From the NCBI GenBank assembly GCA_037446835.1, contig JBBIHV010000004.1:832-64831 (forward strand): a stretch of 64,000 bases of DNA, written 5' to 3'. Shown here piece by piece: positions 1 through 64,000 of the stretch. A program made the position numbers and the translations under genes. Source of the DNA: Sunxiuqinia sp. GTDB taxonomy: Bacteria; Bacteroidota; Bacteroidia; Bacteroidales; Prolixibacteraceae. How positions within the stretch are numbered: position 1 is the first letter of the stretch; each line of letters starts with the position of its first letter. A model generated the notes under the pieces. It was not told the DNA's origin and made no database searches. It worked only from the letters and a program-made list of their open reading frames with translations.

Positions 1-54
1 AAAGTTCAAGTCGAAATGATGAGCGATATCCTTAAACGGCTTGAAAAGTTATAG
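1..54 (+). CDS. C-terminal fragment of a CDS running off the left edge (possibly DUF1003 family)
   Basis: Open frame KVQVEMMSDILKRLEKL-stop from base 1; resembles the tail of Bacteroidota DUF1003 proteins from memory; only 17 aa visible. Confidence 0.35.
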   Translation, partial: KVQVEMMSDILKRLEKL

Positions 55-104
55 GCCACAACCCGAATTACGTTGATAATCATTAAATTTTAAGCCGACA
101 AAAG

Positions 105-986
105 ATGGCTGCACGACTTCTGGTTTCCATCTTCCTTCTCCTGACCAGCATTGGCCCTGTTCGTTCGCAGAATGCGAAAGACTTTACCAACCGTACCTTT
201 CTGGAACGAATGAACAACGATTCGTCGTACCTGAAATTGAAGAAGAAGGTGGTGAACGAATATGTTCATGCACAACCGGGCCAGTGGGGCGAATTTGTAA
301 ATGGCGTTTACGAGGATTTATACACAAAGCAAAAAATCATCGCTTTCACTTTCGACGCCTGCGGAGGAGAAAAAGGCACCGGGTTCGATCAGGAATTGAT
401 TGATCTGCTGAAACGAGAAAAAGTACCGGCAACCTTTTTTGTTACCGGCCGATGGATCGATGCACATTTCACCGGATTTCTGGCCTTGAGCAAAGACACA
501 CTTTTTGAAATCGAAAACCACGGGCTAAACCACCGGCCCGGTTCGATTGATGGTGAAAGTAAATATGGGATCCGCGGCACGGCCAATGCGTCGGAAGCTT
601 TTGATGAAATTGAGGCCAACGCCCGCAAGATTGAAGCGCTAACCGGTCGCAGGCCACATTTCTACCGTTCGGCCACTGCTTTTATTGATGAAGCCTGCGC
701 ACACCTGGCTCACGAACTGGGAATCACGGCAATAAGTTTCCAGGTTCTTTCGGGCGATGCCATTCCCAACACCCCGATTTCGGTAATTGAAGAAAATGTT
801 CTGAAAAACATCAGGCCCGGTGCATTGGTTATTATGCACATGAACCATCCTCAATGGAACACCTGCGAAGCCATGCAAAAAATTGTACCGGAACTCCGGA
901 AAAGGGGTTATCATTTTGCACGGCTTGAAAATTTTAAGCTAACCGATCGCAAGGGGAAACTGCAAGAAACATCACCAATTCATTGA
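105..986 (+). CDS. Polysaccharide deacetylase (CE4/NodB homology), exported
   Basis: Signal peptide; TFDACGG motif 1 variant, ENHGLNH metal motif, RRPHFYRS, VIMHMNH. Confidence 0.85.
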   Translation: MAARLLVSIFLLLTSIGPVRSQNAKDFTNRTFLERMNNDSSYLKLKKKVVNEYVHAQPGQWGEFVNGVYEDLYTKQKIIAFTFDACGGEKGTGFDQELIDLLKREKVPATFFVTGRWIDAHFTGFLALSKDTLFEIENHGLNHRPGSIDGESKYGIRGTANASEAFDEIEANARKIEALTGRRPHFYRSATAFIDEACAHLAHELGITAISFQVLSGDAIPNTPISVIEENVLKNIRPGALVIMHMNHPQWNTCEAMQKIVPELRKRGYHFARLENFKLTDRKGKLQETSPIH

Positions 987-1056
987 ATTTCAGCAACTGC
1001 ATGTTTTTTTTCGGATTAATGCCACGGGGTTGCTGAAAAAAATCATTAAAAAAAAG

Positions 1057-1091
1057 TAGGGTAATGCCGATCCTGTTCGGATATAGGGTAA
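1057..1091 (+). promoter_or_regulatory. Direct repeat TAGGGTAA x2 upstream of lipoprotein gene; candidate ECF-sigma promoter or operator
   Basis: TAGGGTAA at 1057-1064 and 1084-1091, 40-75 bp upstream of ATG 1131; function is inference. Confidence 0.3.
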
Positions 1092-1130
1092 AATGTCATT
1101 TATTAAACGCTCATTAATTTCTTAAAGAAC

Positions 1131-2168
1131 ATGAAAACAACAATTAAAGCATTACTGGTGATCCTCACCTTCGCATTTTTCTCGTGCCAGAAAAGTAGCC
1201 AACTTTCCCCGGCAGCAATAACAACAACTGATTTGACTGCAACACAATTAAAATCGGCAACCATTACCGTAAATGACGCGGCAGTTCAAAATGTTTCGGA
1301 AGAAGCAAACTATGAAACCTATTTTTATTCGGAGTATGAACACATGCTAAGGCAACTTGCACGAGTCAGGGGCCGGCATGGCAACCTGATGGACGAACAC
1401 AGCATGATGCACTACCTTGCAAGCCAGGCTCCGGTTTTAACGATCGACACGGCAGCTACCGGCTACCCGATTACAATCACGGTTGATTATGGAACCAATA
1501 CCGAAACCATGAACGGACGAAAAATAAGCGGAAAAGTGGTCATCGCAATTTCGGGACCTAAAAATACCGACGGGACTACCCACACCACTTCGTACATTGG
1601 TTGCAAAATCGATTCAGTTGGCATTGATGGAACCACCACCGAAACATTTAACGGCGACAACACAACTACCCGCAAAACGACCATGACCAGCGATATAAAT
1701 TTCACCCTGGCCAATGGAACTGTGGTAAACCGCACTGGCACCGATGTCAGGGAATGGCTTGCAGGTCTCAGTACCCCGCTTGAACGTTCAGACGACAAAA
1801 TTCAGGTGACAGGAACAACTACGGTAAAATACTCAACCGGCGACACTTACACCAGATTGATAACCAGTCCGTTGCTTATCCTGGGCGATTGCGCCAACCC
1901 GGTTCAGGGAATTATTGATTTCAGCAAAAATGATACGCTGATTTCTGAGCTGAATTATGGAGATGGCACCTGCGACAATCTGGCCACAATGACAACCAAC
2001 GGCGCTACGGTTGACATCACCCTGAAAGACCACGGTATGCCAAAAGCAAAAACTGAAGGCGAGCACATGGGTGCAGGCAAAGGCAAAGGCAACGGCAACG
2101 GCATGGGAAATGGAACAGGCAACGGCACGGATACCAGTAACGGTATGGGAAATGGCATGGGCCATTAA
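1131..2168 (+). CDS. Lipoprotein of unknown function, Thr-rich, with Met/His motifs and a Gly-Asn-Met repeat tail
   Basis: Lipobox (AFFS-C); internal RHGNLMDEHSMMHY; C-terminal HMGAGKGKGNGNGMGNGTGNGTDTSNGMGNGMGH. Confidence 0.75.
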   Translation: MKTTIKALLVILTFAFFSCQKSSQLSPAAITTTDLTATQLKSATITVNDAAVQNVSEEANYETYFYSEYEHMLRQLARVRGRHGNLMDEHSMMHYLASQAPVLTIDTAATGYPITITVDYGTNTETMNGRKISGKVVIAISGPKNTDGTTHTTSYIGCKIDSVGIDGTTTETFNGDNTTTRKTTMTSDINFTLANGTVVNRTGTDVREWLAGLSTPLERSDDKIQVTGTTTVKYSTGDTYTRLITSPLLILGDCANPVQGIIDFSKNDTLISELNYGDGTCDNLATMTTNGATVDITLKDHGMPKAKTEGEHMGAGKGKGNGNGMGNGTGNGTDTSNGMGNGMGH

Positions 2169-2227
2169 AAAAACACTGACAATGCGATGTTAAACGGAAA
2201 ATAGATGTAAACAATTGGTGGAATTCA

Positions 2228-2261
2228 GACAGGGAGCCGCTGAAAAGATGGCTCTCTGTCA
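2228..2261 (+). terminator. Hairpin downstream of lipoprotein gene
   Basis: GACAGGGAGCC...GGCTCTCTGTC inverted repeat; no strong U-tract. Confidence 0.45.
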
Positions 2262-2466
2262 GGAGTTTCCGATTTCGTTCTTTCATGCACCGATCGCACC
2301 ATTGAATGCAACCAACCGTCCGGCGTTCCCCGTCCACATTCCGAAACCCGCATCCCGCAACAATTTCATGCGTCGTTCATCTCGTTTCCAAATTTTCTTT
2401 TATCCTGAAAAACATTTCCTTCACACAACCGTTCATCTATTTCATACAGATGAAAATCATACAAAC

Positions 2467-3021
2467 GTGAAGAAAGAAGAGTTCAGGAACTTGTTCGAAA
2501 CCTACTTTGTGGAAGTCAGGAAATACATACTCTACCGGTGCGGAAACGAAGACGTTGCGACCGACATTTCACAGGATACCTTTCTGAAAATTTGGGAAAA
2601 GCAAATCTCGGTTGATCCAAAAACGGCAAAAGGGCTGTTGTTCAAGATTGCAGGCGATTTGTATGTTTCGCAGTATCGGCGCGAAAAGCTCGCCTTCAAC
2701 TTCTTCAGTACATTCAAACCCGATCATAAAAGTACAACTCCGGAAGACGAAATCCATTTTCAGGAGTTAAAAATGGCCTACGAAGCAGCTTTAAAATCGA
2801 TGCCTGAAAAACAGCGCACGGTATTCCTGATGAACCGGATTGACGAATTGAAATACAAAGAAATAGCCGATCAGCTGGATTTAAGCGTGAAAGCAATTGA
2901 AAAACGGATGAGCCAGGCTCTCGAACATTTAAAAATACATTTGAAAGATAAAATTTCCGGCTTAATCTTATTCGTTCTTAGATTGAGTTTGAAACGGATC
3001 AAAACTGAAACAAACAGGTGA
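2467..3021 (+). CDS. ECF RNA polymerase sigma-70 factor (FecI-like)
   Basis: Region 2 (DISQDTFLKIW) and region 4 (VFLMNRIDELKYKEIADQLDLSVKAIEKRMSQAL); start re-assigned to in-frame GTG 2467; stop overlaps the fecR start (GTGA). Confidence 0.9.
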   Translation: MKKEEFRNLFETYFVEVRKYILYRCGNEDVATDISQDTFLKIWEKQISVDPKTAKGLLFKIAGDLYVSQYRREKLAFNFFSTFKPDHKSTTPEDEIHFQELKMAYEAALKSMPEKQRTVFLMNRIDELKYKEIADQLDLSVKAIEKRMSQALEHLKIHLKDKISGLILFVLRLSLKRIKTETNR

Positions 3022-3890
3022 CACAAAACAGCAAACATATTGACCTGACAGCCGTTGACCGTCAAAGCAAAGCTTTCTTTTCAGGAGGAACATTTGTTTG
3101 GGAAAGAAGTGAAGCTGAAATCTGGGCAAATATCAACGCATGGATTGATGTGCGGCCAAAAGGCCGGGTTTTGTACCTGAATTTCGCCGCCGCCAAATGG
3201 ATTGTTGCCGCAGTTGTTGTCATTTTCTTTGCTCTGGCCAGTTTCATGCGTTTTTATACTGCCGGGATTGAAACCCCTGCCGGACAACATCTTGAAGCCA
3301 TGCTTCCGGATGGATCGCAGGTTAACCTGAATGCAAAAAGCTCGATCAGCTACCATCCGTACTGGTGGAAAATAAACCGGGAAGTAAAACTCGAGGGGGA
3401 AGCATTCTTCCAGGTTCAGAAAGGAAAAAAATTCACGGTTGCCTCAAACAAAGGAACCACACAGGTTCTGGGAACCAGTTTCAACATTTTTGCCCGCGAA
3501 GATGTTTACAAAGTAACCTGCATTACCGGAACCGTAAAAGTTAAATCCAGCCAGGGGTTTGAGGCGGTTATAAAACCGAACAGCAAAGCGGAAGTGCTTG
3601 CAAATGGCAAAATAAACGTCCAAACCAACATCGAAACCTTTCCGGAAACTTCTTGGAAAAAAAACATATTTATTTTTACAGCGGCCCCGGTTGTTGCGGT
3701 GTTTAAAGAAATTGAACGTCAGTACAATGTGGTGATTGAAGCACAACCCGACAATGGGATTCTTTATACCGGAAACTTTAACAAAGACCAAAATGTTGAA
3801 TATGTTCTGGATTATGTTTGCCCGGCCCTCGGTTTAAAATATATCCGGAAAGCAAACGGCAGTTATCTCATTATCAGGAGGAATGAATGA
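3018..3890 (+). CDS. FecR-family anti-sigma factor
   Basis: Single TM helix, then LPDGSQVNLNAKS, LEGEAFF, VLGTSFNI FecR motifs; follows ECF sigma. Confidence 0.92.
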   Translation: MTQNSKHIDLTAVDRQSKAFFSGGTFVWERSEAEIWANINAWIDVRPKGRVLYLNFAAAKWIVAAVVVIFFALASFMRFYTAGIETPAGQHLEAMLPDGSQVNLNAKSSISYHPYWWKINREVKLEGEAFFQVQKGKKFTVASNKGTTQVLGTSFNIFAREDVYKVTCITGTVKVKSSQGFEAVIKPNSKAEVLANGKINVQTNIETFPETSWKKNIFIFTAAPVVAVFKEIERQYNVVIEAQPDNGILYTGNFNKDQNVEYVLDYVCPALGLKYIRKANGSYLIIRRNE

Positions 3891-6505
3891 TCAGACAACT
3901 ACTGATATCGATACTTGTTTTCATGCTGCCGGTATTTGGGTCGTCCCAGAACCGGGGCATAAAAGTGGAAGCCGCCAACCAGCCGCTCAATCGGGTACTT
4001 TTGCAGTTGCGCGAGCAGTACGACTTTCAGTTTTCGTACAGCGATACCGAACTTTCACAATATACGGTTACCGTTTCCAAAACTTTCTTTTCAAAAGAAG
4101 AAACGCTCAGGTTTCTCTTCGATGGACTTCCATTCCAGGTAAAAAAAACTGGAGAGGTATTTATTATCATTCCTGAAAAAAAAGGCTTGAAAGAAGCTCC
4201 GAAAAAAGGGCACACCCACATTACCGGGCAAATTATTGAAGCAGGTTCGTCGGAGCCACTCCCCTATTCGCAAATCCTGATCAACAACCACCCGCTTTTT
4301 GCCGATGTCACCGGAAATTTCAATTTTTCAGCCTCGGCCGACAGCACTTTCCACGTCCGCATTTCGCACCTGGGATATTATATTTTCGACACGCTGGTTT
4401 ATGCCGGGTTCAGCAAAAAGTTCAGGCTGATCCCGGCAACCTTGACCCTTCCCGAAGTCCTTGTCAGGAACAATGACGTTGAAAGGGCAACAATGGTCGG
4501 CGAAAAACCCGGAAAAATTACCATCAACTCGAACATTGCACGCTTTCTTCCGGGGCAGGGCGACAATTCGGTTTTCAACCAAATCCGCCTGATGCCCGGA
4601 ATTCAGGCAGCAGGCGAACAGTCGAACGACGTGCTGATTTGGGGAAGTTACGAGGGCCAGAGCCTGATAACTTTCGACGGGTTTACCCTGTTTGGTTTAA
4701 AAAACTACAACGATAACATCAGCGTTGTCAACCCGTTTCTGGTTAAAAATATTGAGATCCTGAAAGGTGGTTTTGAAGCCAAATACGGCGACCGCGTTGG
4801 TGGGATTGTGAACATCACCGGCAAAAACGGGAACACAAAAAAACCGGTTTTCAGCCTGAACATTAACCCCACGACCATAAACGCAATGGCCGAAATCCCT
4901 TTATTCAAAAAATCATCGCTGTTGGTGGCTTACAGGCAAACTTACTACAACCTATACAATTCAGGCGATTTCAATATTTTTGCCCCAACACGCTCACTTC
5001 CAAAAAATCATGGGAACTCCGTTAACCATCACTCCATCGCGTTCGATATGGAAGTTTTCCCCAACGATTATCAGTTTAGGGACCTGAACCTGAAATACAG
5101 TTTCAATCTCAACAACGGTGACCAGTTTTATGTGAGCCTGTATGGTGGCGGCGATCATTTTAGTATGGATGCCGCGGCCAACATTGTTCGTGAAATGAAT
5201 GGAAAATCAATGATGATGAACCCAACTCCCCTGACAGTCAGCCTGCTGAACAAGGAAGAAAACTGGCAGCTCGGTTTTTCGGCATTCTATCATAAAAAAT
5301 GGTCAGACAGGCTGCTGACCAAATTCGTTGTTTCGCATTCCGATTTTTCGAAAACCAGTTCAGATTCTGTGCAGTCGGTAAATTCAACTACCTACAACCT
5401 TTACAGCAACGAACGGATGCGAACCAGAAACACCGCCAGTGAAAATTCACTGCGGATTGAGAATATCCTGAACTTTTTAAACGGCCACCAGCTCGAATTT
5501 GGTGGAGGATTTTACAGCAACGAAGCAAAAATTGACCTCAGTGGCAATTTAACCGGAAACTTGCCAATCAACACACTCGACCAATATTTAAACCAGCGGG
5601 GCTACGCCTACGTTCAGGATTATTTACCGCTTGGCGACCGTCTGATCTTGAAATCAGGAGCGCGAATAAACCGGATCACCGGCAAAAACCAAATGATGTT
5701 CGAACCCCGGTTGAGCGCCACGTATAAACTGGCCGAAAATCTGAAAATCAGCGCTTCCTGGGGGCAGTATCATCAATTTATCTTTAAGGTCCCGACCATC
5801 GACATGGGCCAGAACTACACCTATTTATGGATAACCGGAAACCAAAACATCCCGGTATTGAAAGCGGCGCAATGGGTCAGTGAAATCAATTATTCCGAAA
5901 ACAACCTGACAATTAATCTTCAGGCCTATTATAAACCAATCGGCAACATGACTGAACGGGTGTACGAGCAGCGTGTGGTGAAAGGCCACAACTTAAGCGG
6001 CTATTATCCCTATTTCGGCGATGCCAAATCGTTTGGGATCGACCTGCTAGCAAAAAAAGATTTTGGTAAACATTCGGTCTGGGCCTCCTATACTTTGAGC
6101 AAATCGCTCGAACGTTTTGCCCCGCAAAACCAGTCTCTGCCTGATTATTCGCTGGCCCCGCAGGATCAGCGGCATGAACTAAAAGTTGCCGGGCTATTCA
6201 ACATTGGTCATTTTTACTTGTCGGCCAACTATGTTTACGGTTCAGGTTTGGCGATTTTGAAGAAAGTATTTCCCGATGCGACCAATGTAGCCTACAACCG
6301 GGCCGATGCGTCAGCCACCTATAAATTTACCCACAAACAGATTAACGGCGAACTTGGTTTGTCGGTGCTGAATGTGTTCGACACCCAAAACCTGCGGTAT
6401 GCCAACCTCAAAATTTTCAGGCTTACTTCCGATCTGGGCGATTTCAGGGTTTATTCAAGCTCCGTACCTTTCACCCCGGTTTTATTCCTGAAAATGGTTT
6501 TCTGA
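3887..6505 (+). CDS. TonB-dependent receptor with N-terminal signalling (STN-like) domain
   Basis: N-terminal STN-like segment, CarboxypepD-like domain, plug motif IEILKGGFEAKYGDRVGGIVNIT, C-terminal Phe; overlaps fecR stop (ATGA). Confidence 0.88.
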   Translation: MIRQLLISILVFMLPVFGSSQNRGIKVEAANQPLNRVLLQLREQYDFQFSYSDTELSQYTVTVSKTFFSKEETLRFLFDGLPFQVKKTGEVFIIIPEKKGLKEAPKKGHTHITGQIIEAGSSEPLPYSQILINNHPLFADVTGNFNFSASADSTFHVRISHLGYYIFDTLVYAGFSKKFRLIPATLTLPEVLVRNNDVERATMVGEKPGKITINSNIARFLPGQGDNSVFNQIRLMPGIQAAGEQSNDVLIWGSYEGQSLITFDGFTLFGLKNYNDNISVVNPFLVKNIEILKGGFEAKYGDRVGGIVNITGKNGNTKKPVFSLNINPTTINAMAEIPLFKKSSLLVAYRQTYYNLYNSGDFNIFAPTRSLPKNHGNSVNHHSIAFDMEVFPNDYQFRDLNLKYSFNLNNGDQFYVSLYGGGDHFSMDAAANIVREMNGKSMMMNPTPLTVSLLNKEENWQLGFSAFYHKKWSDRLLTKFVVSHSDFSKTSSDSVQSVNSTTYNLYSNERMRTRNTASENSLRIENILNFLNGHQLEFGGGFYSNEAKIDLSGNLTGNLPINTLDQYLNQRGYAYVQDYLPLGDRLILKSGARINRITGKNQMMFEPRLSATYKLAENLKISASWGQYHQFIFKVPTIDMGQNYTYLWITGNQNIPVLKAAQWVSEINYSENNLTINLQAYYKPIGNMTERVYEQRVVKGHNLSGYYPYFGDAKSFGIDLLAKKDFGKHSVWASYTLSKSLERFAPQNQSLPDYSLAPQDQRHELKVAGLFNIGHFYLSANYVYGSGLAILKKVFPDATNVAYNRADASATYKFTHKQINGELGLSVLNVFDTQNLRYANLKIFRLTSDLGDFRVYSSSVPFTPVLFLKMVF

Positions 6506-6666
6506 AAAGATGAACTGAAAATGGTTCTGTGACATATTGAATGGGTCGAAACGCACCCGCTTTATAGGTGCAGCGCACCGAAACATATTTTATACGAAAA
6601 ACCGGCAACGCTTTAATTTCTCACAGTTTCCCGGCAACGAAATACGGCATTATTCCGTTTTCAGCC

Positions 6667-7257
6667 TTATTTCAATTGGTCTTTGAAAATTTTCCTGAAT
6701 TTCTCAAGCTTTGGAACAATCACAAACTGGCAGTAACCCTGGTTGGGATGATTGGCAAAGTATTCCTGATGGTAGTCTTCCGCTTTATAAAAGTGGTCGA
6801 ACGCGGTAATTTCGGTAACCACGGGTTTATTGAATACATTTTCCTTGTTCAATTCAGCCTTGTATTTTTCGGCAATCTCCTTTTGTTCAGGCGAATGGTA
6901 AAATATAACCGAACGGTACTGTGTCCCCACATCGGCTCCCTGACGGTTCAGCGTGGTTGGATCGTGCGTTTCCCAGAAAACTTCAAGCAGTTTGTGAAAA
7001 CCAATCACTTTCGGATCGAAAGTAATCTGAATGACTTCGGCATGGCCCGTTTCACCGGTGCAAACTTCCTGATACGTCGGATTTTTTATTTTTCCGCCTG
7101 AATAACCCGATTCAACCGATTGAACGCCTTTTAAACTACTGAAAATGGCCTCGGTACACCAAAAACATCCTCCGCCAAAGGTTGCGGTTTCTGTCTGGCC
7201 TGAACTTTCGAACTGTGACATGAGCCCTAAAATTAAAATGAAAATAAATCTGGACAT
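6667..7257 (-). CDS. msrA: Peptide methionine sulfoxide reductase A, probably exported
   Basis: GGCFWC active site, [26 protein letters not shown]; start re-assigned to ATG 7257 with a hydrophobic leader. Confidence 0.95.
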
Positions 7258-7475
7258 GATTGTCTTTTTTTTCAAAAACAGTCGGGAAGTGAAAAAGTTG
7301 AATCTTCCTGTTTGGTTCATAGATTTTTTCGAGGCGGCATGGAATTTCATCAGGAAATGGTCGTTTGGAATTAGTTGTTTGGAATCGTTTGTGCCTCATT
7401 TCCAAATAACTAATGACAATTTTCCTTATTTTAGTTCAGGGTTGAACGTGGTTGCTCTTGACCATTTTCTATTGG

Positions 7476-7985
7476 TTAAATTTCCTGAAAGGCTGTCCGC
7501 TCAAATTCGAGAACTTCCAGGTCTTTGATGTTTTTCCCATCGATCACAAAACGAACAGCCGTGCAAACCTGATGAAAACCCTTGTTTCCGGCTGCTCCCG
7601 GATTGATGTGCAAAAGCTGAAACTTCTGATCATAAATAACTTTCAGGATATGAGAATGACCACAGATAAAAAGCTGGGGCGATTTTACTTTAAACTGATT
7701 GCGCACCCGCGCTTCATAGTGACCGGGATACCCGCCAATGTGGGTCATCAGCACATCAACTTCTTCGCACAAAAACCGCAAATTTTGAGGAAACATGCGT
7801 CGCACAACATGATCGTCGATGTTGCCATAAACGGCCCTCAAAGGTTTGAAAGCCGAAAGCCGGTCGGCCGTTTCGGCATTGCCAATGTCGCCCGAGTGCC
7901 AGATTTCATCAACCGGTTCAAAAAATTTGAATATTCGCGAACTCAGCGTTGCGTGCGTATCTGAAAGTAAACCAATTCGTACCAT
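7476..7985 (-). CDS. YfcE-family metallophosphoesterase
   Basis: SDTH, HSGD, GNID, GHSH, NPG motifs of calcineurin-like phosphoesterases. Confidence 0.9.
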   Translation of the reverse strand: MVRIGLLSDTHATLSSRIFKFFEPVDEIWHSGDIGNAETADRLSAFKPLRAVYGNIDDHVVRRMFPQNLRFLCEEVDVLMTHIGGYPGHYEARVRNQFKVKSPQLFICGHSHILKVIYDQKFQLLHINPGAAGNKGFHQVCTAVRFVIDGKNIKDLEVLEFERTAFQEI

Positions 7986-8043
7986 GAAAAATGTATTTCT
8001 CAGGCATTAAAAATAGATTAATTTTGTACAAAAACTGCGACAA

Positions 8044-8535
8044 ATGAAAAGGGTAATTATTGTGCGGCACGCAAAATCGGTGCCCTATGGCTACGACAAT
8101 GATTTTAATCGCGACCTGACAGAACGCGGAGAGGCCGATGCAGAAAAAATTAGCCTGAAACTTCAGGAAATGGGACTTCTGCCCGATTTGGTAGTTTCCA
8201 GTCCGGCCACCCGGACGATGCACACGGCTGCTATTTTCTGCCGGACCCTGAAATACAACCAGTCTGCCGTTCAGCAGGAAGAAGATTTATACGACGGATT
8301 GACCACACAGGAGTTTGTTGATTTTCTTCGGAAATTGCCGGAGAAAATGCAAACCATTTACGTTTTTGGTCACAACCCGACCGTTTATTACCTGGTTTAC
8401 AACCTGGTGAAATATTTCAACTCCGACATGCCCACCTGCTCAACCGTTGTACTTGATTTTCAAGTGGATAAATGGGAAGAGGTTTTGGCCCGCGGTGCTA
8501 AAATTGCTTTTCAACTGACCCCTAAAAACTTATAA
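8044..8535 (+). CDS. sixA: SixA-like histidine phosphatase
   Basis: RHAKS, SSPATRT, GHNP motifs. Confidence 0.88.
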   Translation: MKRVIIVRHAKSVPYGYDNDFNRDLTERGEADAEKISLKLQEMGLLPDLVVSSPATRTMHTAAIFCRTLKYNQSAVQQEEDLYDGLTTQEFVDFLRKLPEKMQTIYVFGHNPTVYYLVYNLVKYFNSDMPTCSTVVLDFQVDKWEEVLARGAKIAFQLTPKNL

Positions 8536-8545
8536 GCGTAAGTTC

Positions 8546-9247
8546 ATGCACATTTTTTATACTCCTGAACTCTCCGGAAATTCCTACACGCTCGACGAAA
8601 CCGAATCGAAACACTGCATCAGGGTTTTGCGGCTTCAAAAAGGCGATGAAATTACGCTGGTTGACGGGCGTGGCGGATTTTATTCCGCAGAAATTGAAGA
8701 TCCGAATCCGAAACGATGCACTGTAACCGTCATAAAGTCGGAGTTGAATTTTGGCCTCCGGAATTTTCAGGTCCACATTGCCATTGCACCAACCAAAAAT
8801 ATTGAGCGAATGGAATGGTTTCTTGAAAAAGCTACGGAAATTGGCGTCAACCGGGTGACTCCGCTCTTTTGCCGGTATTCGGAACGAAAGGAAATCAAAA
8901 ACGAAAGGCTCGAAAAAGTCGCCGTTTCGGCCATGAAGCAATCGCTGAAAGCTTATTTACCTCAGTTGGATGAACTCACAAAATTCATTGATTTCATTCG
9001 GCAACCGTTTGAGTGTCAGAAATTCATTGCCCATTGCGAAGAACAGCCCCGCGAATTGCTTAAAAATGTTGTGGAGCCCGGGAAAAACTACCTGATCCTG
9101 ATTGGTCCGGAGGGTGATTTTTCGCCGGAAGAAATTAAGCTGGCGCTCGAAGCCGGATTTCAACCGGTTAGCCTGGGGCAAAGCCGCTTGCGTACCGAAA
9201 CTGCCGGCGTGGTGGCCTGCCACACGTTTAATTTGCTGAATGAATAA
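8546..9247 (+). CDS. rsmE: 16S rRNA m3U1498 methyltransferase
   Basis: HCIRVLRL, EKATEIG, IGPEGDFS, LGQSRLRTETAG. Confidence 0.96.
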   Translation: MHIFYTPELSGNSYTLDETESKHCIRVLRLQKGDEITLVDGRGGFYSAEIEDPNPKRCTVTVIKSELNFGLRNFQVHIAIAPTKNIERMEWFLEKATEIGVNRVTPLFCRYSERKEIKNERLEKVAVSAMKQSLKAYLPQLDELTKFIDFIRQPFECQKFIAHCEEQPRELLKNVVEPGKNYLILIGPEGDFSPEEIKLALEAGFQPVSLGQSRLRTETAGVVACHTFNLLNE

Positions 9248-9265
9248 CGGCTGAGCCTTATCAAT

Positions 9266-10984
9266 CTAATGAAAAAGAAGTGCTTTGCCCGGATTAACCC
9301 CATTTTCATTAAACGCATCAATTTCAAACCAATAGGTCTTGTATTTATCAGGGCAATGAATTGTTATCCGGTTTTTTTTAAACACCTGATAACTGTGGTA
9401 TAATTTATCTTTGTCGGTACCATACCGGATATTGTACCCGTTGGTATTTTCCTGTTTTTCCCAGAACAATTTGATTATTTGGGCATTGTGGTAATCTCTT
9501 CCTGCGCGAAACGTATTCACTTTTTTCGGTTTCCGATTGGCTCCAAACCCAAAAATCCTGAATTCAGAAATGGCAAAAGTGCCTTGAGGTACATGATAAT
9601 TGGTGATTTTTACATATTCGGCCTGAACCGGAATTTTTAGCGCTTCGTATGGATTGGCCTGGTATTCGGTGTTGGAGGTTTTATCGCTCAATGTTTGCCA
9701 ATTCTTTTTATCAATGGAATATTGAACCAGATATTGCCAGGCAAATACACCATCGCTCCCCTTGATTTGTGCTTTATTTTCAGCAAAATTGAGTTGAAAA
9801 GCATTAATGGTGCAAACCGATCCCAAATCAACGCTCAACCATTCACCCTTTTCACCGGATTTAGCGCTCCAGTAGGTTCCACTATTTTCATCAAACGCAA
9901 AACGGACCGGGCCTGTAGCCAGATTCGAAGATGCCTCGGCTGTTTTGTTATCAGAAAGTAGCGCCCATTCCGGATCAAGTTTACTTAAATTGGTGTATTT
10001 CTGGCTTGGCATAATGATCGGATAATCGCCAAAATCGGTTTTGGCAAACAAATTCCCATCGTTATCAAAACCAGCGGGGAAAAGCCCCAGACCCGATTGA
10101 GAATCACGGTTCCCGGGAGCTGTAACGGTTGCAATGTGCCACCAATTTCCATATTTATCAGTAAAAGTCGATCCATTTCCGGCGCCGCAAACAAACCCAT
10201 CGGGCCGGTATGAAAACGGATTATTGGCAGCATAGGTAAATGGCCCTACCGGACTGTCGGAAACATAAACAACATCGCTATAAATCCCCAAATCACCGTT
10301 TTGTTCCGAACATTGATAATAGTATTTTCCATTGTATTTATTCATCCACGAACCTTTTACTTCCGGGCTGCTGATTTTTGAAGAATTAGATTTGTTTGTT
10401 TTGTGTGTTTTATCCAACGGATTTGCCTTGCGGCAGACCATCGGGGTTCCTATGGGATTGAGAAAATTCTTCGGATCCAATTCACGTGCCATTACTCCAT
10501 CGTTATTTGAACATCCGTAGTAGCAATAAACACGGCCATCGGTATCAGCAAAAACCGAAAAATCGCTGATCAGTGAAAGCAGGATCGATCTGCTGTTATA
10601 CACTTCCCACTTTCCACCGGCTGGATTATTTGACCTGAATATCGTATCGTTTTGCGAGGTAAAGAAATAGAGCCAGTCACCAATTACGGTGGCTGTTGGC
10701 GATAGATTTTCCAAAGGCAGATCATTGGTCGTTACATATTTCCAGGAGAGTAAATCGCTTGAATACCAATATCCTCCGGCATTCGAAGCAAATAAAAAAT
10801 AGTTGTCTTTGTACAGCACAACAGTGGGATCGGAAATATTACGACCCGATGCATGATCCGGATTTAATCCATAACTTAAGTTCATCGGATTGCAGTAGGT
10901 TTGACCGGTGACTGTTTTTACCTGAATCCCAAAGACAAAGGTTAGAATGAATACAATGAATGCGAGTGCCTTTTTAATGTTCAT
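9266..10984 (-). CDS. GH43-family glycoside hydrolase with F5/8 type C (discoidin) and FN3-like domains; catalytic acid apparently substituted
   Basis: TYCNPMN, SDPTVV, GAGNGSTFTDKYGNWWH, DFGDYP; C-terminal WLSVDLG discoidin. Confidence 0.85.
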   Translation of the reverse strand: MNIKKALAFIVFILTFVFGIQVKTVTGQTYCNPMNLSYGLNPDHASGRNISDPTVVLYKDNYFLFASNAGGYWYSSDLLSWKYVTTNDLPLENLSPTATVIGDWLYFFTSQNDTIFRSNNPAGGKWEVYNSRSILLSLISDFSVFADTDGRVYCYYGCSNNDGVMARELDPKNFLNPIGTPMVCRKANPLDKTHKTNKSNSSKISSPEVKGSWMNKYNGKYYYQCSEQNGDLGIYSDVVYVSDSPVGPFTYAANNPFSYRPDGFVCGAGNGSTFTDKYGNWWHIATVTAPGNRDSQSGLGLFPAGFDNDGNLFAKTDFGDYPIIMPSQKYTNLSKLDPEWALLSDNKTAEASSNLATGPVRFAFDENSGTYWSAKSGEKGEWLSVDLGSVCTINAFQLNFAENKAQIKGSDGVFAWQYLVQYSIDKKNWQTLSDKTSNTEYQANPYEALKIPVQAEYVKITNYHVPQGTFAISEFRIFGFGANRKPKKVNTFRAGRDYHNAQIIKLFWEKQENTNGYNIRYGTDKDKLYHSYQVFKKNRITIHCPDKYKTYWFEIDAFNENGVNPGKALLFH

Positions 10985-11010
10985 TCAGCAAGTTATCAAT
11001 TTTTTCAAGA

Positions 11011-12243
11011 TTATTCTGCACCAAGCGCCTGTTCCATATCTTCTATCAAGTCTTCAGCACCTTCAATTCCTACTGAAAGGCGCATCATCGTTGAACGGAT
11101 GCCCATTTTCAAACGTTCGGCTTCCGGAAATTCAGCATAAATGGTCGAATACGGATGAATGATCAGCGATTTGTTGTCGTTCAGGTTGGTGGCGCGGCGA
11201 ATAATCTTCAGCCGGTTCATAAACCTGAAACATTCGTCCTGACTTTCCAAATCGAAAGTCATCACCGTTCCTGGAACTCCGCCAAACTGTTTTAAGGCCA
11301 ACTCATAAAATTCAGAATCCTTCAAGCCCGGATAATCCACGCGCGTCACTTTCGGATTCTGCTGAAAGAATTCGCCCAGCTTCAGGCAATTCTGATAGCA
11401 ACGTTCAACCCGAAGTTCCAGAATGTCGAGCCCGGCAATCATGTAATTGGCCGTGTGGGCAGTCATGGGCATCCCAAAATTCCGGTAATAATTCTTCCGG
11501 AGACGGGCAATGAAAGCGTCTTTGCCGAATTTTCCGGAGAATTTCAGACAGTTCGGATTTTTACTCCAATCGTACAAACCATTGTCGATGATCACTCCGC
11601 CAAACGAAGTGGCACCACCTGAAATAAATTTCGTTGCCGACATCACTTCCACATGAACGCCCAGCGACTTCGAACTAAAAACCGATGGAGGCGTAATGGT
11701 AGAATCGGCTATCAGCAAAATGTTGTGCTTGTTTGCAATTTCGGCCAACCGGCTGATGTCGGCAATTTCGAGTTGCGGGTTGGTCACCGTTTCAAAATAA
11801 ATGGCGCGGGTATTTTCATCAATCAGCGCTTCAACCAATTCGGGTTGGGTCGTGTCCACAAAACGGGTTTTCACTCCATAGGCCGAAAGACTTTGATCAA
11901 ATAAAGCCAGGGTATGTCCAAAAAGCTGGTTTCCGGAAATGATGTTGTCGCCCTGATTGCAAATAGCCAGCATGGTAGCCGAAATAGCTGCCATTCCTGA
12001 AGTCAAGGCCAAAACCTGATGTGCCCCGGTCAGAGCTTTTACTTTCTGCTCAAAATACTCAACCGTCGGGTTGCTGGTCCTGGAATAGGTATGGGCCGGA
12101 AGTTCACCCCGGAAATTCGCTGCAATATCCTCTGATGAAGCAAACTCAAACGCAACCGCTTCATAAACAGGCATGGCCAGCGCATTGTGCGGATCATTTT
12201 TAGGAAATGGAACATTGAGCGAACGGGTTGTAAAACTTTTCAT
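11011..12243 (-). CDS. PLP-dependent Cys/Met metabolism enzyme (O-acetylhomoserine sulfhydrylase-like)
   Basis: YSRTSNPT, SGMAAI, ETVTNP, PLP lysine SATKFISG, RLSVGIE; ATG 12243 preferred over the ORF-track start 12276. Confidence 0.88.
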   Translation of the reverse strand: MKSFTTRSLNVPFPKNDPHNALAMPVYEAVAFEFASSEDIAANFRGELPAHTYSRTSNPTVEYFEQKVKALTGAHQVLALTSGMAAISATMLAICNQGDNIISGNQLFGHTLALFDQSLSAYGVKTRFVDTTQPELVEALIDENTRAIYFETVTNPQLEIADISRLAEIANKHNILLIADSTITPPSVFSSKSLGVHVEVMSATKFISGGATSFGGVIIDNGLYDWSKNPNCLKFSGKFGKDAFIARLRKNYYRNFGMPMTAHTANYMIAGLDILELRVERCYQNCLKLGEFFQQNPKVTRVDYPGLKDSEFYELALKQFGGVPGTVMTFDLESQDECFRFMNRLKIIRRATNLNDNKSLIIHPYSTIYAEFPEAERLKMGIRSTMMRLSVGIEGAEDLIEDMEQALGAE

Positions 12244-12481
12244 GGGAATGTTTTTTTTTAGATCGATCTCTTCCAAACAGATTGAACCGCGTCTGGTTTT
12301 TTTCCGGTGGTAAAATTGGCAAATAATTCAGAAAAAGCGCTCCCGATCCAATTTCAAATTTATCAGGCCATCGAAACCATGCAATATTTTTATCTTTGAC
12401 GACCGGAGAAACGAAAAAACGGGGATTGGAGATTGCGTGAAATCCGGCAATAGCTTTTTGCCTTTTAACTTTTGTTTTCAC

Positions 12482-13135
12482 ATGAAGATACTTTTGTATT
12501 TATTTTTAATCGGGATTCCACTGACAGGATTTTCGCAAAACACGACCGAGAAAATCGCCTTGATGAAATACAGCGGAGGAGGCGACTGGTACTGCGACCC
12601 CACGGCCCTGCCCAACCTCATCGCCTTTTGCAACGACAACCTGAAAACCAACATCGATCCCGAGCCTGGAACGGTTGAACCCGGAAGCCCCGACCTGTTC
12701 AATTACAGTTATGTGGAACTTACCGGACATGGCAATGTATATTTTTCGGAATCGGATGCCGCAAACCTGCGAAAATACCTGGAAGGCGGCGGATTCCTGC
12801 ACATCGACGATTGTTTTGGGTTAAACGTATTCATCAGGCGCGAAATGAAAAAAGTTTTTCCTGAACTCGATTTCATCGAATTGCCGTTCCAACATCCGAT
12901 TTATTCGCAAAAATATCGCTTCCCCGACGGCTTGCCGAAAGTTCATGAACACGACGGCAAAGCAGCGCAAGGGTTTGGGCTCATTTACAAAGGCCGTCTG
13001 GTTTGTTTTTACAGTTTCGATACCGATTTGGGCGATGGCTGGGAAGACCGTTCGGTTCATCACGATCCGGAAGATATTCGTCAAAAAGCCTTGCAGATGG
13101 GCGCGAACATCATTTCCTACGTGTTCAATCAGTAA
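12482..13135 (+). CDS. DUF4159 domain protein, exported
   Basis: Signal peptide; KYSGGGDWY, GGFLHIDDC, DLGDGWED; ATG 12482 preferred. Confidence 0.85.
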   Translation: MKILLYLFLIGIPLTGFSQNTTEKIALMKYSGGGDWYCDPTALPNLIAFCNDNLKTNIDPEPGTVEPGSPDLFNYSYVELTGHGNVYFSESDAANLRKYLEGGGFLHIDDCFGLNVFIRREMKKVFPELDFIELPFQHPIYSQKYRFPDGLPKVHEHDGKAAQGFGLIYKGRLVCFYSFDTDLGDGWEDRSVHHDPEDIRQKALQMGANIISYVFNQ

Positions 13136-13204
13136 TTCAGGGAAAGGCAAAACGCAAATTTTTGATTGTTCTATATTGAAATAAATAGTGGAATTTTTGT
13201 TTAT

Positions 13205-13231
13205 TCCTCCCCCTGGGGGAGATTAGGAGGG
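13205..13231. repeat. Short G/C-rich REP-like palindrome
   Basis: CTCCCCC-T-GGGGGAG hairpin followed by ATTAGGAGGG, just upstream of the flavodoxin ATG. Confidence 0.4.
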
Positions 13232-13239
13232 ACTTTTTC

Positions 13240-13812
13240 ATGAAAGTTATCGGCGTTAACGGAAGTCCGCGAAAGGGCGGCAACACAGAAATCCTGATCA
13301 AAACCGTTTTTCAGGAACTGGAAAAGGAAGGCATTGAAACTGAGATCCTGCAACTCGGCGGGAAATTGGTACATGGCTGCACCGCCTGTATGAAATGCCG
13401 CGAAATTCAGGATGGCAGGTGCCACATTAAAAACGACCGGATCAACGAAATCATCGCAAAAATGACGGAGGCCGACGGGATTATTCTTGGTTCGCCGGTG
13501 TATTTTGCCGACATTACTCCTGAAATGAAAGCCCTGATTGATGTAGCCGGATATGTGGCCCGTGGAAACGGACATTTGCTCCGCCGGAAAATTGGGGCCG
13601 CGGTTCTCGTCGAGCGGCGCGGCGGCGCTTTGCATGCTTTTGAAACCATCAACAATTTTTTCCTGATCAACCAGATGATCATTCCCGGATCGAGTTACTG
13701 GAACTTTGCCTTTGGCGCCAAACCCGGCGATGTTTTAAACGACGCAGAAGGTATTCAAACCATGAAAACGCTGGGCGAAAATATGGCCTGGGTCATGAAA
13801 AGACTGGGATAA
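13240..13812 (+). CDS. Flavodoxin-family / iron-sulfur flavoprotein (NADPH-dependent FMN reductase family)
   Basis: NGSPRKGGNT, CTACMKC...C cluster motif, GSPVYF. Confidence 0.9.
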   Translation: MKVIGVNGSPRKGGNTEILIKTVFQELEKEGIETEILQLGGKLVHGCTACMKCREIQDGRCHIKNDRINEIIAKMTEADGIILGSPVYFADITPEMKALIDVAGYVARGNGHLLRRKIGAAVLVERRGGALHAFETINNFFLINQMIIPGSSYWNFAFGAKPGDVLNDAEGIQTMKTLGENMAWVMKRLG

Positions 13813-13898
13813 GAAATTTTACAGCCCGATTATCTTCGATCCGGCTCTTGTCGGAAAGACGGCACACCGGTTCAAGCCAGAATGAAAAACAAGGAACT

Positions 13899-14702
13899 TT
13901 ACAAACCCTCCTTTAGCTTTTCTTTCAGCAGATAGAATCCGGCGCTATCCGGAATTGCACCTTTAAGGTCTTTATATTCACCGATGCGTTCCATCATTAT
14001 TTCGGCCCGTTCTTTCGATTCGGGATGGCTGCTGATCCAGTAAATCTGATGCGGAATGTTTTTGGTTTCATCTGAAAGCCGGTACAGGAAATTGGCAAAA
14101 GGTTCGGGATTAATGCCGGCTCTAATGAGGTAATCTACCGCTGTAAGGTCTGCTTCGGTTTCCAGCTTCCGGTCGTAAGCGCTCGACGACAATTGTTTGA
14201 GCACCGACTTCACCGTTTCAGAATTTCCATTTCCGGTAGAAATAGAAATCAGGACTGATAATCCGACTTCTTTAACCAGCTTATTCATCACATGGTTTTT
14301 CTCGATGTGCGCCAGTTCGTGGCACAAAACTCCGTACAATTCGGCTTCATTTTCACAGGCGGCGATTAATCCGGAATAAACCACCAAATGCTGGTTTGGC
14401 AAGGCAAACGCGTTGATTTCGTCTTTGCGCAGGATGTGCAATTTGATCTTGCTCCGGTCGATCGAGTTCTTTTCACAAATCCGGGTAAGCATCGAATCAA
14501 CCGGAGCCACCACCGACGGTGCAGTAATTTCAGTTTCCGATTTTTTAAGCAGATCCCAAAACAGGTCTCCTATTTTCACTTCGGTATTTTGTGTTGTTTG
14601 CCTGATGTTTAAGCGGCTCATCCAGTCAACCCGAGACAAGCCGAACCACACCACAGCAATTACCGATACCGTTATGACAAGCTCGAACAGAATTTTCTTC
14701 AT
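13899..14702 (-). CDS. M48-family zinc metalloprotease, membrane anchored
   Basis: INAFALP, HELAH (HExxH), ETEAD, SSHP; start ATG 14702 overlaps the upstream stop (TGATG). Confidence 0.92.
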   Translation of the reverse strand: MKKILFELVITVSVIAVVWFGLSRVDWMSRLNIRQTTQNTEVKIGDLFWDLLKKSETEITAPSVVAPVDSMLTRICEKNSIDRSKIKLHILRKDEINAFALPNQHLVVYSGLIAACENEAELYGVLCHELAHIEKNHVMNKLVKEVGLSVLISISTGNGNSETVKSVLKQLSSSAYDRKLETEADLTAVDYLIRAGINPEPFANFLYRLSDETKNIPHQIYWISSHPESKERAEIMMERIGEYKDLKGAIPDSAGFYLLKEKLKEGL

Positions 14703-15133
14703 CACGCTTTGCACATTAAATTGGTTAAACCGCCAATCACCCACCACTCCACGTGTTTGCCCTTGCGAGTGGCAATGGCCGTATAAATTGTCCCGACAAA
14801 CTCGATCAGGTTGAAAATAAAAATGGTCAGGATGTAGGCAATGTACTTCGAACTAATTGTTTCCGGGGTAAAAACAATGGAAACCGTCCACCAGAATCCG
14901 GCGCTATTGAATGGGATCAGGAAAAATTGTGACAGCAATGCCTGCGTGCAGTGCCACCGTACAAAATAGGTTCCTTTTCGGTTTCCCAAATAAAAAAACA
15001 GGGTGGCAATCAGGTTGATAATCGGCATGGGCAGTCCGCCCATAATGGCAACCATCGACATGACATAGCTATTCGACGCTTTCTCGGCCTCATGGTCGTC
15101 GGGTTCATACTGAAATTTAAGCGTTGCGATCAT
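14702..15133 (-). CDS. DUF4870-like membrane protein
   Basis: Three hydrophobic segments, FVRWHCTQALLSQ motif. Confidence 0.75.
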   Translation of the reverse strand: MIATLKFQYEPDDHEAEKASNSYVMSMVAIMGGLPMPIINLIATLFFYLGNRKGTYFVRWHCTQALLSQFFLIPFNSAGFWWTVSIVFTPETISSKYIAYILTIFIFNLIEFVGTIYTAIATRKGKHVEWWVIGGLTNLMCKA

Positions 15134-15540
15134 AATCCTTTATAAATGTTCCAAATCCAGTTCAATATAACCAGCAAAATAGCAGGAATGGCAATCCATT
15201 TCCGTTTCAGGAAAAGCTCGGTACGTTTATAAAACCTGAATAAAGTGTCTTTTTTAAGCAGTAAATCGAAAATTAGCCATCCTGGAGTGACAAGCAGAAT
15301 GGACATGATAATTAACCCGAACGGATTCCAGTAGATCGCACCCCAAATGTCGCCGTTCAGGATGGAAAGTACTGACCTTGTTGAGCCGCATGAAGGGCAG
15401 GGTATAGTTGTGATCCGCTTAAACAGGCAAATCCCGGGTTCGCCGGAATGAACGATAACTTTGCTGTAATTAATCAGAAGCCAAATATACCCTGCGGCAC
15501 AAGCCGTTGACAATATGACATACAACTTGTTCCTGCTCAT
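15130..15540 (-). CDS. DUF2752 membrane protein
   Basis: CLFKRITTIPCPSCGSTRS, WNPFG; start re-assigned to ATG 15540, 5 nt after the TM2 stop. Confidence 0.88.
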   Translation of the reverse strand: MSRNKLYVILSTACAAGYIWLLINYSKVIVHSGEPGICLFKRITTIPCPSCGSTRSVLSILNGDIWGAIYWNPFGLIIMSILLVTPGWLIFDLLLKKDTLFRFYKRTELFLKRKWIAIPAILLVILNWIWNIYKGL

Positions 15541-15545
15541 TGAAC

Positions 15546-15884
15546 CTAATAGACGAGTTGCTGTATTTTCTGCATATTTTTTTCGCGGGTCACGCCCATG
15601 ATAAGAAACCAATCGATAATAGTCCAGATGCCCAAGCCACCGCAGGTGAGCAGTTTGGCAATTCCCAATCCGGTGTCGCCAAGAATAAAGCGGTCGATTC
15701 CGAAATGGCCGGCCAGGATTGAAACGATTAGACTAATGGTGGGATCTTTTAACTGGACGCTCGAAATCATGGCCCATCTGGAGTCATCCATTGCAATCAG
15801 CCTATCGCGGAGGCCAGCAACCTGATAGCTCTCAAAATACTTTGCATTCGTCATGATAAACATGTCAACTTTTTGTGCTTCCAT
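15546..15884 (-). CDS. TM2 domain protein
   Basis: GHFGIDRFILG...KLLTCGGLGIWTIIDWFLI. Confidence 0.92.
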   Translation of the reverse strand: MEAQKVDMFIMTNAKYFESYQVAGLRDRLIAMDDSRWAMISSVQLKDPTISLIVSILAGHFGIDRFILGDTGLGIAKLLTCGGLGIWTIIDWFLIMGVTREKNMQKIQQLVY

Positions 15885-15904
15885 ACTTCACTTTTGTGTG
15901 TTTT

Positions 15905-15968
15905 TATCCTACTCGTCAGGCTTTTCGGTAACGCCCCGTTTTTATAGTGGTTCCTGAACTCCACGATT
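15905..15968 (-). ncRNA. Candidate cis-regulatory leader RNA upstream of the TM2 operon
   Basis: Minus strand GAAUCGUGGAGUUCAGGAACCAC-UAUAAAAA-CGGGGCGUUACCG-AAAAG-CCUGACGAGUAGG: three short stems in an AT-rich leader; identity not verified. Confidence 0.45.
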
Positions 15969-16174
15969 CTGTTAAATTATAACTATTTTCATCAAAAAAC
16001 AAAATTTTAAAACCAATTGAGTTGCAAAATCTCAGGCAAAAAATTCTGTTTTTATAAAAAAAACAGGAAAGTACCGTTTACTTGCACTTTCCTGAATTAG
16101 CTTTTCATAAATCGGAAAGAAATTCAACATCAATTGTTGCTGATTTTTTGGGATTCAGCCACTGGGCTGGATTA

Positions 16175-16834
16175 TTATTTTTGTTTTTTAAGCTTATTAT
16201 TTTTGTTTTTTAACTTTTTCAAAGCCTTTAGCAGCTTGTTTTTCAGGTCTTTGAGCTTACTTTTTTTCACCTCTTTCTTTTTCGCTTTTTTAACCTGCTT
16301 TTTAAGTTTCACAACCTTTGCTTCAGCTTTTTTGGCATTCTTCTTATCCGAATCAGGTTTTTTGTCCTTTTTCTTTTTGACTGTTTCTTTTCCGCTGTCC
16401 AAGTCCAACCCGGACTGAATGATTTGTTCTCCTTCAGATTTTTCGTTTTCGGCTGATTCCGAATTTTCTTTTCTCGGAGGGTTTTTCCTGACCTTTTTCC
16501 GTGTCGATTTTATTTCTTTTTTATTGTCATCATCAATCGTTTCAATTTCATTTACGTCCACCGATCCGCTTTCTAACCCTGGATGGGAAACCCCTTCAGC
16601 AATACTTTTATTACCGGCTGATTTTGCGTCCGGGGTATTGGTTTTTGGTACAGTTTTGTGCGATGATTTTCTTTTCGGCCTAGACAAGTTTTGTTTATGA
16701 ACGATTTCAGAAACTGGCAATCCAGTAACAGTTGCTAGCGGTTGTTCAGTGTCCAGATCAGCAGGTTCCGTTTTCAAATCATTCTGATTATCAACTAAAT
16801 GATCTTCATCAATTTTATTGTTTAAATCTTTCAT
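16175..16834 (-). CDS. Hypothetical low-complexity protein: acidic/disordered N-half, Lys-rich C-terminus
   Basis: 219 aa open frame; C-terminal 70 aa dominated by Lys. Confidence 0.65.
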   Translation of the reverse strand: MKDLNNKIDEDHLVDNQNDLKTEPADLDTEQPLATVTGLPVSEIVHKQNLSRPKRKSSHKTVPKTNTPDAKSAGNKSIAEGVSHPGLESGSVDVNEIETIDDDNKKEIKSTRKKVRKNPPRKENSESAENEKSEGEQIIQSGLDLDSGKETVKKKKDKKPDSDKKNAKKAEAKVVKLKKQVKKAKKKEVKKSKLKDLKNKLLKALKKLKNKNNKLKKQK

Positions 16835-17072
16835 GTTATTCTCTTTTAGAAGTTTTAACTAAGTTAGTGTTTAAAAAATTAAAAATCAATATGCTGAAGG
16901 TGAATAAAAATTAAATCTCAAAAATCAGGTACCTGTTTTTCGGAAACAGGGAGAAAACAAATTAGTCCTTTCGGTTTCATTAACTACAATTTTAATCTGT
17001 TTTGGTTATAATTTGTCACTTTAATTCGAAATTTAATTTTAGATCGTTATTTTTACGCCAAATTTTTAAAAT

Positions 17073-17381
17073 ATGAAGGAAGCGAAAGATTGCAGCAGCA
17101 TCCAGGATATACGATTTGGGATTGATGAAATTGATTACCAGATTCTTGCATTGTTTGGCAAACGATTCGAATATGTGAAGGAGATCGTAAAATTCAAATC
17201 CGATCCCGACGGGATTGTTGCCCGGGATCGTCAATTGGCCGTTTTTGAAAAGCGCCGCGAATGGGCGCAGGAATTCGGGCTCGACCCCGACCTTTTTGAA
17301 GAAATATACAAAACACTCATCAACTGGAATGTCCAAAAAGAATTGGAGATTTTCAGCAGCAAAACAAATGCCCATATTTAA
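17073..17381 (+). CDS. AroQ-fold chorismate mutase / PchB-like isochorismate pyruvate lyase
   Basis: DCSSIQDIRFGIDEID...KRFEYVKEIVKFK...RREWAQEFGLD follows the PchB pattern. Confidence 0.8.
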   Translation: MKEAKDCSSIQDIRFGIDEIDYQILALFGKRFEYVKEIVKFKSDPDGIVARDRQLAVFEKRREWAQEFGLDPDLFEEIYKTLINWNVQKELEIFSSKTNAHI

Positions 17382-17402
17382 AAACAACATAAATATTTCA
17401 GG

Positions 17403-18353
17403 ATGTATAAAAATGATATTAAAGTAGTTGATTGCACCGTCCGCGATGGCGGCTTGATGAATAAATGGCAGTTTAGCGACGAATTTGTAAAAGGCGTTTA
17501 CGAGGCCTGCGTTGAAGCTGGTGTCGATTACATGGAAATTGGTTATCTAAGTAGCGAAAAAGCTTTCGACCGGAACGAAGTCGGCCCCTGGAAATTCTGT
17601 GCCGAGAAAGATTTGCGCCGGATCGTTGGTGCAAAGAACAACAAGCTCAAACTTTCGGCCATGGCCGATATCGGGCGTATCGATTTTGAAGACATCCCAA
17701 TGGCTGCCGACAGTTCAATTGATATGATCCGTGTGGCTTGTTATGTTCATCAAATGGACAAAGCCATTGCGCTGGCCCATCATTGCTTGGACAAAGGGTA
17801 CGAAGTAACCGTTAACCTGATGGCTGTTTCGAAAGTAAACGAACACGACCTTGACGAAGCGCTTTCGGACCTGTCCAAGTCGCGGGTACCAATTGTATAT
17901 GTAGTTGACAGTTTTGGCAGCATGTACAGCGAAAGTACCGACTATCTTCTTAAAAAATATCAGGCGGCATTACCAGGCAAAGAAATTGGGATACACGCCC
18001 ACAACAACATGCAGCTGGCCATGTCGAATACCGTTACGTCGCTCATTGGCGGCGCCACTTACCTCGATGCTACTTTGCTGGGAATGGGCCGTGGCGCAGG
18101 TAACTGCCCGATCGAGATTCTAATTGCATTCCTGAAAAACCCGAAATACAGGTTGCTCCCATTGTTGAAAGCCATTCAGGAACAAATACTTCCGTGGAAC
18201 AAAAAAATTGACTGGGGCTACCATGTTCCTTACCTGATTACCGGCGCTTTAAACGAACACCCGCGCAGCGCCATGGCTTGGATGGATTCGGAACGAAAAG
18301 ATGATTTTGTTTCGTTTATGAAAGAAATGCACGATTACGAATTACTGGAGTAA
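17403..18353 (+). CDS. DRE-TIM (HMGL-like) metalloenzyme, 4-hydroxy-2-oxovalerate aldolase-like catalytic domain
   Basis: DCTVRDGG, VVDSFGS, HAHNN, GMGRGAGN. Confidence 0.82.
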   Translation: MYKNDIKVVDCTVRDGGLMNKWQFSDEFVKGVYEACVEAGVDYMEIGYLSSEKAFDRNEVGPWKFCAEKDLRRIVGAKNNKLKLSAMADIGRIDFEDIPMAADSSIDMIRVACYVHQMDKAIALAHHCLDKGYEVTVNLMAVSKVNEHDLDEALSDLSKSRVPIVYVVDSFGSMYSESTDYLLKKYQAALPGKEIGIHAHNNMQLAMSNTVTSLIGGATYLDATLLGMGRGAGNCPIEILIAFLKNPKYRLLPLLKAIQEQILPWNKKIDWGYHVPYLITGALNEHPRSAMAWMDSERKDDFVSFMKEMHDYELLE

Positions 18354-18372
18354 AATCCTTCAAAATTAGCAT

Positions 18373-18403
18373 AAAAAAAAGAGGACCAGAATCCTCTTTT
18401 TTT
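18373..18403. terminator. Bidirectional intrinsic terminator
   Basis: A8-GAGGA-CCAGAA-TCCTC-T7 between convergent genes. Confidence 0.8.
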
Positions 18404-18439
18404 ATGACTTATAAATCGAAATTCATGACTGTTGGCAGA

Positions 18440-19777
18440 CTAAAACAGGTAATTCAGACCAATATACGTTCCTGAAGTGCCATCCTGTTCGTTGGGCGCA
18501 ATCCCGTAATCGGCAGCGATCACAAAATTTTCGTTCATCACAATTCGTAATCCGGCGCCATAGGATGAATGAAATTTTTCGGCGCCCCAGTTAAAATAAT
18601 TGGGTTGATCGGCCAATGCAGAAGTTAGTTTACTTTTAACATCAACCTTTTTGGTTACTTTTCCGAAGTCGGTGAAGGCATTCAATCCGATGTAAAAATT
18701 ATTGTTGATCCAGTGAAAACGGACAACTTTCCAACGCATCTCCACATTTCCGTATAAAAATCCATCACCAACAACTCGGTTTCGAAGTATTCCGCGCAAG
18801 GTTTTTGCACCCCCCAACCCTTCAGAAAGCGCACCGGTCAGCACCGAAGTAATTACCTGCGACTGGTAATAAAACGGAGTGTGCCCGGCAAGAGTAGTCT
18901 GGTAGGCAAGCCGGTAAACCAGCGAAAGTTTTTTAGGAACAAGCGTAAAATACTCGCGGTGAATGAGGCTTAATTTCAGAAATGAACTTTCGGCTCCCAG
19001 AAATGACGGTGCGCCTTCAAGTACGGCTTCGGTCCAGACACCCTTCATCGGATTGGGCCGGTTATCGCGGCTGTCATATACCATTCCGCCTTTCACCGTA
19101 GGTATAAATCCGCCATCGGCTTCCTTTGCCGAAATAATTCCCCATTGCTGATAGAGATCGTATAAACCAGGCACATCAGGCAAAACCTTGCTCCCCGATT
19201 TCCCTTTGTTCAGTTTCGATAAATTTACATCGCCAATTTTAAAATTCTGAAGGTTGAATCCGGTGGTCCACCGAAAATGATCACCAGCCAATTTTCCCTG
19301 AAGATCGACTTTAAAACGGAACAGCTTCCGGTCGTATTTATAGAACATGCGGGTTTTATAAACATTGACAGGCTGGGTGTCATCAATCCAATTTGGCTGA
19401 TAAACCGATTCGTATCCGTTAAACCCATAAAAATCGTAGGCCTGATCCGACAGGTAACTCAGGTCAACCGAAGTTTGCAAGCCTTTGATCAGCTTATCCG
19501 AATCATAATAAAACCGGTTGATGCCGCTGCCTTTCGTAAAACGCGAAACTTCGAAATAAAGCGAATGGTTGTATTTCGGGAAGCGGGTTCCGTCGCCATA
19601 ATCGTACAAATTCACCAACGCGCCATACTGAAAACCCAGGTCGGTATCGAACGTGATGGTTGGCAAAGCACCAAAATTCCAGTTTTTCTTGATCAGTTGT
19701 TCATCCTTTTTTTCGGTTTGGGCGAACATCGAAAGCGAAAGACAAATGTACACGACGGAGAGAAATTTTTTTTTCAT
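18440..19777 (-). CDS. Omp85/BamA-TamA family outer membrane beta-barrel (no obvious POTRA domains)
   Basis: Signal peptide; YDSRDN, GLGGAKTLRG, YGAGLR, C-terminal LNYLF. Confidence 0.82.
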   Translation of the reverse strand: MKKKFLSVVYICLSLSMFAQTEKKDEQLIKKNWNFGALPTITFDTDLGFQYGALVNLYDYGDGTRFPKYNHSLYFEVSRFTKGSGINRFYYDSDKLIKGLQTSVDLSYLSDQAYDFYGFNGYESVYQPNWIDDTQPVNVYKTRMFYKYDRKLFRFKVDLQGKLAGDHFRWTTGFNLQNFKIGDVNLSKLNKGKSGSKVLPDVPGLYDLYQQWGIISAKEADGGFIPTVKGGMVYDSRDNRPNPMKGVWTEAVLEGAPSFLGAESSFLKLSLIHREYFTLVPKKLSLVYRLAYQTTLAGHTPFYYQSQVITSVLTGALSEGLGGAKTLRGILRNRVVGDGFLYGNVEMRWKVVRFHWINNNFYIGLNAFTDFGKVTKKVDVKSKLTSALADQPNYFNWGAEKFHSSYGAGLRIVMNENFVIAADYGIAPNEQDGTSGTYIGLNYLF

Positions 19778-19857
19778 AGGTAAGGTTTTGAATTACACGA
19801 AGATAAAAAAAATCAAACAGCTTCTCGGTGAAGCAACATTTTATTGGAAAAAGTGCA

Positions 19858-20586
19858 TTAGATCCACCCTCTTAATTTGTAATAACCAAGTGCGGCCAGT
19901 TCGCGGGCAATCAGGATTTCATATTTGAGGTGGTTCCAGAATTGGTAACGAATGGTAATGTTGCCACCAATATCCGGGACTGGCAGTTTGTTGCCGCCCA
20001 GGTCTTCATCTTTAAAAATAAGGTTGGCCTCCATCGCATTTTCGAAAGCAGGAAGCGCACTGATCCGGGTAAACCCGGCTTTTCGGAAAGTTAAAACAGC
20101 CCGGCGTGTATGTTCAGGCGAAGTAACCAGTAAAATTGCCTTATTTGTCAAATTTTCGGTACCGAAGTTTTGCAGCCGGAGCGCCTGCGAACGGGTATTT
20201 GTCCCGATTTCTTCGTAAAGAATCCGCTGTTTGGCAATTCCTTTCCTGATTAATTCAAAAGCCACCAACCGGGCAGTGCTTTTGTCATCGGCAGTGTCGC
20301 CCGGAATCGAAATAATGATCCGGCTTTCGGGCGATTCGGCGGCGGCCTGGCAAACAAAATATGCACGCATCAGGTTCGATTCACTTGGCATTCCTCCACC
20401 CCCAAGCAACACAATATAATCAGGTTTTCCGGCAATCTTCGACTCACTGGTTCCCAGCCAGTAATAGCCCCAGAATGGTAAAGTGGTGAAACTTAAAAAT
20501 AGAAGGATCAGGAAAAATATACCAAATGAAATTAAAATTGTCCTGAAAATTATTCCCAAACGACTGATAAACTGAGGTTTTGCCAT
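19858..20586 (-). CDS. YdcF/ElyC (DUF218) family protein
   Basis: N-terminal TM, IVLLGGG, GTNTRSQA, LLVTSPEHTRRA. Confidence 0.88.
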   Translation of the reverse strand: MAKPQFISRLGIIFRTILISFGIFFLILLFLSFTTLPFWGYYWLGTSESKIAGKPDYIVLLGGGGMPSESNLMRAYFVCQAAAESPESRIIISIPGDTADDKSTARLVAFELIRKGIAKQRILYEEIGTNTRSQALRLQNFGTENLTNKAILLVTSPEHTRRAVLTFRKAGFTRISALPAFENAMEANLIFKDEDLGGNKLPVPDIGGNITIRYQFWNHLKYEILIARELAALGYYKLRGWI

Positions 20587-20885
20587 TCGAACCCAATTCT
20601 AAATTTGTTACTGAACCGGAAAGTTACTAAAATCCGGTGTCGAAACGTATTTCTCCAGTTGCAAAAAAAAGATATTTACTTCAGTGCAAGCTACAAAGTA
20701 CCTGAGTACCTAGGCATTTTGCACCCAATTTGAGGGGTTTCGGTATCAGTGTTAAAAACGCTGACACGACCCTCTGACGCTGACAGTAAAATTTCATTCA
20801 AGCTAATCATTTCTGACGTATATATTTAGTAATCAGGAACTCTATTACTTTTCCGAGATGATTTGCTTAAGTCGGGCTCAGGTTA

Positions 20886-22622
20886 CTAAAAATCTTGTGC
20901 CAGTGGGAGCAAAAACCTGAAAACACTTCCTTTGGCAACCGTGCTTTCAACCCAAATTTCGCCACCATGCTTGATAACCATATCTTTACAAAGCAACAAT
21001 CCCAATCCAGTTCCTTTTTCGTTGGCCGTTCCGGGTTTCGATTTTAGATTGGTAATATCAAATAGTTTTGCAATTTCGTCTGGCGACATCCCAACTCCCG
21101 AATCTGAAACAGAGACAATTACCTTTGTATCTTCTTTTTCGATTTTAATTTGAACCGATCCTCCCGGATTTGTAAACTTTATGCCGTTTACCAGAAGATT
21201 TCGTAAAATCGTCTTCAGCATAAGTTCATCGGCAAAAACCAACACCGGTTCAGAATCCTGAAAAGAAACCGAAATATTTTTCTTATCGGCAACCAGCACG
21301 TGATCATTAACCAGGCTTTGGCACAATTCGTTTAGATTAATATTTTCGGGCCTGAATGGAAATTGGTCGGATTGGACCCGTGCCCAAATTAACAATTCAT
21401 CGAGCAAATTATAAGAAACCTTGGCCGAATTATAGATGCGGTCCACATACATTTGTAATTCATCGCTCCGCAATTCTGTCAGGTTTTCAGCCAGCAATTC
21501 GGAAAAACCAAGTAATGCGTTGAACGGACTTTTCAGGTCGTGGGCAAGAAGCGACACGAAACGATCTTTATTCTTGTTTACCTTTTCTAATTCTTCGTTC
21601 AATTTTTGAATTTGCATGGTTTTAGTTCGCGCATTTATCAGGCCAACAACCAAAATAAAAAGTAAAACGCTGATAATTAAACCATTTGCAAGCACAATTA
21701 AAATCCTCGCTGGCAGAAAGTAACCTTGGGTGTTATATCCCGAAAATTCGAGTGTCCAAACATGACCGTTAAAATTCGTGGGGATTTTCAGGTTTTGAAT
21801 TGAGCGTGAAGAACGACGGACCTGAAAAACCGAATCACTGTCAAACATCAGGTTATCAGCAATCAACGCTTGCCTGTCGTACACTTTTATCCGGAGTTTT
21901 TTATAATCCCATTCTCCCAGCACACTTTTCATTAATTCGTTCATCCGGTAAGTAGTGAAAACCCAGCCGATGATCGCTTTTTTACGCGACGCGGAGTCAG
22001 CAGGGGTCGGGCCACTTTTAAAAACAGGGGCAAAAACGATCATGCCCGACGGGTCGGCTTTTCCCGATTCCTGAATGATCGAAATTTTATCGGTAATTGT
22101 GGCCAGATCCGTGTTGCGCGATTGTTCCATGGCAAAGCGCCACCTGGGTTCGGTGTAACCATCAAATCCCAACGGCTGCAAAATGTGTTTTGTATCGGGT
22201 TCAATATAAATAACTGCTGTGTAAAAATCCCGGTCTCCTTCAGGAACGATTTTGAAATGAGGAAAGCCTCCGTTTCGGATTTGTTTTTCAAGGTGATTTA
22301 TATTCATTTTATCAACAATAACCGAATAGCCAATGCCCCTGATACCCGGTAACTCAATGTGCAACCTGTTCAAAGACTGGAATTCATGCCATTCTTTGTG
22401 CGAAATGGAATCCGAACTCGACACAAAAGCAGCGCTGCTATATAAAATCTGGGCATTGGCTGTTAACCGTTTCTGTATTTTGCCTTCAAACGACAAGCAT
22501 AGTTTTTCAAAACCCTGCCCATCCAATTTTTTTTGATCCTGAAAAGCAGAGTAAGAAATTACAAAAGTTACTGCCAAACCAAGTAGTAAAATTAGTATCG
22601 GAAATAATCGAATTTTTAACAT
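20886..22622 (-). CDS. CHASE-domain sensor histidine kinase (orphan)
   Basis: Two TMs flanking a CHASE domain (LGFDGYTEP); H-box LAHDLKSP; N-box RNLLVNGIKF; DSGVG; GTGLGL. Confidence 0.92.
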   Translation of the reverse strand: MLKIRLFPILILLLGLAVTFVISYSAFQDQKKLDGQGFEKLCLSFEGKIQKRLTANAQILYSSAAFVSSSDSISHKEWHEFQSLNRLHIELPGIRGIGYSVIVDKMNINHLEKQIRNGGFPHFKIVPEGDRDFYTAVIYIEPDTKHILQPLGFDGYTEPRWRFAMEQSRNTDLATITDKISIIQESGKADPSGMIVFAPVFKSGPTPADSASRKKAIIGWVFTTYRMNELMKSVLGEWDYKKLRIKVYDRQALIADNLMFDSDSVFQVRRSSRSIQNLKIPTNFNGHVWTLEFSGYNTQGYFLPARILIVLANGLIISVLLFILVVGLINARTKTMQIQKLNEELEKVNKNKDRFVSLLAHDLKSPFNALLGFSELLAENLTELRSDELQMYVDRIYNSAKVSYNLLDELLIWARVQSDQFPFRPENINLNELCQSLVNDHVLVADKKNISVSFQDSEPVLVFADELMLKTILRNLLVNGIKFTNPGGSVQIKIEKEDTKVIVSVSDSGVGMSPDEIAKLFDITNLKSKPGTANEKGTGLGLLLCKDMVIKHGGEIWVESTVAKGSVFRFLLPLAQDF

Positions 22623-22981
22623 GATCCCCTTTTCTTATCTAAATTTAAGGAATTTCATTCAGAAAAACAACTAAATTTCTCCGAAACAACTTAGCCCGAA
22701 ACGCCTCAGGTTCCCATTTTCAGGAAAAGTAAATTCCTACATAAATGCTGAAAACGCCACATTTATCCTACCTAAACGTAGGCTTTTAAAAAGCTGAAAA
22801 AAATTAAACTACTCAGGATAAATCACTTCTGAAAATTGGTACGACACTTGACCCGGTGTTTTCAAACTTTATACCCATTCAATTGGCTTTACCGGAAAAC
22901 CAGTTGGCGATGAATTAAAAATATACTCCGGAATTAAACGAAAAGATCAGGAATACAAGTCATTAACTAATATTTTCAAAA

Positions 22982-23224
22982 ATGAAACTCAGTGCACGGA
23001 ACCAACTGAAAGGCAAAATCCTGAAAGTGGATGAAGGTTTGATTACTTCAAAAGTGATGCTCGACCTTGGAAACGGGAACATTATTTCGGCCATTATCTC
23101 CAAAGATGCCATTGCCGATTTAGACCTGAAACCGGGCGACACGGCCTTTGCCATCATCAAATCGACCGAAGTGATCATCGGGACTCCCTGCGATTGTAAC
23201 GACGGAAAATGTAATTGCCATTAG
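22982..23224 (+). CDS. Mop/molbindin-type single TOBE protein with Cys-rich tail
   Basis: MKLSARNQLKG, SAIIS, AIIKST molybdate-binding signature; tail PCDCNDGKCNCH. Confidence 0.9.
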   Translation: MKLSARNQLKGKILKVDEGLITSKVMLDLGNGNIISAIISKDAIADLDLKPGDTAFAIIKSTEVIIGTPCDCNDGKCNCH

Positions 23225-23226
23225 CC

Positions 23227-23559
23227 ATGATCGAAGTGGAATGCCATCTCTCAATAAAAAAAGACGGGACCTGTTTTTTAGGCCCTGTGAAGACCGAACT
23301 TCTGAATGAAATCAGCAGAAGCGGCAGTTTGAACAGCGCTGCCAGGAACCTGAAAATTTCGTACCAACATGCCTGGACAATGATTGACGAGATGAACCGT
23401 GTTGCCCCTGAACCGCTGGTCATCAAACAGCGGGGAGGCGCAAATGGCGGGGGCGCTGAAATTTCGGGTTATGGCAAGAAAATCCTTCAGGAATACCGGA
23501 TAATCCAGGCACAGGTGAATAAAGTTGTCGATCAGATCAACGTTGAAATCAACCTGTGA
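23227..23559 (+). CDS. modE: ModE-type winged-helix DNA-binding domain without TOBE domains
   Basis: LGPVKTELLNEISRSGSLNSAARNLKISYQHAW...RGGANGGGAEI; ATG 23227, 2 nt after the TOBE gene stop. Confidence 0.85.
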   Translation: MIEVECHLSIKKDGTCFLGPVKTELLNEISRSGSLNSAARNLKISYQHAWTMIDEMNRVAPEPLVIKQRGGANGGGAEISGYGKKILQEYRIIQAQVNKVVDQINVEINL

Positions 23560-23571
23560 TTTTTTTTGAAT

Positions 23572-23599
23572 ACCGTTATCTAATTTTGTTTATATCGAA
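23572..23599 (+). promoter_or_regulatory. ModE-type operator overlapping a Bacteroidota sigma-A -7 element
   Basis: ACCGTTATCTA-N6-TTTATATCGAA matches 16 of 20 defined positions of ATCGnTATATA-N6-TATATAnCGAT; TAATTTTG (TANNTTTG) at 23581-23588. Confidence 0.75.
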
Positions 23600-23612
23600 A
23601 ATTTATATTCGG

Positions 23613-24104
23613 ATGAAAACAACAATAAGTTACCAACCAATCGGCATCATCCGGACACCGTTTGTATCCGTTTCGGAAATGCCGATTCAACCCAGCGGGG
23701 CAAATGGCGCAAAAGGGATTATTGAACTAAACCCGGATTTGACGCTGGGGCTTTTCGATCTGGAAGGCTTTTCACACCTCATTTTAATTTACCATTTGCA
23801 TTTGGTTTCAGGATACAAACTTTCGGTTGTCCCATTTATGGACGATCGGCCACACGGCATTTTTGCCACCCGCGCTCCTGCCCGGCCCAACCCGATCGGG
23901 ATCTCGATTGTTGAACTCAAAAAAATTGAAACCAATTTGCTTTACATCGAAGGGGTTGACATGCTGAACGGTACGCCGTTGCTCGACATCAAACCGTTCT
24001 TTACCAAATTCGACAACCGGCCAGTGGCCAAGGCTGGTTGGCTTGAAGGAAAACACCACGCAGATATTATGAAAATAAAATCGGACGACAGGTTCGGCCA
24101 ATAA
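23613..24104 (+). CDS. TrmO/TsaA-like SAM-binding protein, single N-terminal domain (163 aa)
   Basis: PIGIIRTPF, GIFATRAPARPNPIG, DMLNGTPLLDIKP; ATG 23613 preferred. Confidence 0.88.
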   Translation: MKTTISYQPIGIIRTPFVSVSEMPIQPSGANGAKGIIELNPDLTLGLFDLEGFSHLILIYHLHLVSGYKLSVVPFMDDRPHGIFATRAPARPNPIGISIVELKKIETNLLYIEGVDMLNGTPLLDIKPFFTKFDNRPVAKAGWLEGKHHADIMKIKSDDRFGQ

Positions 24105-24194
24105 AAAAAGTCCGGAACCCAATCGCTGCAAATGATTTAGATATTCCGGACAATTAAAATTCATCAAAAATTTTAACGCTTAAAAGTACAAAAA

Positions 24195-25496
24195 ATGAGA
24201 AAGGTTTACGTATTGGCAATCACTGGATTGCTTTTTTTGCTCAGCTTTTCGGAAAGCTACGGGCAAGTTTCGATTGATGCCGAGTTTCGGCCACGTTCAG
24301 AGTTCAGGTCAGGATTTAACCAGCCATTGCCTGATACACTAAAATCAGCATTGGTGACGATGCAACGTACCCGCCTGAATTTCAACTACAAAAGCGGTGT
24401 TTTAAATGCACGTTTAGTTTTACAGGATGCCCGTGTATTTGGCGAAACCGACACCAAACAACCGGCAACGGCAACAACCGGAAGTATTGGCATTTACGAA
24501 GCATGGACCGAATTATTGTTGTTTTCGGGTATCCGTTTAAAAATTGGCCGACAGGGTGTCCAATTTGAAGATGGCCGTTTGTTCAGTCTTTCGCCCTGGA
24601 GCAACACCGGGAACTCGCACGACCTGGCCCAGTTGGGGTATTCAGCACCGGGGCTGGAGGTTCAGTTCGGGTACGCCTACAACAATCAGAAAGCGCTGAA
24701 TGCCGACACCTTGTATTACAGTGTCAGCAAAATGTATAAACAACTGGCCTTTTTGCACCTGACAAAAACAATCGCCACCGGTCTCGACCTGAGTTTGCTT
24801 GGCGTGGACGAAGGGTTTGAGAAAAGTAAAACCAACCAGGATTTGTATCACCGATACACGACTGGTGGAACTTTGCAGCTAAAGAACGACAAGTTGCCAC
24901 TTGGCTTTTTTGCAACCGGCTATTATCAATTCGGGAAAAGTACTCAAACTGTTGACCTGGAGGCCTGGCTGCTGGCCTTAAAAGCTACCTGCACGTTTAC
25001 CGATAAAATCGGGGGCCTCGCCGGAGTTGATTATTATTCAGGTTCCGGAAGTACTTTGGCTTCAACTAAAACCAACACATTCAATAAGTTGCCTTATGGG
25101 GTGAACCATTCGTTCAACGGGTACATGGAATATTGGGGAACTTTGCCCAAGGGCGGTTTGGTCAATTACTATGGCGGTGTTAGCCTGAAGCTGAGCAAAA
25201 AACTAAATTCCGACATTACTTACTATGCCTTCAGCCTGGCCGAGAACATGAAAATTGGCACCAGACCGGTGCAGAAAAATATTGGTTCGGAATTGGATCT
25301 CGCGCTGAATTACAAGTTCTCGCCCGAAACAGCCATTCAATTTGCCTGGTGCGGCTATTTTGCCAACGCCGGAACCAACATGCTAAAATATAAGACGGCA
25401 ACGGTTGACACCAGGTTTCCGCAATTTGCTTACGTGATGCTCACCATCAAACCACAACTATACAAAACTCCGGCGCCGCTGGAATCAAAAAAATAA
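24195..25496 (+). CDS. Alginate export family outer membrane porin
   Basis: Signal peptide; EFRPRSEFR, QRTRLNF, QDARVFG, IYEAW, KIGRQ, NHSFNGYMEY, GSELDL. Confidence 0.8.
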   Translation: MRKVYVLAITGLLFLLSFSESYGQVSIDAEFRPRSEFRSGFNQPLPDTLKSALVTMQRTRLNFNYKSGVLNARLVLQDARVFGETDTKQPATATTGSIGIYEAWTELLLFSGIRLKIGRQGVQFEDGRLFSLSPWSNTGNSHDLAQLGYSAPGLEVQFGYAYNNQKALNADTLYYSVSKMYKQLAFLHLTKTIATGLDLSLLGVDEGFEKSKTNQDLYHRYTTGGTLQLKNDKLPLGFFATGYYQFGKSTQTVDLEAWLLALKATCTFTDKIGGLAGVDYYSGSGSTLASTKTNTFNKLPYGVNHSFNGYMEYWGTLPKGGLVNYYGGVSLKLSKKLNSDITYYAFSLAENMKIGTRPVQKNIGSELDLALNYKFSPETAIQFAWCGYFANAGTNMLKYKTATVDTRFPQFAYVMLTIKPQLYKTPAPLESKK

Positions 25497-25519
25497 TTCT
25501 TCAAAAAAAAGGAAAGGAA

Positions 25520-26263
25520 ATGAAAATGAAAAAAGTTAACATATTCTTGCTATTGATCTTGTTTTGTACAAGTCTGCAAGCTCAAACAGTAAAGGTTGCG
25601 GCAGCGGCAAATCTCCGGTTTGTTTTCGATGAAATTAAAAACAGTTATACCCAAGCCAATCCGAAAGCCGACATCACGGCGAATTTTGGTTCGTCCGGGG
25701 CGCTCCTTCAGCAAATCCTGAACGGCGCCGAATTCGATATTTTTATGGCTGCCGACAATACTTTTCCTGCAAAGTTGAAAGATCAGGGTGCAGCTTCGGG
25801 CGAAATAAAGACGTATGCGCTGGGAAAACTCGTTTTGTGGAGCAATGTGGCCAATGTTTCCGATGGGCTGGATGTGCTGACCAGGCCTGAGGTAAAACGC
25901 ATTTCAATTGCCAAACCCGATTTGGCGCCTTATGGCGACCGGGCTGTTGAATGCCTGAAAGCTGCCGGGTTGTACGACAAAGTGAAGGACAAAATCATTT
26001 ATGCCGACAACATTTCGCAAGCCGCCCAGTTTGCACAAACCGGCAATGCCGAGGTCGCATTTTTGGCCATGTCGTTAACCTTGACCCCCGACATGAAAGG
26101 CTCTGTTTACGTGATCAATCCCAAATCGTATAAGCCGGTTGAACAGGCAATGGTACTGGTTAAAAGCTGGAGAACCAATCCCGAAGCAGCTAAATTCATG
26201 AAATTTATCTTGAGCGATAGCTGCAAACCAATTTTCGAGAAATTCGGTTATATCGTTCCTTGA
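25520..26263 (+). CDS. modA: Molybdate ABC transporter substrate-binding protein
   Basis: AAAANL, FGSSG, DIFMAA, LAPYG, ADNISQA. Confidence 0.95.
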   Translation: MKMKKVNIFLLLILFCTSLQAQTVKVAAAANLRFVFDEIKNSYTQANPKADITANFGSSGALLQQILNGAEFDIFMAADNTFPAKLKDQGAASGEIKTYALGKLVLWSNVANVSDGLDVLTRPEVKRISIAKPDLAPYGDRAVECLKAAGLYDKVKDKIIYADNISQAAQFAQTGNAEVAFLAMSLTLTPDMKGSVYVINPKSYKPVEQAMVLVKSWRTNPEAAKFMKFILSDSCKPIFEKFGYIVP

Positions 26264-26342
26264 AGCCAGGGAAAAAGGAAAAGGGAAAATCTGAACATTT
26301 CTAACAACCAATGACTTTTTCCTGTTCGTAAAAAGCGCAACC

Positions 26343-26744
26343 ATGAATAAATTACCAGGTACGATCACTCAAATTCAGCAATCAGGGGCTATTCTTTTAG
26401 TCGATGTGGATGTGGATGGGCACGGTTTTTCAGCCTTGCTCATCGAATCGGCAATTCGCCCCGAATGGCTGAAGCAAGGGAATTTGGCCGACCTTGTTTT
26501 TAAGGAAACCGAAGTTTCACTGGCCAAAAATCTTTCAGGAACAATCAGTATGCGAAACCGGATGAAATGTACTGTCCTGCATATCGAACGCGGTGAACTT
26601 TTAAGCAAAATCAGCCTGAAGTTTCAGGAATACATGGTGGCATCGGCAGTTACAACCCGCGCCGTCGAGGCACTTCAGCTTAAAATTGGCGACGAAGTGG
26701 AAGCGCTGGTGAAAGCCAATGAGGTTTCGTTAATGAGAAAATAA
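26343..26744 (+). CDS. Tandem TOBE domain protein
   Basis: Two TOBE repeats ending VFKETEV and LVKANEV; SMRNR. Confidence 0.85.
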   Translation: MNKLPGTITQIQQSGAILLVDVDVDGHGFSALLIESAIRPEWLKQGNLADLVFKETEVSLAKNLSGTISMRNRMKCTVLHIERGELLSKISLKFQEYMVASAVTTRAVEALQLKIGDEVEALVKANEVSLMRK

Positions 26745-26747
26745 TAA

Positions 26748-26794
26748 ATTTGAAAATGTGTCGATTTGAAAATGAATCCTGCACATTTTCAAAT
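26748..26794. repeat. Intercistronic hairpin inside the mod operon
   Basis: ATTTGAAAATGTG (26748-26760) / CACATTTTCAAAT (26782-26794), perfect 13 bp inverted repeat; extra ATTTGAAAATG copy at 26764. Confidence 0.7.
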
Positions 26795-26819
26795 CTCCAA
26801 AACTTCAAATTAAAAAAAT

Positions 26820-27500
26820 ATGGATGCAACATTCGCTCAAACCATTTGGCTCACCATCAAACTGGCTGTTTCAACAACGGTCATTTTAGTTGTCATCGGC
26901 TTGCCTTTCTCGTATTGGCTGGCGTACACCAAGGTTAAAATTAAACCGCTGGTTGAAGCGCTGGTGAGTATGCCGATGGTTTTGCCACCTTCAGTAATAG
27001 GTTATTACATGCTGTTAATTTACAGTCCGCGCAACGGATTTGGCGAGTGGCTTGGCCGTGTTTTCGATGTTCGGCTGGCATTTTCGTTCGAAGGCGTGCT
27101 TATTGCATCCGTTATTTTCAGCCTGCCATTCATGGTCCAGCCGCTGCATAACGGGTTGCGCTCATTGCCTGAAAGTTTGCGCGAAGCCTCGTACACGCTC
27201 GGAAAATCGAGGATGCAGACTTTTTTCAGGGTGTTGCTGCCGAACATTAAACCATCGGTCATAACAGCTATTGCACTTACTTTTGCGCACAGCATTGGCG
27301 AATTCGGGATAGTGCTGATGGTTGGCGGGAACATGCCCGGCGAAACCCGCGTGGCTTCAATTGCTATTTACGACGAAGTTCAGGCACTCAATTTCGAAGC
27401 AGCCAACCGTTATGCACTGATTTTATTTCTGGTTTCGCTACTGTTGCTGACAACCATTTACAGTGTGAATAAAAAGTACGACTCATGGAAAATGATGTAA
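26820..27500 (+). CDS. modB: Molybdate ABC transporter permease
   Basis: MPMVLPPSVIGY, SLPFMVQP, EASYTLG, HSIGEFG, GETRVASIAIY. Confidence 0.96.
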   Translation: MDATFAQTIWLTIKLAVSTTVILVVIGLPFSYWLAYTKVKIKPLVEALVSMPMVLPPSVIGYYMLLIYSPRNGFGEWLGRVFDVRLAFSFEGVLIASVIFSLPFMVQPLHNGLRSLPESLREASYTLGKSRMQTFFRVLLPNIKPSVITAIALTFAHSIGEFGIVLMVGGNMPGETRVASIAIYDEVQALNFEAANRYALILFLVSLLLLTTIYSVNKKYDSWKMM

Positions 27501-28372
27501 TCCGGATCGAGGTTGAAAAGATGATGCACACGGCAAATGGCCCGATGAACCTTTCGGTCAGTACCAGTATTCAGAAAGGCGAACTGGTTTCACTTTTCGG
27601 GCAATCCGGAACAGGAAAAACAACACTTTTGCGAATCTTGTCCGGACTTATTCCTCCGGATAAAGGGTTGGTCAGGTTTGGAAAGACAGTTTGGTACGAT
27701 TCGGAAAAAAAGATCAACATCGCCCCTCAAAACCGAAATATCAGTTTTATGTTTCAGGATTACGCCCTGTTCCCGAATATGACGGTGGAACAAAATATCA
27801 GGTTTGCCCAGCCACAGCGCAACGATGGTGCCCTGAAAGAATTGCTTGGCATTTTCGGGCTGAACGAATTCCGCAAACGGAAGCCCAACGGATTATCGGG
27901 CGGACAAAAACAGCGGGTGGCCCTGGCCCGCGCCCTGGCCCGGAAACCGCAATTGCTGCTGCTCGACGAACCGCTCTCGGCGCTTGATGCCGAAATGCGA
28001 AACACACTTCAGGACGAAATCGCACAGGCCCATCACATGTCGGGGGTAACTACCCTTTTGGTCAGTCACGATTTGAATGAAGTTTTTCGGCTGGCAGACC
28101 ATGTCCTCTGTATCGAAAACGGCACGATAACCCGCAGCGGAAAACCGGATGAGGTCTTTTCGGACAGCAGTATCAGCGGGAAAGTGCAGATTACCGGTCA
28201 AATAGCGCGTATCGACCAACAGGGCATCATGAACATTGTGACAGTCATTTCAGGAAACAACCAGATTATCAGGGTTATTGCATTCGACAACGACCTGGAG
28301 AACCTGAAAATTGGCGACAGTGTTATGGTTTTTTCAAAGGCTTTCAACCCGATTATCAGCAAATTAAAGTGA
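27485..28372 (+). CDS. modC: Molybdate ABC transporter ATPase with C-terminal TOBE
   Basis: Walker A GQSGTGKTT, LSGGQKQR, LLLLDEP, SHD; ends FSKAFNP. Confidence 0.92.
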   Translation: MENDVIRIEVEKMMHTANGPMNLSVSTSIQKGELVSLFGQSGTGKTTLLRILSGLIPPDKGLVRFGKTVWYDSEKKINIAPQNRNISFMFQDYALFPNMTVEQNIRFAQPQRNDGALKELLGIFGLNEFRKRKPNGLSGGQKQRVALARALARKPQLLLLDEPLSALDAEMRNTLQDEIAQAHHMSGVTTLLVSHDLNEVFRLADHVLCIENGTITRSGKPDEVFSDSSISGKVQITGQIARIDQQGIMNIVTVISGNNQIIRVIAFDNDLENLKIGDSVMVFSKAFNPIISKLK

Positions 28373-28395
28373 ATATACAAACTTGCCAAAATGAA

Positions 28396-28432
28396 GAATC
28401 GCCTTTAAAACCAATGGTCCTAAAGGCGATTC
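28396..28432. terminator. Hairpin between convergent modC and YncE genes
   Basis: GAATCGCCTTTA / TAAAGGCGATTC, perfect 12 bp stem. Confidence 0.7.
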
Positions 28433-28455
28433 CCAATTTGGGCGTAAACTCCGGG

Positions 28456-29472
28456 TTATTTCACCGGCTCAATATCCAGCACTTTGAAGGAATTTGGTTT
28501 TACCGGACGCCTTCCGGTGCCTTCTCCAAATTCGCCTCCTGAAACATAAATATGATGAGTCGTTTTATCAACCGTGATGGTCCGTGCACCTGGTTGAGTG
28601 GCGATACTTTCCAAAGCTTTATATTTATTGGCACTTTCTTGCTGAATGACAGAAATGATCCCTTCGCCGCAAGATGCAAAAATGCGTTTGGTTGCCGGAT
28701 CAAAAGCCACGCCATCGCAGCCTTTTCCAATCGGGGCCGAGGCAATTACTTTTCCTGAAACGGGATCAGAAACAACCATCAATTTGTTGCTGCATACCGA
28801 AAACAAGCGGTTGTTTGCCACATCGTATGCCAATCCTGAAGGTTCTTCGCCAGGGGCAATCGACCAAGTTTTTTCAACTTTCAGCGTAGCCGAATTGATG
28901 ATGGCCAGGCTGCTTTTATCCTCGATGTTTACAAAAACTTTGCCTTTGTCATCGGTTTGTGCGAATTCGGGTTTTCCGGCCAGCGGAATGGTTGCAACGA
29001 TTTTGTCGGTTGTAGCGTCAATCACGGTTGAATTGCTGGTCCTTCCATTAAACGTAAATACTTTCTTCGAGAACGGGTCATACAAAATGGCATCCGGGTT
29101 TTTGCCGGTACCCTGAACTCTCCCAATAACTTTAAAATTCTTCAAATCGACCACCAAAACCGACGAATCCCTTCCGCAGGAAATAAATGCCTTGTTCAAG
29201 TCGTTGGCAACGGCTATACCATGCACACCACTGGTTTCAGGAATTACAGCAATTTCTGCCGACGTTTTAAGGTTAACAACATTTACCTGCGAACTGTGCG
29301 AAACAAACAGATTTTGGTTTGCCTCGTCAACCGACAAATAATCCCAGCCGCCATCACCGGTCAACTGGATGGTTTTGGCAACTTTGTATTCCGGCTTCTG
29401 TGCCTGAACATTTTGAAACATCATGCAAACCATGACGATCATGATTGCTGAAAACAAGGTTTGTTTTTTCAT
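28456..29472 (-). CDS. YncE/YVTN-type beta-propeller protein, exported
   Basis: Signal peptide; GDGGWDY, GVHGIA, GKNPDAI, GKPEF, GARTI. Confidence 0.85.
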   Translation of the reverse strand: MKKQTLFSAIMIVMVCMMFQNVQAQKPEYKVAKTIQLTGDGGWDYLSVDEANQNLFVSHSSQVNVVNLKTSAEIAVIPETSGVHGIAVANDLNKAFISCGRDSSVLVVDLKNFKVIGRVQGTGKNPDAILYDPFSKKVFTFNGRTSNSTVIDATTDKIVATIPLAGKPEFAQTDDKGKVFVNIEDKSSLAIINSATLKVEKTWSIAPGEEPSGLAYDVANNRLFSVCSNKLMVVSDPVSGKVIASAPIGKGCDGVAFDPATKRIFASCGEGIISVIQQESANKYKALESIATQPGARTITVDKTTHHIYVSGGEFGEGTGRRPVKPNSFKVLDIEPVK

Positions 29473-29486
29473 TTTGTTACTGATTT

Positions 29487-30428
29487 TTAGTGTTTTAAAT
29501 ACTGATCGAGAAATGTAAATACTTTATTAATATTCTTTTTTGTTGTAAAACCTGGACCTCCATGATCATTGTTTTCAAGGATTTCAAAATTCACTTTATC
29601 CTTTCCAATGGCAGATGTAAGTTTGGTTGCAAGATTCTCAGATTGTTGAAAGGGAACCAAATGATCAATCCGTCCGTGTTGAATAAAGAATGGCGGATCG
29701 TCAGGAGTGATATAGGTTTCAGGATTCGCTTTTTGAACCAGTTCAGGCGCATCGCCTAAATTTTTACCAATTAATTCCGATTCAGGAGAATTTGGGAGGG
29801 AGTGCATTTGTGGATTTTTCACCCCGCTTGCTTTCAGTTGCTCATCCATTTTCAGAAAATCGGTCGGGCCAAACCAATCAACTACAGCCTGAATGCGACT
29901 CGATTGCGAAGGATTTCCCATGGTTAAATCTTCCAGTTCTTTCACATTCCCGGATGTTCCCAGTAATGCTGAAAGGTTTCCTCCAGCAGAGCCACCCCAT
30001 GCTGCCATCTTTTCAGGATTGAATTTATACTCTTTGGCATTGGCCCGGATCCAGCGAATGGCTGCCTTTACATCGAAAATTTGTACCGGAAATATGGCTT
30101 CACCGCTTAACCGGTAATTAATCGAGACAACAGCATACCCTCTTTTGAGCCCTTCAAGCATCGGCGTAACCTGACCATCCGCTTTGTCGCCGACTTTGAA
30201 TGCTCCACCGTGTATTGAAACGATGACCGGGAATGGTCCGTCTCCTCCATCCGGTAAATAAATATCCAGCTTTTGAGCTGGAGAAATTGTTGCATAAGCA
30301 ACATCAAGCCACTTCCGCTTAATTTGATTTGTGTTGGCGTTTTGAGGCCCCTGGGCAAGTACAGTACTTGAAAATAGAACGCCAAAGAATATGACTGACA
30401 GAATTTGCTTTGCGATATTGCTTTTCAT
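29487..30428 (-). CDS. Alpha/beta hydrolase (BD-FAE/HSL-like esterase), exported
   Basis: HGGAF oxyanion hole, GGSAGG nucleophile, HGRID, HGG. Confidence 0.9.
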   Translation of the reverse strand: MKSNIAKQILSVIFFGVLFSSTVLAQGPQNANTNQIKRKWLDVAYATISPAQKLDIYLPDGGDGPFPVIVSIHGGAFKVGDKADGQVTPMLEGLKRGYAVVSINYRLSGEAIFPVQIFDVKAAIRWIRANAKEYKFNPEKMAAWGGSAGGNLSALLGTSGNVKELEDLTMGNPSQSSRIQAVVDWFGPTDFLKMDEQLKASGVKNPQMHSLPNSPESELIGKNLGDAPELVQKANPETYITPDDPPFFIQHGRIDHLVPFQQSENLATKLTSAIGKDKVNFEILENNDHGGPGFTTKKNINKVFTFLDQYLKH

Positions 30429-30466
30429 GGTGCAATGTATTAAATATATTATTGATTTATAGGTTT

Positions 30467-31135
30467 TTACGGGCGGTTTCCATGGATCATTCCTGAAACA
30501 ATTCCTTTCATTTTTCCGTTCTCGGCCAGGATTACACCGCCCAGGTGAAGAACAATAAAAGTATAAATCAAATACTGAACAATTGCATGGAGGTTTCTCA
30601 AAGCCCCAGAGATTTCGCGGGAGAAACCCAGGCCGCGCCCAAATGCCATCCCCAGGCCGGTAAATACCATCAGGAAAAGCAACAGAAAGAACAGCATGTA
30701 ACTAAGTTTCACCTGCATGTAATGTTTATACTCTGCTGAACCTGGGTCATTTTTTTTGGATAAGGCAATCGCCTTTTGCAGCCTGTTCCGCATTTTTTCT
30801 TCTTCAGGCTGAGTAAATTCAATCACTACCCGGGCCAGGAAAAGGATTGCCAACCCAAACCCAAAATATTTGTGGACATTCCACACTTTATCTTCGTACC
30901 CGTGCGACACTGCCAACGCCTGCTCATTGTTAACTGTAATACCTTTTTTGCTTAGCTGGTCCTGAACCAGTTGAAGATTATCGCGCGGCGACAACAAAGT
31001 TGAATTAAACAGCACGGTGACCATTGAGCCGGTAAGAAACAAGAAGGTAAGCCAGTGCCAAATCCGCAACGCAGCAGAATGTTGCTGAAGAAAAGGCGAA
31101 GTTTCGGGATTTGTGGAAATGCTTTTTTTATCCAT
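30467..31135 (-). CDS. Cytochrome b/b6-family (di-haem) membrane protein
   Basis: RIWHW, WNVHKY, RNLH, VLHLGG haem-ligand His positions; GMIHG end. Confidence 0.85.
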   Translation of the reverse strand: MDKKSISTNPETSPFLQQHSAALRIWHWLTFLFLTGSMVTVLFNSTLLSPRDNLQLVQDQLSKKGITVNNEQALAVSHGYEDKVWNVHKYFGFGLAILFLARVVIEFTQPEEEKMRNRLQKAIALSKKNDPGSAEYKHYMQVKLSYMLFFLLLFLMVFTGLGMAFGRGLGFSREISGALRNLHAIVQYLIYTFIVLHLGGVILAENGKMKGIVSGMIHGNRP

Positions 31136-31300
31136 TGTGTTAGTTTTAAATTATCCATGATGGAACAGATAGGTTAACCAGATGTTTTAAATGACTGAAT
31201 TTAAACAAGCAAATCCTGAATTGTGGATAATACAAGCAGGGATGAAGCCATTTTGCATTATCCAAGCATTGACTATCCTGAAGCCGAAAGGTTTAAAATA

Positions 31301-31333
31301 AAGGCTCCCTGCTGAGCGAACAACCGGGAGCCT
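31301..31333 (-). terminator. Intrinsic terminator downstream of galM
   Basis: AAGGCTCCC...GGGAGCCTT stem, followed on the minus strand by TTATTTT. Confidence 0.6.
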
Positions 31334-31534
31334 TTTCACATTTCCTTAAAATTAACTGGAAAAGATCATTTGTTATGGGAAAAAATTTAAAGCGACTTTT
31401 CGAATTGCCAGCCTGCTTAAGGCAGGTAATGACTTTTTTCTTTATTTTGTCCGACTCAGACTTTAGTTCAGAATTGACTTTTTCCAATAACTAAGTAATA
31501 GGAATGAAATAATGTCGCATTTTGAATTCTAGGT

Positions 31535-31629
31535 TTCTTGACTCACCCCAAGCTCGCGGTGCTCGCTTTTCCCCTCTCTACGCGTAGAGAGGGGGGACGT
31601 CCGCTTGCGGACGTGGGGTGAGTCAAGAA
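31535..31629. repeat. 95 bp multi-hairpin palindromic element (REP/MITE-like)
   Basis: Perfect 16 bp terminal inverted repeat TTCTTGACTCACCCCA/TGGGGTGAGTCAAGAA enclosing a perfect 24 bp palindrome CCCCTCTCTACGCGTAGAGAGGGG and the hairpin ACGTCCGC-TT-GCGGACGT. Confidence 0.85.
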
Positions 31630-31702
31630 TAAAATACGACAATAAATTGTTCCCATTACTTAATTACTTTTTTCATTTTTTCTCTTTCCACTTTCCTGAA
31701 TA

Positions 31703-32848
31703 TTATTTCTTTACCGAGAACTTATAAATGGTAGTCGATTTCAATGTTTCGCCCGGTTTCAGTAAGGTATTCGGAAAGTTCGGATGGTGTGGGGAATCTG
31801 GATAATGCTGGGTTTCCAAACAAATTCCGTTTCGATATTTGTATGGGTTTCCGCGTTTTCCAATGCTGGTTCCATCCAAAAAATTGCCGGTATAAAGCTG
31901 AACGGCTGGTTCTGTAGTCAAACATTCCATGTAACGGCCCGAAGCAGGTTCGTACAAACTGGCACAGAAAGTCATTTCATGGCCGTTCTGGTCTTTGTTC
32001 AAAATGTAATTGTGGTCGTACCCACCGGCATATTTCATTTGTTGCATCGGGTCTTTAATCCGTTCGCCAATAACGTGAGGAGTGGTAAAATCCATTGCAG
32101 TTCCGCGGACATCCATAATTTCACCTGTTGGGATCAACTGCGAATCGGCTACTGCAGTGGTGAAGTTTGCATCAATGTCAAGCACATGATCCAGGATGTC
32201 GCCCATGCCTTCACCTTTCAGGTTAAAATAACAATGGTTGGTCAAATTGAAATAGCAAGATTTATCGGTGGTTGCTTCGTAGTCAATTTTCAAGCCGTTG
32301 TCTTTGGTCAGGGTGTAGGTCACCTTCACGTTTTTATTTCCGGGGAAGCCCCATTGGCCATCGGGACTCAAAATAGTCATTTCCACTGCGGGTCCGTCGG
32401 CAGTTTGAATTTCCTTCCCATCCCACACCTGGCGGTAAAAACTATCTGGTCCGGAGTGCAAACAGGCTTTCATGTTGTTTTGCGGCAACTGGTAAACTTT
32501 GCCATCAATTTCGAACTGGGCATTGGCAATGCGGTTGGCATACGGGCCAACAACTGCGCCAAACCCGGATTCGCCTTTAAGGTATGCGTCAATTGACGAA
32601 TATCCCAGGACCACATCCTCCATTTTCCCATTTTTATCAGGTACGAAAATGGAAACAATTTTGGCCCCGTAATTGGTGAGGGTTACCAGAATCCCATTTT
32701 CATTTCTGAGTGTGAATAAGGTAGTTTGTTTTCCGTTAACGACTTTCTCGAAGTCGGCTTTAGTGTACGATGGAGTTAACTCCTTTTTAGGTGCTGCACA
32801 GGAAAAAACGATTCCGGCAAGAAGCAGCAAACCGATTAATTTCTTCAT
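31703..32848 (-). CDS. galM: Aldose 1-epimerase (mutarotase), lipoprotein
   Basis: Lipobox FSC; GPYANRI, LHSG, NLTNHCYFNL, GYDHNY, CLETQHYPDSPHHP. Confidence 0.95.
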   Translation of the reverse strand: MKKLIGLLLLAGIVFSCAAPKKELTPSYTKADFEKVVNGKQTTLFTLRNENGILVTLTNYGAKIVSIFVPDKNGKMEDVVLGYSSIDAYLKGESGFGAVVGPYANRIANAQFEIDGKVYQLPQNNMKACLHSGPDSFYRQVWDGKEIQTADGPAVEMTILSPDGQWGFPGNKNVKVTYTLTKDNGLKIDYEATTDKSCYFNLTNHCYFNLKGEGMGDILDHVLDIDANFTTAVADSQLIPTGEIMDVRGTAMDFTTPHVIGERIKDPMQQMKYAGGYDHNYILNKDQNGHEMTFCASLYEPASGRYMECLTTEPAVQLYTGNFLDGTSIGKRGNPYKYRNGICLETQHYPDSPHHPNFPNTLLKPGETLKSTTIYKFSVKK

Positions 32849-32956
32849 TGGATTATTAATTTTTTATGATTTAGAAAGCTAAAGATAAGTGTTTTGGAAT
32901 ACTTTATAAAAATCGGGTTTCTATTCCTGACAAAAAATTACGTCAGGGGAGGCCAA

Positions 32957-32991
32957 ACTGATCCGATGAGTTTGAAGTTCATCGGATCAGT
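32957..32991 (-). terminator. Hairpin between araB and galM
   Basis: ACTGATCCGATGA / TCATCGGATCAGT, perfect 13 bp stem. Confidence 0.6.
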
Positions 32992-33008
32992 GCCCTGAAA
33001 GTTTGTTT

Positions 33009-34682
33009 TTATTTCATCCCGAATTCGATCAGTTCACCCAGTTTCAGGTATTTGGCATACAAAGCCTGATATTTAGAAGCATTTTCAGGAATTGGAGAAT
33101 ACGTTTTTTCGAAACCACCGCCCATTTTTTTCTGAGCGACTGCCGTGTCGGGGTAAATCCCGGCAACCACCGCAGCGGCCATGGCCGAACCCAGGGCGCA
33201 GGCCTGTTCTGAACGGGCCACTTTGATGGGCATATTCAAAACATCGGCCACAATCTGCATCACAAATGGCGATTTTTTTGCCACACCGCCCAATGCAATC
33301 ACACCGTCGATGCGCACACCTTCGCCAATAAACCGATCGACAATGGCTTTCGAACCGAATGCGGTTGCCTCAACCAGGGCACGGAAAATGCGCGGTGCAT
33401 CCGACCCCAGATTTAAGCCTGAAATTACGCCTTTCAGGTTCTGGTTCGCGTCTGGAGTGCGGCGGCCATTCATCCAGTCGAGGGCAACGATGCTGCTGTC
33501 TTCAATCGGAATTTGTTCGGCAGCTTTGGTTAATTCAGGAATAATGCGCGACGAGATTTCGTCAATCATTTTGGTTTTTGTGGCTTCGTCAATCAGTGTA
33601 CTGCTGTTGATAATCTTTTCAGAAGGCCACAGCAGCACATTTTTAAACCAGGCATAAATATCGCCGAAAGCCGACTGGCCAGCCTCCATGCCCAACATTC
33701 CGGGAACAATCGAGCCGTCAACTTGTCCGCAAATTCCGCTGATCAGTTTGTCGCCCACTTCTTCCATCGGGGCAATCAGCATGTCGCAGGTTGAGGTTCC
33801 CATCACCTTGCTCAAATAATACGGTTCGATTTCGGCGCCCAAAGCACCAAGGTGCGCATCAAAAGCCCCTACCCCAACTTTCACGTTCGCCGGCAGTCCC
33901 AATTTTGCGGCCCATTCAGGAGTAATTGTGCCAGCCGAAATGTCGCAGGTAAAGGTTTCTTTGAACAAACGGTCTTTCAATCCACTCAAAAGCGGATCGA
34001 GTTTTACCAGGAACTCTTCGGTGGGCAAACCGCCAAAAGCCTCGTGCCACATGGCTTTGTGCCCGGCAGCGCAACGCGACCGTTTCAGCGTTTTCGGGTT
34101 GGTATTGCCGGTCAGGATGGCCGGAATCCAGTCGCAATGTTCAACCCACGAACTGGCAGCGCGGAAAACTCCGGCATCTTCGCGGATCACGTGCAGCAAC
34201 TTGGCCCAGAACCATTCCGAAGAATAAACGCCCCCTTCAAATTTGGTGAAATCGATGGACCATTCCCTGGCCAGCTCATTAATTTCATCGGCCTCCTTAA
34301 CGCCTGTGTGGTCTTTCCAGAGCACAAACATGGCATTTGGGTTTTCTTCAAATCCGGGTGTTAACGACAGCGGTGTCCCTTTTTCGTCAACAGCGATGGG
34401 GGTTGATCCGGTGGTGTCAACCGAGATACCCACCACGTTTTCAGCTACTCCTGCCGGGGCCAGTTTCAAAGCTTCAACGATGGTAAATTCCAAACCTTCG
34501 AGGTAATCTTTCGGGTGCTGGCGGAAGCGGTTATTGGGCGCATCGCAGTACAATTGTTTTTTCCAGCGCGGATATTCGAAGACTACGCTTGCTACTTCTT
34601 CTCCATTTTCGGTGTTCACAATCAATGAACGAACAGAATCGGTACCGTAATCCAGCCCGATTGTAAATTTTGCCTGAGTCAT
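33009..34682 (-). CDS. araB: L-ribulokinase
   Basis: GLDYGTDSVR, DTTGSTP, LWKDH, YSSEWFWAK, DWMNGRRTP. Confidence 0.95.
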   Translation of the reverse strand: MTQAKFTIGLDYGTDSVRSLIVNTENGEEVASVVFEYPRWKKQLYCDAPNNRFRQHPKDYLEGLEFTIVEALKLAPAGVAENVVGISVDTTGSTPIAVDEKGTPLSLTPGFEENPNAMFVLWKDHTGVKEADEINELAREWSIDFTKFEGGVYSSEWFWAKLLHVIREDAGVFRAASSWVEHCDWIPAILTGNTNPKTLKRSRCAAGHKAMWHEAFGGLPTEEFLVKLDPLLSGLKDRLFKETFTCDISAGTITPEWAAKLGLPANVKVGVGAFDAHLGALGAEIEPYYLSKVMGTSTCDMLIAPMEEVGDKLISGICGQVDGSIVPGMLGMEAGQSAFGDIYAWFKNVLLWPSEKIINSSTLIDEATKTKMIDEISSRIIPELTKAAEQIPIEDSSIVALDWMNGRRTPDANQNLKGVISGLNLGSDAPRIFRALVEATAFGSKAIVDRFIGEGVRIDGVIALGGVAKKSPFVMQIVADVLNMPIKVARSEQACALGSAMAAAVVAGIYPDTAVAQKKMGGGFEKTYSPIPENASKYQALYAKYLKLGELIEFGMK

Positions 34683-34728
34683 TTTTTATTTTGTTTTACG
34701 TTTGATGTTTGAATTTTATGTCATGAAA

Positions 34729-34801
34729 TAGTCATTCGACTGTCATTGATGGTAACCCCCAGGATCAATAAATGAGGCAAAGCGAATGACAACCAATGAC
34801 T
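34729..34801. repeat. Intergenic imperfect hairpin built from GTCATT/AATGAC units between araD and araB
   Basis: GTCATTCG...CGAATGAC, with repeated GTCATT on the left and AATGA(C) on the right. Confidence 0.55.
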
Positions 34802-34830
34802 TTTACGTTTTACCGGAAACTGAGACTCTC

Positions 34831-35517
34831 CTATCCTTGCCCGTAATACGCGTCTTTGCCGTGTTTCCGCAGGAAATGCTTATCCAGAAGAGTCTGGTCC
34901 ATGCTGGTTTCAGGATTGAGGTTCAGGCTCCGGAAGGTCATTTTTGCAACCTCTTCCAGAACAACGGCGTTGTGAACGGCATCGTCGGCATTTTTTCCCC
35001 AGGTGAACGGTGCGTGGTTGTTCACCAGCACCCCCGGAATCATGTCGGGATCCAAACCGTTGAAGCGCTCGATGATTACCCGACCAGTTTCCAGTTCATA
35101 TTCGCCTTTAATTTCGGCTTCGGTCATTTTGCGTGTACAGGGAATTTCGCCGTAAAAATAATCGGCTTGAGTTGTTCCAACCGCAGGAATCCCTTTACCT
35201 GCCTGGGCCCAGCTTGTTGCCCATTCGGAGTGTGTATGGACCACCCCGCCAATATTCAGGAACTGGCGGTACAAAATCAGGTGTGTGGGGGCATCGCTCG
35301 AAGGTTTTAGTTTTCCTTCAACCACTTTGCCATACAAATCGAGCACAACCATGTCCGATGGTTTCATCACATCATAGGAAACGCCACTGGGCTTGATTAC
35401 TACCAGGCCATGCTGGCGATCGATGCCACTGACATTGCCCCAGGTAAAGATTACCAGACCGTGTTTAACCAGGTCGAGATTGGCTTTCCAGACTTCTTCT
35501 TTTAATTTTTCAAGCAT
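34831..35517 (-). CDS. araD: L-ribulose-5-phosphate 4-epimerase
   Basis: [41 protein letters not shown]. Confidence 0.96.
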
Positions 35518-35561
35518 ATTTAGTTCAAAATTTCAAGTTGTCAAAAGGCAGGATGGATAAT

Positions 35562-35582
35562 AAAATGTAAATTTAACACTTA
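35562..35582. promoter_or_regulatory. Palindromic operator candidate upstream of araD (AraR/NrtR-like)
   Basis: AAAATGT-AAATTTA-ACACTTA imperfect palindrome 45-65 bp upstream of the araD start; regulator assignment is inference. Confidence 0.4.
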
Positions 35583-35854
35583 TCTTTACTTCTCAAAACA
35601 GAGAAGCCTGATTTGATTTAATCCACCAAAAAAGAGCTTTAAATCCTGAAAATTTCGGCCTGGCAATAAAAGAAAAACAAGCTGTGACCAGAATGCCAGG
35701 AACTGCTGAAATTAACTGTTTTATCTGGATTCTTAAGTTCTTAAGCCCGACATTTAATTTGGTGGTTTCAAACATTCAGGCCAGGATAAACGTTTAAAAC
35801 ATGTCGTAAAACACAAAACATTGATTCCTTAATCAAACCGAAAAAAATCAGAAA

Positions 35855-37168
35855 ATGGCAGCAAATATTCCGGAAACGGCACTCAAACGAATTGTAATTG
35901 TCGGGGCAGGTTTTGGCGGCCTGAAAATGGCCCAAAAACTTATGGGCAAAGGTTATCAGGTTGTCCTGATTGACAAAAACAATTACCATCAGTTTCAGCC
36001 CCTGTTTTATCAGGTGGCTTCTTCAGGAATTGAACCCAGTTCCATCCTTTTTCCGCTTCGGAAAATTTTTCAGAAACGGACCGATATGTACATCCGTGTT
36101 GCCGAGGTCCTTTCCGTAAATCCTGAAAAAAAAGTGCTATCGACCAGCCTGGGCACAGTTTGGTACGATTACCTGGTTATCGGGACCGGCGTGAATTCAA
36201 ATTTCTTCGGAATGAAAAACATGGAAGAATATGCCATTCCGATGAAATCGGTTTCGGAAGCGATGGCCCTGCGCAACCGCTTGCTGCTGAGTTTCGAAAA
36301 AGCGGTGACACTTCGCGACCAGAACGAGAAAAAAGCGCTCCTGAACATTGTGATCGTTGGTGGCGGCCCCACCGGTGTTGAAGTTGCCGGCGCCATTGCC
36401 GAGATGAAAAATTTTGTCCTCCCAAAAGATTATCCCGACCAGAATTTCGACCTGATGCAGATTAACCTGATCGAAGGTTCGGGCGCCCTTCTGGCCAACA
36501 TGTCGGCACATGCCTCAAAAAAAGCTTTATTTTATCTGAAACGACTGGGCATAAACGTTTTACTCAATACTCGGGTTACCGATTACGATGGGAATACACT
36601 GAAATATGCCGATGGGCAAACCATTCAAACTAAAATGGTGATTTGGGCCGCCGGGATCAGTGGTGAAGTTCCTGAAGGATTTCCGGCTGAATCAATCGGG
36701 CGGGGAAAGCGCCTGGTAGTCGATGAATTCAATAAACTGAAAGGTTTGGAAGATATTTATGCCATCGGCGATGTTTCCATGATGTCAACGCCCGAATTTC
36801 CGAACGGACATCCGCAGGTGGCGCAAGTCGCCATCCAGCAAGGACTAAACCTGGCCAACAACCTGATCGCATCCCTTCATAAATCGGCCCCAAAACCGTT
36901 CAGGTACATCGACCGCGGTTCGATGGCAACCATTGGCCGCAACCGGGCGGTAGCCGATTTACCTTTCCTGAAATTCAGCGGGTTTATCGCCTGGCTCACC
37001 TGGATGTTTGTGCACCTGATGGCCATTGTTGGCGTAAAAAACCGATTGCTTATTTTTATCAATTGGTTGTGGAATTACATGACCTACGACCAGTCGCTCC
37101 GTCTGATTCTGTGGGCTTCCCGGAAAATCCCATCGGTGCCGTCGCCATCAACTGAAGAAGAGCAATAA
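35855..37168 (+). CDS. ndh: Type II NADH:quinone oxidoreductase
   Basis: GAGFGG, FQPLFYQVA, GGGPTGVEVAG, AIGD, GSMATIGR. Confidence 0.93.
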   Translation: MAANIPETALKRIVIVGAGFGGLKMAQKLMGKGYQVVLIDKNNYHQFQPLFYQVASSGIEPSSILFPLRKIFQKRTDMYIRVAEVLSVNPEKKVLSTSLGTVWYDYLVIGTGVNSNFFGMKNMEEYAIPMKSVSEAMALRNRLLLSFEKAVTLRDQNEKKALLNIVIVGGGPTGVEVAGAIAEMKNFVLPKDYPDQNFDLMQINLIEGSGALLANMSAHASKKALFYLKRLGINVLLNTRVTDYDGNTLKYADGQTIQTKMVIWAAGISGEVPEGFPAESIGRGKRLVVDEFNKLKGLEDIYAIGDVSMMSTPEFPNGHPQVAQVAIQQGLNLANNLIASLHKSAPKPFRYIDRGSMATIGRNRAVADLPFLKFSGFIAWLTWMFVHLMAIVGVKNRLLIFINWLWNYMTYDQSLRLILWASRKIPSVPSPSTEEEQ

Positions 37169-37170
37169 AA

Positions 37171-37213
37171 AAAGGTTGATGCCGGCCAAAAATAGCTGTC
37201 GGTATCAACCTTT
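37171..37213. terminator. Bidirectional terminator ndh / M13 peptidase
   Basis: AAAGGTTGATGCCG...CGGTATCAACCTTT stem. Confidence 0.75.
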
Positions 37214-37235
37214 CTTCAAACTTGATTTTCTGATC

Positions 37236-39260
37236 CTACCAAATCAAGGCCCGGTCAGCTTCCTTGAGGTACATAAAATCCCCTTCCTTCACGTTAAAAG
37301 CCTTCTGAAATTCAGGCATATTGCGCAGTGGCCCTAAAACCCTGAAGCGTCCCAGCGAATGGACATCATCTTTGGTCAGGCGGACAATTTCCTTATCTCT
37401 GATGTTCTGTGCCCACAAATGTGCATAGGCCAGGAAAAAACGCTGATCGGGCGTAAATCCATCGATAGGTTTCTCGTTACCGGTAAGTACTTTCTGGAGG
37501 GCATGGTATGCCACATTTAAACCGCCCAAATCAGCAATGTTTTCACCCAAAGTCAACGCGCCATTTGCTTTGAGTGAATCGAGTACGGTAAAACTATTAA
37601 ACTGATTGACTAAAACTTGTGTCCGCTCGTTAAATTTTTTTGAATCCTCTGCGGTCCACCAGTCAGCCAGGTTCCCGAATTTGTCGTACTGACGCCCTTC
37701 ATCGTCAAAACCGTGTGTCATTTCATGTCCGATGACCACGCCAATCGCACCGTAATTCACGGCATCGTCGCCATTGGTGTAAAAGAAAGGAGGCTGAAGA
37801 ATTGCCGCTGGGAACACAATTTCGTTCTTCGATGGGTTGTAATACGCATTGACCTCCTGAGGAGGCATCATCCATTCGGCGCGGTCAACCGGCTTATTTA
37901 TTTTCGAGATCATGAAATTAAAATCGAAGCTATTAGACTTCAGTACATTATCGACATAAGACAGTGTCGAAACCTGAAGCCCTGAATAGTCGCGCCATTT
38001 ATCCGGATACCCAATTTTAACAGCAATCGCATCAAGCTTTTCGAGTGCTTTCGTTTTGGTTGCATCGCTCATCCATGCCACATTTTTAATGCGGTCGCCA
38101 AGCGAAACTTTCAGGTTTCCAACCAGTTCAACCATTCGTTTTTTTGATTCAGCCGGGAAATATTTCTGAACGTACATTTGCCCAAGTGCTTCGCTCAGGG
38201 CTCCATCGGTTGCACCCTGCACCCGTTTCCATCGTGGCCGTTGGGCCATTTGACCGGAAAGCGTTTTACCGTAAAAATCGAAACTCTGGTTCACAAAAGC
38301 AGCCGGAAGATATGGGGCAAGGCTCCTGACCACCTTCCATTTCAGGTAAGTTTTCCAGTTATCAACCGGTATTTCTTTCAACATTTTGCCCAGTTCGGTA
38401 AAAAAGGCAGGCTGCCCAACAATAAAATCGCCCGGATTTTGAAGGCCAATATGCTGGAAATAAGAAGACCAGTTAATTTCAGGAGAAATTTTCCGGAGCC
38501 CCTCCACGTTCATTTTATGGTAAATATTATGTGGGTCGCGCAATTCAAGCTTGGTCATCGACACAGCGGCCAGCCTTTTTTCCAGGTTATAAATCATTTC
38601 GGCATCCGATTTTGCTGAAGGTTCAGCGGAACCATCCAACACAAACATTTTTTGAAGATACGTCCGGTAAGCTTCCTGAATTTCCTTGCTACGCTGGTCG
38701 TCCTTCATATAATAGTCGCGATCGGGCAGGCCCAATCCACCCTGGAACAGGTAAGCCACAACCATTTGCGAATTTTTCTGGTCGGCATCCGAAAAGATCA
38801 AGAACATCGGGAATATCTGATGTGCCTGTAAATCGGCAACCACGTTCAGCACATCCTGGCTGTTCTTCGCCAACGAAATCTCATCAAACAAAGGCTGAAG
38901 AGGCTTAAGGCCATCCGACTCTATTTTGGCGGTATCCATTCCGGTGTTGTAAAAATCGGCAATCTTTTGGGCGATTGTCCCGGGTTCCTGCTTCTTTGAA
39001 GCAATTTCGGTGATCAACTTTTGAACCTGAACTTCGCCGGTATCGGCCAGCAAATCGAACGATCCGAACCTGCTTTTTTCAGCCGGGATCGGGTAACGTT
39101 TTTTCCAGCCACCATTGGCATAATTGTCGAAGTCGGTTGCCGGGCTTACGGTTGTATCCAGATCGGCCAGATCAATGGCCTTCGGCCTGGGGCCTTCGTG
39201 TGTACAGGCCAGGCTCCCCAGCAACAATGACGTTAAAACAAATCGATTTAAATTTCTCAT
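37236..39260 (-). CDS. M13-family metalloendopeptidase (PepO-like), lipoprotein
   Basis: VNAYY, GHEMTHGFD (HExxH), GENIAD, DVHS; start re-assigned to ATG 39260, lipobox LAC. Confidence 0.95.
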   Translation of the reverse strand: MRNLNRFVLTSLLLGSLACTHEGPRPKAIDLADLDTTVSPATDFDNYANGGWKKRYPIPAEKSRFGSFDLLADTGEVQVQKLITEIASKKQEPGTIAQKIADFYNTGMDTAKIESDGLKPLQPLFDEISLAKNSQDVLNVVADLQAHQIFPMFLIFSDADQKNSQMVVAYLFQGGLGLPDRDYYMKDDQRSKEIQEAYRTYLQKMFVLDGSAEPSAKSDAEMIYNLEKRLAAVSMTKLELRDPHNIYHKMNVEGLRKISPEINWSSYFQHIGLQNPGDFIVGQPAFFTELGKMLKEIPVDNWKTYLKWKVVRSLAPYLPAAFVNQSFDFYGKTLSGQMAQRPRWKRVQGATDGALSEALGQMYVQKYFPAESKKRMVELVGNLKVSLGDRIKNVAWMSDATKTKALEKLDAIAVKIGYPDKWRDYSGLQVSTLSYVDNVLKSNSFDFNFMISKINKPVDRAEWMMPPQEVNAYYNPSKNEIVFPAAILQPPFFYTNGDDAVNYGAIGVVIGHEMTHGFDDEGRQYDKFGNLADWWTAEDSKKFNERTQVLVNQFNSFTVLDSLKANGALTLGENIADLGGLNVAYHALQKVLTGNEKPIDGFTPDQRFFLAYAHLWAQNIRDKEIVRLTKDDVHSLGRFRVLGPLRNMPEFQKAFNVKEGDFMYLKEADRALIW

Positions 39261-39556
39261 AACAAAAAAATATAGTTGTAAATATTCAGCCCCGGGAATT
39301 TCAAAAATAGTCAATTGACTATTTGTCATCCATTTCAGGAAAGATTACAAAAAAACCACAAAAAAACTACATCAGGTTTCAGGACAAAAAATACGAAGTT
39401 TTTTGGAGCTGGCTAACCTGAAAACAACGCTTTTGCGACAAACATGCTCAACAACAGCGACAAACAACCCCATATCAGCCCAAGAAGATAACATTTTATC
39501 TTTTTTTTCAACATGAAAACAAGTAAATTTCAATCATCTGAAAATCAAATACACAA

Positions 39557-39994
39557 ATGAAGATCCTGTTTCTGTGTACCGGTGGCAATTCGTGCCGAAG
39601 TTTGATGGCCGAAACTTTCCTTCAGCAAATGGATAAGTCGCTGGAAGTATCTTCGGCGGGGCTTCATCCCGATAGTCAGACCGATCCGATGGCTGTAAAA
39701 GTTATGCAGGAAGCCGGGATTGATATGAGCGCAAAAAAGCCGAAAAGTTACCTGGAATTTGAAGGGAAACCGGTGGATTACCTCATAACAATATGCGACG
39801 GAACAATTGACAAAATAACTTCTGTCAACATTCCTGCCACACACAAATTTCATTTGGGGTTCGAAGATCCGCGAAAAGCGCTCAGCAACGAAGAGCATTT
39901 AGTTGATATTTACCGCAATATCCGCGACGAGATCAGGAATGAACTCGATTATTTTTATACCCGCATCCTGATCCCAAAACTGGTCAGAGAATAG
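39557..39994 (+). CDS. ArsC / LMW-PTP family protein with atypical active site
   Basis: CTGGNSCRS (one-residue insertion), SSAG, ITIC, FEDP. Confidence 0.8.
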   Translation: MKILFLCTGGNSCRSLMAETFLQQMDKSLEVSSAGLHPDSQTDPMAVKVMQEAGIDMSAKKPKSYLEFEGKPVDYLITICDGTIDKITSVNIPATHKFHLGFEDPRKALSNEEHLVDIYRNIRDEIRNELDYFYTRILIPKLVRE

Positions 39995-40014
39995 ATTCAA
40001 CCGTTTTTTCAGGC

Positions 40015-40046
40015 AAAAGCCCAAGCAAACAAATGCCCGGGCTTTT
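40015..40046. terminator. Bidirectional terminator between arsC-like gene and the orphan pepP tail
   Basis: AAAAGCCC...GGGCTTTT. Confidence 0.7.
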
Positions 40047-40216
40047 TAATTTTTCCTGAAGCTCAAACTCATCACTTGTTCAACTTCGTCGGGAGTAATT
40101 GGAATGCGGTCGCCAAGAATTTCGCTGCCGGTTTCAGATACAAAAATGTCATCTTCCAGCCTTATTCCGCCAAAACACAGGTAACCAGCCAAATGATCGG
40201 AATTCACCCGCCCTGT
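40047..40216 (-). pseudogene. Orphan copy of the pepP 3' end
   Basis: Minus-strand frame TGRVNSDHLAGYLCFGGIRLEDDIFVSETGSEILGDRIPITPDEVEQVMSLSFRKN-stop; 40068-40175 matches 42274-42381 with 4 mismatches in 108 bp. Confidence 0.9.
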
Positions 40217-40357
40217 TCATCTCAAGGAGGCCCAACTATTCCATTTTAAACTGAAAATTTTTTTTAACAATTTCTTTTTCATTATGAAATATAACTGCAA
40301 TTTCTCTGCAACAACGATGCTCTACATTTGCCGATAATTTATTGATCACAAAAAAAA

Positions 40358-42199
40358 ATGAAAATGAAAAAAACCCTACAACATTTATTATCAGCAACTT
40401 TGATCTTTAGTTCTGTATTGGTCGCGCAAGACTTGATCGCACAACCGGGTTATGTTACCGGCGATTTTCACCAACACACCACTTACACCGATGGTAGTTA
40501 TTCATTTGGTAAAATGATGGAAATGAACAACAAATTCGGTCTCGATTGGTGGGCTAACAGCGAGCATGGTGGCGGTTTCCCAACCTGGGGGATTGTAACC
40601 GGAATTGACCTCGGCACAAGTGTGAAATGGAGCGCAGCAGGAATTACCCCACTTGGTACCGCAAATGGTGAAAATATGTGGCGCTGGCAAGAGTTGCGCG
40701 ACTGGTCGTTTCGCGATGTACAACTTTGGCGCCGGGTTTTGCCCGACAAGGTAATCATCCAGGCTTATGAAATGAATGTCCCCGGACATGAGCATGCATC
40801 ATTTGCGATTATTGCCAATCAATTCGATGTAACCAACCCGAATGTGAATCCATTGGCACAATTCGAATACATGTTCGATAATGGCGACAAAGATGTATCC
40901 AGTCCAAATAATTGGATAAAAAGTACTAAAACCGGTCATGAAAAAGCGATTGAAGCTATGGCTTGGCTGGAAGCCAACTATCCTAAGCAAAGTTGGGTAA
41001 TTCCGGCGCACCCCGAACGTTATAAATACAATAGCAAGACAGGTTGGGACATTAATCACTTCCGCGACCTTAACAATGCAGCTCCTGATGTATTCTTCGG
41101 CTTTGAAAGTGTACCTGGCCATCAAAAAGGTAAAAATCGCGGCGAGTATGGATCAACACGTCCTTCATACGGTATCGAAACTTATGGTGGAGCCGGATGG
41201 ATGTCGGCAAAAGTAGGCGGTTTGTGGGATGCAATGTTGAGCGAAGATCGTCATTTTTGGCTGTTTGCCAACTCCGACTGCCACAATAACGAGGATGACG
41301 GAAGCGACTTCTTCCCCGGAGAATACCAAAAAAACTACACTTTTGTAAGCAATAAAAAAGATCCTCAAGCCATTGCCGATGGACTACGTTCAGGTAATTC
41401 GTATGTTGTAATGGGCGATCTGATTGACTCTCTTCAATTTAAAATTGGCACCGCCAAAATGGGTGGTGTCTTTGAATCAACTGATGGGAAGATTAGTATT
41501 ACAATCCGCCTTCGTGATCCACAAGGAACAAACAACAATCGTTATAGCAACTATACAAACCCAGAGTTGGATCATATTGACATAATTGCCGGAACAGTAG
41601 GCCCAAAAGTTGACCCGGCAAACACCGATGAATACAAAAAAGATTCAGTAAGCACAACCAAAGTGATTGCCCGTTTCGGAAAGTCATCCTATACCGATGG
41701 AAATGGTCTTGTCACTCAAATCTGGACTGAGAAAGCTGATGGATGGAAAGAAATGAACTTAGATTTTACAATCCCAACCGGTAAGAAAATGTATTTCCGT
41801 TTACGTGGAACAAACCTAGCTATCAATACAGCTAACGAAACAGACAAAAACGGCAACCCATTAATTGATACTGAGGGACTTAATACTCCAGCCATTGCTT
41901 TTGCCGACCTATGGTTCTATTCGAACCCTGTATTTGCGTTAAATAAAACGACTCTCTCTTCAAGCGTTATACGAAACGCTGAGTTTAAAATCTATCCAAA
42001 TCCAGTCAAAGAAATGCTTAATATCGATTTTACCAAGCCTCAAAAAGGCGATCTGGTTATCTCCGATTTTTCAGGTAAAACTGTATTAAAATCGAGTATT
42101 GACGGAGAATTTTCAAAGCAAATTTCAATCAAAGGCCTTGCAAAAGGTTCTTACATTGTGAGCATCGATGGTATTTCGCAAAAAATAATAGTTGACTAG
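40358..42199 (+). CDS. PHP-family metal-dependent phosphoesterase with T9SS type A C-terminal sorting domain
   Basis: Signal peptide; GDFHQHT, SEHG, GHEH, AHPER, NSDCH; C-terminal IYPNP...G.Y...QKIIVD. Confidence 0.8.
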   Translation: MKMKKTLQHLLSATLIFSSVLVAQDLIAQPGYVTGDFHQHTTYTDGSYSFGKMMEMNNKFGLDWWANSEHGGGFPTWGIVTGIDLGTSVKWSAAGITPLGTANGENMWRWQELRDWSFRDVQLWRRVLPDKVIIQAYEMNVPGHEHASFAIIANQFDVTNPNVNPLAQFEYMFDNGDKDVSSPNNWIKSTKTGHEKAIEAMAWLEANYPKQSWVIPAHPERYKYNSKTGWDINHFRDLNNAAPDVFFGFESVPGHQKGKNRGEYGSTRPSYGIETYGGAGWMSAKVGGLWDAMLSEDRHFWLFANSDCHNNEDDGSDFFPGEYQKNYTFVSNKKDPQAIADGLRSGNSYVVMGDLIDSLQFKIGTAKMGGVFESTDGKISITIRLRDPQGTNNNRYSNYTNPELDHIDIIAGTVGPKVDPANTDEYKKDSVSTTKVIARFGKSSYTDGNGLVTQIWTEKADGWKEMNLDFTIPTGKKMYFRLRGTNLAINTANETDKNGNPLIDTEGLNTPAIAFADLWFYSNPVFALNKTTLSSSVIRNAEFKIYPNPVKEMLNIDFTKPQKGDLVISDFSGKTVLKSSIDGEFSKQISIKGLAKGSYIVSIDGISQKIIVD

Positions 42200-42224
42200 C
42201 CAATTGCTACTTTTTCAAATCACA

Positions 42225-42256
42225 GAAAGAGGTGAATCAAACGGTTCACCTCTTTC
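42225..42256. terminator. Bidirectional terminator PHP gene / pepP
   Basis: GAAAGAGGTGAA / TTCACCTCTTTC, perfect 12 bp stem. Confidence 0.75.
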
Positions 42257-42263
42257 AATTTTC

Positions 42264-43661
42264 TCAGCACGATCTCATCACTTCTTCAACTTCGTCGGGA
42301 GTAATTGGAATGCGGTCGCCAAGAATTTCGCTGCCGGTTTCGGTTACCAAAATGTCATCTTCCAGCCTTATTCCGCCAAAATCAAGGAAACTTTCCAAAT
42401 GGTTGAAATTGATAAAACCGGTATTGATTTTTTCGGCTTTCCACTTTTCAATCAATGCCGGAATGAAATAGATGCCAGGTTCGTTGGTAATTACAAAACC
42501 CGGCTGAAGTTTCCGTCCCATGCGTACATAAGCCGTTCCAAACTGATCGACAGGCCTGGTTTCATCGTCATATCCCACATAAAGCTGTCCAAGGTCTTCC
42601 ATATCGTGAACATCCAGCCCCATCATGTGGCCCAATCCGTGCGGCATAAACAAGGCATGGGCGCCATTCCTGACAGCTTCCGTCACATCTCCCTTCATCA
42701 AACCCAGCTCCTTCAATCCTGAAGCAATTACTTCGGCAGCAGCCAGATGAACCGACATGTAGGTCGATCCGGGTTTGGTCAATTCGCGGGCACGATTATT
42801 GGCAGCAAGCACAATCTCATATATTTCGCGCTGTTTCTGTGAAAATTTGCCGCCAACAGGAACTGTTCGGGTAAAATCGGATGCGTAATGCGAACCGACT
42901 TCAGCCCCGGCATCGACCAGCAACAAACGCCCGTTTTGCAAGGCATCCGAGTGGTTGTGATTATGCAGTGTTTCACCGTGCTGCGACAGGATTACCGGAA
43001 AAGAAACCATTCCACCACCCGCATTGGCAATTCCTTCGATTGTTCCGGCAATGGTTTGTTCCCACACGCCGGCTTTGGCCATTTTCATGGCGGTAACATG
43101 CATCTGATAACCAACTACACAAGCTTTCCTGATCTCAGCAAGTTCCTGCGCTTCCTTAACCGAACGCAAATCAACAATGGCTTTAATCAATTCAACCGAA
43201 GCGTAGGTTTTTAGCTTCGAAACCGAAATGCCCAGCAATTCATTCAGCAACAGTTTATTTTCAGCGCGATATGGCGGTAGAAAATGAATTTTTCTTCCTG
43301 AAGTGATGGCTTTTTCAAGAATTTTTTGAAGATTTATGAAGGGTTCGGTTCTTTTAACGCCTACTTTTTCGGCTTTTTCAGAAAGTGCTACCTGAGGCCC
43401 CATCCAGATAATGTCTTCGATACTCACATTGTCGCCAAAAATAATTTCTTCGCCTGAATCCACATCAAGCACTCCGGCAAGATTTTGAAAATCAAGCCCA
43501 AAGAAGTACAAGAACGAACTGTCTTGCCTGAAATAAAAGGTATTATCGGCATAGTTCATTGGAGAATCGGCATTTCCCAGGAGCAAGATCAGGCCTTCGG
43601 AGATTTTCCTTTTCAATTGCTGCCTGCGGGCAATATAGGTTTCTGCTTTAAACATGTTCAT
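42264..43661 (-). CDS. pepP: Xaa-Pro aminopeptidase (M24B)
   Basis: FRQDSSFLYFFG, DAGAE, YASDFTRT, HGLGHMMGLDVHD, TNEPG, RLEDD; start at ATG 43661 or 43655. Confidence 0.93.
   Translation of the reverse strand: MNMFKAETYIARRQQLKRKISEGLILLLGNADSPMNYADNTFYFRQDSSFLYFFGLDFQNLAGVLDVDSGEEIIFGDNVSIEDIIWMGPQVALSEKAEKVGVKRTEPFINLQKILEKAITSGRKIHFLPPYRAENKLLLNELLGISVSKLKTYASVELIKAIVDLRSVKEAQELAEIRKACVVGYQMHVTAMKMAKAGVWEQTIAGTIEGIANAGGGMVSFPVILSQHGETLHNHNHSDALQNGRLLLVDAGAEVGSHYASDFTRTVPVGGKFSQKQREIYEIVLAANNRARELTKPGSTYMSVHLAAAEVIASGLKELGLMKGDVTEAVRNGAHALFMPHGLGHMMGLDVHDMEDLGQLYVGYDDETRPVDQFGTAYVRMGRKLQPGFVITNEPGIYFIPALIEKWKAEKINTGFINFNHLESFLDFGGIRLEDDILVTETGSEILGDRIPITPDEVEEVMRSC
42274..42381. repeat. 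Right copy of 108 bp direct repeat (pepP 3' end)
   Basis: Matches 40068-40175; offset 2206 bp. Confidence 0.9.
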
Positions 43662-43825
43662 CTTTTTTAATAATTCAGGGAAAGATAGAAAAAATACCAC
43701 TGCCAAAAACTGACAATAACCAGACAAATGTTTTATACTATATTGAAAAGTGAAAATCAATTGAATAATTTGCAAACCGCTACCCAAATTTTTCGTAAAT
43801 TAAACTAACCAAAATACTCAACGCC

Positions 43826-44548
43826 ATGAACAACTCTCTGATGATTTATCTGAACAAACGGCTGCACCAGAACGACCCAAAATATCAGGCAGCTGCTACT
43901 CATCCCGGACCGGTAATTTGTATTTCAAGAGAAGTGGGATGTGGGGGCGTAACCTTTGCCAGATTGTTGGCCGCTGAATTGGACAAACTTTCGGGCTACC
44001 ACAAATGGAAAGTTATTAGCAAGGAAATTTTGACTGAAAGTGCCCGCGAGTTGAATATGGACCGGAACAAGCTTCGAACCATAATAAAAGAAGGCGACAG
44101 GGGCGTATTTGATGAAATTCTTAGCGCTTTCAGCGAAAAAAGGTTTAAAAGCGACCGGAAAATCGGAAAAACGCTGCGCGACCTGATCAGAAGTTTTGCA
44201 ACGGATGGTTACTGCATTATTGTTGGAAGGGCAGGCCATATTTTTACCAAAGACATTGAAAAATCCTTATGTATTAAACTGACCGCCTCGCAGGATTGGA
44301 GAATAAAGCAGATTATGGTTAAAAACAACTTAAACCTGCGCGAAGCCATGGATTTCATTAATCAAACCGAAAAGGAAAGGCAAAACTTCCGGAAATATTT
44401 TGCAGACTTCAGCCACCAGGAAGATGAATTCGACCTGACAATTAACATTTCGCGGATAGACATTGACCGTGCAATTGCACTTGTCGGCTTTGCAGCACAG
44501 CATAAAGGTTTGCTGGAAACAAACAAAAGTAAGGTAGAAGTATTTTGA
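43826..44548 (+). CDS. Cytidylate kinase-like family protein
   Basis: ICISREVGCGG P-loop variant, IIVGRAG, DLTIN. Confidence 0.82.
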   Translation: MNNSLMIYLNKRLHQNDPKYQAAATHPGPVICISREVGCGGVTFARLLAAELDKLSGYHKWKVISKEILTESARELNMDRNKLRTIIKEGDRGVFDEILSAFSEKRFKSDRKIGKTLRDLIRSFATDGYCIIVGRAGHIFTKDIEKSLCIKLTASQDWRIKQIMVKNNLNLREAMDFINQTEKERQNFRKYFADFSHQEDEFDLTINISRIDIDRAIALVGFAAQHKGLLETNKSKVEVF

Positions 44549-44607
44549 GTTCCAGTCTCCAAATCTCAGGCAATTTTCCTGAAATTTGGAGACTTGAACC
44601 CGGAACT
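44548..44607. terminator. Long hairpin between convergent genes
   Basis: AGTCTCCAAAT / ATTTGGAGACT (11 bp perfect), plus TCAGG/CCTGA and AGTTCC/GGAACT. Confidence 0.55.
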
Positions 44608-44612
44608 GGGAA

Positions 44613-46706
44613 TTATTTCAGCCATTTATCGAGCCATTGTTTGAAAACCCTTTGCCACAGGATTCCGTTTTGCGGTTGCAGCACCCAATGGTTCTCATCC
44701 GGGAAAATCAGCATTTCGGCCGGGACACCGCGCAAAACAGCAGCGTCGAATGCGGCCATTCCCTGTGATGCTAAAATCCGGTAATCTTTCTCACCGTGGA
44801 TCACCAGGATCGGAGTGTCCCATTTGTCAACAAACAAATGCGGCGAGTTGGCATACGACCGTTGTGCAATCGCATTCGATTTATCCCAGTATGGCCCGCC
44901 CAGATCGCGGTTTACAAACCACATTTCTTCGGTTTCCAAATACTGTTGCTCCAGGTTAAACATCCCATCGTGTGCAATGAAAGCCTTGAAGCGCTTTTGA
45001 TGATGACCAGCCAGCCAATAAACCGAGAATCCACCATAACTTGCTCCCACACAGCCTAATTTGTCTTTATTTACAAAAGGCTCTTTGGCCAGTGCATCAA
45101 TAGCAGAAAGGTAATCTTTCATGTTTTGTCCGCCGTAATCGCCACTGATCTGTTCCAGCCATTCTTTCCCGAAGCCAGGCATTCCGCGCCGGTTTGGCGC
45201 AACCACAATGTACCCGTTGGCAACCATTTGCTGAAAATTCCAACGGTACGACCAGAACTGGCTGACTGTTGATTGCGGGCCACCTTCGCAATACAAAATG
45301 GTTGGATATTTCTTGTTCGGGTCAAAATGAGGCGGATAAATTACCCAAACCAGCATTTCCTTGTTGTCGGTGGTCTTCACCCAGCGTTCTTCAACCTTTC
45401 CCATTGTGAGCTGGTCCAAAATTGGTTTGTTCTGGAAGGAAAGTTCAGTTTCTACTCCTGATTTGGGATCGATCGCATAAATTTCGTCGGGTTTGCTCAT
45501 CGAATGTTTAACCCCAATGAGTTTATCTTTTGCTTCGGCCACAAAACCGTAGTCCTGCACACCTTTGGTGATTTGCGTAATTTTCCGGCCAGAAATATCC
45601 AATCGGTAAATCTGTGTAAGGGCGTGCCAGCAACTCACAAAATAAATCGATTTGCTGTCGGAACTCCAGGAAAGATTACTTGAATTCTGGTCGAACCCTG
45701 CTGATTCATCTGTCTTTTCACCGGTTTCCAAATTCAGGAGGAACAAGCGGTCCTTGTCAGATTCGAACCCATCACGCTCCATGCTTTCCCAGGCCAGCCA
45801 TTTTCCATCGGGCGAAAAAACCGGGTTCTGGTCGTACCCCATCATCCCCTGCGTCTTGTTTTCAGTCTTTCCGGTTTCAACGTTGAAGAAATAAATATCT
45901 GAATTGGTTGAAAGTGCATATTCTTTACCTGTTTTTTTGCGGCAGGTGTAGGCAATTGTCTTTCCATCCGGGCTCCAGGCAAGCTGCTCCGTTCCGCCAT
46001 AAGGTTTCATTGGGCTTTCAAAAGGCTCCCCTTTCAAAATATCGACCTCATTTCCAATCTTTCCATCCTTATAATCGGCAACAAACGGATGTGGAACGGT
46101 TTGCACCCATTCATCCCAGTGTTTGTACATCAGGTCTGTTTCCAGGTGTGCATTGGCTTTTGGTAAATCAGGAAACAAATCGTGAATATCGGGCTTGACT
46201 TTTACGTCGGCAGTATATAGAATCCGGGCCATGTCGGGTGAATATTTAAACCCGGTCATTCCGCCCTTCACCTCAGAAACCTGAACAGCGCCTGTACCAT
46301 CCGGATTCATTTCCCAAAGCTGCATATCGCCTGATTTATCTGACAAATAGCCAATTTTTTTTCCATCAGGCCGCCAGGCAGCAGAAGTTTCTTTTTCAGG
46401 GGTATCGGTTAATTTTATTGGGGCACCTCCTGAAACCGGAACTGCGTACAAATCGCGGTACGATTTGTTTTCTTCGACATTAAAGGTGGTAACCGAGTAC
46501 AAAACGGTGGCCCCGTCGGGCGAAACATCCGGATCGCCAATCCTTCCAAAGCTCCATAAAACTTCCGGCGTCATAATATCCGAAGTAAGTTTTGGAACTT
46601 CGGGAACAGAATGTTGTGTCATTTCTTTATTCGTTTTCTGGTTTGAACATGAAAACAGCATTGCCGCAACAGCAAGTAAGCAAACAGATTTTATCATGTT
46701 GTTCAT
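44613..46706 (-). CDS. S9-family serine peptidase (dipeptidyl-peptidase 5-like), lipoprotein
   Basis: Lipobox FSC; beta-propeller repeats; GASYGG, HGEKDYR, DENH. Confidence 0.93.
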   Translation of the reverse strand: MNNMIKSVCLLAVAAMLFSCSNQKTNKEMTQHSVPEVPKLTSDIMTPEVLWSFGRIGDPDVSPDGATVLYSVTTFNVEENKSYRDLYAVPVSGGAPIKLTDTPEKETSAAWRPDGKKIGYLSDKSGDMQLWEMNPDGTGAVQVSEVKGGMTGFKYSPDMARILYTADVKVKPDIHDLFPDLPKANAHLETDLMYKHWDEWVQTVPHPFVADYKDGKIGNEVDILKGEPFESPMKPYGGTEQLAWSPDGKTIAYTCRKKTGKEYALSTNSDIYFFNVETGKTENKTQGMMGYDQNPVFSPDGKWLAWESMERDGFESDKDRLFLLNLETGEKTDESAGFDQNSSNLSWSSDSKSIYFVSCWHALTQIYRLDISGRKITQITKGVQDYGFVAEAKDKLIGVKHSMSKPDEIYAIDPKSGVETELSFQNKPILDQLTMGKVEERWVKTTDNKEMLVWVIYPPHFDPNKKYPTILYCEGGPQSTVSQFWSYRWNFQQMVANGYIVVAPNRRGMPGFGKEWLEQISGDYGGQNMKDYLSAIDALAKEPFVNKDKLGCVGASYGGFSVYWLAGHHQKRFKAFIAHDGMFNLEQQYLETEEMWFVNRDLGGPYWDKSNAIAQRSYANSPHLFVDKWDTPILVIHGEKDYRILASQGMAAFDAAVLRGVPAEMLIFPDENHWVLQPQNGILWQRVFKQWLDKWLK

Positions 46707-46833
46707 CTTTATAAAAGTTCTACCCAAATTTCATTAAGGCGGTGAATGTAAGGATTGTCGGGCAATTAAAAAATGAAAAGCACCTGTTATTCACAAACAG
46801 ATGCTCCCAAAAACCGAATTTATAGAACCAAAT

Positions 46834-47526
46834 TTAATACTTGTATTCGCCGGTGAATTCAAAGCATGACCCATCGAAATCTTTGGCAGTTACTTTAAAT
46901 GGTGTGCTGTGCTTACCTTCTACTTTGAGCGAATTCAGCTTAAAAGTTACGATCGCCGAAAGCGGAAGGGCTTCGGAATCACCGTTTTCGTTATGCCTGA
47001 GTTCCAGGACCACCGGGCCGTTCTCGGTATTTATTGCTCCCGGTTGCTTCACCAGGTTTATAAAATGAATTTTGTTCCCGCCCTGAAATTTCAGCTCAAA
47101 GTTCAGCATATCATTCTTGATCCATATATCCTGAACATGAATTGGATCATTTCCGATGCTGTCTTCCATTGCTGGCGTAATATCCAGAATGTCTTTGAAC
47201 AAAATCTTCCGGAGTGAATTAATACGAACGTTGTACTGTTCCTGGGTCCCGGTATTCGATTTATTTCCTAAAATGGTAAAATTGGCCAGCACGCGCTCAT
47301 TGTTTTCCACCTGATCAAGTAAATCGGGATATATCTCCGGAAATAAAACCGAGCCATCGTCGAGGTTAATCGAGAAAGTTTGTGCAACCGAATCTTTTTG
47401 AACGATCCCGATCCCAACCCAGAAATTGTCATAGTAATATCCATCATCTTTCATTTTACAGCCAGTAAAAAAGCCGAGAATGATACCCATCATCAAAAAA
47501 AAGGTAAGTTTTTTCATTGCTTTCAT
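46834..47526 (-). CDS. NigD-like lipoprotein
   Basis: Lipobox TGC; LDDG, RVLANF, GNDPI, LELRH. Confidence 0.8.
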   Translation of the reverse strand: MKAMKKLTFFLMMGIILGFFTGCKMKDDGYYYDNFWVGIGIVQKDSVAQTFSINLDDGSVLFPEIYPDLLDQVENNERVLANFTILGNKSNTGTQEQYNVRINSLRKILFKDILDITPAMEDSIGNDPIHVQDIWIKNDMLNFELKFQGGNKIHFINLVKQPGAINTENGPVVLELRHNENGDSEALPLSAIVTFKLNSLKVEGKHSTPFKVTAKDFDGSCFEFTGEYKY

Positions 47527-47803
47527 GTTTTAAAATTGTTTTCGTTTTTCAAACTGACAGCCAACTTTTCAAAAAATAACAAGTCGATCAACCAGCCTGT
47601 GTGCTTTCCATTTTCAAATTTTCTTGTTTTTATAGATTCAGGAAATCGCTCTTGGGTTGCGTGCGAAATTTTTTTTAAAAGAATTTTACGATTTCGGGTT
47701 TTGGCATAACAATTGACAGTTCATATCTATATATTTACATACGTTTGATCAAAATGTTCAGACAGAAGATATGAAACAGTAAATCACAATTTTTTAATCA
47801 GTT

Positions 47804-48307
47804 ATGAGAAAATTATTTTTAACAGTGGCCGCTGCAACCTTAATCCTTTCTGCTTGTGGCAACCAAACACAGGCAGGAAAAGAAAATTCAGCTAATAATA
47901 CTTCTACTGCCGGGGCACGTGTTTCAGAGGGTTCTGAAAGACTAACCAAAGCAGTTTTTATTCAGAAAGTTTGGGATTATACCAAGTCGCCAAACGACTG
48001 GAAATTCCTTGGGAACAAGCCTGCGATTATTGATTTTTATGCCGATTGGTGTGGCCCATGCAAAATTGCCAGCCCAATCCTCGACGAAATTGGCAGCGAA
48101 TATGCCGGCAAACTCGTGGTTTATAAAGTCAACACCGATCAGGAACAAGAATTGGCACAAGTTTTTGGAATTTCAGGAATTCCGGCCTTCCTCTACATTC
48201 CGGTCTCCGGAAAACCTGTCATGATGTCAGGAATTGCACAATCGAAAGAAGAAACGAAAAAGATGTTTATCGACAACATCGAAAAATATCTTTCTGTAAA
48301 GAAATAG
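47804..48307 (+). CDS. Thioredoxin, lipoprotein-anchored
   Basis: Lipobox SAC; DFYADWCGPC; GIP. Confidence 0.92.
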   Translation: MRKLFLTVAAATLILSACGNQTQAGKENSANNTSTAGARVSEGSERLTKAVFIQKVWDYTKSPNDWKFLGNKPAIIDFYADWCGPCKIASPILDEIGSEYAGKLVVYKVNTDQEQELAQVFGISGIPAFLYIPVSGKPVMMSGIAQSKEETKKMFIDNIEKYLSVKK

Positions 48308-48354
48308 AAATGGCAAAGCAATGAGGATTTTCACGACGGAATTGCCATAAACAG

Positions 48355-48382
48355 AAAACCCCGAAATTTCTTTCGGGGTTTT
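48355..48382. terminator. Bidirectional terminator trx / pfp
   Basis: AAAACCCCGAAA / TTTCGGGGTTTT. Confidence 0.8.
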
Positions 48383-48406
48383 TTATTGATTTGGGTTGAC
48401 TGATTT

Positions 48407-50065
48407 CTATTTTGCCCTTTCCAGCGAAATGGTTTTGGTTGGCTGGTCGCAAACTTCGGTTGGCCCCCAGTATTGAATGGGTCCAGGATAAACGAATGAA
48501 GTTTCGATGGCCCATTTTTCGCGGTTCGCTGCCAAAAATTTGAAAGGTGCACCGTCCAATTCAACCAAAGCTTTCTGAATCACAGGTTTCATGTGGCCAT
48601 GACGACGTTCCATATTCATCATCATGGTAACCGGAACTCCACCTGCAATCCATTCCGAGGCCGGAGCCGTCAGGTTGCGAACAGACGACATATAGCCAGT
48701 TTTCCCTTCAGCGATCAGGAACGATGAATTGTATCCCAGTGAATAACAATAGTCAGCGTCAAAGTTCGAAGGGGCGGCACAGCGGCCTTCATATCCAAAG
48801 AAATGGTATTGTGTTCCAAACTTACCGGTGAACTGGCCGGTTTTCTTCATTTCTTTCAAACGGCTTTTTACCATCTCTCCCAGTAATTTCTCAGTTTCGA
48901 TGAGCGATACCTGTACATTTCCGTGCGGATCGCGGTCGAGTGTCAACTGATCGGCAATTCCAGATGGAAGCGAAGTGTAAACTTTAGCCGACTCTGACGA
49001 TAATATTCCGGCCACAAAAGCGCGTCCTTCGGCTTTATCGGTAAACGATTTAAATTTCTTTTCTGTTTCCGAGCCTTCGGCCAGCAAGTCGTTCAGTTCA
49101 GAAATCAGGTTTTTCATTTCAGGAACAAATTCGACCAAGCCTTCCGGAATGAGAGCCACTCCAAAATTGTCGCCGTTGGCGGCACGTTTGGCAACAATGT
49201 CGGCCATGTAATTAACAATTTCGCCCAAAGTCTGCTTTTTCATCTCAACTTCTTCCGAAATGAGGGTAATGTTTGGCTGAGTTTGCAGCGCACATTCCAA
49301 TCCGATGTGCGAGGCAGAACGCCCCATCAGTTTAATAAAGTGCCAGTATTTTTTGGCTGAATTGGCATCGCGCTGGATGTTTCCGATTAATTCGGAATAC
49401 ACTTTTGTAGCGGTATCGAAACCAAAAGAAGTTTCGATCATATCGTTTTTCAGGTCACCGTCAATGGTTTTGGGGCAACCAATAACCTGGATTCCTGAAT
49501 TCTTTGCGGCATAATATTCAGCCAGAACGCAGGCATTGGTGTTGCTATCGTCGCCCCCGATAATAATTAAGGCCTGAATGTTTAACTTTTTCAGGATTTC
49601 AGCCCCTTTGTCGAACTGGCTGGTTTCCTCCAGTTTGGTACGGCCCGATCCGATAATGTCAAAACCACCGGTATTGCGGTATTCATCCACAATTCCGGCA
49701 GTCAGTTCCACATATTTATGATCGACCAAACCACCGGGACCACCCCGGAAGCCGTACAATTTGCTGTCAGGATTAATATTCTTTATACCATCGAAAATAC
49801 CGGAAATCACATTATGACCGCCGGGAGCCTGTCCGCCCGAAAGAATAACACCAACATTAACAGCAGGATACGCTTTTTTCTGGCTGCTTGCCTCAAATGA
49901 AATCATGGGCATGCCATAGGTATTTGGAAAAAGTTTCTCAATTTCAGTCTGATCGGCAACCGATTGGGTCTTCTCACCTTCGACCAGTTTAACCGACGAT
50001 TTCAATGAATTAGGAAGCTTCGGCTGATATTTAGCCCTTTCTGATTGCAATGCACTAATGGTCAT
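48407..50065 (-). CDS. pfp: Pyrophosphate-dependent phosphofructokinase
   Basis: SGGQAPGG, GGDDS, PKTIDGD, MGR, GYEGR. Confidence 0.96.
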   Translation of the reverse strand: MTISALQSERAKYQPKLPNSLKSSVKLVEGEKTQSVADQTEIEKLFPNTYGMPMISFEASSQKKAYPAVNVGVILSGGQAPGGHNVISGIFDGIKNINPDSKLYGFRGGPGGLVDHKYVELTAGIVDEYRNTGGFDIIGSGRTKLEETSQFDKGAEILKKLNIQALIIIGGDDSNTNACVLAEYYAAKNSGIQVIGCPKTIDGDLKNDMIETSFGFDTATKVYSELIGNIQRDANSAKKYWHFIKLMGRSASHIGLECALQTQPNITLISEEVEMKKQTLGEIVNYMADIVAKRAANGDNFGVALIPEGLVEFVPEMKNLISELNDLLAEGSETEKKFKSFTDKAEGRAFVAGILSSESAKVYTSLPSGIADQLTLDRDPHGNVQVSLIETEKLLGEMVKSRLKEMKKTGQFTGKFGTQYHFFGYEGRCAAPSNFDADYCYSLGYNSSFLIAEGKTGYMSSVRNLTAPASEWIAGGVPVTMMMNMERRHGHMKPVIQKALVELDGAPFKFLAANREKWAIETSFVYPGPIQYWGPTEVCDQPTKTISLERAK

Positions 50066-50257
50066 AGTATAATTTTTTTGATAGGTTTTTAATTAAAAGC
50101 GCCGCAAAATTAATCTAAAACCATTGGTTTTAACTCCCGAATTGAGGTGCATCGGCCTAATTTAAAGTAAATTTAAAAACGAACGGTTATCCGATCGGAA
50201 AATTAGCGTCATTACCAACGCTGCTGGCTTTTCCTTTGTAAAATTCGCTGTATTTGA

Positions 50258-50309
50258 TACAATGTCGGTTAGATTAGCCGCCAACAGGGCAAATCCAAAC
50301 GACATTGTA
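50258..50309. repeat. Long intergenic hairpin between the Arc-like gene and pfp
   Basis: TACAATGTCG / CGACATTGTA perfect 10 bp, with inner TTAGATT/AATCCAA pairing. Confidence 0.5.
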
Positions 50310-50341
50310 CCAGGATATTATTATTCCATAAATATTGAATT

Positions 50342-50530
50342 TCATTCACTTTGAACTTCCGGATCTTCAGGTGCCGTTTTTTCAATCGTTCGCCGGGCAT
50401 CACGGAGTGCCTTGTTGATGAGCCATTCAATTTGTCCGTTGGCACTACGGAATTCCTGCGCAGCCCATTTCTCGATGGCATCATACACAGCAGGCTCAAT
50501 CCGCAATACAAATGATTTTTTCTTAGCCAT
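50342..50530 (-). CDS. Arc/ribbon-helix-helix DNA-binding protein
   Basis: KKKSFVLRI...WAAQEFRSANGQIEWL; ATG 50530. Confidence 0.85.
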   Translation of the reverse strand: MAKKKSFVLRIEPAVYDAIEKWAAQEFRSANGQIEWLINKALRDARRTIEKTAPEDPEVQSE

Positions 50531-50606
50531 AATTTTCACCCTCTTGTTTTTCCATGCCGATCATCCTGAAATTATACCCGAATCAAGGGAAACGAAAAAT
50601 TAAAAC

Positions 50607-51545
50607 CTATTTGGCAACGATAAAACTACTAATCGCTTCAACTAACTTCTGATTCAAAGGAAGATCAGGCTGGTTATAGGATTGAATGTTTTTTGTCCGG
50701 TCGTCACCAACATCTTTGAGAACATGGTTCATTCCTTCAATAACTACCAGTTTTGCATCGGGTTTTGCGGCCTGAAGGCGGTCGGCATCATCCACACTAA
50801 CCTGAAGATCGGAAGTTCCCTGAACAATTAAAACGGGCTTCTTTAACTTGGCAATTTCAATTTTCGGATCATATTTAAACCATGAAATCAGGTAGGGTTG
50901 TACACTTGGACGGAACAAGGAGTAAAGCATTGGATTGACTTTGGCAACTGTTTTGCCAACAACAAGTGAATCCAGAATTGGGTTGGTTTGTTCAAGTATA
51001 GCTTGCGGCTGTGCTTTCAACTGTTCCCTGATGATTTTATCCCCAGACTCACCGGCGCCGGCAATGGAAACAAATTTATCTACTTCGTCGTCCAGCGAAG
51101 CGACCATGCCAATGAGCGAACCTTCGCTGTGCCCAATAATCACAACCTGACTAAAGTTCGGATTCTCCCTCAGTAGGTGGGCCCAGCCAACGGCATCTTT
51201 GATATACATTTCAAACCGTAATTCTGATTCGGATAAACCGGCAGCCTGGCTTTTGTCAATGCCCCGTTTATCGTATCTTAACGAGGCAATCCCTTTCACA
51301 GCCAATGCCCCGGCCAACATTTTCAGCGAATTGTTTGTCATTATCGCATTGTTTCCATTGCGGTCGGTTGGGCCCGAACCGGCAATAATTAGCGCCACCG
51401 GGACCGGCAATTTTGCATCCGGCATGGTTAAGGTTCCTTCGAGGTTCCCCGTTGCCGTTTTCAGAATAACTGTTTCCTCTTTCTGGCCAAATACCAGTGT
51501 TGAAACAAACACACCAACAACAAAAGCTACTACTTGTATTTTCAT
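50607..51545 (-). CDS. Alpha/beta hydrolase, exported
   Basis: IIAGSGPTDRNGN, GHSEG, QGTSD, MNH. Confidence 0.9.
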   Translation of the reverse strand: MKIQVVAFVVGVFVSTLVFGQKEETVILKTATGNLEGTLTMPDAKLPVPVALIIAGSGPTDRNGNNAIMTNNSLKMLAGALAVKGIASLRYDKRGIDKSQAAGLSESELRFEMYIKDAVGWAHLLRENPNFSQVVIIGHSEGSLIGMVASLDDEVDKFVSIAGAGESGDKIIREQLKAQPQAILEQTNPILDSLVVGKTVAKVNPMLYSLFRPSVQPYLISWFKYDPKIEIAKLKKPVLIVQGTSDLQVSVDDADRLQAAKPDAKLVVIEGMNHVLKDVGDDRTKNIQSYNQPDLPLNQKLVEAISSFIVAK

Positions 51546-51547
51546 AA

Positions 51548-52090
51548 TTAATTTGTAAAATTTTTTGGGTTGTTTTGTTTTATCATTTCATCCATTGCGT
51601 AAAGAATTGCTTGCGAACGTTGGGTACTGAACAATACTTTTTTACCATTGGTCAGGTAAAGTTGAAGGCCCATGTTTCCGCCGATAATGTATCCACGTCC
51701 CCATTTTCGGCCAAATCCCCGGCGAAGGCCCCAGCCACCGTAATCAAGAATCGCACTGTATTTTCGAATTTCGTAGCGTTGAATTTCAGCTTTCGAAATT
51801 AACTTATTCCCAAAAGTAATCGGGAAAAACCGGTAATGTACACCGTCCTGATCGATCCAAACCTCAAGTTTCATGACTAACGATCCCCATAAAGTAACCG
51901 CCATAGTGATTATCAGCAAAACCAAAGCCCAGTTTGGCGCTGGATTGTCGCCTATTTCAACACCCTTGAATGTTTGCTCGTACAAGGCGTAGAAAAAGAA
52001 AATTAGCAGGGGAATATGTGTACCCAGAATCAGGATAAGGGTCCAGCCCTGAGTAAACGATTGAGTTTCTTTAAACAAAACTTTTTTCAT
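51548..52090 (-). CDS. Hypothetical membrane protein (two TMs plus PH-like C-terminal region)
   Basis: LFKETQSF, two TM helices, YGGWG motif. Confidence 0.7.
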   Translation of the reverse strand: MKKVLFKETQSFTQGWTLILILGTHIPLLIFFFYALYEQTFKGVEIGDNPAPNWALVLLIITMAVTLWGSLVMKLEVWIDQDGVHYRFFPITFGNKLISKAEIQRYEIRKYSAILDYGGWGLRRGFGRKWGRGYIIGGNMGLQLYLTNGKKVLFSTQRSQAILYAMDEMIKQNNPKNFTN

Positions 52091-52094
52091 GTTT

Positions 52095-52943
52095 TTACTG
52101 ATAAAGTGTCCCGGTATTCACAACCGGAGTTGCTTCTTTGTCGCCACACAATACAACCAGTAAGTTACTCACCATGGTTGCCTTTTTGTCTTCGTCAAGG
52201 TTTACAATTTCGCGCTTACTTAATTCCGACAAAGCCATTTCAACCATGCTCACTGCACCTTCAACAATTTTAAAGCGGGCTGCGACAATGGCGGTAGCCT
52301 GTTGGCGTTTCAACATGGCCTGGGCAATTTCCTGCGCATAAGCAATGTAGTTGATGCGGGCTTCAATCACATGGATTCCGGCAATATCCAATCGTTCACG
52401 AATTTCGTTTTCAAGCATTTGGTTTACTTCTTCACCGCCATCGCGCAAAGTAATTTTAGCATGATCGTCTTCAATGTTGTCATACGGATATAAACCGGCA
52501 AGTTTCCTTAGAGCAGCCTCGCTCTGAACAATCACAAAATGTTCGTATTCATCAACACCAAAAGCTGCGCGGTAAGTCTCTTCAACTTTCCATACCAGCA
52601 CAAGGCCGATCATAATCGGATTACCAAGTTTATCGTTCACTTTAATCGGTTCGCTATTGAAGTTTCGGGCCCGAAGTGAAAATTTCTTTTTAACGAAAAA
52701 CGGATTCACCCAAAAGAAGCCATTATCCTTCAGTGTTCCTTTGTAAGCGCCAAACAAAACCAAAACGTAACACTGATTCGGATCGACTGCGGTAAAACCG
52801 GGTGCCAGAAGCACAAAGAAAAAGATCAGGACAACAGAAGGAACAATTATTTCAGAAACAAACCCGGCAATTGCCAGTGCAAGAATTACAAATTCGATCA
52901 CCAGGAACAAATATCCGGAACGGGCACTAAATGACTTTTCCAT
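52095..52943 (-). CDS. SPFH (band 7) domain membrane protein
   Basis: FGAYKGT, KVNDKLGNPI, YAQEIAQAMLKRQQA, IVEGAVSMV, SNLLVVLC. Confidence 0.93.
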   Translation of the reverse strand: MEKSFSARSGYLFLVIEFVILALAIAGFVSEIIVPSVVLIFFFVLLAPGFTAVDPNQCYVLVLFGAYKGTLKDNGFFWVNPFFVKKKFSLRARNFNSEPIKVNDKLGNPIMIGLVLVWKVEETYRAAFGVDEYEHFVIVQSEAALRKLAGLYPYDNIEDDHAKITLRDGGEEVNQMLENEIRERLDIAGIHVIEARINYIAYAQEIAQAMLKRQQATAIVAARFKIVEGAVSMVEMALSELSKREIVNLDEDKKATMVSNLLVVLCGDKEATPVVNTGTLYQ

Positions 52944-52994
52944 ACTATCAGATTTAAATTGTTTTGATACTATATTAATATCACAAATGTAAAT

Positions 52995-53023
52995 AAAAAA
53001 AGCATCTGTGCAAGATGCTTTTT
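52995..53023 (-). terminator. Terminator downstream of the sigma operon
   Basis: AAAAAGCATCT / AGATGCTTTTT. Confidence 0.7.
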
Positions 53024-53038
53024 AATACTTTTTTGGTT

Positions 53039-53266
53039 TTAGTTCAGATTCAATTCAATTGTTCCGGTATTTTCAGATTTCAGTACTTCAAACTGGGAGG
53101 CAAAATTAAATATGGCATCCAGGCTTTTCTGTGAAGGTTCAAATCCATCTTCGGAACAATTCATGTCTTGATTTAAATCAGCATCAGATATCTGAAGAAA
53201 ATCAAGTTCTTTTTTTCCGGAATAGTATGAATTGATCAGGAAATTTAAGGTAGAGAATCTACTCAT
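53039..53266 (-). CDS. Small hypothetical protein downstream of ECF sigma
   Basis: 75 aa ORF co-oriented with the sigma gene, ending FEVLKS...ELNLN. Confidence 0.6.
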   Translation of the reverse strand: MSRFSTLNFLINSYYSGKKELDFLQISDADLNQDMNCSEDGFEPSQKSLDAIFNFASQFEVLKSENTGTIELNLN

Positions 53267-53329
53267 AGGCGTAAATTAATTTAATTTTAAGTATAACGCC
53301 TTCTGAGTAATAATATTGTAATCCGAACA

Positions 53330-53923
53330 TTAATTTTTAGTCATGCTCAGGTTTTTTTTCTCGATTAGTTTTCTCAGGTTAATCAAGGCATAGCGCATAC
53401 GGCCCAAAGCCGTATTAATGCTAACATCGGTCAACTCAGCGATCTCCTTGAAACTAAGGCCTTGAAAATGGCGCATCATAATAACCTGACGCTGATCGTC
53501 GGGCAATTCCTTAATCAAAAGGTGCACGTCGCTGTTAATTTGTTCGCAAACCAGCCTGTCTTCGATGTTCTCTTCCGAAAATTTCGGTGAATTAAAAAGA
53601 TCAATACTGACATCGTCGTTCGAGGTTGTGCTGAGCAGTTTTTCTTTCCTGAAATGATCAATGATCAGGTTGTGCGAAATACGCAGCACCCAGGAAATAA
53701 ATTTACCGTTTTCGGTATATTTCCCTGTTTTCAGCGACCGGATAACTTTAATAAAGGTATCCTGAAAAATGTCTTCAGCGAGATGATGATTTTTTACGAT
53801 CAGTAAAATGTAGGTAAAAACTCTCTTTTTATGGCGGGCAATAAGAATCTCAATCGCAGCCTGATCGCCATCAACAAATTGTTTTACGAGCGCATTGTCG
53901 CTCAGATCTTCTGTTCTGAACAT
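53330..53923 (-). CDS. ECF sigma-70 factor (RpoE-like)
   Basis: AEDIFQDTFIK, WVLRISHNLIIDHFR, SFKEIAE...SINTALGRMRYA. Confidence 0.93.
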   Translation of the reverse strand: MFRTEDLSDNALVKQFVDGDQAAIEILIARHKKRVFTYILLIVKNHHLAEDIFQDTFIKVIRSLKTGKYTENGKFISWVLRISHNLIIDHFRKEKLLSTTSNDDVSIDLFNSPKFSEENIEDRLVCEQINSDVHLLIKELPDDQRQVIMMRHFQGLSFKEIAELTDVSINTALGRMRYALINLRKLIEKKNLSMTKN

Positions 53924-54087
53924 TACTCTGATTATTATGTGACTGTTTTCAATAATTAAAGAGTAGAGTTCCTTCGATAGGCCGGCTTTTTTGAATATGC
54001 GTTAAACAATTTGCTAATTTTGTCCGTGTAAAAATGAGTCATTTTTTTCACAAAAACAAATTTTTTTATACTTACAATAACATAACG

Positions 54088-56895
54088 ATGGATTCTTCCT
54101 TAAAAAATTCACCATACATCCAAATTAAAGGCGCCAGAGTACACAATCTTAAAAATATTGATCTCAACATAAACCGGAATAAGTTCGTTGTAATCAGTGG
54201 GTTATCCGGATCAGGAAAGTCTTCGCTGGCCTTCGATACACTTTACGCCGAAGGACAACGAAGGTATGTTGAAAGTTTGTCGTCGTATGCCCGGCAATTC
54301 CTGGGCCGGATCAATAAGCCTGAAGTTGACTACATTAAAGGAATCCCGCCTGCAATTGCCATCGAGCAAAAGGTAAATACCCGTAATCCGCGCTCTACCG
54401 TTGGAACTTCAACCGAAATTTACGATTACCTGAAGTTGCTTTATGCACGAATTGGGCGCACCATTTCTCCGGTTTCAGGAAAAGAAGTGAAGCAACATCA
54501 TGTTAGCGACGTAATTAATTTCATCCAATCGTTTCCTGAAAACACCCGGATCCTGATTGGTTCGCCCCTGAAAGTCAAAAATGGAAGGACGCTGATTCAG
54601 GAAGCGGAACTGTTGCTGCAACAAGGTTTTACCCGACTTGAAATTAATAAAGAGATTGTAAAAATTGATGAACTCCTGAAAGAAAACAAGGCAATCTCTT
54701 ACAACGATGCAGGTTGCAACATCGTGATTGACCGGGCAACCGTTCTGGATGACGAAGATAATCTCAGCCGGATTGCTGATTCGGTACAAACGGCATTTTT
54801 TGAAGGTCACGGCGAGTGCCTGGTAGAAGTGTATGTCGGCAATGAAATCAGGGAAGAGCATTTTTCAAATCTGTTTGAGGCCGATGGCATTGAATTCGAG
54901 GAACCTTCGGTGCACATGTTCAGTTTTAACAACCCGGTTGGCGCCTGTAAAACCTGCGAAGGATATGGTAAAGTAATCGGTATCGACGAAGATCTGGTCA
55001 TTCCGAACAAATCGCTGTCGGTTTATCAGGATGCCATAGCCTGCTGGAAAGGCGATAAAATGAAAGAATGGAAAGACGAACTGGTTTACGCGGCCGAAAA
55101 ATTCAACTTCCCGATTCACAAGCCTTATTACGAGCTGACCGAAGATCAACGTCACTTGCTTTGGACCGGAAATAAATATTTTCAGGGCTTGAACCAGTTT
55201 TTCAAAATGCTGGAGGAAAATACCTACAAAATCCAGTACCGGGTGATGCTTTCGAGGTACCGCGGCAAAACCAACTGTCCCGACTGCCTGGGAACGCGCC
55301 TGAAAAAAGAAGCCATGTACGTGAAGGTTTCCGGAAAATCGGTACAGGATCTGGTGCTGCTTCCGATTAACGAACTTCAGGAATTTTTCCTGAAATTGAA
55401 ATTGACTGACCACGAAACCAAAATTGCTGAACGGATATTGACCGAAATAAACAACCGGCTCGAATTTCTGAACGATGTCGGATTGGGCTACCTGACTTTA
55501 AACCGGCTTTCATCCACCTTGTCAGGCGGCGAATCACAGCGCATCAACCTGGCAACATCGCTCGGAAGTAGCCTGGTTGGCTCCATGTACATTTTAGACG
55601 AACCCAGTATCGGACTTCATTCCAGGGACACGGCACGGCTGATCCGTGTTTTACGCAAGCTTCAGAAACTGGGAAATTCGGTACTGGTTGTTGAGCACGA
55701 CGAAGAAATTATCCGGGCTTCCGACGAGATTATCGACATTGGCCCGCTGGCCGGACGTTTGGGAGGCGAAGTGGTTTTTCAGGGAACCCATGAACAACTC
55801 GAATCCTCGTCGGAAAGCCTGACGGCCAAATACCTCACGGGAAGGGAAAAAATTTCGGTTCCGGCATCGCGTCGCAAATGGAGCAATTACATTGAAATTA
55901 CAGGTGCCCGCGAAAATAACCTGAAAAATGTGAGTGTAAAATTCCCGCTCAATACCATTTGTGTGGTTACCGGGGTGAGTGGCTCCGGAAAATCGTCGCT
56001 GGTTACCAAGGTTCTGTACCCGGCACTGGCCAAAATGTTTGGCGGGTTCAGCGAAAAAACCGGGCAACACGACCAGATTCGCGGTGATTTCAACCTGATC
56101 ACTTCAATCGAATTTGTTGATCAGAACCCAATCGGGAAATCCTCGCGTTCAAATCCGGTAACTTACCTCAAAGTTTATGACGAAATCCGCAAGCTATTCT
56201 CCGAATTGCCGGGCTCAAAATTCAACGGGTTTAAACCCTCACATTTTTCGTTCAACATTGAAGGGGGACGGTGCGAAGAATGTCAGGGCGAAGGAGAGAT
56301 AACCGTTGAGATGCAGTTCATGGCCGATATTCACCTGGTTTGCGAAAGTTGCAAAGGAAAACGGTTTAAAGATGAAATCCTTGAAATTGCCTTCGAGGGG
56401 AAAAATATTTACGACATTCTCGACCTGACTGTTAACGAGGCCATCGACTTTTTCCACAGCCACAAATCAACCTCCTCAAAAAAAATTGCAAAACTCCTGA
56501 AACCACTTCAGGATGTTGGATTGGGCTATGTCAAACTCGGACAATCGTCGAGTACACTTTCCGGCGGTGAAAGTCAGCGAATCAAGCTGGCATCGTTTCT
56601 GGCCAAGGAAAAAGGAAGTCCGTCGTTATTCATTTTCGACGAGCCAACTACCGGGCTGCATTTTCACGACATCCGGAAATTACTCGATTCATTCAACGCC
56701 CTGATCGCGCGGGGCCACAGCATCATCATCATCGAACACAACCTGGATGTCATTAAATGTGCTGATTGGGTGATTGATCTGGGACCGGAAGGTGGAAAAG
56801 ATGGTGGAAAAATCATCTTTGAAGGAAAACCTGAAGATCTGGCCACGATTCCGGAATCCTATACAGGGGCAGCCTTGAAAGAAAAATTGACTTAA
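54088..56895 (+). CDS. uvrA: Excinuclease ABC subunit A
   Basis: Two ABC modules (GLSGSGKSS, GVSGSGKSS, LSGGESQR x2), zinc-finger CxxC pairs; ATG 54088 preferred. Confidence 0.96.
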   Translation: MDSSLKNSPYIQIKGARVHNLKNIDLNINRNKFVVISGLSGSGKSSLAFDTLYAEGQRRYVESLSSYARQFLGRINKPEVDYIKGIPPAIAIEQKVNTRNPRSTVGTSTEIYDYLKLLYARIGRTISPVSGKEVKQHHVSDVINFIQSFPENTRILIGSPLKVKNGRTLIQEAELLLQQGFTRLEINKEIVKIDELLKENKAISYNDAGCNIVIDRATVLDDEDNLSRIADSVQTAFFEGHGECLVEVYVGNEIREEHFSNLFEADGIEFEEPSVHMFSFNNPVGACKTCEGYGKVIGIDEDLVIPNKSLSVYQDAIACWKGDKMKEWKDELVYAAEKFNFPIHKPYYELTEDQRHLLWTGNKYFQGLNQFFKMLEENTYKIQYRVMLSRYRGKTNCPDCLGTRLKKEAMYVKVSGKSVQDLVLLPINELQEFFLKLKLTDHETKIAERILTEINNRLEFLNDVGLGYLTLNRLSSTLSGGESQRINLATSLGSSLVGSMYILDEPSIGLHSRDTARLIRVLRKLQKLGNSVLVVEHDEEIIRASDEIIDIGPLAGRLGGEVVFQGTHEQLESSSESLTAKYLTGREKISVPASRRKWSNYIEITGARENNLKNVSVKFPLNTICVVTGVSGSGKSSLVTKVLYPALAKMFGGFSEKTGQHDQIRGDFNLITSIEFVDQNPIGKSSRSNPVTYLKVYDEIRKLFSELPGSKFNGFKPSHFSFNIEGGRCEECQGEGEITVEMQFMADIHLVCESCKGKRFKDEILEIAFEGKNIYDILDLTVNEAIDFFHSHKSTSSKKIAKLLKPLQDVGLGYVKLGQSSSTLSGGESQRIKLASFLAKEKGSPSLFIFDEPTTGLHFHDIRKLLDSFNALIARGHSIIIIEHNLDVIKCADWVIDLGPEGGKDGGKIIFEGKPEDLATIPESYTGAALKEKLT

Positions 56896-56920
56896 GAATA
56901 TTGCATAACATCGCAAAAAA

Positions 56921-56950
56921 AGGAGGCCGTAACTTTCGTTACGGCCTCCT
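56921..56950. terminator. Bidirectional terminator uvrA / rplS
   Basis: AGGAGGCCGTAAC / GTTACGGCCTCCT, perfect 13 bp stem preceded by an A-tract. Confidence 0.85.
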
Positions 56951-56969
56951 TCGCATAAAGAATATTTTC

Positions 56970-57320
56970 TTACATACGTTTTTCTTTGATTCGGGCTTTT
57001 TTGCCGGTAAGAGCACGTAAGTAATACAGTTTAGCTCTGCGTACGCTACCTTTCTTGTTCACTTCAATCAGGTCGATAAACGGTGAATAAAGCGGAAAGA
57101 TACGTTCAACACCAATGTTTCCCGACATTTTCCGAACAGTAAAAGTTTTGGTAATGCCAGTTCCTTTTGTCTGAATAACCACACCACGGTAATTCTGGAC
57201 ACGTTCCTTGTTACCTTCCTTGATTTTGTAGTGAACGGTAATGGTATCACCTGAGCTGAATTGCGGATGTTCCTTTGTTTCAGCCAGAAACGCGTTTTGT
57301 GCAACTTTAATTAAATCCAT
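56970..57320 (-). CDS. rplS: 50S ribosomal protein L19
   Basis: [30 protein letters not shown]. Confidence 0.98.
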
Positions 57321-57451
57321 TTTTTTTAAGTTTTAGTGGCAATATTACATCAAATCAATGAGTAAGAGATTGCAGAAATGTGGCGCAAAAATAATAAAAT
57401 TATTCATTCAACAAGCAGTGCTTCTAAAAAGACTTCGTTCATTTCTGAAAA

Positions 57452-59146
57452 TCAATGACCTGCCGGGCCAATTACCTTTAAATGATCGTCGGTTTGATTC
57501 ACAATTACTTTCTTCCACCAATCGGGATAACCGGGCTGATCCGGATCAGGCGTCATGCCTGTTTCGGTGCGCAGAAATACCCCATCTTTCTCTTTCTTGA
57601 TATTTCCATCCATGTATTTTACGATCAGGAAGTGTTCCAGTTTTTTCCACTCGCTGGTCATTCCATTGGCCTGGCTCACCGAATAATCAGTCAGAAAATT
57701 AATTGCCTCCTGTTTTTTGCCTGCATTCCATAAATTCTGGGCAGCCAGATCAACACTTGGCGTGTAGGCAATAAATTTTTCTTCCAGATTTTTCTGCACT
57801 TTCTGAATATCCGGGATCATGGCATCGTAACGCAGGTAAGCAAAGTTTGCAACAACGTTAAAAGTCCAGAAAGCCGAGGTTTCAGAAAACGTAAGCATGT
57901 CGCCGTTTCCCACCCTGAAACATTCAGGAATTTGGTTAATTCCGCAGTACATCGGTGCGTAACAGGTGCTGTAGGTATCGTCAACGCCGAACCAGAGAAT
58001 TCCGCCAATCGGGTTGGGCAACCACGAGCGCGACTGGGCCACAAACGAAAAGCCGGTTTGCTGGGTAGAAGCTGCACGTTCATTGCAATATTCGACCGAA
58101 TCAACTTTGAAGGTGAGCGGACGCCAGCGGTATGGAAGTTTAAATGGGCCGGCACCAATATCTTTGGTCATGTCTAAAACAGTTCCTTCAAAATGATCGC
58201 GCATCAAGCCCATGACATCCTGAACAGTCAGTTTTTTGTCGGGTTTAATCCACAAAGGCATTCGGTTGGAAGCAAATTTGTTTTCTCCGTCGTATTTTAT
58301 GTTTCCTAAAATGTAATTCTCGTATTGTTTCATGTTCGAGTTTACCTTGTTAAAGCCCGACCAAACACGGGCTTCGCAGAAACGTGAACCTTCGAAATTG
58401 ACCGGTGCATATACATCAGAAAAACTGAAATCCTTATTTTTACCATCGAACCAACCTTTTTCGCGGGCAAACGAAATCACATCTTTGGCAAAAAGGCAGT
58501 TTGCCGGGTCGTTCAAGGGGAAAGTGGTAATCCGTGCCTGATTGGCATGACCACTAATGTAGCCGTCGGGAATGCGCTCGGCGACCCAAACAGCGCCTTT
58601 TTCTCCTTCGCCCTTACCAATCATTTCAAATATCCAGGCTTCGTTCGGATCAGAAACTGAAAACGATTCGCCTTCGCTGGCATATCCGTATTTTTCAACC
58701 AGGTCGGTCATCACTTCAATGGCTTCCCGGGCTGTTTTTGCCCGTTGCAGGGCCACGTAAATCAGGCTGCCGTAATCCATAATTGCGCCAGCTTGTTTGA
58801 ACAACACTTCACGCCCGCCATACGTTGTTTCGCCAATGGCCACCTGGTTTTCATTCATATTTCCAACCACACTGAAGGTATGTGCAACCTGAGGTATCCG
58901 GCCCATAAACTTACCGGTATCCCACTCATAAATGTCGCGTGTTGCGCCTTCAGGATAATCTTTTGCAGGTTGATAATACAATTCGCCGTAAAGCGTGTGC
59001 GAATCGGCGGCATAGGTTATCATGGTCGAACCATCAACCGTGGCGCCTTTTGTAATCAAAAAATTGGTACATCCGTAGGAGAACTGTCCGCCCAGGGAAA
59101 CACCCAGGAGTAGTAAAAACGCAATACGTTGAATCTTTTTTATCAT
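57452..59146 (-). CDS. C69-family dipeptidase
   Basis: Signal peptide then CTNFL (N-terminal Cys nucleophile), GNMNENQVAIGETT, HANQARI. Confidence 0.9.
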   Translation of the reverse strand: MIKKIQRIAFLLLLGVSLGGQFSYGCTNFLITKGATVDGSTMITYAADSHTLYGELYYQPAKDYPEGATRDIYEWDTGKFMGRIPQVAHTFSVVGNMNENQVAIGETTYGGREVLFKQAGAIMDYGSLIYVALQRAKTAREAIEVMTDLVEKYGYASEGESFSVSDPNEAWIFEMIGKGEGEKGAVWVAERIPDGYISGHANQARITTFPLNDPANCLFAKDVISFAREKGWFDGKNKDFSFSDVYAPVNFEGSRFCEARVWSGFNKVNSNMKQYENYILGNIKYDGENKFASNRMPLWIKPDKKLTVQDVMGLMRDHFEGTVLDMTKDIGAGPFKLPYRWRPLTFKVDSVEYCNERAASTQQTGFSFVAQSRSWLPNPIGGILWFGVDDTYSTCYAPMYCGINQIPECFRVGNGDMLTFSETSAFWTFNVVANFAYLRYDAMIPDIQKVQKNLEEKFIAYTPSVDLAAQNLWNAGKKQEAINFLTDYSVSQANGMTSEWKKLEHFLIVKYMDGNIKKEKDGVFLRTETGMTPDPDQPGYPDWWKKVIVNQTDDHLKVIGPAGH

Positions 59147-59295
59147 GATCAGTATTAATTTTGAATTTGTACTTTCTACAAATATAAATATTCTCGGGAC
59201 TTAAAATTTTTGGCCCTGAATTAAGCGGCTAAAGAAGCCTGATTTTAAGCAAACGAACCATGAGAAAGCTCAGAAAAAGTATCCAGTTTTCAGTC

Positions 59296-59667
59296 TCAAT
59301 TTTTCAAAATACCGATTGCCACGGAAATCCATCCAAAAACAAAGGCTATCCCGCCAAGTGGTGTAATCGCCCCAATCCATTTGATGCCGGTTAAGGCCAG
59401 CATGTATAAACTTCCGGAGAAAAGGACAATTCCGGCAAAAATAAACAAGCCCGCCCGATTGAGCCATTTCGATTTTAGCTGAAATCCGATCAATCCGATG
59501 AGCAACAAACCGAGTGCATGGTAATACTGGTACTCGACGCCGGTTTTGTAAACCTGCAAAAGGTCGGGCGAAAGCTGAGACTTCAACGCGTGCGCACCAA
59601 AAGCCCCGAACAAAACACCCAAAGCCATAAAAACTGCTCCTGAAAAAAGTATGTTTCGGTGATTCAT
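59296..59667 (-). CDS. DUF423 membrane protein
   Basis: GAFGAHAL, YQYYHALG, FSGSLY, GAITPLGG. Confidence 0.93.
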   Translation of the reverse strand: MNHRNILFSGAVFMALGVLFGAFGAHALKSQLSPDLLQVYKTGVEYQYYHALGLLLIGLIGFQLKSKWLNRAGLFIFAGIVLFSGSLYMLALTGIKWIGAITPLGGIAFVFGWISVAIGILKN

Positions 59668-59723
59668 TTTTTCCTGATTTTTGGAGACAATAACAATTCG
59701 TACAAGCTGAAGTTTTCAGAAAA

Positions 59724-59753
59724 AAAATCCCGAAGAAATTTCTGCGGGATTTT
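59724..59753 (-). terminator. Terminator downstream of DUF1015
   Basis: AAAATCCCG...CGGGATTTT with an A-tract on the left. Confidence 0.7.
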
Positions 59754-59778
59754 AACTTTATAGTTTTAACTGGTAAGA

Positions 59779-61029
59779 TTAATCCAGCTTATGAATCACC
59801 AATCCTGAACGCAATTTGGGTTCGAACCAGGTGGTTTTGGGTGGCATGATGTTGCCCGAATCGGCAATGTTGATCAGTTGCTGCATCGAAACCGGGAAAA
59901 GCGCAAATGCAACTTTCATTTCGCCCGAATCGACGCGATTCTGCAAAGCGCCCAACCCGCGGATTCCGCCCACAAAGTCGATGCGGGTTGAAGTGCGCAA
60001 ATCGGCAATCCCCAAAACCTGATCGAGCACCAGGTTCGATAAAATGGTTACATCCAGCACGCCGATTGGGTCGTTGTCGTTGAACGTTCCCGGTTTTGCG
60101 GTCAGTTTATACCAGTTCCCGGAAAGGTACATGCTGAATTCGTGCAACTTGGCAGGTTTGTAAATTTCGGTACCGGCCAACTCCACTTCGAAATCTTTTT
60201 TTAGTTTTCCAAGTAATTCACCTTCAGTCAAACCATTCAGGTCTTTTACAAGCCGGTTATAATCAATAATTTGCAATTGATTGTCGGGAAAATGAACGGC
60301 CATAAAGAAATTGTATTCTTCGTTGCCGGTATGGTTTGGGTTCTGGCTTTTCTTTTCTATTCCGATGCGGGCAGCCGCTGCTGTGCGGTGGTGTCCGTCG
60401 GCCACATAAGTTGAAGGAACTTTCGTGGCAAAAAGTTCTTCGATTTTCCGATTGACCGCAGTGTCGTTGATGGTCCAGAAATGGTGCCCAAATCCGTCTT
60501 CAGCAACAAAATCATAGTCCGCTTTTTGGTTTTTCACGATCGAGCCAACGATGTCATCTATTTCAGGAACAGCGCGGTACGAGAAGAAAACCGGTTCAAT
60601 ATTGGCATTCAGGTAGCGGGTCAGGATCATGCGGTCTTCCTCCTTATCTGGACGGGTCAACTCATGTTTTTTAATAATTCCCCGGTTGTAATCTTCGCAG
60701 GCGGCGGCGCCCACAATTCCGTATTGCGTGCGGTCGTTCATGGTTTGCGCGTAAATGTAAAATTTAGCCTCTTCATCCTGAACCAGCCAGCCTTCCTCCT
60801 GAAAATTCACGAAATTCTGGACCGATTTCAGGTAAACAGTTTCCGAATGAATGTCAGTTCCTGAGGGGCAATCGATTTCGGCGCGGGTGATGTGAAGCAG
60901 CGAACAGGATTTGCCTTCAGCCATCTGGGCCGCTTCAGCACTGTTCATTACGTCGTAAGGCAAACAGGCCAGGTCGCTGGCAATCGCTTGTGGCGGACGG
61001 AGTCCTTTAAATGGTTTTACAGTAGCCAT
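59779..61029 (-). CDS. DUF1015 family protein
   Basis: PYDV, HELTRPDKE, YVADGHHR, MPPKTTWFEPKLRSGL. Confidence 0.95.
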   Translation of the reverse strand: MATVKPFKGLRPPQAIASDLACLPYDVMNSAEAAQMAEGKSCSLLHITRAEIDCPSGTDIHSETVYLKSVQNFVNFQEEGWLVQDEEAKFYIYAQTMNDRTQYGIVGAAACEDYNRGIIKKHELTRPDKEEDRMILTRYLNANIEPVFFSYRAVPEIDDIVGSIVKNQKADYDFVAEDGFGHHFWTINDTAVNRKIEELFATKVPSTYVADGHHRTAAAARIGIEKKSQNPNHTGNEEYNFFMAVHFPDNQLQIIDYNRLVKDLNGLTEGELLGKLKKDFEVELAGTEIYKPAKLHEFSMYLSGNWYKLTAKPGTFNDNDPIGVLDVTILSNLVLDQVLGIADLRTSTRIDFVGGIRGLGALQNRVDSGEMKVAFALFPVSMQQLINIADSGNIMPPKTTWFEPKLRSGLVIHKLD

Positions 61030-61047
61030 AAAATATTTGTGTTAAGA

Positions 61048-61308
61048 TTATTCGATTTCCTGATTTGATTTCCGAAGTTGATATTTTTTATACCATTTCC
61101 ACGCAAAGCTCCGGATGACGACCTTCCTGCCGGAAGAATTACCGGAAGGCCTTGCCCAAGGGGTAAGCACGACTGCAATTCCGGAAGCAATCAGCGCCCT
61201 AAAAAAACTGTCCTGAATGTACAACACCCAGGTAAACAAGTACATAATGTCGAAAATAGCCAGGAAGGCCATCAGGTTAAAAAATGCGATTCTAAATTTC
61301 AGGCTCAT
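61048..61308 (-). CDS. Small membrane protein of unknown function
   Basis: 86 aa, two hydrophobic segments, basic C-terminus; in operon position. Confidence 0.6.
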   Translation of the reverse strand: MSLKFRIAFFNLMAFLAIFDIMYLFTWVLYIQDSFFRALIASGIAVVLTPWARPSGNSSGRKVVIRSFAWKWYKKYQLRKSNQEIE

Positions 61309-61326
61309 TACAATAAACTATTCAAA

Positions 61327-61905
61327 TTATTCTATATCAATACGATACTTGCTAAGCAACCCGACAATGCCCGGATATGAAAAACGGGCGTTCCTGATCT
61401 GATTCTGATCCGGATCAAAAGAATAATTCAGTGCGGTCCTGAAATCAGTTTTCTGAAGGTTGCAGTTTTGAAACACGGCCTGAAGCAGATTGCAATTATG
61501 AAAACGGGCTTCCGACAGGTCGGCATCTGAAAAATCGACTTCTTTCAGTGAACAATCGGCGAAATTGGTTTTCTTCATTTTCTTCCCTGTGAAGGATGAA
61601 AAATCGAGCAGGCAGTTTTTAAAACCAACCTCGAACATGAAATCAGAACAGCGGTCAAAGTTAATCCCAATCAGTTTACAATGTTCGAAAATTATGGATT
61701 TCAGGCCTGTTGAGGTAAAATTAACCATTGAAAAATTACACTCGACGAACCGGCAATCGAGCAGATTACTGTGCGACAGATCGGTATCGGAGAAATCGCA
61801 ATTGTAAAACGTACAGTGATCATACTCAGTCGGAATGAGCCTTTGCGACGCATAGCATTCTCCTTTAAAATCCTGATCATCAATCCATTTTTCAATCATC
61901 GCCAC
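61327..61905 (-). CDS. Pentapeptide repeat protein
   Basis: Regular five-residue period (CDFSD TDLSH SNLLD CRFVE CNFSM ...). Confidence 0.93.
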   Translation of the reverse strand: MAMIEKWIDDQDFKGECYASQRLIPTEYDHCTFYNCDFSDTDLSHSNLLDCRFVECNFSMVNFTSTGLKSIIFEHCKLIGINFDRCSDFMFEVGFKNCLLDFSSFTGKKMKKTNFADCSLKEVDFSDADLSEARFHNCNLLQAVFQNCNLQKTDFRTALNYSFDPDQNQIRNARFSYPGIVGLLSKYRIDIE

Positions 61906-61917
61906 GCCGTATCTTAT

Positions 61918-62841
61918 TTAATTGTTAACCCTGAAAGTTTGGTCGCCGCGTTCGAGGTAAGCCACAATTTGCTCGGCAGCAGCAATTCCGGCGTTGATGT
62001 TGGCTTCAGCCGTTTCTGCGCCCTGCTTTTTCGGCGTGGCATAATAGCGGGTTCCGTATTTTTCGTCTAATTCGGCATGGCAATCGGGCGCAATATCGGT
62101 CACGTATTTAAAATCAGGCCGCTCATCCAGCATTTTTTTCAAGCCTTCTTCGTCGATTATTTCCTTTCGGGCCGTATTGATGAGCGTTGCACCTTTTGGC
62201 ATTTTATTCATCATTTCGAAGTTGATCAGTTTCCGGGTTCCGGGGTTTGAAGGAATGTGCAAAGTCAGGTAATCGCTGTTTACAAATATTTCGTCAACCG
62301 AGTCGGCAACCACAATATCGTAGGTTGCCATGCCAATTTTCGTGATGCACGGATCGAGTGCAATGACTTTCATGCCAATGCACTGAGCTATTTTTGCAAC
62401 CCGTCGGCCAATGTACCCACAACCATAAATTCCCAATGTTTTCCCTTTCAGTTCGGTCCCGGCCATCCCTTTAAAATTGCCGCGTGCCATAAAAATCATC
62501 AGGCCAATGGTTAATTCGGCCACTGCATTCGAGTTTTGTCCGGGAGTGTTCATGGCCACAATTCCTTTCTCCTTGCAGGCCACGGTATCCACATTATCAA
62601 ATCCTGAACCTGCCCTGACCACTACTTTCAGTTCTTTGGCCGCCTCAACAATTTCGCGGTCAATCACATCACTCCGGATGATGATGGCCTGAACGTCTTT
62701 CACTGCATCCAGGAGATCCGACTTCGAGGTATATTTCTCAAGCAAACGAATTTCGTAGCCTGCCTTTTCAAAAATTCCGGTCATTTGTTTCACCGCCACC
62801 GGGGCAAACGGTTTTTCAGTAGCTATTAATACCCTTTTCAT
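61918..62841 (-). CDS. serA: D-3-phosphoglycerate dehydrogenase
   Basis: RAGSGFDNVD, NTPGQNSNAVAEL, GCGYIG, INTAR; downstream of serC. Confidence 0.93.
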   Translation of the reverse strand: MKRVLIATEKPFAPVAVKQMTGIFEKAGYEIRLLEKYTSKSDLLDAVKDVQAIIIRSDVIDREIVEAAKELKVVVRAGSGFDNVDTVACKEKGIVAMNTPGQNSNAVAELTIGLMIFMARGNFKGMAGTELKGKTLGIYGCGYIGRRVAKIAQCIGMKVIALDPCITKIGMATYDIVVADSVDEIFVNSDYLTLHIPSNPGTRKLINFEMMNKMPKGATLINTARKEIIDEEGLKKMLDERPDFKYVTDIAPDCHAELDEKYGTRYYATPKKQGAETAEANINAGIAAAEQIVAYLERGDQTFRVNN

Positions 62842-62860
62842 AGATTAGTTTTTTGGCAAA

Positions 62861-62894
62861 AAAGAAAAGCAGAACCCCCATTCTGCTTTTCTTT
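62861..62894 (-). terminator. Terminator-like hairpin between serC and serA
   Basis: AAAGAAAAGCAGAA / TTCTGCTTTTCTTT, perfect 14 bp stem with a U-tract on the minus strand. Confidence 0.65.
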
Positions 62895-62899
62895 CCGAT

Positions 62900-63976
62900 T
62901 TATTGAAGTTTCATTTTTTCGAATGCTTTCATGGCATCAACCAAGGCAATGACGCTTTCTTTCGGAAGCGCATTGTAGGTTGAGGCACGGTATCCGCCTA
63001 CCGAGCGATGACCTTCCAATCCCAGCATTCCCAACGATTTGGCATAGGTCAGGAATTCAGGTTCCCATTCTTTGTATTCGTCGTTCATGACGAAACAAAT
63101 ATTCATCAGTGAGCGATCGTTTACATCAGGAATATTTGCCTTGAACAATTTATTGCGGTCGATTTCATCGTACAGGATTCCGGCCTTTTCGATGTTCATT
63201 TTTTCCATCACTTTCACACCGCCCAATTCTTTCAGCCATTTCAAGGTTTGAAGGGCCGCGAAAACCGGAACTACCGGAGGCGTGTTGAACATGGATTCAT
63301 TTTCGATATGCGTGCGATAATTCAGGATTGTGGGAATTTTACGGGAAACTTTACCCAAGGCATCTTCTTTTACAATGACAAAAGTAACTCCGGCCGGGGC
63401 AAGGTTTTTCTGGGCCCCGCCATAAATGATGGCATATTTCGAAACATCGAGCGGACGGCTGAAAATGTCGGATGACATGTCGGCAACCAGGGGCACTTTG
63501 CAATCGATATCGTAACGGATTTCGGTCCCGAAAATCGTATTGTTGGTCGTGATGTGAAAATAATCAACATCTTCAGGAATGGTGTAACCTTTTGGGATAT
63601 GGTTGTAATTGCTTGCTTTTGAAGAAGCTACTTCGATAACTTCACCAAAAACCTTGGCTTCTTTTTGAGCTTTGTCTGCCCAGGTTCCGGTGTTTAAATA
63701 GGCAGCCTTTTTCTCAAGCAGGTTGTAAGGCACCATCATGAACTGCGAACTGGCGCCACCGCCTAAAAACAACACGTGGTACCCTGCAGGAATGTCGAGC
63801 AATTCCTTGAAAAGTTGCTGAGCTTCGTTGTTTACGGCGACGAATTCTTTGCTCCGGTGCGAAATTTCCATCAGGGAAAGTCCGGTTCCGGCAAAATCGA
63901 TCAACGCTTCGGCGGTGTTTTTAATGGTGAATTGCGGTAAAATTGAGGGACCCGCATAAAAATTATGCTTCTTCAT
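62900..63976 (-). CDS. serC: Phosphoserine aminotransferase
   Basis: HNFYAGP, EISHRS, QGGASSQ-like [30 protein letters not shown]. Confidence 0.97.
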
Positions 63977-64000
63977 TTTAAATGGATTATGGGTTAATAA

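Follow-up and report, generated by a model that had tools for sequence, protein, structure and literature searches.

The minus-strand element at 15902..15969 of the window (the whole 64,000-nt stretch of Sunxiuqinia sp. DNA analysed here) is, with hardly any room for doubt, an authentic instance of the DUF805 RNA motif catalogued in Rfam as RF03081, and it was shown to form, in sense orientation, the cis-acting leader of a TM2-DUF2752-DUF4870-like-M48 operon. The element is thus real but already known, and it should be annotated as RF03081. The evidence for it consists of the match to the family model and of the comparison with relatives.

Identity of the leader and its transcription unit

Upon scanning the region 15000-17000 of the window against all Rfam families with cmscan, RF03081 was the sole significant match, scoring 78.8 bits (E 2.1e-14) against a gathering cut-off of 51.1 bits; model positions 1-68 of 68 were covered, the copy not being truncated. 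The same copy was recovered again in a whole-genome search and scored 82.4 bits with our own covariance model R1. Weak matches to PyrR, snR32, OxyS and CRISPR-DR9 in the same region were all far under their thresholds, and the alignment to PyrR covered a terminator hairpin only. The preliminary description had suggested that the leader is a structured cis-regulatory element akin to the orphan DUF805-type motifs of Bacteroidota, which the cmscan result bears out. It had also described a GC-richer island in an AT-rich leader, ending about 24 nt before the ATG; in agreement with this, the GC content was 51% in the motif core vs 22% in the leader just upstream (33% in the whole intergenic region), and 23 nt separate the invariant GAGUAGG box from the ATG at 15884.

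The features by which RF03081 is defined in sequence and structure, namely the hairpins P1 and P2, the GAGUAGG box and the position in a 5′ leader, were all present in the window copy, which also comes from the same phylum as the family. What differs is the name-giving association, as the gene downstream encodes a TM2 protein here and not a DUF805 protein. RF03081 belongs to clan CL00115 together with the DUF805b RNA (RF02914), whose 35-position model represents the motif's 3′ half (P2, A-run and GAGUAGG) and lacks P1, whereas P1 is present in the window element, which is scored as RF03081. The DUF805 RNA motif reportedly comes from the survey of Weinberg et al. in 2017. Our literature search for functional work on the motif retrieved no relevant study and no reported ligand, and DUF805 is not mentioned in the main text of that survey (PMC5737381).

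The motif is located in the intergenic region between a 219-aa gene (16834-16175) and the TM2 gene (15884-15546), both on the minus strand. On the same strand, the upstream gene is followed by a strong intrinsic terminator (16056..16094) with a 9-11 bp stem and then U8, for which the fold of 16094-16056 had an energy of -18.9 kcal/mol (z = -4.13, none of 200 shuffles being as stable). Between this terminator and the motif, a pattern search revealed a Bacteroidota-type promoter-like site, TTTG-N17-AAATTTTG (16000..16028, minus strand), with one mismatch at the first T; the consensus, TAnnTTTG or TAHHTTTG, and the spacing were those given in PMC6847099. This site predicts a transcript beginning near 15995, which leaves about 30 nt ahead of P1. 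A scan for sigma-70 promoters returned nothing near the motif, the sigma-70 model not being applicable to Bacteroidota. It was also noticed that the product of the 219-aa gene, which had no Pfam match, carries an extremely lysine-rich C-terminal third with KKxK repeats, reminiscent of the DNA-binding tails of histone-H1-like proteins.

Downstream of the motif, the order of genes on the minus strand indicates a tightly packed four-gene membrane operon headed by the element. The first gene (15546..15884) encodes a 112-aa TM2-domain membrane protein (Pfam PF05154, 57.7 bits); the genome has no other TM2 gene. The TM2 gene is followed 5 nt after its stop codon by a gene for a DUF2752 membrane protein (15130..15540; PF10825, 62.5 bits), the stop of which is overlapped by the start of a gene (14702..15133) for a 143-aa membrane protein that is weakly DUF4870-like (PF09685, 19 bits against a cut-off of 25). 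The last gene (13899..14696) encodes an M48-family metallopeptidase (PF01435, 87.3 bits). An upstream ORF or leader peptide beginning at an AUG in AUGAGUAGG was also considered; it was excluded because this AUG is not conserved, the position being U, C or A across members, and reads ACG in the window.

Structure and covariation of the motif

On the minus strand, positions 15975-15885 read ...GAAUC-GUGG-AGUUCAGGAA-CCAC-UAUAAAAA-CGG-GGC-GUUA-CCG-AAAA-GCC-UGAC-GAGUAGG, followed by 23 nt and the AUG. The Rfam consensus consists of two hairpins and an unpaired 3′ tail with GAGUAGG. P1 (15947..15964) is formed by GUGG (15964-15961) and CCAC (15950-15947) around the 10-nt loop AGUUCAGGAA, which corresponds to the 4-bp helix and the 10-nt loop beginning with AG and containing CAG in the family. 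P2 (15919..15935) pairs GGC (15935-15933) with GCC (15921-15919) around the 11-nt loop GUUACCGAAAA; the window sequence AAAAACGG-GGC-GUUACCGAAAA-GCC at 15943-15919 agrees with the consensus loop GNNACYGAAAA preceded by AAAACGG. The GAGUAGG box (15908..15914, minus strand) is unpaired in the Rfam consensus and nearly invariant in the model-based hits, and the invariant purine-rich single strands comprise AAACGGGG, CYGAAAAGCC and GAGUAGG. Thermodynamic folding of the leader gave an MFE of -17.1 kcal/mol (z = -0.24 vs shuffles) and an MFE structure that differs from the conserved one. Since the energy was no better than that of shuffles and the structure was not the conserved one, folding of the single sequence is uninformative here.

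Two sets of relatives were used for the comparison, 76 hits of model searches in 151 genomes from the same order (the model-based set) and 123 further instances from a pattern scan in which both helices were left free; pairs were counted over 75 relatives of the model-based set, and mutual information was analysed over 182 sequences. The outer pair of P1 was G-C in 60, A-U in 8 and G-U in 3 of the 75 relatives, and G-C in 114, A-U in 36 and U-A in 6 of the 182 sequences, in which it was the top mutual-information pair. The inner pair of P2 occurred in the 182 sequences as C-G (159), A-U (8) and U-A (7), and the outer pair as G-C (175) and A-U (3); changes on both sides were found in all three P2 pairs in the model-based set. 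Both P1 and P2 are therefore supported by compensatory changes. Beyond them, mutual information over the 182 sequences revealed no further covarying pairs; neither the P1 loop nor the GAGUAGG box took part in a covarying pseudoknot. G-U pairs were confined to the sense strand, and the orientation of the motif always followed that of the gene.

With regard to individual stems, the preliminary description had placed the first at GUGG/CCAC, which proved to be the conserved and covarying P1. It had taken CGG/CCG as the second stem and GGC/GCC as an alternative to it; the latter turned out to be the covarying P2, and CGG (15938-15936) with CCG (15928-15926), the second strand of which lies inside the P2 loop, is at most a pseudoknot stem (15926..15938, minus strand). 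This stem crosses P2 without sharing its bases, so it could form only as a pseudoknot. CGG/CCG was pairable in 92-94% of cells, variation being mainly from G-C to G-U (45 vs 21) with only 1-2 double changes; this pairability is compatible with a pseudoknot, but, both sides being nearly invariant, it lends weak support. A third hairpin, CCU-GACGAGU-AGG, had also been proposed. Its U-A pair is found in 28 of the 75 relatives only and its two C's belong to the 3′ strand of P2, and it is not conserved. As a whole, the earlier observation was accurate in the sequence, the GC island and P1, and it erred in the choice of the second stem and in the third hairpin.

Rare long forms of the motif (91-103 nt) are extended by a hairpin located between the A-run and the G-run; these are L153:867-959, L154:698-794, L154:2040-2137, L167:593-695 and L170:212-302. 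In several of them, pairing is possible between a CCCGA segment in the insertion and UCGGG in the invariant G-run.

Occurrence of the motif and its downstream genes

The preliminary description had pointed to conservation upstream of orthologous operons as a check. In the pattern scan, the motif was found immediately before a TM2 orthologue (66-76% identity) at five further loci of Bacteroidota, and P1 had undergone compensatory changes among them; the lack of conservation that would have refuted the leader was thus not observed. The sequence records of the five loci carry the labels Bacteroidales, Saccharicrinis, Salinivirgaceae and Bacteroidota. The whole four-gene operon was kept in four of the five, with DUF2752, the DUF4870-like gene and M48 following; orthologues of the DUF4870-like gene were found after DUF2752 in L070, L073, L078 and L102. 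When the six upstream regions were aligned, conservation was restricted to the motif, in which P1 switched between GUGG/CCAC and AUGG/CCAU. A unit of leader plus operon is thus conserved across several families of Bacteroidota and offers a clean chromosomal test case for an orphan RNA. Using the TM2 protein of the window as query, no counterpart was found in G077, the only genome of the same genus that was searched, and the TM2 operon may be accessory within the genus. The single copy of the motif in G077 is located before a lipoprotein gene.

In addition to the window copy, the genome has one more RF03081 copy (L002:1501-1567, plus strand, corresponding to G000:C68:12556-12622; 73.4 bits), making two. 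It lies 13 nt before the gene of a multi-pass membrane protein (195 aa) for which no Pfam family scored above the cut-off, and its P1 reads AUGG/CCAU, which is compensatory relative to the window copy; a gene orthologous to that of the 195-aa protein stands behind the same motif in another family of the order (L019). The DUF805b model RF02914 matched the 3′ half of this second copy at 28 bits. A separate short leader of the DUF805b type, without P1, was detected at L177:65-102 (minus strand, G000:C113; RF02914, 38.2 bits). About 25 nt after it begins an ORF starting with MKELEKNELMGVDGG, which resembles the leader of a double-glycine peptide precursor and within which the contig ends.

Of the 151 genomes sampled from the order, 69 contained the motif; a single genome had as many as 18 copies, and copies were often arranged in tandem, one before every gene. 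It also occurs in Chitinophagales, Flavobacteriales, Cytophagales and Saprospiraceae, in Ignavibacteria-type and Calditrichota MAGs, and, above the Rfam cut-off with 62-65 bits, in three genomes of Pseudomonas, namely Pseudomonas huaxiensis (L053), Pseudomonas sp. H3(2019) (L089) and P. chlororaphis (L092). The core sequence is almost invariant across the orders of Bacteroidota, these MAGs and the three Pseudomonas genomes. The Pseudomonas copies precede a protein of about 90 aa without a Pfam family, and between the motif and the ATG a weak AU hairpin carries a GGAG Shine-Dalgarno sequence in its loop.

One of the arrays, L153 (G009:C350:7600-14200), contains five copies in 6.6 kb, in which no terminator-like site was found; similar arrays are represented by loci L154-L163. 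It was also noticed that many array loci share extra conserved blocks upstream of the motif, e.g., ...gccaaagggctgaccacccaaagtgacag... and ...atgggcaagtttaaaaac..., which had no match to an Rfam family. No such blocks or cassette repeats were found in this window.

A gene for a DUF805 protein (PF05656) had no match in this genome, which is 95% complete, and was downstream in only one of 30 loci at the level of the order. Among 116 downstream genes at the level of the phylum, outer-membrane beta-barrels (about 9), TM2 (8), DUF805 (7) and SCO4226-like proteins (5) were followed by dozens of singletons, the commonest families TM2 and DUF805 each accounting for less than 10% and no family exceeding 7% of this sample; in three listings of downstream genes, 26-32 Pfam families were counted each among 30-59 genes. 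As DUF805 genes make up 7 of the 116 targets, the family name describes a minority of the members, and it is misleading in that TM2 is as frequent a target as DUF805. No theme of transport or biosynthesis hinting at a ligand emerged among 146 downstream genes. With a median length of 130 aa, the products of the downstream genes are small; a hydrophobic stretch at the N-terminus, such as a signal peptide, lipobox or TM helix, was seen in 69% of them, and exported or membrane proteins make up 69-74%. Two bacteriorhodopsin-like genes (PF01036) lie directly behind the motif in Saprospiraceae-type genomes (L039:1434-2147 and L122:3355-4068), and small cytoplasmic proteins, five SCO4226-like and two AHSA1/SRPBCC, are also encoded behind it. 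The presence of the bacteriorhodopsin-like, SCO4226-like and AHSA1/SRPBCC genes indicates that the set of targets is not purely one of the envelope.

Possible modes of action

The A-rich spacer between the motif and the start codon (15885..15907, minus strand) has, judging from base composition in 118 relatives, the character of an ordinary translation initiation region. In these relatives it is almost free of G and has A peaks at -3, -6 and -11 to -13, the same positions at which positive determinants of initiation have been reported for Flavobacterium johnsoniae (PMC6847099). The preference for A-3, A-6 and A-12/13 and the G-poor composition are shared by the initiation regions of Bacteroidia, which are Kozak-like and Shine-Dalgarno-free (PMC6847099, PMC7797042). 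Such determinants occur generically in all genes, whereas the DUF805 RNA is an extra structured module before only a small number of genes in each genome. Measured from GAGUAGG to the ATG, the distance had a median of 20 nt in 118 instances (interquartile range 18-22, 10th-90th percentile 15-25), compared with 23 nt in the window. No pairing of the spacer with the motif was predicted, motif-to-start pairing in the window being 0.01 per nucleotide, and the predicted accessibility of -18 to +10 was 0.61 with the real motif vs 0.62 with a shuffled one. Neither downstream of the motif nor by covariation was a riboswitch expression platform (terminator, conserved alternative pairing or start-site sequestration) found; the 23-nt spacer leaves no room for a terminator.

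The tight spacing, the lack of a terminator, the normal A pattern of the start region and the presence of one copy per cistron in arrays argue for action at the level of translation, and the motif probably acts at translation initiation of the first cistron. As to how, we tentatively prefer a portable initiation module, a reading to which we give somewhat less than an even chance. The compact fold, possibly with a small pseudoknot, would bind a conserved partner in the cell, either the small ribosomal subunit or a protein associated with it, where the 30S footprint has its upstream edge. As a Shine-Dalgarno-independent module, the leader would set the initiation efficiency of the first cistron, the three genes downstream in the operon would follow via translational coupling, and neither a terminator or attenuation nor sequestering of the start site by base pairing would be involved. 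A universal partner is suggested by the core being almost invariant across distant lineages, and a generic module, rather than a pathway-specific switch, by the extreme heterogeneity of the downstream genes, which are small and mostly have an N-terminal hydrophobic segment. Since the Pseudomonas copies persist beside a normal Shine-Dalgarno sequence, the motif would not merely substitute for one. Direct pairing with rRNA is unsupported because complementarity between the motif and 16S rRNA was not beyond chance; when the conserved boxes were compared with the 16S rRNA of a relative from the same order, the own genome having no assembled 16S, only two 7-mers were found, fewer than in shuffles. 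The Pseudomonas copies and the missing rRNA complementarity count against the proposal, as do two further observations. Few genes per genome have the leader (two here plus one DUF805b-type copy), which suits a signal-controlled regulon better than a general enhancer, and the invariant purine-rich core also resembles the ligand pockets of small riboswitches. The statement as a whole, joining the RF03081 identity, the cis leader and the partner-binding mechanism, we hold to be nearly, but not quite, an even bet.

Four other explanations were weighed against the initiation module. The leader could be a true riboswitch, in which the core of P2 and the G-run would bind a small molecule or ion, possibly a second messenger, and thereby alter translation of a scattered envelope and stress regulon. 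This is unlikely in our judgement, although it is the strongest of the four, as it would account for a near-invariant purine-rich core with short covarying stems across the phylum and beyond and for the small number of selected genes per genome, and the possible H-type pseudoknot of CGG/CYG with an A-rich strand would be in keeping with very small riboswitches. Heterogeneous regulons are also known for second-messenger riboswitches. The preQ1-I and similar small pseudoknot riboswitches consist of a hairpin, an A-rich strand and a short G/C stem, forming an H-type pseudoknot. The motif is like them in having a hairpin and then an A-rich strand, a short G/C stem, a tiny size and a place just upstream of the start region, whereas its gene set is incoherent, it does not sequester a Shine-Dalgarno sequence or start site, and it has no sequence similarity to them; by analogy, the resemblance may illustrate how the motif could work and does not imply membership. 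Against a riboswitch stand the absence of a conserved alternative pairing or expression platform, the lack of a transporter or biosynthesis signal among the 146 downstream genes, the fixed 20-nt spacing that keeps the start region free in any fold, and the lack of a reported ligand in the literature searched. A factor-binding initiation leader is favoured over a metabolite riboswitch because of the tight distance to the start codon and because neither a downstream terminator nor anti-start pairing was found.

A dedicated RNA-binding regulator protein or a trans-acting sRNA, co-ordinating envelope proteins through the motif as its binding site, would agree with the 69-74% of exported or membrane proteins downstream and with the conserved single-stranded boxes GAGUAGG and CGAAAAGCC, which suit a protein or seed pairing; the invariance of the motif, including that in Pseudomonas, would nevertheless need an equally conserved regulator, yet none is linked to the loci and no partner gene recurs beside the motif, which makes this possibility somewhat less probable than a riboswitch. 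The 5′ leader of ompA in Escherichia coli stabilises its mRNA, and a 5′-proximal hairpin and compact fold might likewise shield the transcript from decay that depends on the 5′ end. Many targets are indeed outer-membrane proteins, and in a subset of loci 9-12 nt separate the end of a -7 promoter box from P1 downstream of it, which would place the RNA start there a few nucleotides ahead of the hairpin. In the window, however, the RNA is predicted to begin about 30 nt ahead of P1, array copies are internal to a likely polycistronic RNA, and a stabiliser would need neither an invariant sequence nor a fixed distance to the AUG; we thus regard stabilisation as improbable. Least credible by far is an element acting as DNA (promoter, operator or recombination site) and not as RNA. 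The promoter-proximal intergenic location and the cassette-like repeats that accompany the motif in other genomes would be expected of it, but the window has no cassette repeats, the motif is without the inverted-repeat symmetry of an operator, compensatory changes maintain its RNA helices, its G-U pairs are found on the sense strand only, and its co-orientation with the gene and its spacing to the start codon are strict.

Of these readings, the portable initiation module is therefore the one favoured, and the collected data argue for action at translation initiation rather than for a pathway-specific riboswitch. More speculatively, and with little confidence, the DUF805 RNA might be a self-contained start module, recruiting ribosomes or sensing a signal, that is placed on small envelope and stress proteins throughout the Shine-Dalgarno-blind Bacteroidota, with the TM2-DUF2752-DUF4870-like-M48 operon as a core chromosomal target. 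If true, this would give the first functional handle on the bacterial TM2 and DUF2752 proteins, as members of one post-transcriptional regulon.

What the first reader, a model, noticed from the sequence alone, without database searches (positions are those of the whole stretch)
22982..28372. ModE-controlled molybdate operon led by a TrmO-like SAM-binding protein and a porin: candidate extended Mo/W uptake system
Seen: gene order mop-TOBE, modE(HTH only), trmO-like, porin, modA, TOBE2, modB, modC, all on + with short gaps. A 28 bp site ACCGTTATCTA-N6-TTTATATCGAA (23572-23599) sits 13 nt before the trmO-like ATG and contains TAATTTTG. Established: the ModE operator consensus is about ATCGnTATATA-N6-TATATAnCGAT (16 of 20 positions match here), and TANNTTTG is the Bacteroidota housekeeping -7 promoter element, so the geometry fits repression by operator occlusion. 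Inference: the transcript starts at the trmO-like gene, which puts two genes with no accepted role in molybdate transport at the head of the Mo regulon. No molybdoenzyme is in the window, so the client (nitrogenase, nitrate or formate enzymes) is unknown.
Basis: partly seen in the sequence, partly recalled or inferred. Interest (0 to 1): 0.75.

Follow-up and report, generated by a model that had tools for sequence, protein, structure and literature searches.

The report
Molybdate uptake operon with two extras
A molybdenum-uptake gene cluster in a nitrogen-fixing sediment bacterium holds, behind a conserved binding site for the molybdenum regulator, an outer-membrane pore and a small SAM-binding protein annotated as a tRNA enzyme; the same pairing recurs in other bacteria, so both may be unrecognised helpers of molybdenum supply.

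Summary

The box alone is only marginally above chance: 3 sites of at least 16/20 in the genome against about 0.9 expected. Its palindrome CGTTATCT-N8/9-ATAWCG is nevertheless kept at the same place in all 7 orthologous loci, while spacer and flanks drift.

The whole module (mop, modE-HTH, trmO-like, AlgE-like porin, modA, TOBE, modB, modC) is conserved in at least 7 Prolixibacteraceae/Bacteroidales genomes with different flanks.

The unknown client is probably nitrogenase. The module abuts nif genes in four relatives. The window's genome has nifAHDKENBV on another contig, and no MoaC or molybdopterin oxidoreductase was found.

Single-domain TrmO-like genes also sit in mod operons of Chloroflexota, with a different regulator and gene order. 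I found no paper on this link.

Not supported: the TAnnTTTG -7 element is present in only 2 of 7 loci. Untested: co-transcription and response to Mo, because no RNA data exist.

Verdict: a real, conserved, nif-associated variant of the ModE/ModABC system with two uncharacterised accessory genes.

The parts
22982..23224 (+). mop: single-TOBE molbindin (80 aa) with a Cys-rich tail PCDCNDGKCNCH; probable Mo-sensing partner of the HTH-only ModE
   Evidence: PF03459 E 8e-15 and TIGR00638 77.1 bits. The tail motif is kept in all 7 Bacteroidota modules and is absent from the Chloroflexota Mops.
23227..23559 (+). modE, N-terminal winged-HTH domain only (110 aa), 2 nt after mop
   Evidence: TIGR00637 ModE_repress E 6e-25 (87 bits, below the 98.5 cut-off). 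It aligns to residues 3-102 of full-length ModE, NF007957. It contains no TOBE domain: only two TOBE genes exist in the genome, mop and the 133-aa protein.
23560..23568 (+). T8G run directly after the modE stop; either the -33 TTTG element of a Bacteroidota-type promoter or the U-tract of a weak modE terminator
   Evidence: Kept in 7/7 loci at 4-5 nt from the box. A preceding stem exists in the window (-15.6 kcal/mol, z -1.8) and weakly in L049, but not in L002 or L048.
23572..23599 (.). ModE-type operator, core palindrome CGTTATCTA-N6-TTTATATCG (23574-23597), 13 nt before the trmO-like ATG
   Evidence: 16/20 to ATCGNTATATA-N6-TATATANCGAT. The strict pattern is unique in the genome. It is conserved in 7/7 loci and is the only site shared by all of them. 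The consensus is as cited in PMC545781.
23613..24104 (+). trmO-like: single-domain UPF0066/TrmO_N SAM-binding beta-barrel protein (163 aa) with a conserved C-terminal [KR][SA]DxRF tail and no TrmO C-terminal domain
   Evidence: PF01980 E 9e-38, TIGR00104 124 bits. The best PDB match is AF_0241, 2nv4. It is the only TrmO_N gene in the genome. Alignment, tree.
24110..24151 (+). conserved intercistronic hairpin between trmO-like and porin
   Evidence: RNAalifold on 5 loci: 13 pairs, 4 with compensatory changes. Single-sequence fold -12.7 kcal/mol, z -3.0. No U-tract follows.
24195..25496 (+). outer-membrane beta-barrel of the alginate-export (AlgE) family with signal peptide; candidate molybdate/oxyanion channel
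   Evidence: PF13372 E 3e-12. AF2 model pLDDT 69, pTM 0.70, about 18-19 strands. Best PDB folds are AlgE, TM about 0.6, E 3e-18. Invariant R34, R58, R60, R80, R119 and R128. A homologue lies directly upstream of modA in G217 as well.
25520..26263 (+). modA, periplasmic molybdate-binding protein
   Evidence: TIGR01256 200.8 bits (cut-off 62.5).
26343..26744 (+). 133-aa TOBE/Mop protein between modA and modB (cytoplasmic molybdate binding or regulation)
   Evidence: PF03459 E 5e-16 and TIGR00638. The same modA-TOBE-modB-modC order occurs in 10 of 20 other Bacteroidota loci.
26747..26811 (+). stable hairpin (12-bp perfect inverted repeat) in the TOBE-modB spacer
   Evidence: -18.1 kcal/mol, z -6.2. 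Weak palindromic Rfam hits on both strands.
26820..27500 (+). modB permease
   Evidence: TIGR02141 226.6 bits (cut-off 182.6).
27485..28372 (+). modC ATPase (295 aa, short C-terminal part), overlaps modB by 16 nt
   Evidence: PF00005 E 7e-35. TIGR02142 203 bits, aligned only to positions 6-227 of 353.
28385..28443 (.). strong hairpin after modC, between convergent genes; probable end of the operon
   Evidence: -27.2 kcal/mol, z -5.5.

Best explanation
This is a molybdenum-starvation operon that supplies Mo to nitrogenase in a Prolixibacteraceae-like diazotroph.

Regulation. A split sensor is encoded just upstream: a Mop molbindin with a Cys-rich tail plus an HTH-only ModE. When molybdate is sufficient, the Mop/ModE pair binds the palindrome CGTTATCTA-N6-TTTATATCG. 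This palindrome fills most of the 44 nt between a conserved T8G run and the trmO-like start codon. Binding blocks transcription, either by promoter occlusion or as a roadblock.

When Mo is scarce, six genes are expressed as one unit:
- a cytoplasmic single-domain TrmO-like SAM-binding protein;
- an AlgE-type, arginine-rich outer-membrane barrel that lets molybdate through the outer membrane;
- ModA;
- a cytoplasmic TOBE protein;
- ModB and ModC.

The TrmO-like protein is most likely not a passenger. I read it as a Mo-linked accessory factor acting on something other than tRNA(Thr), possibly a partner of the Mop/TOBE proteins in handing molybdate on.

What is shown and what is inferred.
- Shown: gene identities, conservation of the module and of the operator, linkage to nif, and recurrence of the TrmO-like/mod linkage in a second phylum.
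- Inferred: repression, co-transcription, molybdate selectivity of the porin, and any activity of the TrmO-like protein.
- I give about 0.85 for a ModE-controlled nif-serving mod operon, about 0.6 for the porin as the Mo entry route, and about 0.5 for the TrmO-like protein having a Mo-linked, non-tRNA role.
For: - Domains.
- Operator: at the stated place, unique under the strict pattern, conserved in 7/7 loci while spacer and flanks vary, and the only site common to all loci.
- Module: conserved at 60-76% TrmO-like identity with unrelated flanks.
- nif linkage: nif genes abut the module in L049, L050 and a JGI contig, and lie 8 kb from it in L048's genome.
- Own genome: nifA-H-D-K-E-N-B-V on C11; no PF00384 and no MoaC found at 95% completeness.
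- Porin: AlgE fold, six invariant Arg. An Alginate_exp gene also sits directly before modA in an unrelated Bacteroidota genome.
- TrmO-like in Chloroflexota: next to mop/modA/modB in four arrangements, L004, L052, L058 and L062. That is 3 of the 10 closest GTDB homologues.
- Tree: Mo-linked copies cluster (5 label changes against 10.2 for shuffles, 0 of 500 as low) but sit in at least two well-separated, supported places.
- TrmO function: E. coli TrmO needs a C-terminal DPRxxY domain that this protein lacks, and archaeal-type single-domain homologues are suspected not to make m6t6A (PMC4132733).
- HTH-only ModE beside separate Mop proteins is a known arrangement with unclear mechanism (PMC545781).
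Against: - No transcript data exist, only DNA runs, so co-transcription, the start site and Mo response are untested.
- The 16/20 consensus score is close to chance genome-wide.
- The TAnnTTTG motif is not conserved, and I could not place a convincing -7 box.
- A conserved hairpin between trmO-like and porin could be a terminator or processing site that uncouples the two.
- The TrmO-like protein passes NCBIfam's TrmO equivalog cut-off (124 against 93 bits). It keeps the SAM-binding motifs and a conserved DxRF tail, and it is the only TrmO_N gene in the genome. A tRNA role therefore cannot be excluded.
- Most homologues elsewhere are not next to mod genes: none of 20 loci from other Bacteroidota lineages, nor WOR-3 or Anaeroferrophillacea.
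- Nothing shows the porin's selectivity.
- No ModE box was found at nif.
Confidence: 0.62

Rival explanations
1. The TrmO-like gene is an ordinary tRNA m6t6A37 methyltransferase, or another housekeeping RNA/protein methyltransferase. It merely rides in the mod/nif island and has no part in molybdenum handling.
For: - It passes the NCBIfam TrmO equivalog threshold.
- It is the only TrmO_N gene in the genome.
- SAM-binding motifs are intact, and the conserved C-terminal DxRF tail might stand in for DPRxxY.
- Most homologues in other lineages have no Mo neighbours.
Against: - The gene keeps its position behind the ModE box in 7/7 modules with changing flanks.
- An independent linkage to mop/modA/modB exists in Chloroflexota, with a different regulator and gene order.
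- The TrmO_C domain needed in E. coli is absent.
- Among the same-order and same-class genomes of the 401-genome sample, only 5 had a match, all weak (E 1e-11 to 1e-18). The gene is therefore not housekeeping in this class.
Confidence: 0.25
2. The barrel protein is not a molybdate route. It is a general or other-substrate channel (sulfate, phosphate, organic acids, polysaccharide export) that only happens to be encoded here.
For: - The family is defined by the alginate exporter AlgE.
- No selectivity data exist.
- Of the 10 genes lying directly upstream of modA (taken from 20 other Bacteroidota modA loci), only one is an Alginate_exp porin, one has no Pfam match and eight are unrelated.
Against: - It is always 20-40 nt before modA in the core modules. 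In L048 a TauE anion permease lies between them.
- There are no alginate or polysaccharide genes nearby.
- The invariant arginines fit a small-anion conduit.
- An independent porin-modA pair exists in G217.
- An earlier scan report found a ModE-regulated porin beside modA in another genome (unverified lead).
Confidence: 0.2
3. The palindrome is not a working ModE operator for a promoter at trmO-like. All eight genes are one transcript from a promoter upstream of mop. The conserved spacer then serves something else, for example translation or RNA stability, or ModE acts here only as an autoregulatory roadblock.
For: - The consensus score is near chance.
- There is no recognisable -7 box.
- The spacer is only 53 nt.
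- No conserved motif or box lies upstream of mop.
Against: - The half-sites CGTTAT/ATAWCG are the positions kept, while the spacer between them varies. That is the pattern expected of a dimeric HTH site.
- The same CGTTAT...ATAACG boxes lie upstream of modA in other members of the phylum.
- The conserved T8G fits a -33 TTTG or a terminator tail, and either would separate the two units.
- Even as a roadblock, the site would make the downstream genes Mo-repressed.
Confidence: 0.13

Closest known systems
E. coli ModE-modABC (molybdate-bound ModE represses modABC at an operator overlapping the promoter)
   Same: - ModE-type winged-HTH.
- Operator of the CGnTATATA-N6-TATATAnCG type just upstream of the first regulated gene.
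- ModA, ModB and ModC orthologues.
   Different: - The regulator is split: an HTH-only protein plus a separate 80-aa Mop with a Cys-rich tail, encoded in reversed order.
- Two extra genes (TrmO-like, porin) precede modA, and a TOBE gene lies between modA and modB.
- ModC lacks the full C-terminal TOBE part.
- The promoter is presumably of the Bacteroidota type.
nif-associated molybdate systems with molbindins (Rhodobacter capsulatus mopA-modABCD/mopB; Azotobacter vinelandii modEABC, modG)
   Same: - Mo transport genes are linked to nitrogen fixation and accompanied by small Mop/TOBE proteins.
- modABC next to nif in Bacteroidales was noted by Inoue et al. 2015 (PMC4356463).
   Different: - No TrmO-like protein or outer-membrane channel has been described in those systems (from my own knowledge; the literature searches found none).
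- ModD is absent here, although a ModD-like QRPTase gene lies upstream in L047.
Starvation-induced anion porins PhoE (E. coli) and OprP/OprO (Pseudomonas), co-regulated with the Pst phosphate ABC transporter
   Same: - The logic is the same: an outer-membrane anion channel under the regulator that also controls the high-affinity ABC importer for that oxyanion.
   Different: - The family and fold differ: a monomeric AlgE-type barrel rather than a trimeric 16-strand porin.
- The substrate is inferred to be molybdate.
- No biochemical data exist.
AlgE, alginate export barrel of Pseudomonas aeruginosa (PF13372)
   Same: - Pfam family and predicted fold (TM about 0.6).
- Arginine-rich barrel.
   Different: - Only 13-17% identity.
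- No alginate or polysaccharide genes nearby.
- Encoded inside a mod operon.
TrmO/YaeB of E. coli (m6t6A37 methyltransferase) and the single-domain homologue AF_0241 (PDB 2nv4)
   Same: - N-terminal UPF0066 beta-barrel with the SAM-binding motifs.
- Closest solved structure is the SAM-bound AF_0241.
   Different: - No C-terminal domain with the DPRxxY motif, only a 25-aa tail with [KR][SA]DxRF.
- Encoded behind a ModE box in a mod/nif island.
- Substrate unknown.

Membership tests
ModE regulator | N-terminal ModE-type winged helix-turn-helix domain | tested here: met
   TIGR00637 E 6e-25 (87.2 bits, under the 98.5 cut-off). Aligns to residues 3-102 of NF007957 ModE.
ModE regulator | C-terminal tandem Mop/TOBE molybdate-binding domains in the same chain | tested here: not met
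   110 aa with no TOBE hit. A separate 80-aa Mop is encoded 2 nt upstream. HTH-only ModE genes are known from Desulfovibrio (PMC545781).
ModE regulator | Inverted-repeat operator of the type CGnTATATA-N6-TATATAnCG at a regulated promoter | tested here: met
   16/20 match, unique under the strict pattern, conserved in 7/7 orthologous loci.
ModE regulator | Molybdate-dependent DNA binding and repression | not testable with these tools
   No RNA runs. Needs EMSA and expression assays.
ModABC transporter | ModA, ModB and ModC equivalogs in one cluster | tested here: met
   modA 200.8 bits against 62.5; modB 226.6 against 182.6. modC scores 203 against 285, below the cut-off because its C-terminal TOBE part is short.
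TrmO (tRNA m6t6A37 methyltransferase) | UPF0066/TrmO_N beta-barrel with AdoMet-binding residues | tested here: met
   PF01980 E 9e-38 and TIGR00104 124.1 bits against 93.25. The PIQP, RPNPIG and DxxxGTPLLDIKP motifs are conserved.
TrmO (tRNA m6t6A37 methyltransferase) | C-terminal domain with the DPRxxY motif, required for activity in E. coli (PMC4132733) | tested here: not met
   No TrmO_C hit. The protein ends 25 aa after the barrel with ...KSDDRFGQ. This conserved [KR][SA]DxRF tail is not the DPRxxY domain.
TrmO (tRNA m6t6A37 methyltransferase) | Methylation of t6A37 in tRNA-Thr(GGU) | not testable with these tools
   Needs tRNA mass spectrometry or an enzyme assay.
Alginate export (AlgE) family | PF13372 sequence match and an 18-strand monomeric barrel | tested here: met
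   46.6 bits against 25.2. AF2 model and Foldseek: AlgE entries rank 1-17, TM 0.60-0.63.
Alginate export (AlgE) family | Encoded with alginate or polysaccharide biosynthesis genes and exports the polymer | tested here: not met
   The neighbours are mod genes in all 7 loci, with no alg genes.
Phosphate-type anion porins (OprP/PhoE) | Sequence membership in Porin_O_P or general porin families | tested here: not met
   No such Pfam hit. Only the regulatory logic is alike.

The most novel reading that the evidence does not exclude
The single-domain ('archaeal-type') branch of the UPF0066/TrmO family is not a tRNA methyltransferase. It would be a SAM-binding factor of molybdenum trafficking, working with Mop/TOBE proteins to process or deliver imported molybdate, here for FeMo-cofactor synthesis. 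This would explain three things:
- its recurrent placement in mod operons of Bacteroidota and Chloroflexota;
- its reported fusion to FmdE domains;
- its occurrence in orange-protein-type Mo/S clusters.

Together with a dedicated AlgE-type outer-membrane molybdate channel, it would give a complete route for Mo from the outside of the cell to nitrogenase in anaerobic Bacteroidota.
Probability: 0.3. Interest if true: 0.8.

Novelty: new variant of a known kind. Interest (0 to 1): 0.6.

Why it matters
How molybdate crosses the outer membrane is largely unknown. So is how it is handed from ModABC to FeMo-cofactor assembly in anaerobic diazotrophs that lack NifQ-type donors.

This module offers two concrete, testable candidates under one Mo-responsive operator:
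- a dedicated outer-membrane anion channel;
- a SAM-binding protein of a family whose single-domain members have had no assigned function since 2014.

It also shows that pipelines name these genes 'TrmO' and 'alginate export protein'. Both names are probably misleading in this context.

Bacteroidota of the Prolixibacteraceae type are common sediment and subsurface diazotrophs, so their Mo supply matters for nitrogen budgets where Mo is scarce, as in sulfidic settings.

Tried and rejected
- The search for related loci with the single protein returned only 4 loci. Synteny had to come from the search for homologous proteins plus look-up of encoding contigs.
- A general TrmO-modA link within the phylum: 81 of 401 Bacteroidota genomes have a TrmO homologue and 124 have modA, but none are adjacent outside the window's clade. 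The link is clade-specific there.
- Contexts of the close homologues L003 (WOR-3) and L005-L008 show no Mo genes.
- A wider ModE regulon: the only convincing box in the genome is this one. The other two sites of at least 16/20 (C155:2825, C23:24422) lack the right-hand CG half and fit chance. No box lies at the nif cluster or upstream of mop.
- TAnnTTTG as the -7 box: rejected as conserved evidence (2 of 7 loci).
- Moco riboswitch or any other Rfam family in 22400-28600: none.
- RNA-seq support: only three DNA runs of a subsurface metagenome.
- Literature linking TrmO/TsaA/YaeB/UPF0066/COG1720 or alginate-export porins to molybdate: nothing relevant. The one exception is a note that FmdE domains occur fused to UPF0066 (PMC2954224).
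- A sequence-profile search of the porin against PDB found nothing. Only the fold search did.
- The porin homologue search reached only the same clade, at least 63% identity, so it said nothing about distant porin-modA pairs.

Full report
**1. Observation**

ORF calling and Pfam/NCBIfam scans confirm the eight genes and their order on the + strand:
- mop 22982-23224, a single TOBE domain;
- modE 23227-23559, N-terminal HTH domain only;
- a 163-aa TrmO_N-only protein 23613-24104;
- an Alginate_exp-family outer-membrane barrel 24195-25496;
- modA 25520-26263;
- a 133-aa TOBE protein 26343-26744;
- modB 26820-27500;
- modC 27485-28372.

The gaps are 2, 53, 90, 23, 79, 75 and -16 nt. The sequence ACCGTTATCTA-ATTTTG-TTTATATCGAA lies at 23572-23599, 13 nt before the ATG at 23613.

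**2. Is the box more than chance?**

Against ATCGNTATATA-N6-TATATANCGAT it scores 16/20. That consensus is the one cited in PMC545781.

The 3.88-Mb genome holds three sites of at least 16/20. First-order Markov simulations gave 0.9 +/- 1.4. The score alone therefore proves little.

Position and conservation carry the argument:
- The site lies in the 53-nt spacer right after modE, where a chance site is expected with a probability of about 1e-5.
- The pattern CGTTATCT-N7-10-ATAWCG occurs only here in the genome.
- In seven orthologous loci the same palindrome sits in the same spacer. These are the window, L002 and L046-L050, with 60-76% TrmO-like identity.
- The half-sites are essentially invariant (one substitution in L046). 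The 6-nt spacer, the flanks and even the total length (23 or 24 nt) vary.
- It is the only such site common to all loci.
- Similar CGTTATAT...ATATAACGA boxes lie upstream of modA in other families of the phylum.

The two other genomic 16-17/20 sites lack the right-hand CG half and look like chance.

**3. Promoter geometry**

It is present in only 2 of 7 loci, so I do not accept it as evidence for a -7 element.

What is conserved in 7/7 loci is a T7-8G run immediately after the modE stop, 4-5 nt before the box. It could be a -33 TTTG. The -7 region would then fall on the right half-site, giving occlusion.

It could instead be the U-tract of a weak terminator of mop-modE. A stem precedes it in the window (-15.6 kcal/mol) and weakly in L049, but not in L002 or L048.

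Either reading separates mop-modE from the downstream unit. Either reading also puts the operator between any promoter and the trmO-like start codon.

No conserved element or box was found upstream of mop. No Rfam family, including the Moco riboswitch, matches the region.

**4. Synteny**

L002, a Prolixibacteraceae MAG, has the identical eight-gene order.

Five more contigs, found through homologues of the TrmO-like protein, carry the same module. One variation is seen: in L048 a TauE-family anion permease is inserted between porin and modA.

The flanks differ between loci:
- CHASE histidine kinase and UvrB in L046;
- a metal ABC/CobW cluster and a ModD-like gene in L047;
- OmpA in L048;
- nif genes in L049, L050 and the JGI contig.

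The module is therefore the conserved unit.

A conserved hairpin with four compensatory pairs occupies the trmO-like/porin spacer. Only 45 nt separate it from the porin ATG and it has no U-tract. I read it as an intercistronic RNA element rather than a terminator plus promoter, but this is inference.

Strong hairpins also lie between the TOBE gene and modB, and after modC. The one after modC probably ends the operon.

**5. The client**

In L049, L050 and a JGI contig the module directly abuts nifHDK, nifEN, nifB, the P-II genes, nifA and nifV. In L048's genome nifD lies 8 kb away, and L002's genome also has nifD.

The window's own genome carries nifA, H, D, K, E, N, B and V on contig C11 at 34.5-48.8 kb. 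No molybdopterin-oxidoreductase domain (PF00384) and no MoaC were found, at 95% completeness.

Nitrogenase FeMo-cofactor is therefore the likely, and perhaps only, use of Mo. Inoue et al. 2015 had noted modABC near nif in Bacteroidales, without the extra genes (PMC4356463).

**6. The porin**

The AF2 model is a barrel of about 18-19 strands behind a signal peptide (pLDDT 69, pTM 0.70). Its best PDB matches are AlgE entries, with E about 1e-17 and TM 0.60-0.63.

Six arginines are invariant across eight homologues down to 24% identity.

An Alginate_exp gene also sits immediately before modA-modB-modC in an unrelated Bacteroidota genome, G217, which has neither the TrmO-like neighbour nor nifD. 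An earlier report of this scan describes a ModE-regulated porin beside modA in yet another genome. I did not check that lead.

By analogy with PhoE and OprP (my own knowledge), a starvation-induced anion channel co-regulated with the ABC importer is the most economical reading. Selectivity is untested.

**7. The TrmO-like protein**

- It is the only TrmO_N gene in the genome.
- Among the same-order and same-class genomes of the 401-genome sample, only 5 had a match, all weak (E 1e-11 to 1e-18).
- Its closest solved relative is the SAM-bound single-domain AF_0241.
- The SAM-binding motifs are intact.
- The C-terminal domain with DPRxxY is absent. That domain is required for m6t6A formation in E. 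coli. Instead there is a conserved 25-aa tail ending in [KR][SA]DxRF.
- Kimura et al. already suspected that such single-domain homologues do not make m6t6A (PMC4132733).

The new point is context. Besides the 7 Bacteroidota modules, single-domain homologues sit in mod clusters of Chloroflexota in four different arrangements:
- modA <- merR-TOBE | mop -> trmO-like (L004);
- merR-TOBE-modA-modB-mop-trmO-like (L052);
- trmO-like-modA-modB (L062);
- modA <- | -> trmO-like (L058).

That is 3 of the 10 closest GTDB homologues in a 251-genome sample. L051 keeps a 23-residue mop remnant upstream.

In a 53-sequence tree the Mo-linked copies are clustered: 5 label changes against 10.2 for shuffles, with 0 of 500 shuffles as low. 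They still occupy at least two well-separated supported positions. The link is therefore old or recurrent.

Many homologues have no Mo neighbours. Examples are the f25 family of the phylum, WOR-3 and Anaeroferrophillacea.

Earlier notes of this scan report TsaA-like genes between modA and modB in other genomes, and in orange-protein clusters. These are unverified leads. PMC2954224 mentions FmdE-UPF0066 fusions.

I found no paper linking this family to molybdenum.

**8. Mechanism proposed**

1. Mop and ModE-HTH sense molybdate.
2. They repress a six-gene unit from the conserved box.
3. Under Mo limitation the cell makes the outer-membrane channel, ModA, ModBC, a cytoplasmic TOBE protein and the TrmO-like protein.

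What the TrmO-like protein does is unknown. My best guess is a SAM-dependent or SAM-sensing step on a non-tRNA partner in Mo handling. The passenger-tRNA-enzyme rival keeps about a quarter of the probability.

**9. Novelty**

The ModE/ModABC core is textbook. The conserved nif-linked variant is not described in the literature I could search. Its distinguishing features are a split sensor, an AlgE-type porin and a TrmO-like gene behind the operator.

I rate it a new variant of a known kind. Interest is moderate to high, because it yields two directly testable candidates for open steps of Mo supply.

Noticed in passing
window 23191-23224 (mop C-terminus); L002, L046-L050: The Mop protein ends in a Cys-rich tail PC[DE]C-x4-CxC[HNK]. 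The tail is kept in all 7 Bacteroidota modules (L047 has a variant) and is absent from the Chloroflexota Mops. It recalls the Cys motif of the Mo donor NifQ (from memory), so it might bind a metal or a Mo-S species.
   Followed up: partly
window 24110-24151: Conserved hairpin in the trmO-like/porin spacer: 13 pairs, 4 with compensatory changes in 5 loci. It has no U-tract and no Rfam match. It could be an RNA processing or stability element, or an attenuator.
   Followed up: partly
window 26747-26811 and 28385-28443: Two very stable hairpins (z -6.2 and -5.5). One is a 12-bp perfect inverted repeat between the TOBE gene and modB. The other lies after modC, between convergent genes.
   Followed up: partly
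genome contig C11:34563-48818: Complete nifA-nifH-(P-II)-nifD-nifK-nifE-nifN-nifB-nifV cluster on another contig. No MoaC and no PF00384 domain anywhere, so Moco enzymes seem absent and nitrogenase may be the only Mo user.
   Followed up: partly
L048:9124-9921: A TauE/SafE-family anion permease gene is inserted between porin and modA in one relative.
   Followed up: no
L047:1-6083: Upstream of the module in one relative lie a Peripla_BP_2/SBP/CobW/ABC metal-uptake cluster, a ModD-like QRPTase gene and an extra HTH_1 gene.
   Followed up: no
L051:3897-3965: A 23-residue remnant of mop (70% identical to the L052 Mop) lies directly upstream of a Chloroflexota TrmO-like gene that has otherwise lost its mod neighbours. 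This suggests decay of an ancestral mop-trmO pair.
   Followed up: no
window 27485-28372: ModC is only 295 aa. It matches the ModC model over positions 6-227 of 353 and has a short C-terminal part with no TOBE hit. The separate 133-aa TOBE protein may supply that regulatory domain in trans. The modA-TOBE-modB-modC order is common in the phylum (10 of 20 loci).
   Followed up: partly
L004:7467-9048: In the Chloroflexia genome the mop-trmO-like pair is followed by a B12-binding mutase subunit and MeaB.
   Followed up: no

Follow-up and report, generated by a model that had tools for sequence, protein, structure and literature searches.

The passage of molybdate across the outer membrane is usually credited to unspecified porins. 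General porins and, in Azotobacter, the catecholate “molybdophores” are known routes for molybdenum, and T6SS-secreted ModA with IcmP is reportedly another in Pseudomonas aeruginosa. The Pseudomonas porins OprP and OprO, specific for phosphate and diphosphate, respectively, are 16-stranded trimers of Pfam family PF07396 that belong to the Pho regulon and guide the anion along a row of arginines. The substrates of Occ channels are amino acids and organic acids, and no Occ channel is known to be tied to an oxyanion ABC importer.

AlgE, the alginate export barrel of P. aeruginosa (PDB 3RBH, 4AFK, and 4AZL), shares its Pfam family, PF13372, and its fold with the protein studied here, a beta-barrel encoded in a 64-kb stretch of DNA, the whole of which we call the window. 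Bacteroides thetaiotaomicron BT1414, an “alginate export family protein,” is encoded in the co-regulated nrfHA operon BT1414-18 and was given no function by the authors of the transcriptomes (PMC10434189). The open-access full-text literature yielded no description of a molybdate, tungstate, nitrate, or nitrite porin of this kind and no “alginate export” channel tied to molybdenum or nitrate. An earlier note on the window had proposed that its barrel is an outer-membrane molybdate channel; a gene of this type under putative ModE control would be a concrete candidate for that step.

The barrel and the mod operon

The earlier note had described an exported beta-barrel of 433 residues, and the description holds. 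The reading frame is intact, the N terminus (MRKVYVLAITGLLFLLSFSESYG/Q) is a Sec-type signal, the structure model is a barrel, and the match to PF13372 (Alginate_exp; E 2.7e-12, 46.6 bits against a cut-off of 25.2) runs from residue 29 to residue 383, covers model positions 7 to 370 of 395, and makes the protein a member of that family. This was the sole Pfam match of the barrel in a search of the locus proteins; NCBIfam gave none, and no other PF13372 copy was found in the source genome (3.88 Mb, 95% complete). A match to the OprP/OprO family PF07396 was absent at E 0.01 or better, which leaves the barrel outside that family; there was no sequence match to the OprD/Occ family PF03573, to which the likeness is structural only, and no TonB-dependent plug domain was found in the Pfam search.

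An AlphaFold2 (AF2) model built from 22 relatives reached a mean pLDDT of 83.6 and a pTM of 0.81. By our reading of its DSSP string, a signal helix (residues 2 to 21) is followed by 18 strands, the first of which begins at residue 23. Structure prediction had been suggested by the earlier note, and the result is an AlgE-type barrel: AlgE was the top match both in Foldseek (E 5e-21) and in VIA (Z 33, rmsd 3.0 Å over 360 residues), with OprD/Occ uptake channels second in VIA (Z 28 to 29). A profile search of PDB sequences returned nothing, even at E 10, so it is Pfam and the fold that tie the barrel to AlgE. Two long loops of the model, residues 122 to 140 and 282 to 321, hold the most conserved motifs of the family.

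The arginine-rich N-terminal strand reported previously is also present as quoted, in the motifs DAEFRPRSEFRSG (residues 28 to 40) and MQRTRLNF (residues 56 to 63). Within these, R32, R34, R58, and R60 are invariant among the 22 relatives, and, in a comparison of 102 family members spanning mod-linked and other clades, at least 85% conservation extends to R32, R34, R58, R60, R80, R119, and R128 and likewise to the acidic residues E36, D78, D143, E366, and D368. The conserved acidic residues that accompany the arginines are E30, E36, D78, E102, D143, E366, and D368. Q24, the residue after the signal, is conserved across the family in the same comparison.

Table 1. Features of the barrel locus, in window coordinates
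Feature	Position	Strand	Basis or remark
Small single-TOBE (Mop) protein, 80 aa, Cys-rich tail	22982..23224	+	PF03459 TOBE, E 8.2e-15
modE-N, HTH DNA-binding half of ModE without Mop domains	23227..23559	+	
ModE-type operator (predicted), CGTTATCTAATTTTGTTTATATCG	23574-23597	.	CGnTAT-N12-ATAnCG; between modE-N stop and trmO-like start
TrmO/TsaA-like gene, single domain, 163 aa	23613..24104	+	PF01980 TrmO_N, E 8.7e-38
Barrel gene, 433 aa	24195-25496	+	Intact ORF, ATG start, Pfam PF13372, AlgE fold model
Barrel signal peptide, residues 1-23	24195-24263	+	
modA, periplasmic molybdate-binding protein	25520..26263	+	TIGR01256, E 2.6e-59, 200.8 bits vs cut-off 62.5
Free di-Mop/TOBE protein, 133 aa, C-terminal half of ModE	26343..26744	+	TIGR00638 Mop, E 2.5e-17
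Intercistronic RNA hairpin, di-Mop gene/modB	26747..26811	+	MFE -18.1 kcal/mol, z -6.5
modB permease	26820..27500	+	TIGR02141, E 2.4e-67, 226.6 bits vs cut-off 182.6
modC ATPase, short form	27485..28372	+	PF00005 ABC_tran, E 6.6e-35

The genes of the locus (Table 1) are co-directional and tightly spaced, and with ModA and ModB both above their NCBIfam cut-offs they form a mod operon that includes the barrel. Behind the ModE-type operator the order is trmO-like, barrel, modA, di-Mop, modB, modC; the barrel gene starts 90 nt after the trmO-like gene and stands directly 5' of modA with a gap of 23 nt, exactly as the earlier note had it, and modB and modC overlap by 16 nt. The TrmO-like gene, here the first behind the operator, has the same place in two other loci (L032 and L034); in two more (L036 and L051) it is found 3' of modC.

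ModE is split at this locus. The modE-N product matches ModE_repress (TIGR00637; E 6.9e-25, 87 bits) below the 98.5-bit cut-off and aligns with NF007957 over its residues 3 to 102, and residues 9 to 129 of the di-Mop protein align with ModE positions 140 to 258 of NF007957. The modE-N ATG comes 2 nt after the stop of the small mop gene, which sits 5' of the operator. ModC reached 203 bits (E 7.1e-60) against TIGR02142, under the 285-bit cut-off, and the Pfam and NCBIfam searches reported no C-terminal Mop/TOBE domain in it. The ModA leader (...SLQA/QTVKV) is of the signal-peptidase-I type and not a canonical lipoprotein leader, and ModA is therefore a binding protein of the usual periplasmic kind and no surface lipoprotein. 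None of 200 shuffles folded as well as the hairpin 3' of the di-Mop gene; in locus L032 no such hairpin is possible, because the Mop and ModB matches are only 9 nt apart. Neither a Moco riboswitch nor any other known RNA was recovered by Rfam in positions 22000 to 29000, where the only hits, scored as a microRNA, fell on this palindromic hairpin and were rejected as spurious.

In agreement with the earlier note, no polysaccharide synthesis or export genes (alg8/44/K/X/G/L-like) occur within about 7 kb on either side of the barrel, so that the apparatus expected alongside an AlgE exporter is not encoded there. The neighbors in this range encode an HMGL-like protein, an Omp85-family protein, a DUF218 protein, a CHASE histidine kinase, a beta-propeller, an esterase, a cytochrome b561, and an aldose epimerase.

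The ModE-type operator and molybdenum demand

By tallying inverted repeats 5' of the barrel across mod-linked loci, we found the pattern CGnTAT-N12-ATAnCG, which is the outer part of the Escherichia coli-type ModE consensus atCGnTATATA-N6-TATATAnCGat (PMC545781). The exact box occurs once in the window, against 0.06 matches expected, and at three sites in the 3.88-Mb genome, the one in Table 1 among them. Among 113 loci it was found in 14 mod-linked loci, in the window's own two copies (L001 and L002), and in L083, where barrel and napA are accompanied by a divergent modE-N, and in no others. When one mismatch and spacings of N11 to N13 were allowed, 17 of the 18 mod-linked loci checked had a box in the interval from modE-N to the barrel; these loci often carry two boxes 40 nt apart. 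The transcription unit in the window is preceded by a putative ModE operator, and the box positions in mod-linked loci make the barrel the first or second gene behind it.

The sequence TAATTTTG (23581-23588) inside the operator matches the -7 promoter consensus of Bacteroides, TAnnTTTG. A -7 element within the box suggests that ModE may repress the operon by promoter occlusion. Scans for sigma-70 promoters and terminators, which do not include Bacteroidota promoters, gave no more sites than shuffled sequence. A 7-nt inverted repeat 5' of the small mop gene (ATAAATG-N12-CATTTAT) was considered as an operator and rejected, being absent from all related loci.

The source genome, 95% complete, carries four nitrogenase D/K/E/N-family genes in a row (nifDKEN). 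In the same genome PF00384, PF02738, PF02730, and MoeA gave no match, and no molybdopterin oxidoreductase, xanthine-dehydrogenase-type enzyme, or tungsten AOR enzyme was found. Since nifDKEN is present and neither molybdopterin enzymes nor MoeA were found, nitrogenase is the likely consumer of molybdenum, and, as judged from gene content, imported molybdenum would most likely go to nitrogenase in this organism. Nitrogenase-family genes are present in 8 of 10 other mod-barrel genomes tested, with the four-gene cluster in 7 of them; in one genome (G460) the nitrogenase cluster abuts the mod locus.

Linkage to modABC and to other oxyanion systems

The closest of the 80 barrel loci in our genome collection are those of Prolixibacteraceae MAGs, with barrel identities of 76 to 77%, which bears out the placement in Bacteroidota; homologs at 37 to 77% identity were found in Prolixibacteraceae, Paludibacter, Dysgonomonas, Symbiothrix, Azobacteroides, and other Bacteroidales. 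All homologs of the collection at 37% identity or more keep modE-N, barrel, modA, modB, and modC except L049, a termite-associated MAG whose barrel adjoins a PstS-like gene. The same five genes are kept in two Bacteroides MAGs at 30 to 32% barrel identity. In Azobacteroides (L050) the order is rearranged to modA-barrel-modB-modC with the linkage retained.

Both an IQ-TREE phylogeny of 61 barrels and a FastTree phylogeny of 112 barrels recovered a mod clade of 24 rows with 100% support (SH-aLRT in IQ-TREE). Its 19 ModA-linked rows have barrel identities of 30 to 77%, path lengths reach about 1.8 changes per site, and the linked loci come from Prolixibacteraceae, Paludibacteraceae, Dysgonomonadaceae, Bacteroidaceae, Azobacteroides, and Symbiothrix. 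The other five members (L043, L047, L049, L058, and L071) have a PstS-family binding protein or unrelated genes as neighbors. The earlier note had stated that its proposal would fall if orthologs were usually unlinked to mod genes; the 19 of 24 embedded in modE-N/modABC loci are the reverse of that pattern.

Linkage to mod genes is seen again in two genomes of a distant lineage, G049 and G429, from another class of the phylum, with about 26% identity to the window's barrel and the order barrel-modA-modB(-modC); in G049 the products ModA, ModB, and ModC all exceed their NCBIfam cut-offs. Paralogous barrels of these two genomes adjoin nrfHA or nirK. A further candidate, G271, was not counted as mod-linked: its barrel is 5 kb from modABC but shares a divergent operon with a NarK-like gene of the MFS type. 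Counts of mod-linked loci overstate independence because most of the examples are interrelated members of one order, Bacteroidales. Three separate associations can be pointed to, one in the mod clade of the Bacteroidales, one in the G049/G429 lineage, and one in the wtp clade described below.

The co-occurrence with modABC, which the earlier note had named as a check, stands within the mod clade and does not extend to the phylum at large. In a sample of 401 genomes of the phylum, a family member is present in 75, modA in 132, and both in 7; in one bacterial family of this sample (f25) all 87 genomes have modA and none has the barrel. The barrel is not a general requirement of molybdate uptake.

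Marker searches placed an oxyanion-handling gene within 3 kb of the barrel in 83 of 111 loci. The partner is ModA in 19 of these, WtpA in 3, and PstS-like in 5, while NirK, NrfHA, NapA, NrtA, NarK-like, Hcp, and RIC together account for 56; NapA, NrfH, and NrfA partners exceed curated cut-offs. Partner type follows the tree closely: its labels change 12 times, compared with 30.7 times after shuffling. In a nitrate/nitrite clade with 97% support, 24 of 25 barrels adjoin nitrate or nitrite genes, and in a wtp clade with 100% support all three barrels lie within wtpA-barrel-wtpB-wtpC, with WtpA above its NCBIfam cut-off. ModA, WtpA, PstS-like, NrtA, NapA, NrfA, and NirK are periplasmic proteins, located in the compartment into which an outer-membrane channel would release its substrate. 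More distant relatives are unlinked to mod yet stand beside other oxyanion systems, which agrees with the proposal that the fold has been reused to carry small anions. Amidohydrolases and other hydrolases, not anion genes, adjoin those members that match the Pfam model best, and the wider family is therefore not solely about anions.

Proposed function of the barrel and comparison with known channels

We consider it probable that the barrel is a ModE-regulated outer-membrane channel feeding molybdate to ModA, a reading supported by comparative and regulatory evidence drawn from genomes. That the barrel serves as some form of outer-membrane gate for molybdate appears very probable, because an AlgE-fold gene lies inside the mod operon behind a repressor site, both here and in many related nitrogen-fixing Bacteroidales. 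The protein would be a monomeric channel of AlgE/OprD architecture, with 18 strands as counted, and its gene would be transcribed together with modA, the mop gene, and modBC from a promoter under ModE control. Under molybdate scarcity, modE-N and the free Mop proteins, which together make up the split ModE, would leave the promoter-overlapping CGnTAT-N12-ATAnCG operator and the mod operon would be transcribed. The barrel would then pass MoO4(2-), and probably also WO4(2-), through the outer membrane into the periplasm, the anion moving along the conserved arginine cluster on strands 1, 2, 3, and 5 and then past the long loops 122-140 and 282-321; ModA would capture it, and ModBC would import it.

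The oxyanion selectivity and electropositive lumen supposed in the earlier note are conjectural; an unreliable count of lumen-facing strand residues by simple alternate-residue parity gave 13 basic and 13 acidic residues and a net charge of 0. This neutral count suits an alternative that we regard as unlikely, according to which the barrel is a real pore of the mod regulon with little selectivity, a small diffusion pore, general or for anions, that on induction does no more than raise outer-membrane permeability when molybdenum is scarce. It would also suit the finding that the mod clade differs from the nitrate/nitrite clades at nine positions only (P44, S131, S136, N164, G225, P235, W314, Y388, and Q410), the arginine cluster being common to all, and the presence of PstS-family binding proteins or unrelated genes beside some mod-clade barrels. 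Differences so few and subtle may mean that the substrate specificity of the barrel is low. The clade-partner structure of the tree described above (24 of 25 for nitrogen oxyanions, 3 of 3 for WtpA, 19 of 24 for ModA) speaks against this alternative, being the pattern expected if each clade were tuned to its own partner, as do the clade-specific substitutions that fall in the two conserved loops (S131 and S136 in loop 122-140, W314 in loop 282-321), which probably form the constriction.

A quite improbable alternative holds that the barrel moves some other cargo, such as chelated molybdenum, an organic molecule, or a product for export, and that its place in the operon reflects a different need related to molybdenum or nitrogenase. 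AlgE, the only characterized family member and the closest structure, is an exporter, the hydrolase neighbors of the members that best fit Pfam suggest organic substrates, and the TrmO-like gene in the same transcription unit is unexplained. The surroundings do not favor such a cargo: polysaccharide, siderophore, and chelator synthesis genes are absent within about 7 kb of the barrel, no alginate lyase (PF05426) was found in the 95%-complete genome, the family partners act in the periplasm, where they bind or reduce inorganic oxyanions, and the barrel lacks the TonB-dependent plug domain usually needed for chelate uptake. Most improbable of all, in our view, is that the barrel is a passenger with no role in molybdenum acquisition, kept beside modA by the shared ancestry of close genomes. 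Most mod-linked examples do come from the Bacteroidales and hence are not independent, but the linkage holds at 30 to 43% barrel identity and through the change of gene order in L050, recurs in the distant G049/G429 lineage and, with another transporter, in the wtpABC clade, and is accompanied in most loci by an operator directly in front of the barrel.

If the molybdate channel proposed here is placed in its family, a broader proposal follows that we judge to be evenly balanced: a large Bacteroidota branch of the “alginate export” family may consist not of exporters but of oxyanion uptake channels, each matched to its partner, with one clade for molybdate (ModABC) and others for tungstate/molybdate (WtpABC), PstS-type partners, and nitrate/nitrite (NapA, NrfHA, NirK, and NrtA). 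The window's gene would then be the molybdate gate, regulated by ModE, through which nitrogenase is supplied in diazotrophic Bacteroidales. If this is true, the family would fill a gap by giving inorganic anions an outer-membrane entry point in bacteria without classical general porins, the presence of such barrel genes in nitrate, nitrite, molybdate, and tungstate loci would be explained, and the label “alginate export family protein” would change its meaning for the barrels linked to these systems. Barrel genes of the mod operon occur in anaerobic nitrogen fixers of sediments and of termite or animal guts, habitats in which nitrogenase can be limited by the supply of molybdenum. The related barrels also offer a natural series of pores for studying how small oxyanions are distinguished.

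The known systems resemble this barrel in different respects. The barrel resembles AlgE in carrying conserved arginines on its N-terminal strands, and the two are only about 14% identical in the structural alignment. In AlgE the electropositive pore is lined with arginines and closed by loops L2 and T8; in the barrel an arginine cluster is present, and the crude lumen count is neutral. AlgE belongs to a polysaccharide cluster and exports a polymer, whereas the barrel belongs to the operon of a molybdate ABC importer and its proposed direction is inward, with a small oxyanion as substrate. To judge from the DSSP pattern of the model, the long conserved loops of the barrel appear to be extracellular, and the turn at the position of AlgE's long periplasmic T8 loop appears to be short. 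OprP and OprO follow a logic like that of the proposed role, in which a starvation-induced anion channel feeds the binding protein of an ABC importer; they are of an unrelated family and are regulated by PhoB, with ModE as the candidate regulator of the barrel. The OprD/Occ channels of Pseudomonas and Acinetobacter have the same architecture and serve the specific uptake of small solutes, without a sequence-family match to the barrel. General porins, molybdophores, and the T6SS route differ in that none is a dedicated, ModE-regulated passive channel in a mod operon. BT1414 carries the same family label as the barrel and lies within the operon of a periplasmic oxyanion-using enzyme (PMC10434189), its partner being nitrite reductase and that of the window's barrel ModABC; the nrfHA-linked barrels placed on our tree fall in the nitrate/nitrite clade, with the BT1414 sequence itself outside the tree sample. 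The barrel most likely combines the sequence and fold family of AlgE with the specific uptake mode of an OprP- or OprD-type channel.

Organization of the mod locus

In the window, ModE is divided among three separate genes, one of which is a free di-Mop protein. The first gene behind the ModE-type operator encodes a TrmO/TsaA-like protein, and homologues occupy the equivalent position at two other loci carrying the barrel, the candidate molybdate channel (L032 and L034), or lie 3' of modC (L036 and L051). This recurrent placement suggests that the function of the protein is tied to molybdenum rather than to tRNA methylation.

Between the di-Mop gene and modB lies a strong hairpin with a perfect 12-bp stem (z -6.5), which may stabilise the transcript or partially terminate transcription, and so set how much barrel and ModA is made relative to ModBC. 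At L032, the spacing from the Mop match to the ModB match is just 9 nt, into which a hairpin of this kind would not fit. A tie between the neighbouring Omp85-superfamily gene and the mod locus is not evident.

Features in and near the mod locus (window positions)
Feature	Position	Strand	Remarks
Omp85-superfamily barrel gene	18440-19777	(-)	few kb upstream of mod locus
ModE piece 1	within 22982-23559		single-TOBE protein, 80 aa, C-terminal end PCDCNDGKCNCH
ModE piece 2	within 22982-23559		ModE-N, helix-turn-helix only
TrmO/TsaA-like gene	23613-24104		single domain, 163 aa; first behind ModE box
ModE piece 3	26343-26744		free di-Mop protein, between modA and modB
Hairpin	26747-26811		between di-Mop gene and modB

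Nitrogenase and the use of molybdenum

Outside the window, the Sunxiuqinia genome carries four consecutive nitrogenase D/K/E/N-family genes (contig C11, 39422-45697). Neither molybdopterin enzymes nor MoeA were found in this genome (assembly 95% complete), and nitrogenase seems to be its sole use of molybdenum. In genome G460, the mod-barrel locus L038 (C1, about 3192-3211 kb), with modA duplicated in tandem, directly adjoins a nifDKEN-type cluster.

Other branches of the barrel family

The best Bacteroidota fits to the Pfam Alginate_exp model (L142-L149; E 1e-53 to 1e-85) neighbour Amidohydro_3 (four loci), isochorismatase, sulfatase or peptidase genes and may represent a further branch of the family, serving organic substrates. 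Among barrels of the nitrate clade, that of a Flavobacteriales MAG (L083, 4326-10206) is paired with napA; the pair is preceded by an exact ModE-type box (5722-5745) and accompanied by a divergent modE-N-like gene. This barrel and the periplasmic nitrate reductase look to be under joint Mo-dependent control. In Bacteroidales MAGs (L065, 3345-7226; L075, 4869-8705), the barrel sits between wtpA and wtpB, its host operon being that of the tungstate/molybdate system WtpABC.

Follow-up and report, generated by a model that had tools for sequence, protein, structure and literature searches.

The 3′ end of pepP in Sunxiuqinia sp. is, on balance, best read as an old insertion scar that encodes no recombinase, and as neither a foreign gene tail nor a demonstrably active mobile element. 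Within the window (the whole 64,000-nucleotide stretch analyzed, from a 269-contig draft metagenome genome), a segment of pepP occurs twice in the same orientation, once in the complete gene and once truncated at its 5′ end, and the two copies flank a single gene for a T9SS-secreted, PHP/CehA-like hydrolase. The direct repeat is thus the duplicated 3′ end of pepP, regenerated in the working gene and displaced as an orphan tail at the far end of the insert. Both tails appear to derive from this lineage's own pepP, and the best-preserved part of the orphan appears to have been rewritten from the live gene.

Anatomy of the pepP 3′ end

The islet lies in a conserved neighborhood that comprises an M13 family peptidase gene (37236–39329, minus strand; Pfam Peptidase_M13_N and Peptidase_M13), an arsC-like low-molecular-weight phosphatase gene (39557–39994, plus strand; Pfam LMWPc, 4e-20, with an NCBIfam arsC_pI258 match below the curated cut-off) and, on the 5′ side of pepP, a cytidylate-kinase-like gene (43826–44548, plus strand). 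Live pepP, encoding an Xaa-Pro aminopeptidase of the M24 family with an AMP_N domain, occupies 42264–43661 on the minus strand and ends in MRSC*; the 507-aa open reading frame from a TTG at 43787 reaches too far in the 5′ direction, homologues being 461 aa long.

The core of the orphan (40068–40175, minus strand; FGGIRLEDD…EQVM) is identical to the live gene (42274–42381) at 104 of 108 bases with an offset of 2206 bp, reproducing the repeat that had been described from the letters alone. The four mismatches (40078, 40136, 40138, and 40142) leave perfect runs of 57 bp (40079–40135) and 33 bp (40143–40175), and the next longest repeat in 38000–44500, 27 nt at 70%, falls far below this one. Diverged but colinear homology, also claimed at the outset, continues for a further 41 bp between the decayed orphan flank (40176–40216, minus strand) and the variable flank of the live gene (42382–42422, minus strand), with 24 of 41 positions identical (binomial p = 4e-5 at a chance match rate of 0.28), and pepP homology ends at 40217, beyond which only 15 of 56 bases are identical. 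In translation the orphan reads TGRVNSDHLAGYLC...MSLSFRKN*, with a stop codon before TGRVNSDHLAGYLC, and the live tail reads TGFINFNHLESFLD...MRSC*. The orphan end (…SLSFRKN*; 40046–40067, minus strand) has no significant homology to the live end beyond ...GTGATGAG, on which ground we rejected a duplication reaching into the terminator. The M13 gene and both tails of pepP share a 15-mer, AATGCGGTCGCCAAG, and the gcvP tail has a 12-mer; every one of these encodes (L/F)GDR, and we treated them as a codon-usage coincidence.

Both copies end in a stop codon of their own and are followed by separate strong hairpins, as originally predicted. The hairpin common to arsC and the orphan tail (40014–40047) is a likely bidirectional terminator, the predicted fold of 39995–40066 reaching −19.2 and −25.4 kcal/mol on the two strands (z −2.9 and −3.5), of which the second pair of values applies 3′ of the orphan. 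The hairpin common to the cargo gene and live pepP (42225–42256; 12–14-bp stem, −22 kcal/mol, z −5.5) is likewise a likely bidirectional terminator, with values of −21 to −22 kcal/mol (z −3.7 to −5.5) 3′ of live pepP. The orphan lies 52 bp from the arsC stop, the place expected of a pepP end. For annotation, the 53-codon open reading frame at 40046–40207 is best marked as a pepP pseudogene fragment.

Between the copies lie an upstream region (40217–40357, plus strand), whose left edge at 40216|40217 is the probable joint of the insert, and the cargo gene itself (40358–42199, plus strand). The latter encodes a 613-aa secreted protein with a signal peptide, a PHP/CehA-McbA-like metallohydrolase region (matches to CehA/McbA and PHP are weak and below the curated cut-off) and a C-terminal T9SS sorting domain (Pfam PF18962, 5.8e-12). 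It is the only open reading frame with family support between the repeats, and no recombinase is encoded there; on both points the original prediction held. Its preference for A/T-ending codons is likewise borne out by a GC3 of 0.394, where the genome averages 0.506 ± 0.064 (5th percentile), and by a codon-usage likelihood at the 14th percentile. The cargo looks foreign in type. A full-length homologue was found in one of 24 sampled congeners (one of 49 is also given), namely G006, at a different locus; the best homologue overall is 69% identical, and the closest ones (69–65% identity) stand in unrelated contexts with no flanking repeats. Exact look-up returned no identical protein, the cargo did not adjoin pepP in any other genome searched, and a DNA search of 401 genomes of the order with the orphan flank and the cargo upstream region gave A/T-rich chance matches only. 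The genome holds no second copy of the upstream region or of the islet, which is therefore single-copy; as the islet also has neither a transposase nor terminal inverted repeats at its ends, a transposon or insertion sequence is not supported.

Ancestry of the two tails and probable conversion of the core

The original prediction held that a circle carrying a foreign pepP tail and the cargo had entered through a single crossover within the 108 bp, leaving an orphan with a donor 5′ part and a host 3′ part, and a live gene with the donor's C-terminus. The residues of the two tails speak otherwise. The orphan flank, in the supposed donor part, shares with the live copy two residues that are rare outside this lineage (a G found in 2 of the 119 nearest pepP homologues and an H found in none) and retains an ancestral D (111/119) and Y (119/119) at positions where the live copy is derived; the live tail, for its part, has two substitutions found in no other homologue, at positions that are otherwise invariant. 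Lineage-rare residues together with retained ancestral ones indicate that both copies descend from this lineage's own pepP, and the orphan is accordingly read, from just four informative residues, as a fossil of the lineage's own tail and not as a foreign one. The 119 homologues all end ...MR* or similar, like the live copy and unlike the orphan; thus, where relatives lacking the cargo had been expected to end MSLSFRKN, they carry MR*/MRS*-type ends at genus level, the outcome named in advance as contrary.

Part of the claim of a donor C-terminus stands. The MRSC* ending is unique among 120 homologues, live pepP is two residues longer than nearly all of them, and the last two codons, stop and terminator of the live gene would most simply have been supplied by the insert, even though the tail that precedes them is not foreign. 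A sliding identity profile against the 119 homologues revealed no recombination break within pepP. Among 5.8 billion proteins no pepP came closer than 88% identity, and a 40-bp stretch of the core had no exact match in the metagenome contigs scanned; the collections hold no genome of the same species, and so offer no empty site, donor or date for the event.

Divergence between the copies is strikingly uneven, with mismatches at 4 of 108 positions in the core (3.7%) and 17 of 41 in the flank (41%; Fisher p = 4e-8), that is, 96% and 58% identity. No codon of the core differs synonymously; the three codons that do differ all change the amino acid of the orphan (L>F, T>S, E>Q) away from the consensus residue, which the live copy has each time. 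Conservation does not explain the near-identity, since congeners match the live core at only 73–95 of 108 positions. A sharp change of identity within homologous sequence, combined with a lack of synonymous differences, is the pattern of a gene-conversion tract and points to conversion of an old orphan, the core of which would have been overwritten from the live gene; this direction is suggested by the consensus residues of the live copy, and the clustering of three of the four mismatches within 7 bp suggests that conversion was patchy. The tufA and tufB genes are a familiar case of dispersed repeats that evolve in concert by gene conversion. They resemble the pepP copies in the sharp tract of near-identity within diverged homologous sequence and in the lack of synonymous differences, whereas one partner at pepP is a dead 55-codon fragment and not a functional paralogue.

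The pepP–arsC interval in congeners and parallel loci

Congener synteny gives the ancestral gene order as NDH2-M13-arsC-pepP-CMK-like-S9, and pepP and arsC are directly adjacent and convergent in five congeners (G018, G013, G017, G008, and G003). This adjacency upholds the view that the insertion entered at the 3′ end of pepP, regenerated the gene and displaced a truncated tail to a place beside arsC. The same interval between conserved genes holds different accessory genes in relatives: a 5.7-kb recombinase-free islet of four open reading frames that include an AAA ATPase, an S8 protease, and a DUF6261 protein (G021); a 750-bp sequence that, read by eye, looks like an AbiEii-like remnant (G007); scraps of M13 and arsC (G005 and G015); and a 10-kb insert (G003). 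None of the pepP–arsC islets of the congeners examined carries mobility genes. Other cargo at a pepP 3′ end, which the original prediction suggested looking for, occurs in G003, which has a pepP orphan of its own. Only 2 of the 50 congeners searched have pepP orphans and the two cases are unrelated, that of G003 having unrelated content and a uniform identity of ~79% to G003's own tail. With 2 of 50 genomes and no integrase, we rejected the pepP tail as a common attachment site. Differing content 3′ of pepP in six other congeners (G004, G014, G024, G019, G022, and G011), comprising a small open reading frame of unknown family, a GH108 lysozyme, and M3 peptidases, proved to be conserved alternative synteny and not mobile DNA.

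Integration hotspots between core genes without integrases have been described (Touchon et al. 2009; PMC2617782), and islets that consist only of toxin–antitoxin (TA) genes reportedly spread when the core genes on either side recombine (Belot et al. 2026; PMC13617665). The pepP–arsC interval, with its varied small islets, resembles both; however, exchange by a double crossover in flanking genes does not duplicate a gene tail, and the sole duplication found in the available part of the latter report is a 24-bp palindrome, not a gene tail of 70–190 bp.

The tail-duplicated architecture recurs at at least five loci in this genome (pepP, gcvP-HigBA, menB, response-regulator, and Ugd-tail), and several of the other tail-duplicated mini-islets carry cargo such as TA pairs and an AbiEii toxin. 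The gcvP-HigBA cassette, with its orphan tail, is common to six congeners. Identity of the gcvP orphan to its live gene is 75–89% in five of them and 98% in this genome, where the repeat also spans a 56-bp hairpin; in G013, the one comparable congener, the hairpin follows only the live copy. Second matches to the menB tail in G059 and G009 proved to be contig-edge overlaps and not orphans. We found no integrase in the parallel loci or in the 10-kb insert of G003.

Routes of insertion and implications

In the insertion-duplication known from suicide plasmids, a Campbell-type single crossover with a non-replicating circle yields an A-B-A product with one complete and one truncated copy, and the recombination functions of the host suffice. 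We propose that one accessory gene, with its own upstream region and terminator, entered the very end of pepP in the variable pepP–arsC interval and that the insertion would have left a second copy of the final ~150 bp (about 53 codons) of the lineage's own pepP, the topology of the product being that of a Campbell-type crossover. The likeliest step would be homologous insertion of a putative circularized fragment that carried the cargo and a same-lineage pepP tail, with the closure joint of the circle at 40216|40217. The copy proximal to pepP would have remained the working end, reading two extra codons (SC) into the insert and using the insert's terminator, and the copy proximal to arsC would have become a dead fragment at the original position of the gene end. 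Its variable part and its end would have decayed afterwards, and its conserved 108-bp core would still be 96% identical because conversion rewrote it from the live gene. The pepP locus shares with laboratory insertions, and with the homology-facilitated illegitimate recombination that is documented for natural transformation, the A-B-A product and a need for host functions only; it differs in that the donors of those events, in the laboratory or in transformation, are known, whereas the donor and circle at pepP are putative and the event is old. Copies that are reciprocal hybrids of donor and host should diverge evenly, and these do not; the uneven divergence and same-lineage flanks make a Campbell origin compatible only with a same-lineage donor and later conversion. 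The single crossover with a foreign donor, as first predicted, is consequently highly improbable: it accounts for the A-B-A topology and for the differing ends and terminators of the copies, but not for the lineage's own rare residues in the orphan's 5′ part, for relatives that end like the live copy or for the contrast between core and flank, and no genome was found in which the cargo adjoins pepP.

The e14 element and phage 21 integrate into the 3′ end of the housekeeping gene icd of Escherichia coli, regenerate the gene and leave a tail fragment of ~50–55 codons at the far end; both encode an integrase, and their replacement tails are element-borne and distinguishable from the host's. The pepP locus shares the insertion site at a gene's 3′ end, the regenerated gene and the displaced tail, but it has no recombinase, a single cargo gene, two tails of host lineage and a repeat that is a mosaic of 96% and 58% identity. 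A streamlined descendant of such a site-specific, integrase-bearing element, in which internal deletions left one cargo gene and both attachment copies, so that the live tail would be element-borne and the orphan the host's original, is unlikely. The topology and a displaced tail of ~55 codons fit, as do the likeness of the orphan to an earlier form of the host's tail, the unique substitutions of the live tail and its end longer by two residues; several of the parallel mini-islets carry cargo of a mobile-remnant type, and streamlining of mobile elements to TA-only islets has been proposed (Belot et al. 2026; PMC13617665). Against it stand the missing integrase here, in the G003 insert and in the parallel loci, the rarity and unrelatedness of pepP orphans among the 50 congeners, of which only G003 holds another, and the fact that no intact element at the pepP site was found; by itself it also leaves the discontinuity between core and flank unexplained.

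We regard as decidedly improbable a route by homology-facilitated illegitimate recombination, in which linear DNA of a sister lineage, carrying the cargo and the 3′ part of pepP, was anchored in pepP and joined illegitimately at its other end at 40216|40217, so that the orphan would be the entire former tail of the recipient and the live tail would have arrived with the cargo. This route requires no circle or duplication step, leaves the orphan in its native place beside arsC and makes both tails own-lineage if the donor is a sister; yet no break is visible along pepP, later conversion is still needed for the core, and the donor must already have held the cargo at the pepP stop codon. An assembly artefact, whether an unrolled cycle in the metagenome graph or two strains joined at the 57-bp run, is scarcely credible despite the draft state of the genome, as four core positions and both flanks distinguish the copies, the decayed orphan runs straight into the cargo upstream region (which a chimeric repeat join would not produce) and a like orphan occurs at gcvP in six independently assembled genomes. 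Two observations sit uneasily with the insertion-scar reading itself: a 108-bp direct repeat should favor loss of the cargo, yet the cargo persists, and the survival of a dead 170-bp fragment decayed by 41% is unexpected in a deletion-biased genome.

Taken as an insertion scar, the pepP locus offers a clean natural case of a single foreign gene received at the end of an essential-type gene without damage, and shows a dead gene end persisting, partly matched to the live gene by conversion. We put forward, as a speculation that is itself quite unlikely, that small cassettes in the genus may carry the 70–190-bp 3′ end of a housekeeping gene (with its terminator) as portable homology and, although they encode no recombinase, move within and between genomes by RecA-dependent loop-out and Campbell re-insertion, with conversion maintaining their competence for recombination. 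If so, the pepP islet would be one such cassette, and the gcvP-HigBA locus (six species) and the menB, response-regulator, and Ugd-tail loci would be others; the types seen so far are TA pairs, Abi-type genes, and secreted enzymes. That the architecture recurs suggests that duplicated tails arise regularly as a by-product of the turnover of small islets in this group and may even serve as its vehicle; this bears on how integration hotspots and TA and defence islets move without mobility genes.

Structure of the pepP islet

The window derives from the draft genome, in 269 contigs, of a Prolixibacteraceae bacterium (G000; other G numbers denote congeners, C numbers contigs and L numbers loci). 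Intact pepP (42264-43661, minus strand), beyond which lie a CMK-like gene and then an S9 peptidase gene, is separated from an arsC-like phosphatase gene (39557-39994, plus strand) and an M13 peptidase gene (37236-39329, minus strand) by one cargo gene of 613 aa (40358-42199, plus strand) and an orphan pepP tail of 53 codons (40046-40216, minus strand). A 507-aa pepP ORF beginning at TTG 43787 is over-extended (43662-43787): homologues are 461 aa long and their alignments begin near residue 43-45, which places the true start at ATG 43661 or slightly downstream of it.

As originally predicted, the insert is flanked by a duplicated pepP tail: 40068-40175 and 42274-42381 form a direct repeat identical at 104 of 108 positions and offset by 2206 bp, with mismatches at 40078, 40136, 40138 and 40142 and uninterrupted matches of 57 and 33 bp. 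Past this core, pepP homology continues in register for 41 bp (24/41 identical, p=4e-5) and is lost beyond 40217 (15/56). At the other edge identity ends at ...GTGATGAG, the last conserved codon, and the ends that follow (RSC* in the live gene, SLSFRKN* in the orphan) show no significant likeness to one another. Each tail copy is followed by a strong hairpin that also serves the convergent neighboring gene. The 15-mer AATGCGGTCGCCAAG, encoding LGDRI, occurs in both pepP tails (40103-40117 and 42309-42323) and in the M13 gene (38088-38102), and its 12-mer core lies within the gcvP tail on C110 (about 10100; FGDRN); this recurrence is probably a codon-usage coincidence.

The gene order S9-CMK-pepP-arsC-M13-NDH2 recurs within the genus, pepP directly adjoins arsC in five genomes, and the orphan tail stands 52 bp from the arsC stop, the expected site of the pepP end. 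The cargo gene product has a T9SS sorting domain, and its weak match to CehA/McbA and PHP stays below the curated cut-off; the GC3 of the gene is 0.394 (vs. 0.506 +/- 0.064) and its codon-usage likelihood falls at the 14th percentile. Of 24 congeners sampled, just one has a full-length homologue, at a different locus; the best homologue overall (69% identity) is in a Parabacteroides genome, and the closest homologues are single genes in unrelated neighborhoods without flanking repeats. Genus synteny, orphan position, and cargo rarity and composition thus show that a foreign-type gene is inserted at the 3' end of pepP, whose tail is duplicated, in agreement with the original prediction on both the site and the foreign character of the cargo. 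Downstream of the closest cargo homologue (L049, Parabacteroides sp. FAFU027), three tandem 85-bp units (7319-7573), 66-100% identical, show internal inverted symmetry.

Provenance and age of the orphan tail

The original prediction also regarded the orphan as a donor-5'/host-3' hybrid, with a foreign tail on live pepP, and expected relatives without the cargo to end in ...MSLSFRKN. All congeners and the 119 closest pepP homologues instead end in ...MR*, MRS*, MKL* or similar; the live MRSC*, which extends the MR*-type end by two residues, is unique. The diverged 14 codons of the orphan carry a G (2/119 homologues) and an H (0/119) that are both also present in the live copy, and keep a D (111/119) and a Y (119/119) at positions that in the live copy are occupied by N and F, both unique. 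These shared rare residues and retained consensus residues mark the orphan as a fossil: judged from four informative residues, it is an earlier state of its own lineage's pepP tail and not a foreign one. For the SC* extension and the terminator that the live gene now has, the simplest source is the insert.

Orphan and live copies differ at 4 of 108 core positions vs. 17 of 41 in the adjoining flank (Fisher p=4e-8), and this contrast is not due to conservation, since only 73-95 of the 108 core positions are identical between congeners and the live copy. A single crossover between donor and host predicts even divergence over the repeat. Three of the four core mismatches fall within 7 bp; the three differing codons are all non-synonymous, with the live copy holding the consensus residue at each, and there are no synonymous differences. 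This pattern fits gene conversion, in which the conserved core of an old orphan would later have been overwritten, patchily, by the live gene, the tract stopping where the two had already drifted too far apart. The insertion is an old event, not a fresh capture.

The duplicating step was most likely a Campbell-type single crossover of a circularized same-lineage fragment, which would have carried the tail and cargo with its closure joint at 40216|40217. Rival explanations are a streamlined element of the e14/icd type and DNA from a sister lineage that entered by homology-facilitated illegitimate recombination. No recombinase is encoded in the islet, as had been noted from the outset, nor in the 10-kb insert of G003 or any of the parallel tail-duplication loci described below, and the collections searched hold no genome of the same species. 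We favor the Campbell-type crossover of same-lineage DNA.

Tail-duplicated islets across the genus

The only other pepP orphan in the genus (G003, L021 on C55, 2049-2858) is in frame, matches the tail of G003's own pepP at a uniform ~79% identity and is separated by 26 bp from the stop codon of NDH2. At its 5' edge it adjoins a truncated IS110-family transposase represented by its C-terminal 73 aa (full copy on G003:C423, 81% identity), and it is followed by 10 kb comprising a histidine kinase, a response regulator and a LamG-T9SS gene, then a 33-aa M13 scrap. Between pepP and arsC, G021 carries a 5.7-kb islet (L023 on C8, 8008-13725) of four ORFs, including an AAA ATPase, an S8 subtilase and DUF6261, and G007 a 750-bp remnant (L033 on C80, 256-1008) that reads by eye as AbiEii-like; both lack a tail duplication and a recombinase. 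Such recombinase-free islets fit integrase-free hotspots (PMC2617782) and TA-only islets (PMC13617665).

Self-comparison of G000 revealed parallel loci. A gcvP tail flanks a HigBA pair at C110:9107-10122 (L059; 115 bp, 98%), and a HigA(B) cassette downstream of gcvP, followed by an orphan gcvP tail, is common to G000, G050, G009, G055, G013 and G047 (L065-L069 in the five congeners). Orphan and live copies are 75-89% identical in these five species, but in G000 the figure is 98% across 115 bp. Empty sites with the native spacer and terminator occur in G004, G014 and G057; in G013 both tail copies retain this spacer and terminator, so the duplicated unit is the gcvP tail plus about 70 bp downstream. 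The G000 repeat also spans a 56-bp hairpin; in G013, the only comparable congener, this hairpin follows the live copy only, from which we infer the same secondary homogenization as for pepP. The gcvP case shows that orphan tails can outlast speciation.

Elsewhere in G000, a menB (ECH_1 family) tail is repeated (66 bp, 88%) around a 574-aa AAA_15/AAA_21 ATPase at C11:19893-21822 (L058); the repeat begins exactly at the stop codon and covers this and the last ~21 codons, and the orphan is absent from all other congeners. A 539-bp direct repeat at C47:20151-21984 (L060), exact throughout (100%), takes in the tail of a response-regulator gene together with most of a DUF6922 gene, and an AbiEii toxin gene lies between its copies; either a recent, partial duplication in tandem or a loop in the assembly could account for it. 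A regulator-like tail, named from the sequence start only, is repeated (70 bp, 90%) at C256:924-1897 around what looks, by eye, like a nucleotidyltransferase-HEPN pair. Ugd-tail copies recur on the 13-kb contig C109 (L064, the whole contig), where Pfam supports nucleotidyltransferase and DUF3990 genes and a putative HEPN partner, seen by eye, has no Pfam match; both contig ends fall within one of its repeats. In C109 and C256, TA-type and other small cassettes stand between repeated gene 3' parts (Ugd C-terminal domain, oxidoreductase tail).

Direct repeats of 80-104 bp (85-90% identity) also enclose an IS200-like Y1 transposase (Pfam Y1_Tnp; C228:38-1030) and, both by eye from the sequence start, a similar transposase (C92:7594-8451) and an 86-aa GIY-YIG-like protein (C115:3344-3780). 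A hairpin-rich, 233-bp non-coding repeat (96%) surrounds a 301-aa T9SS-secreted protein at C26:26724-28413 (L062), between an infB-like and an ammonium-transporter-like gene, both named from the sequence start only. The recurrence of tail-duplicated mini-islets in the genus is the aspect most worth following.
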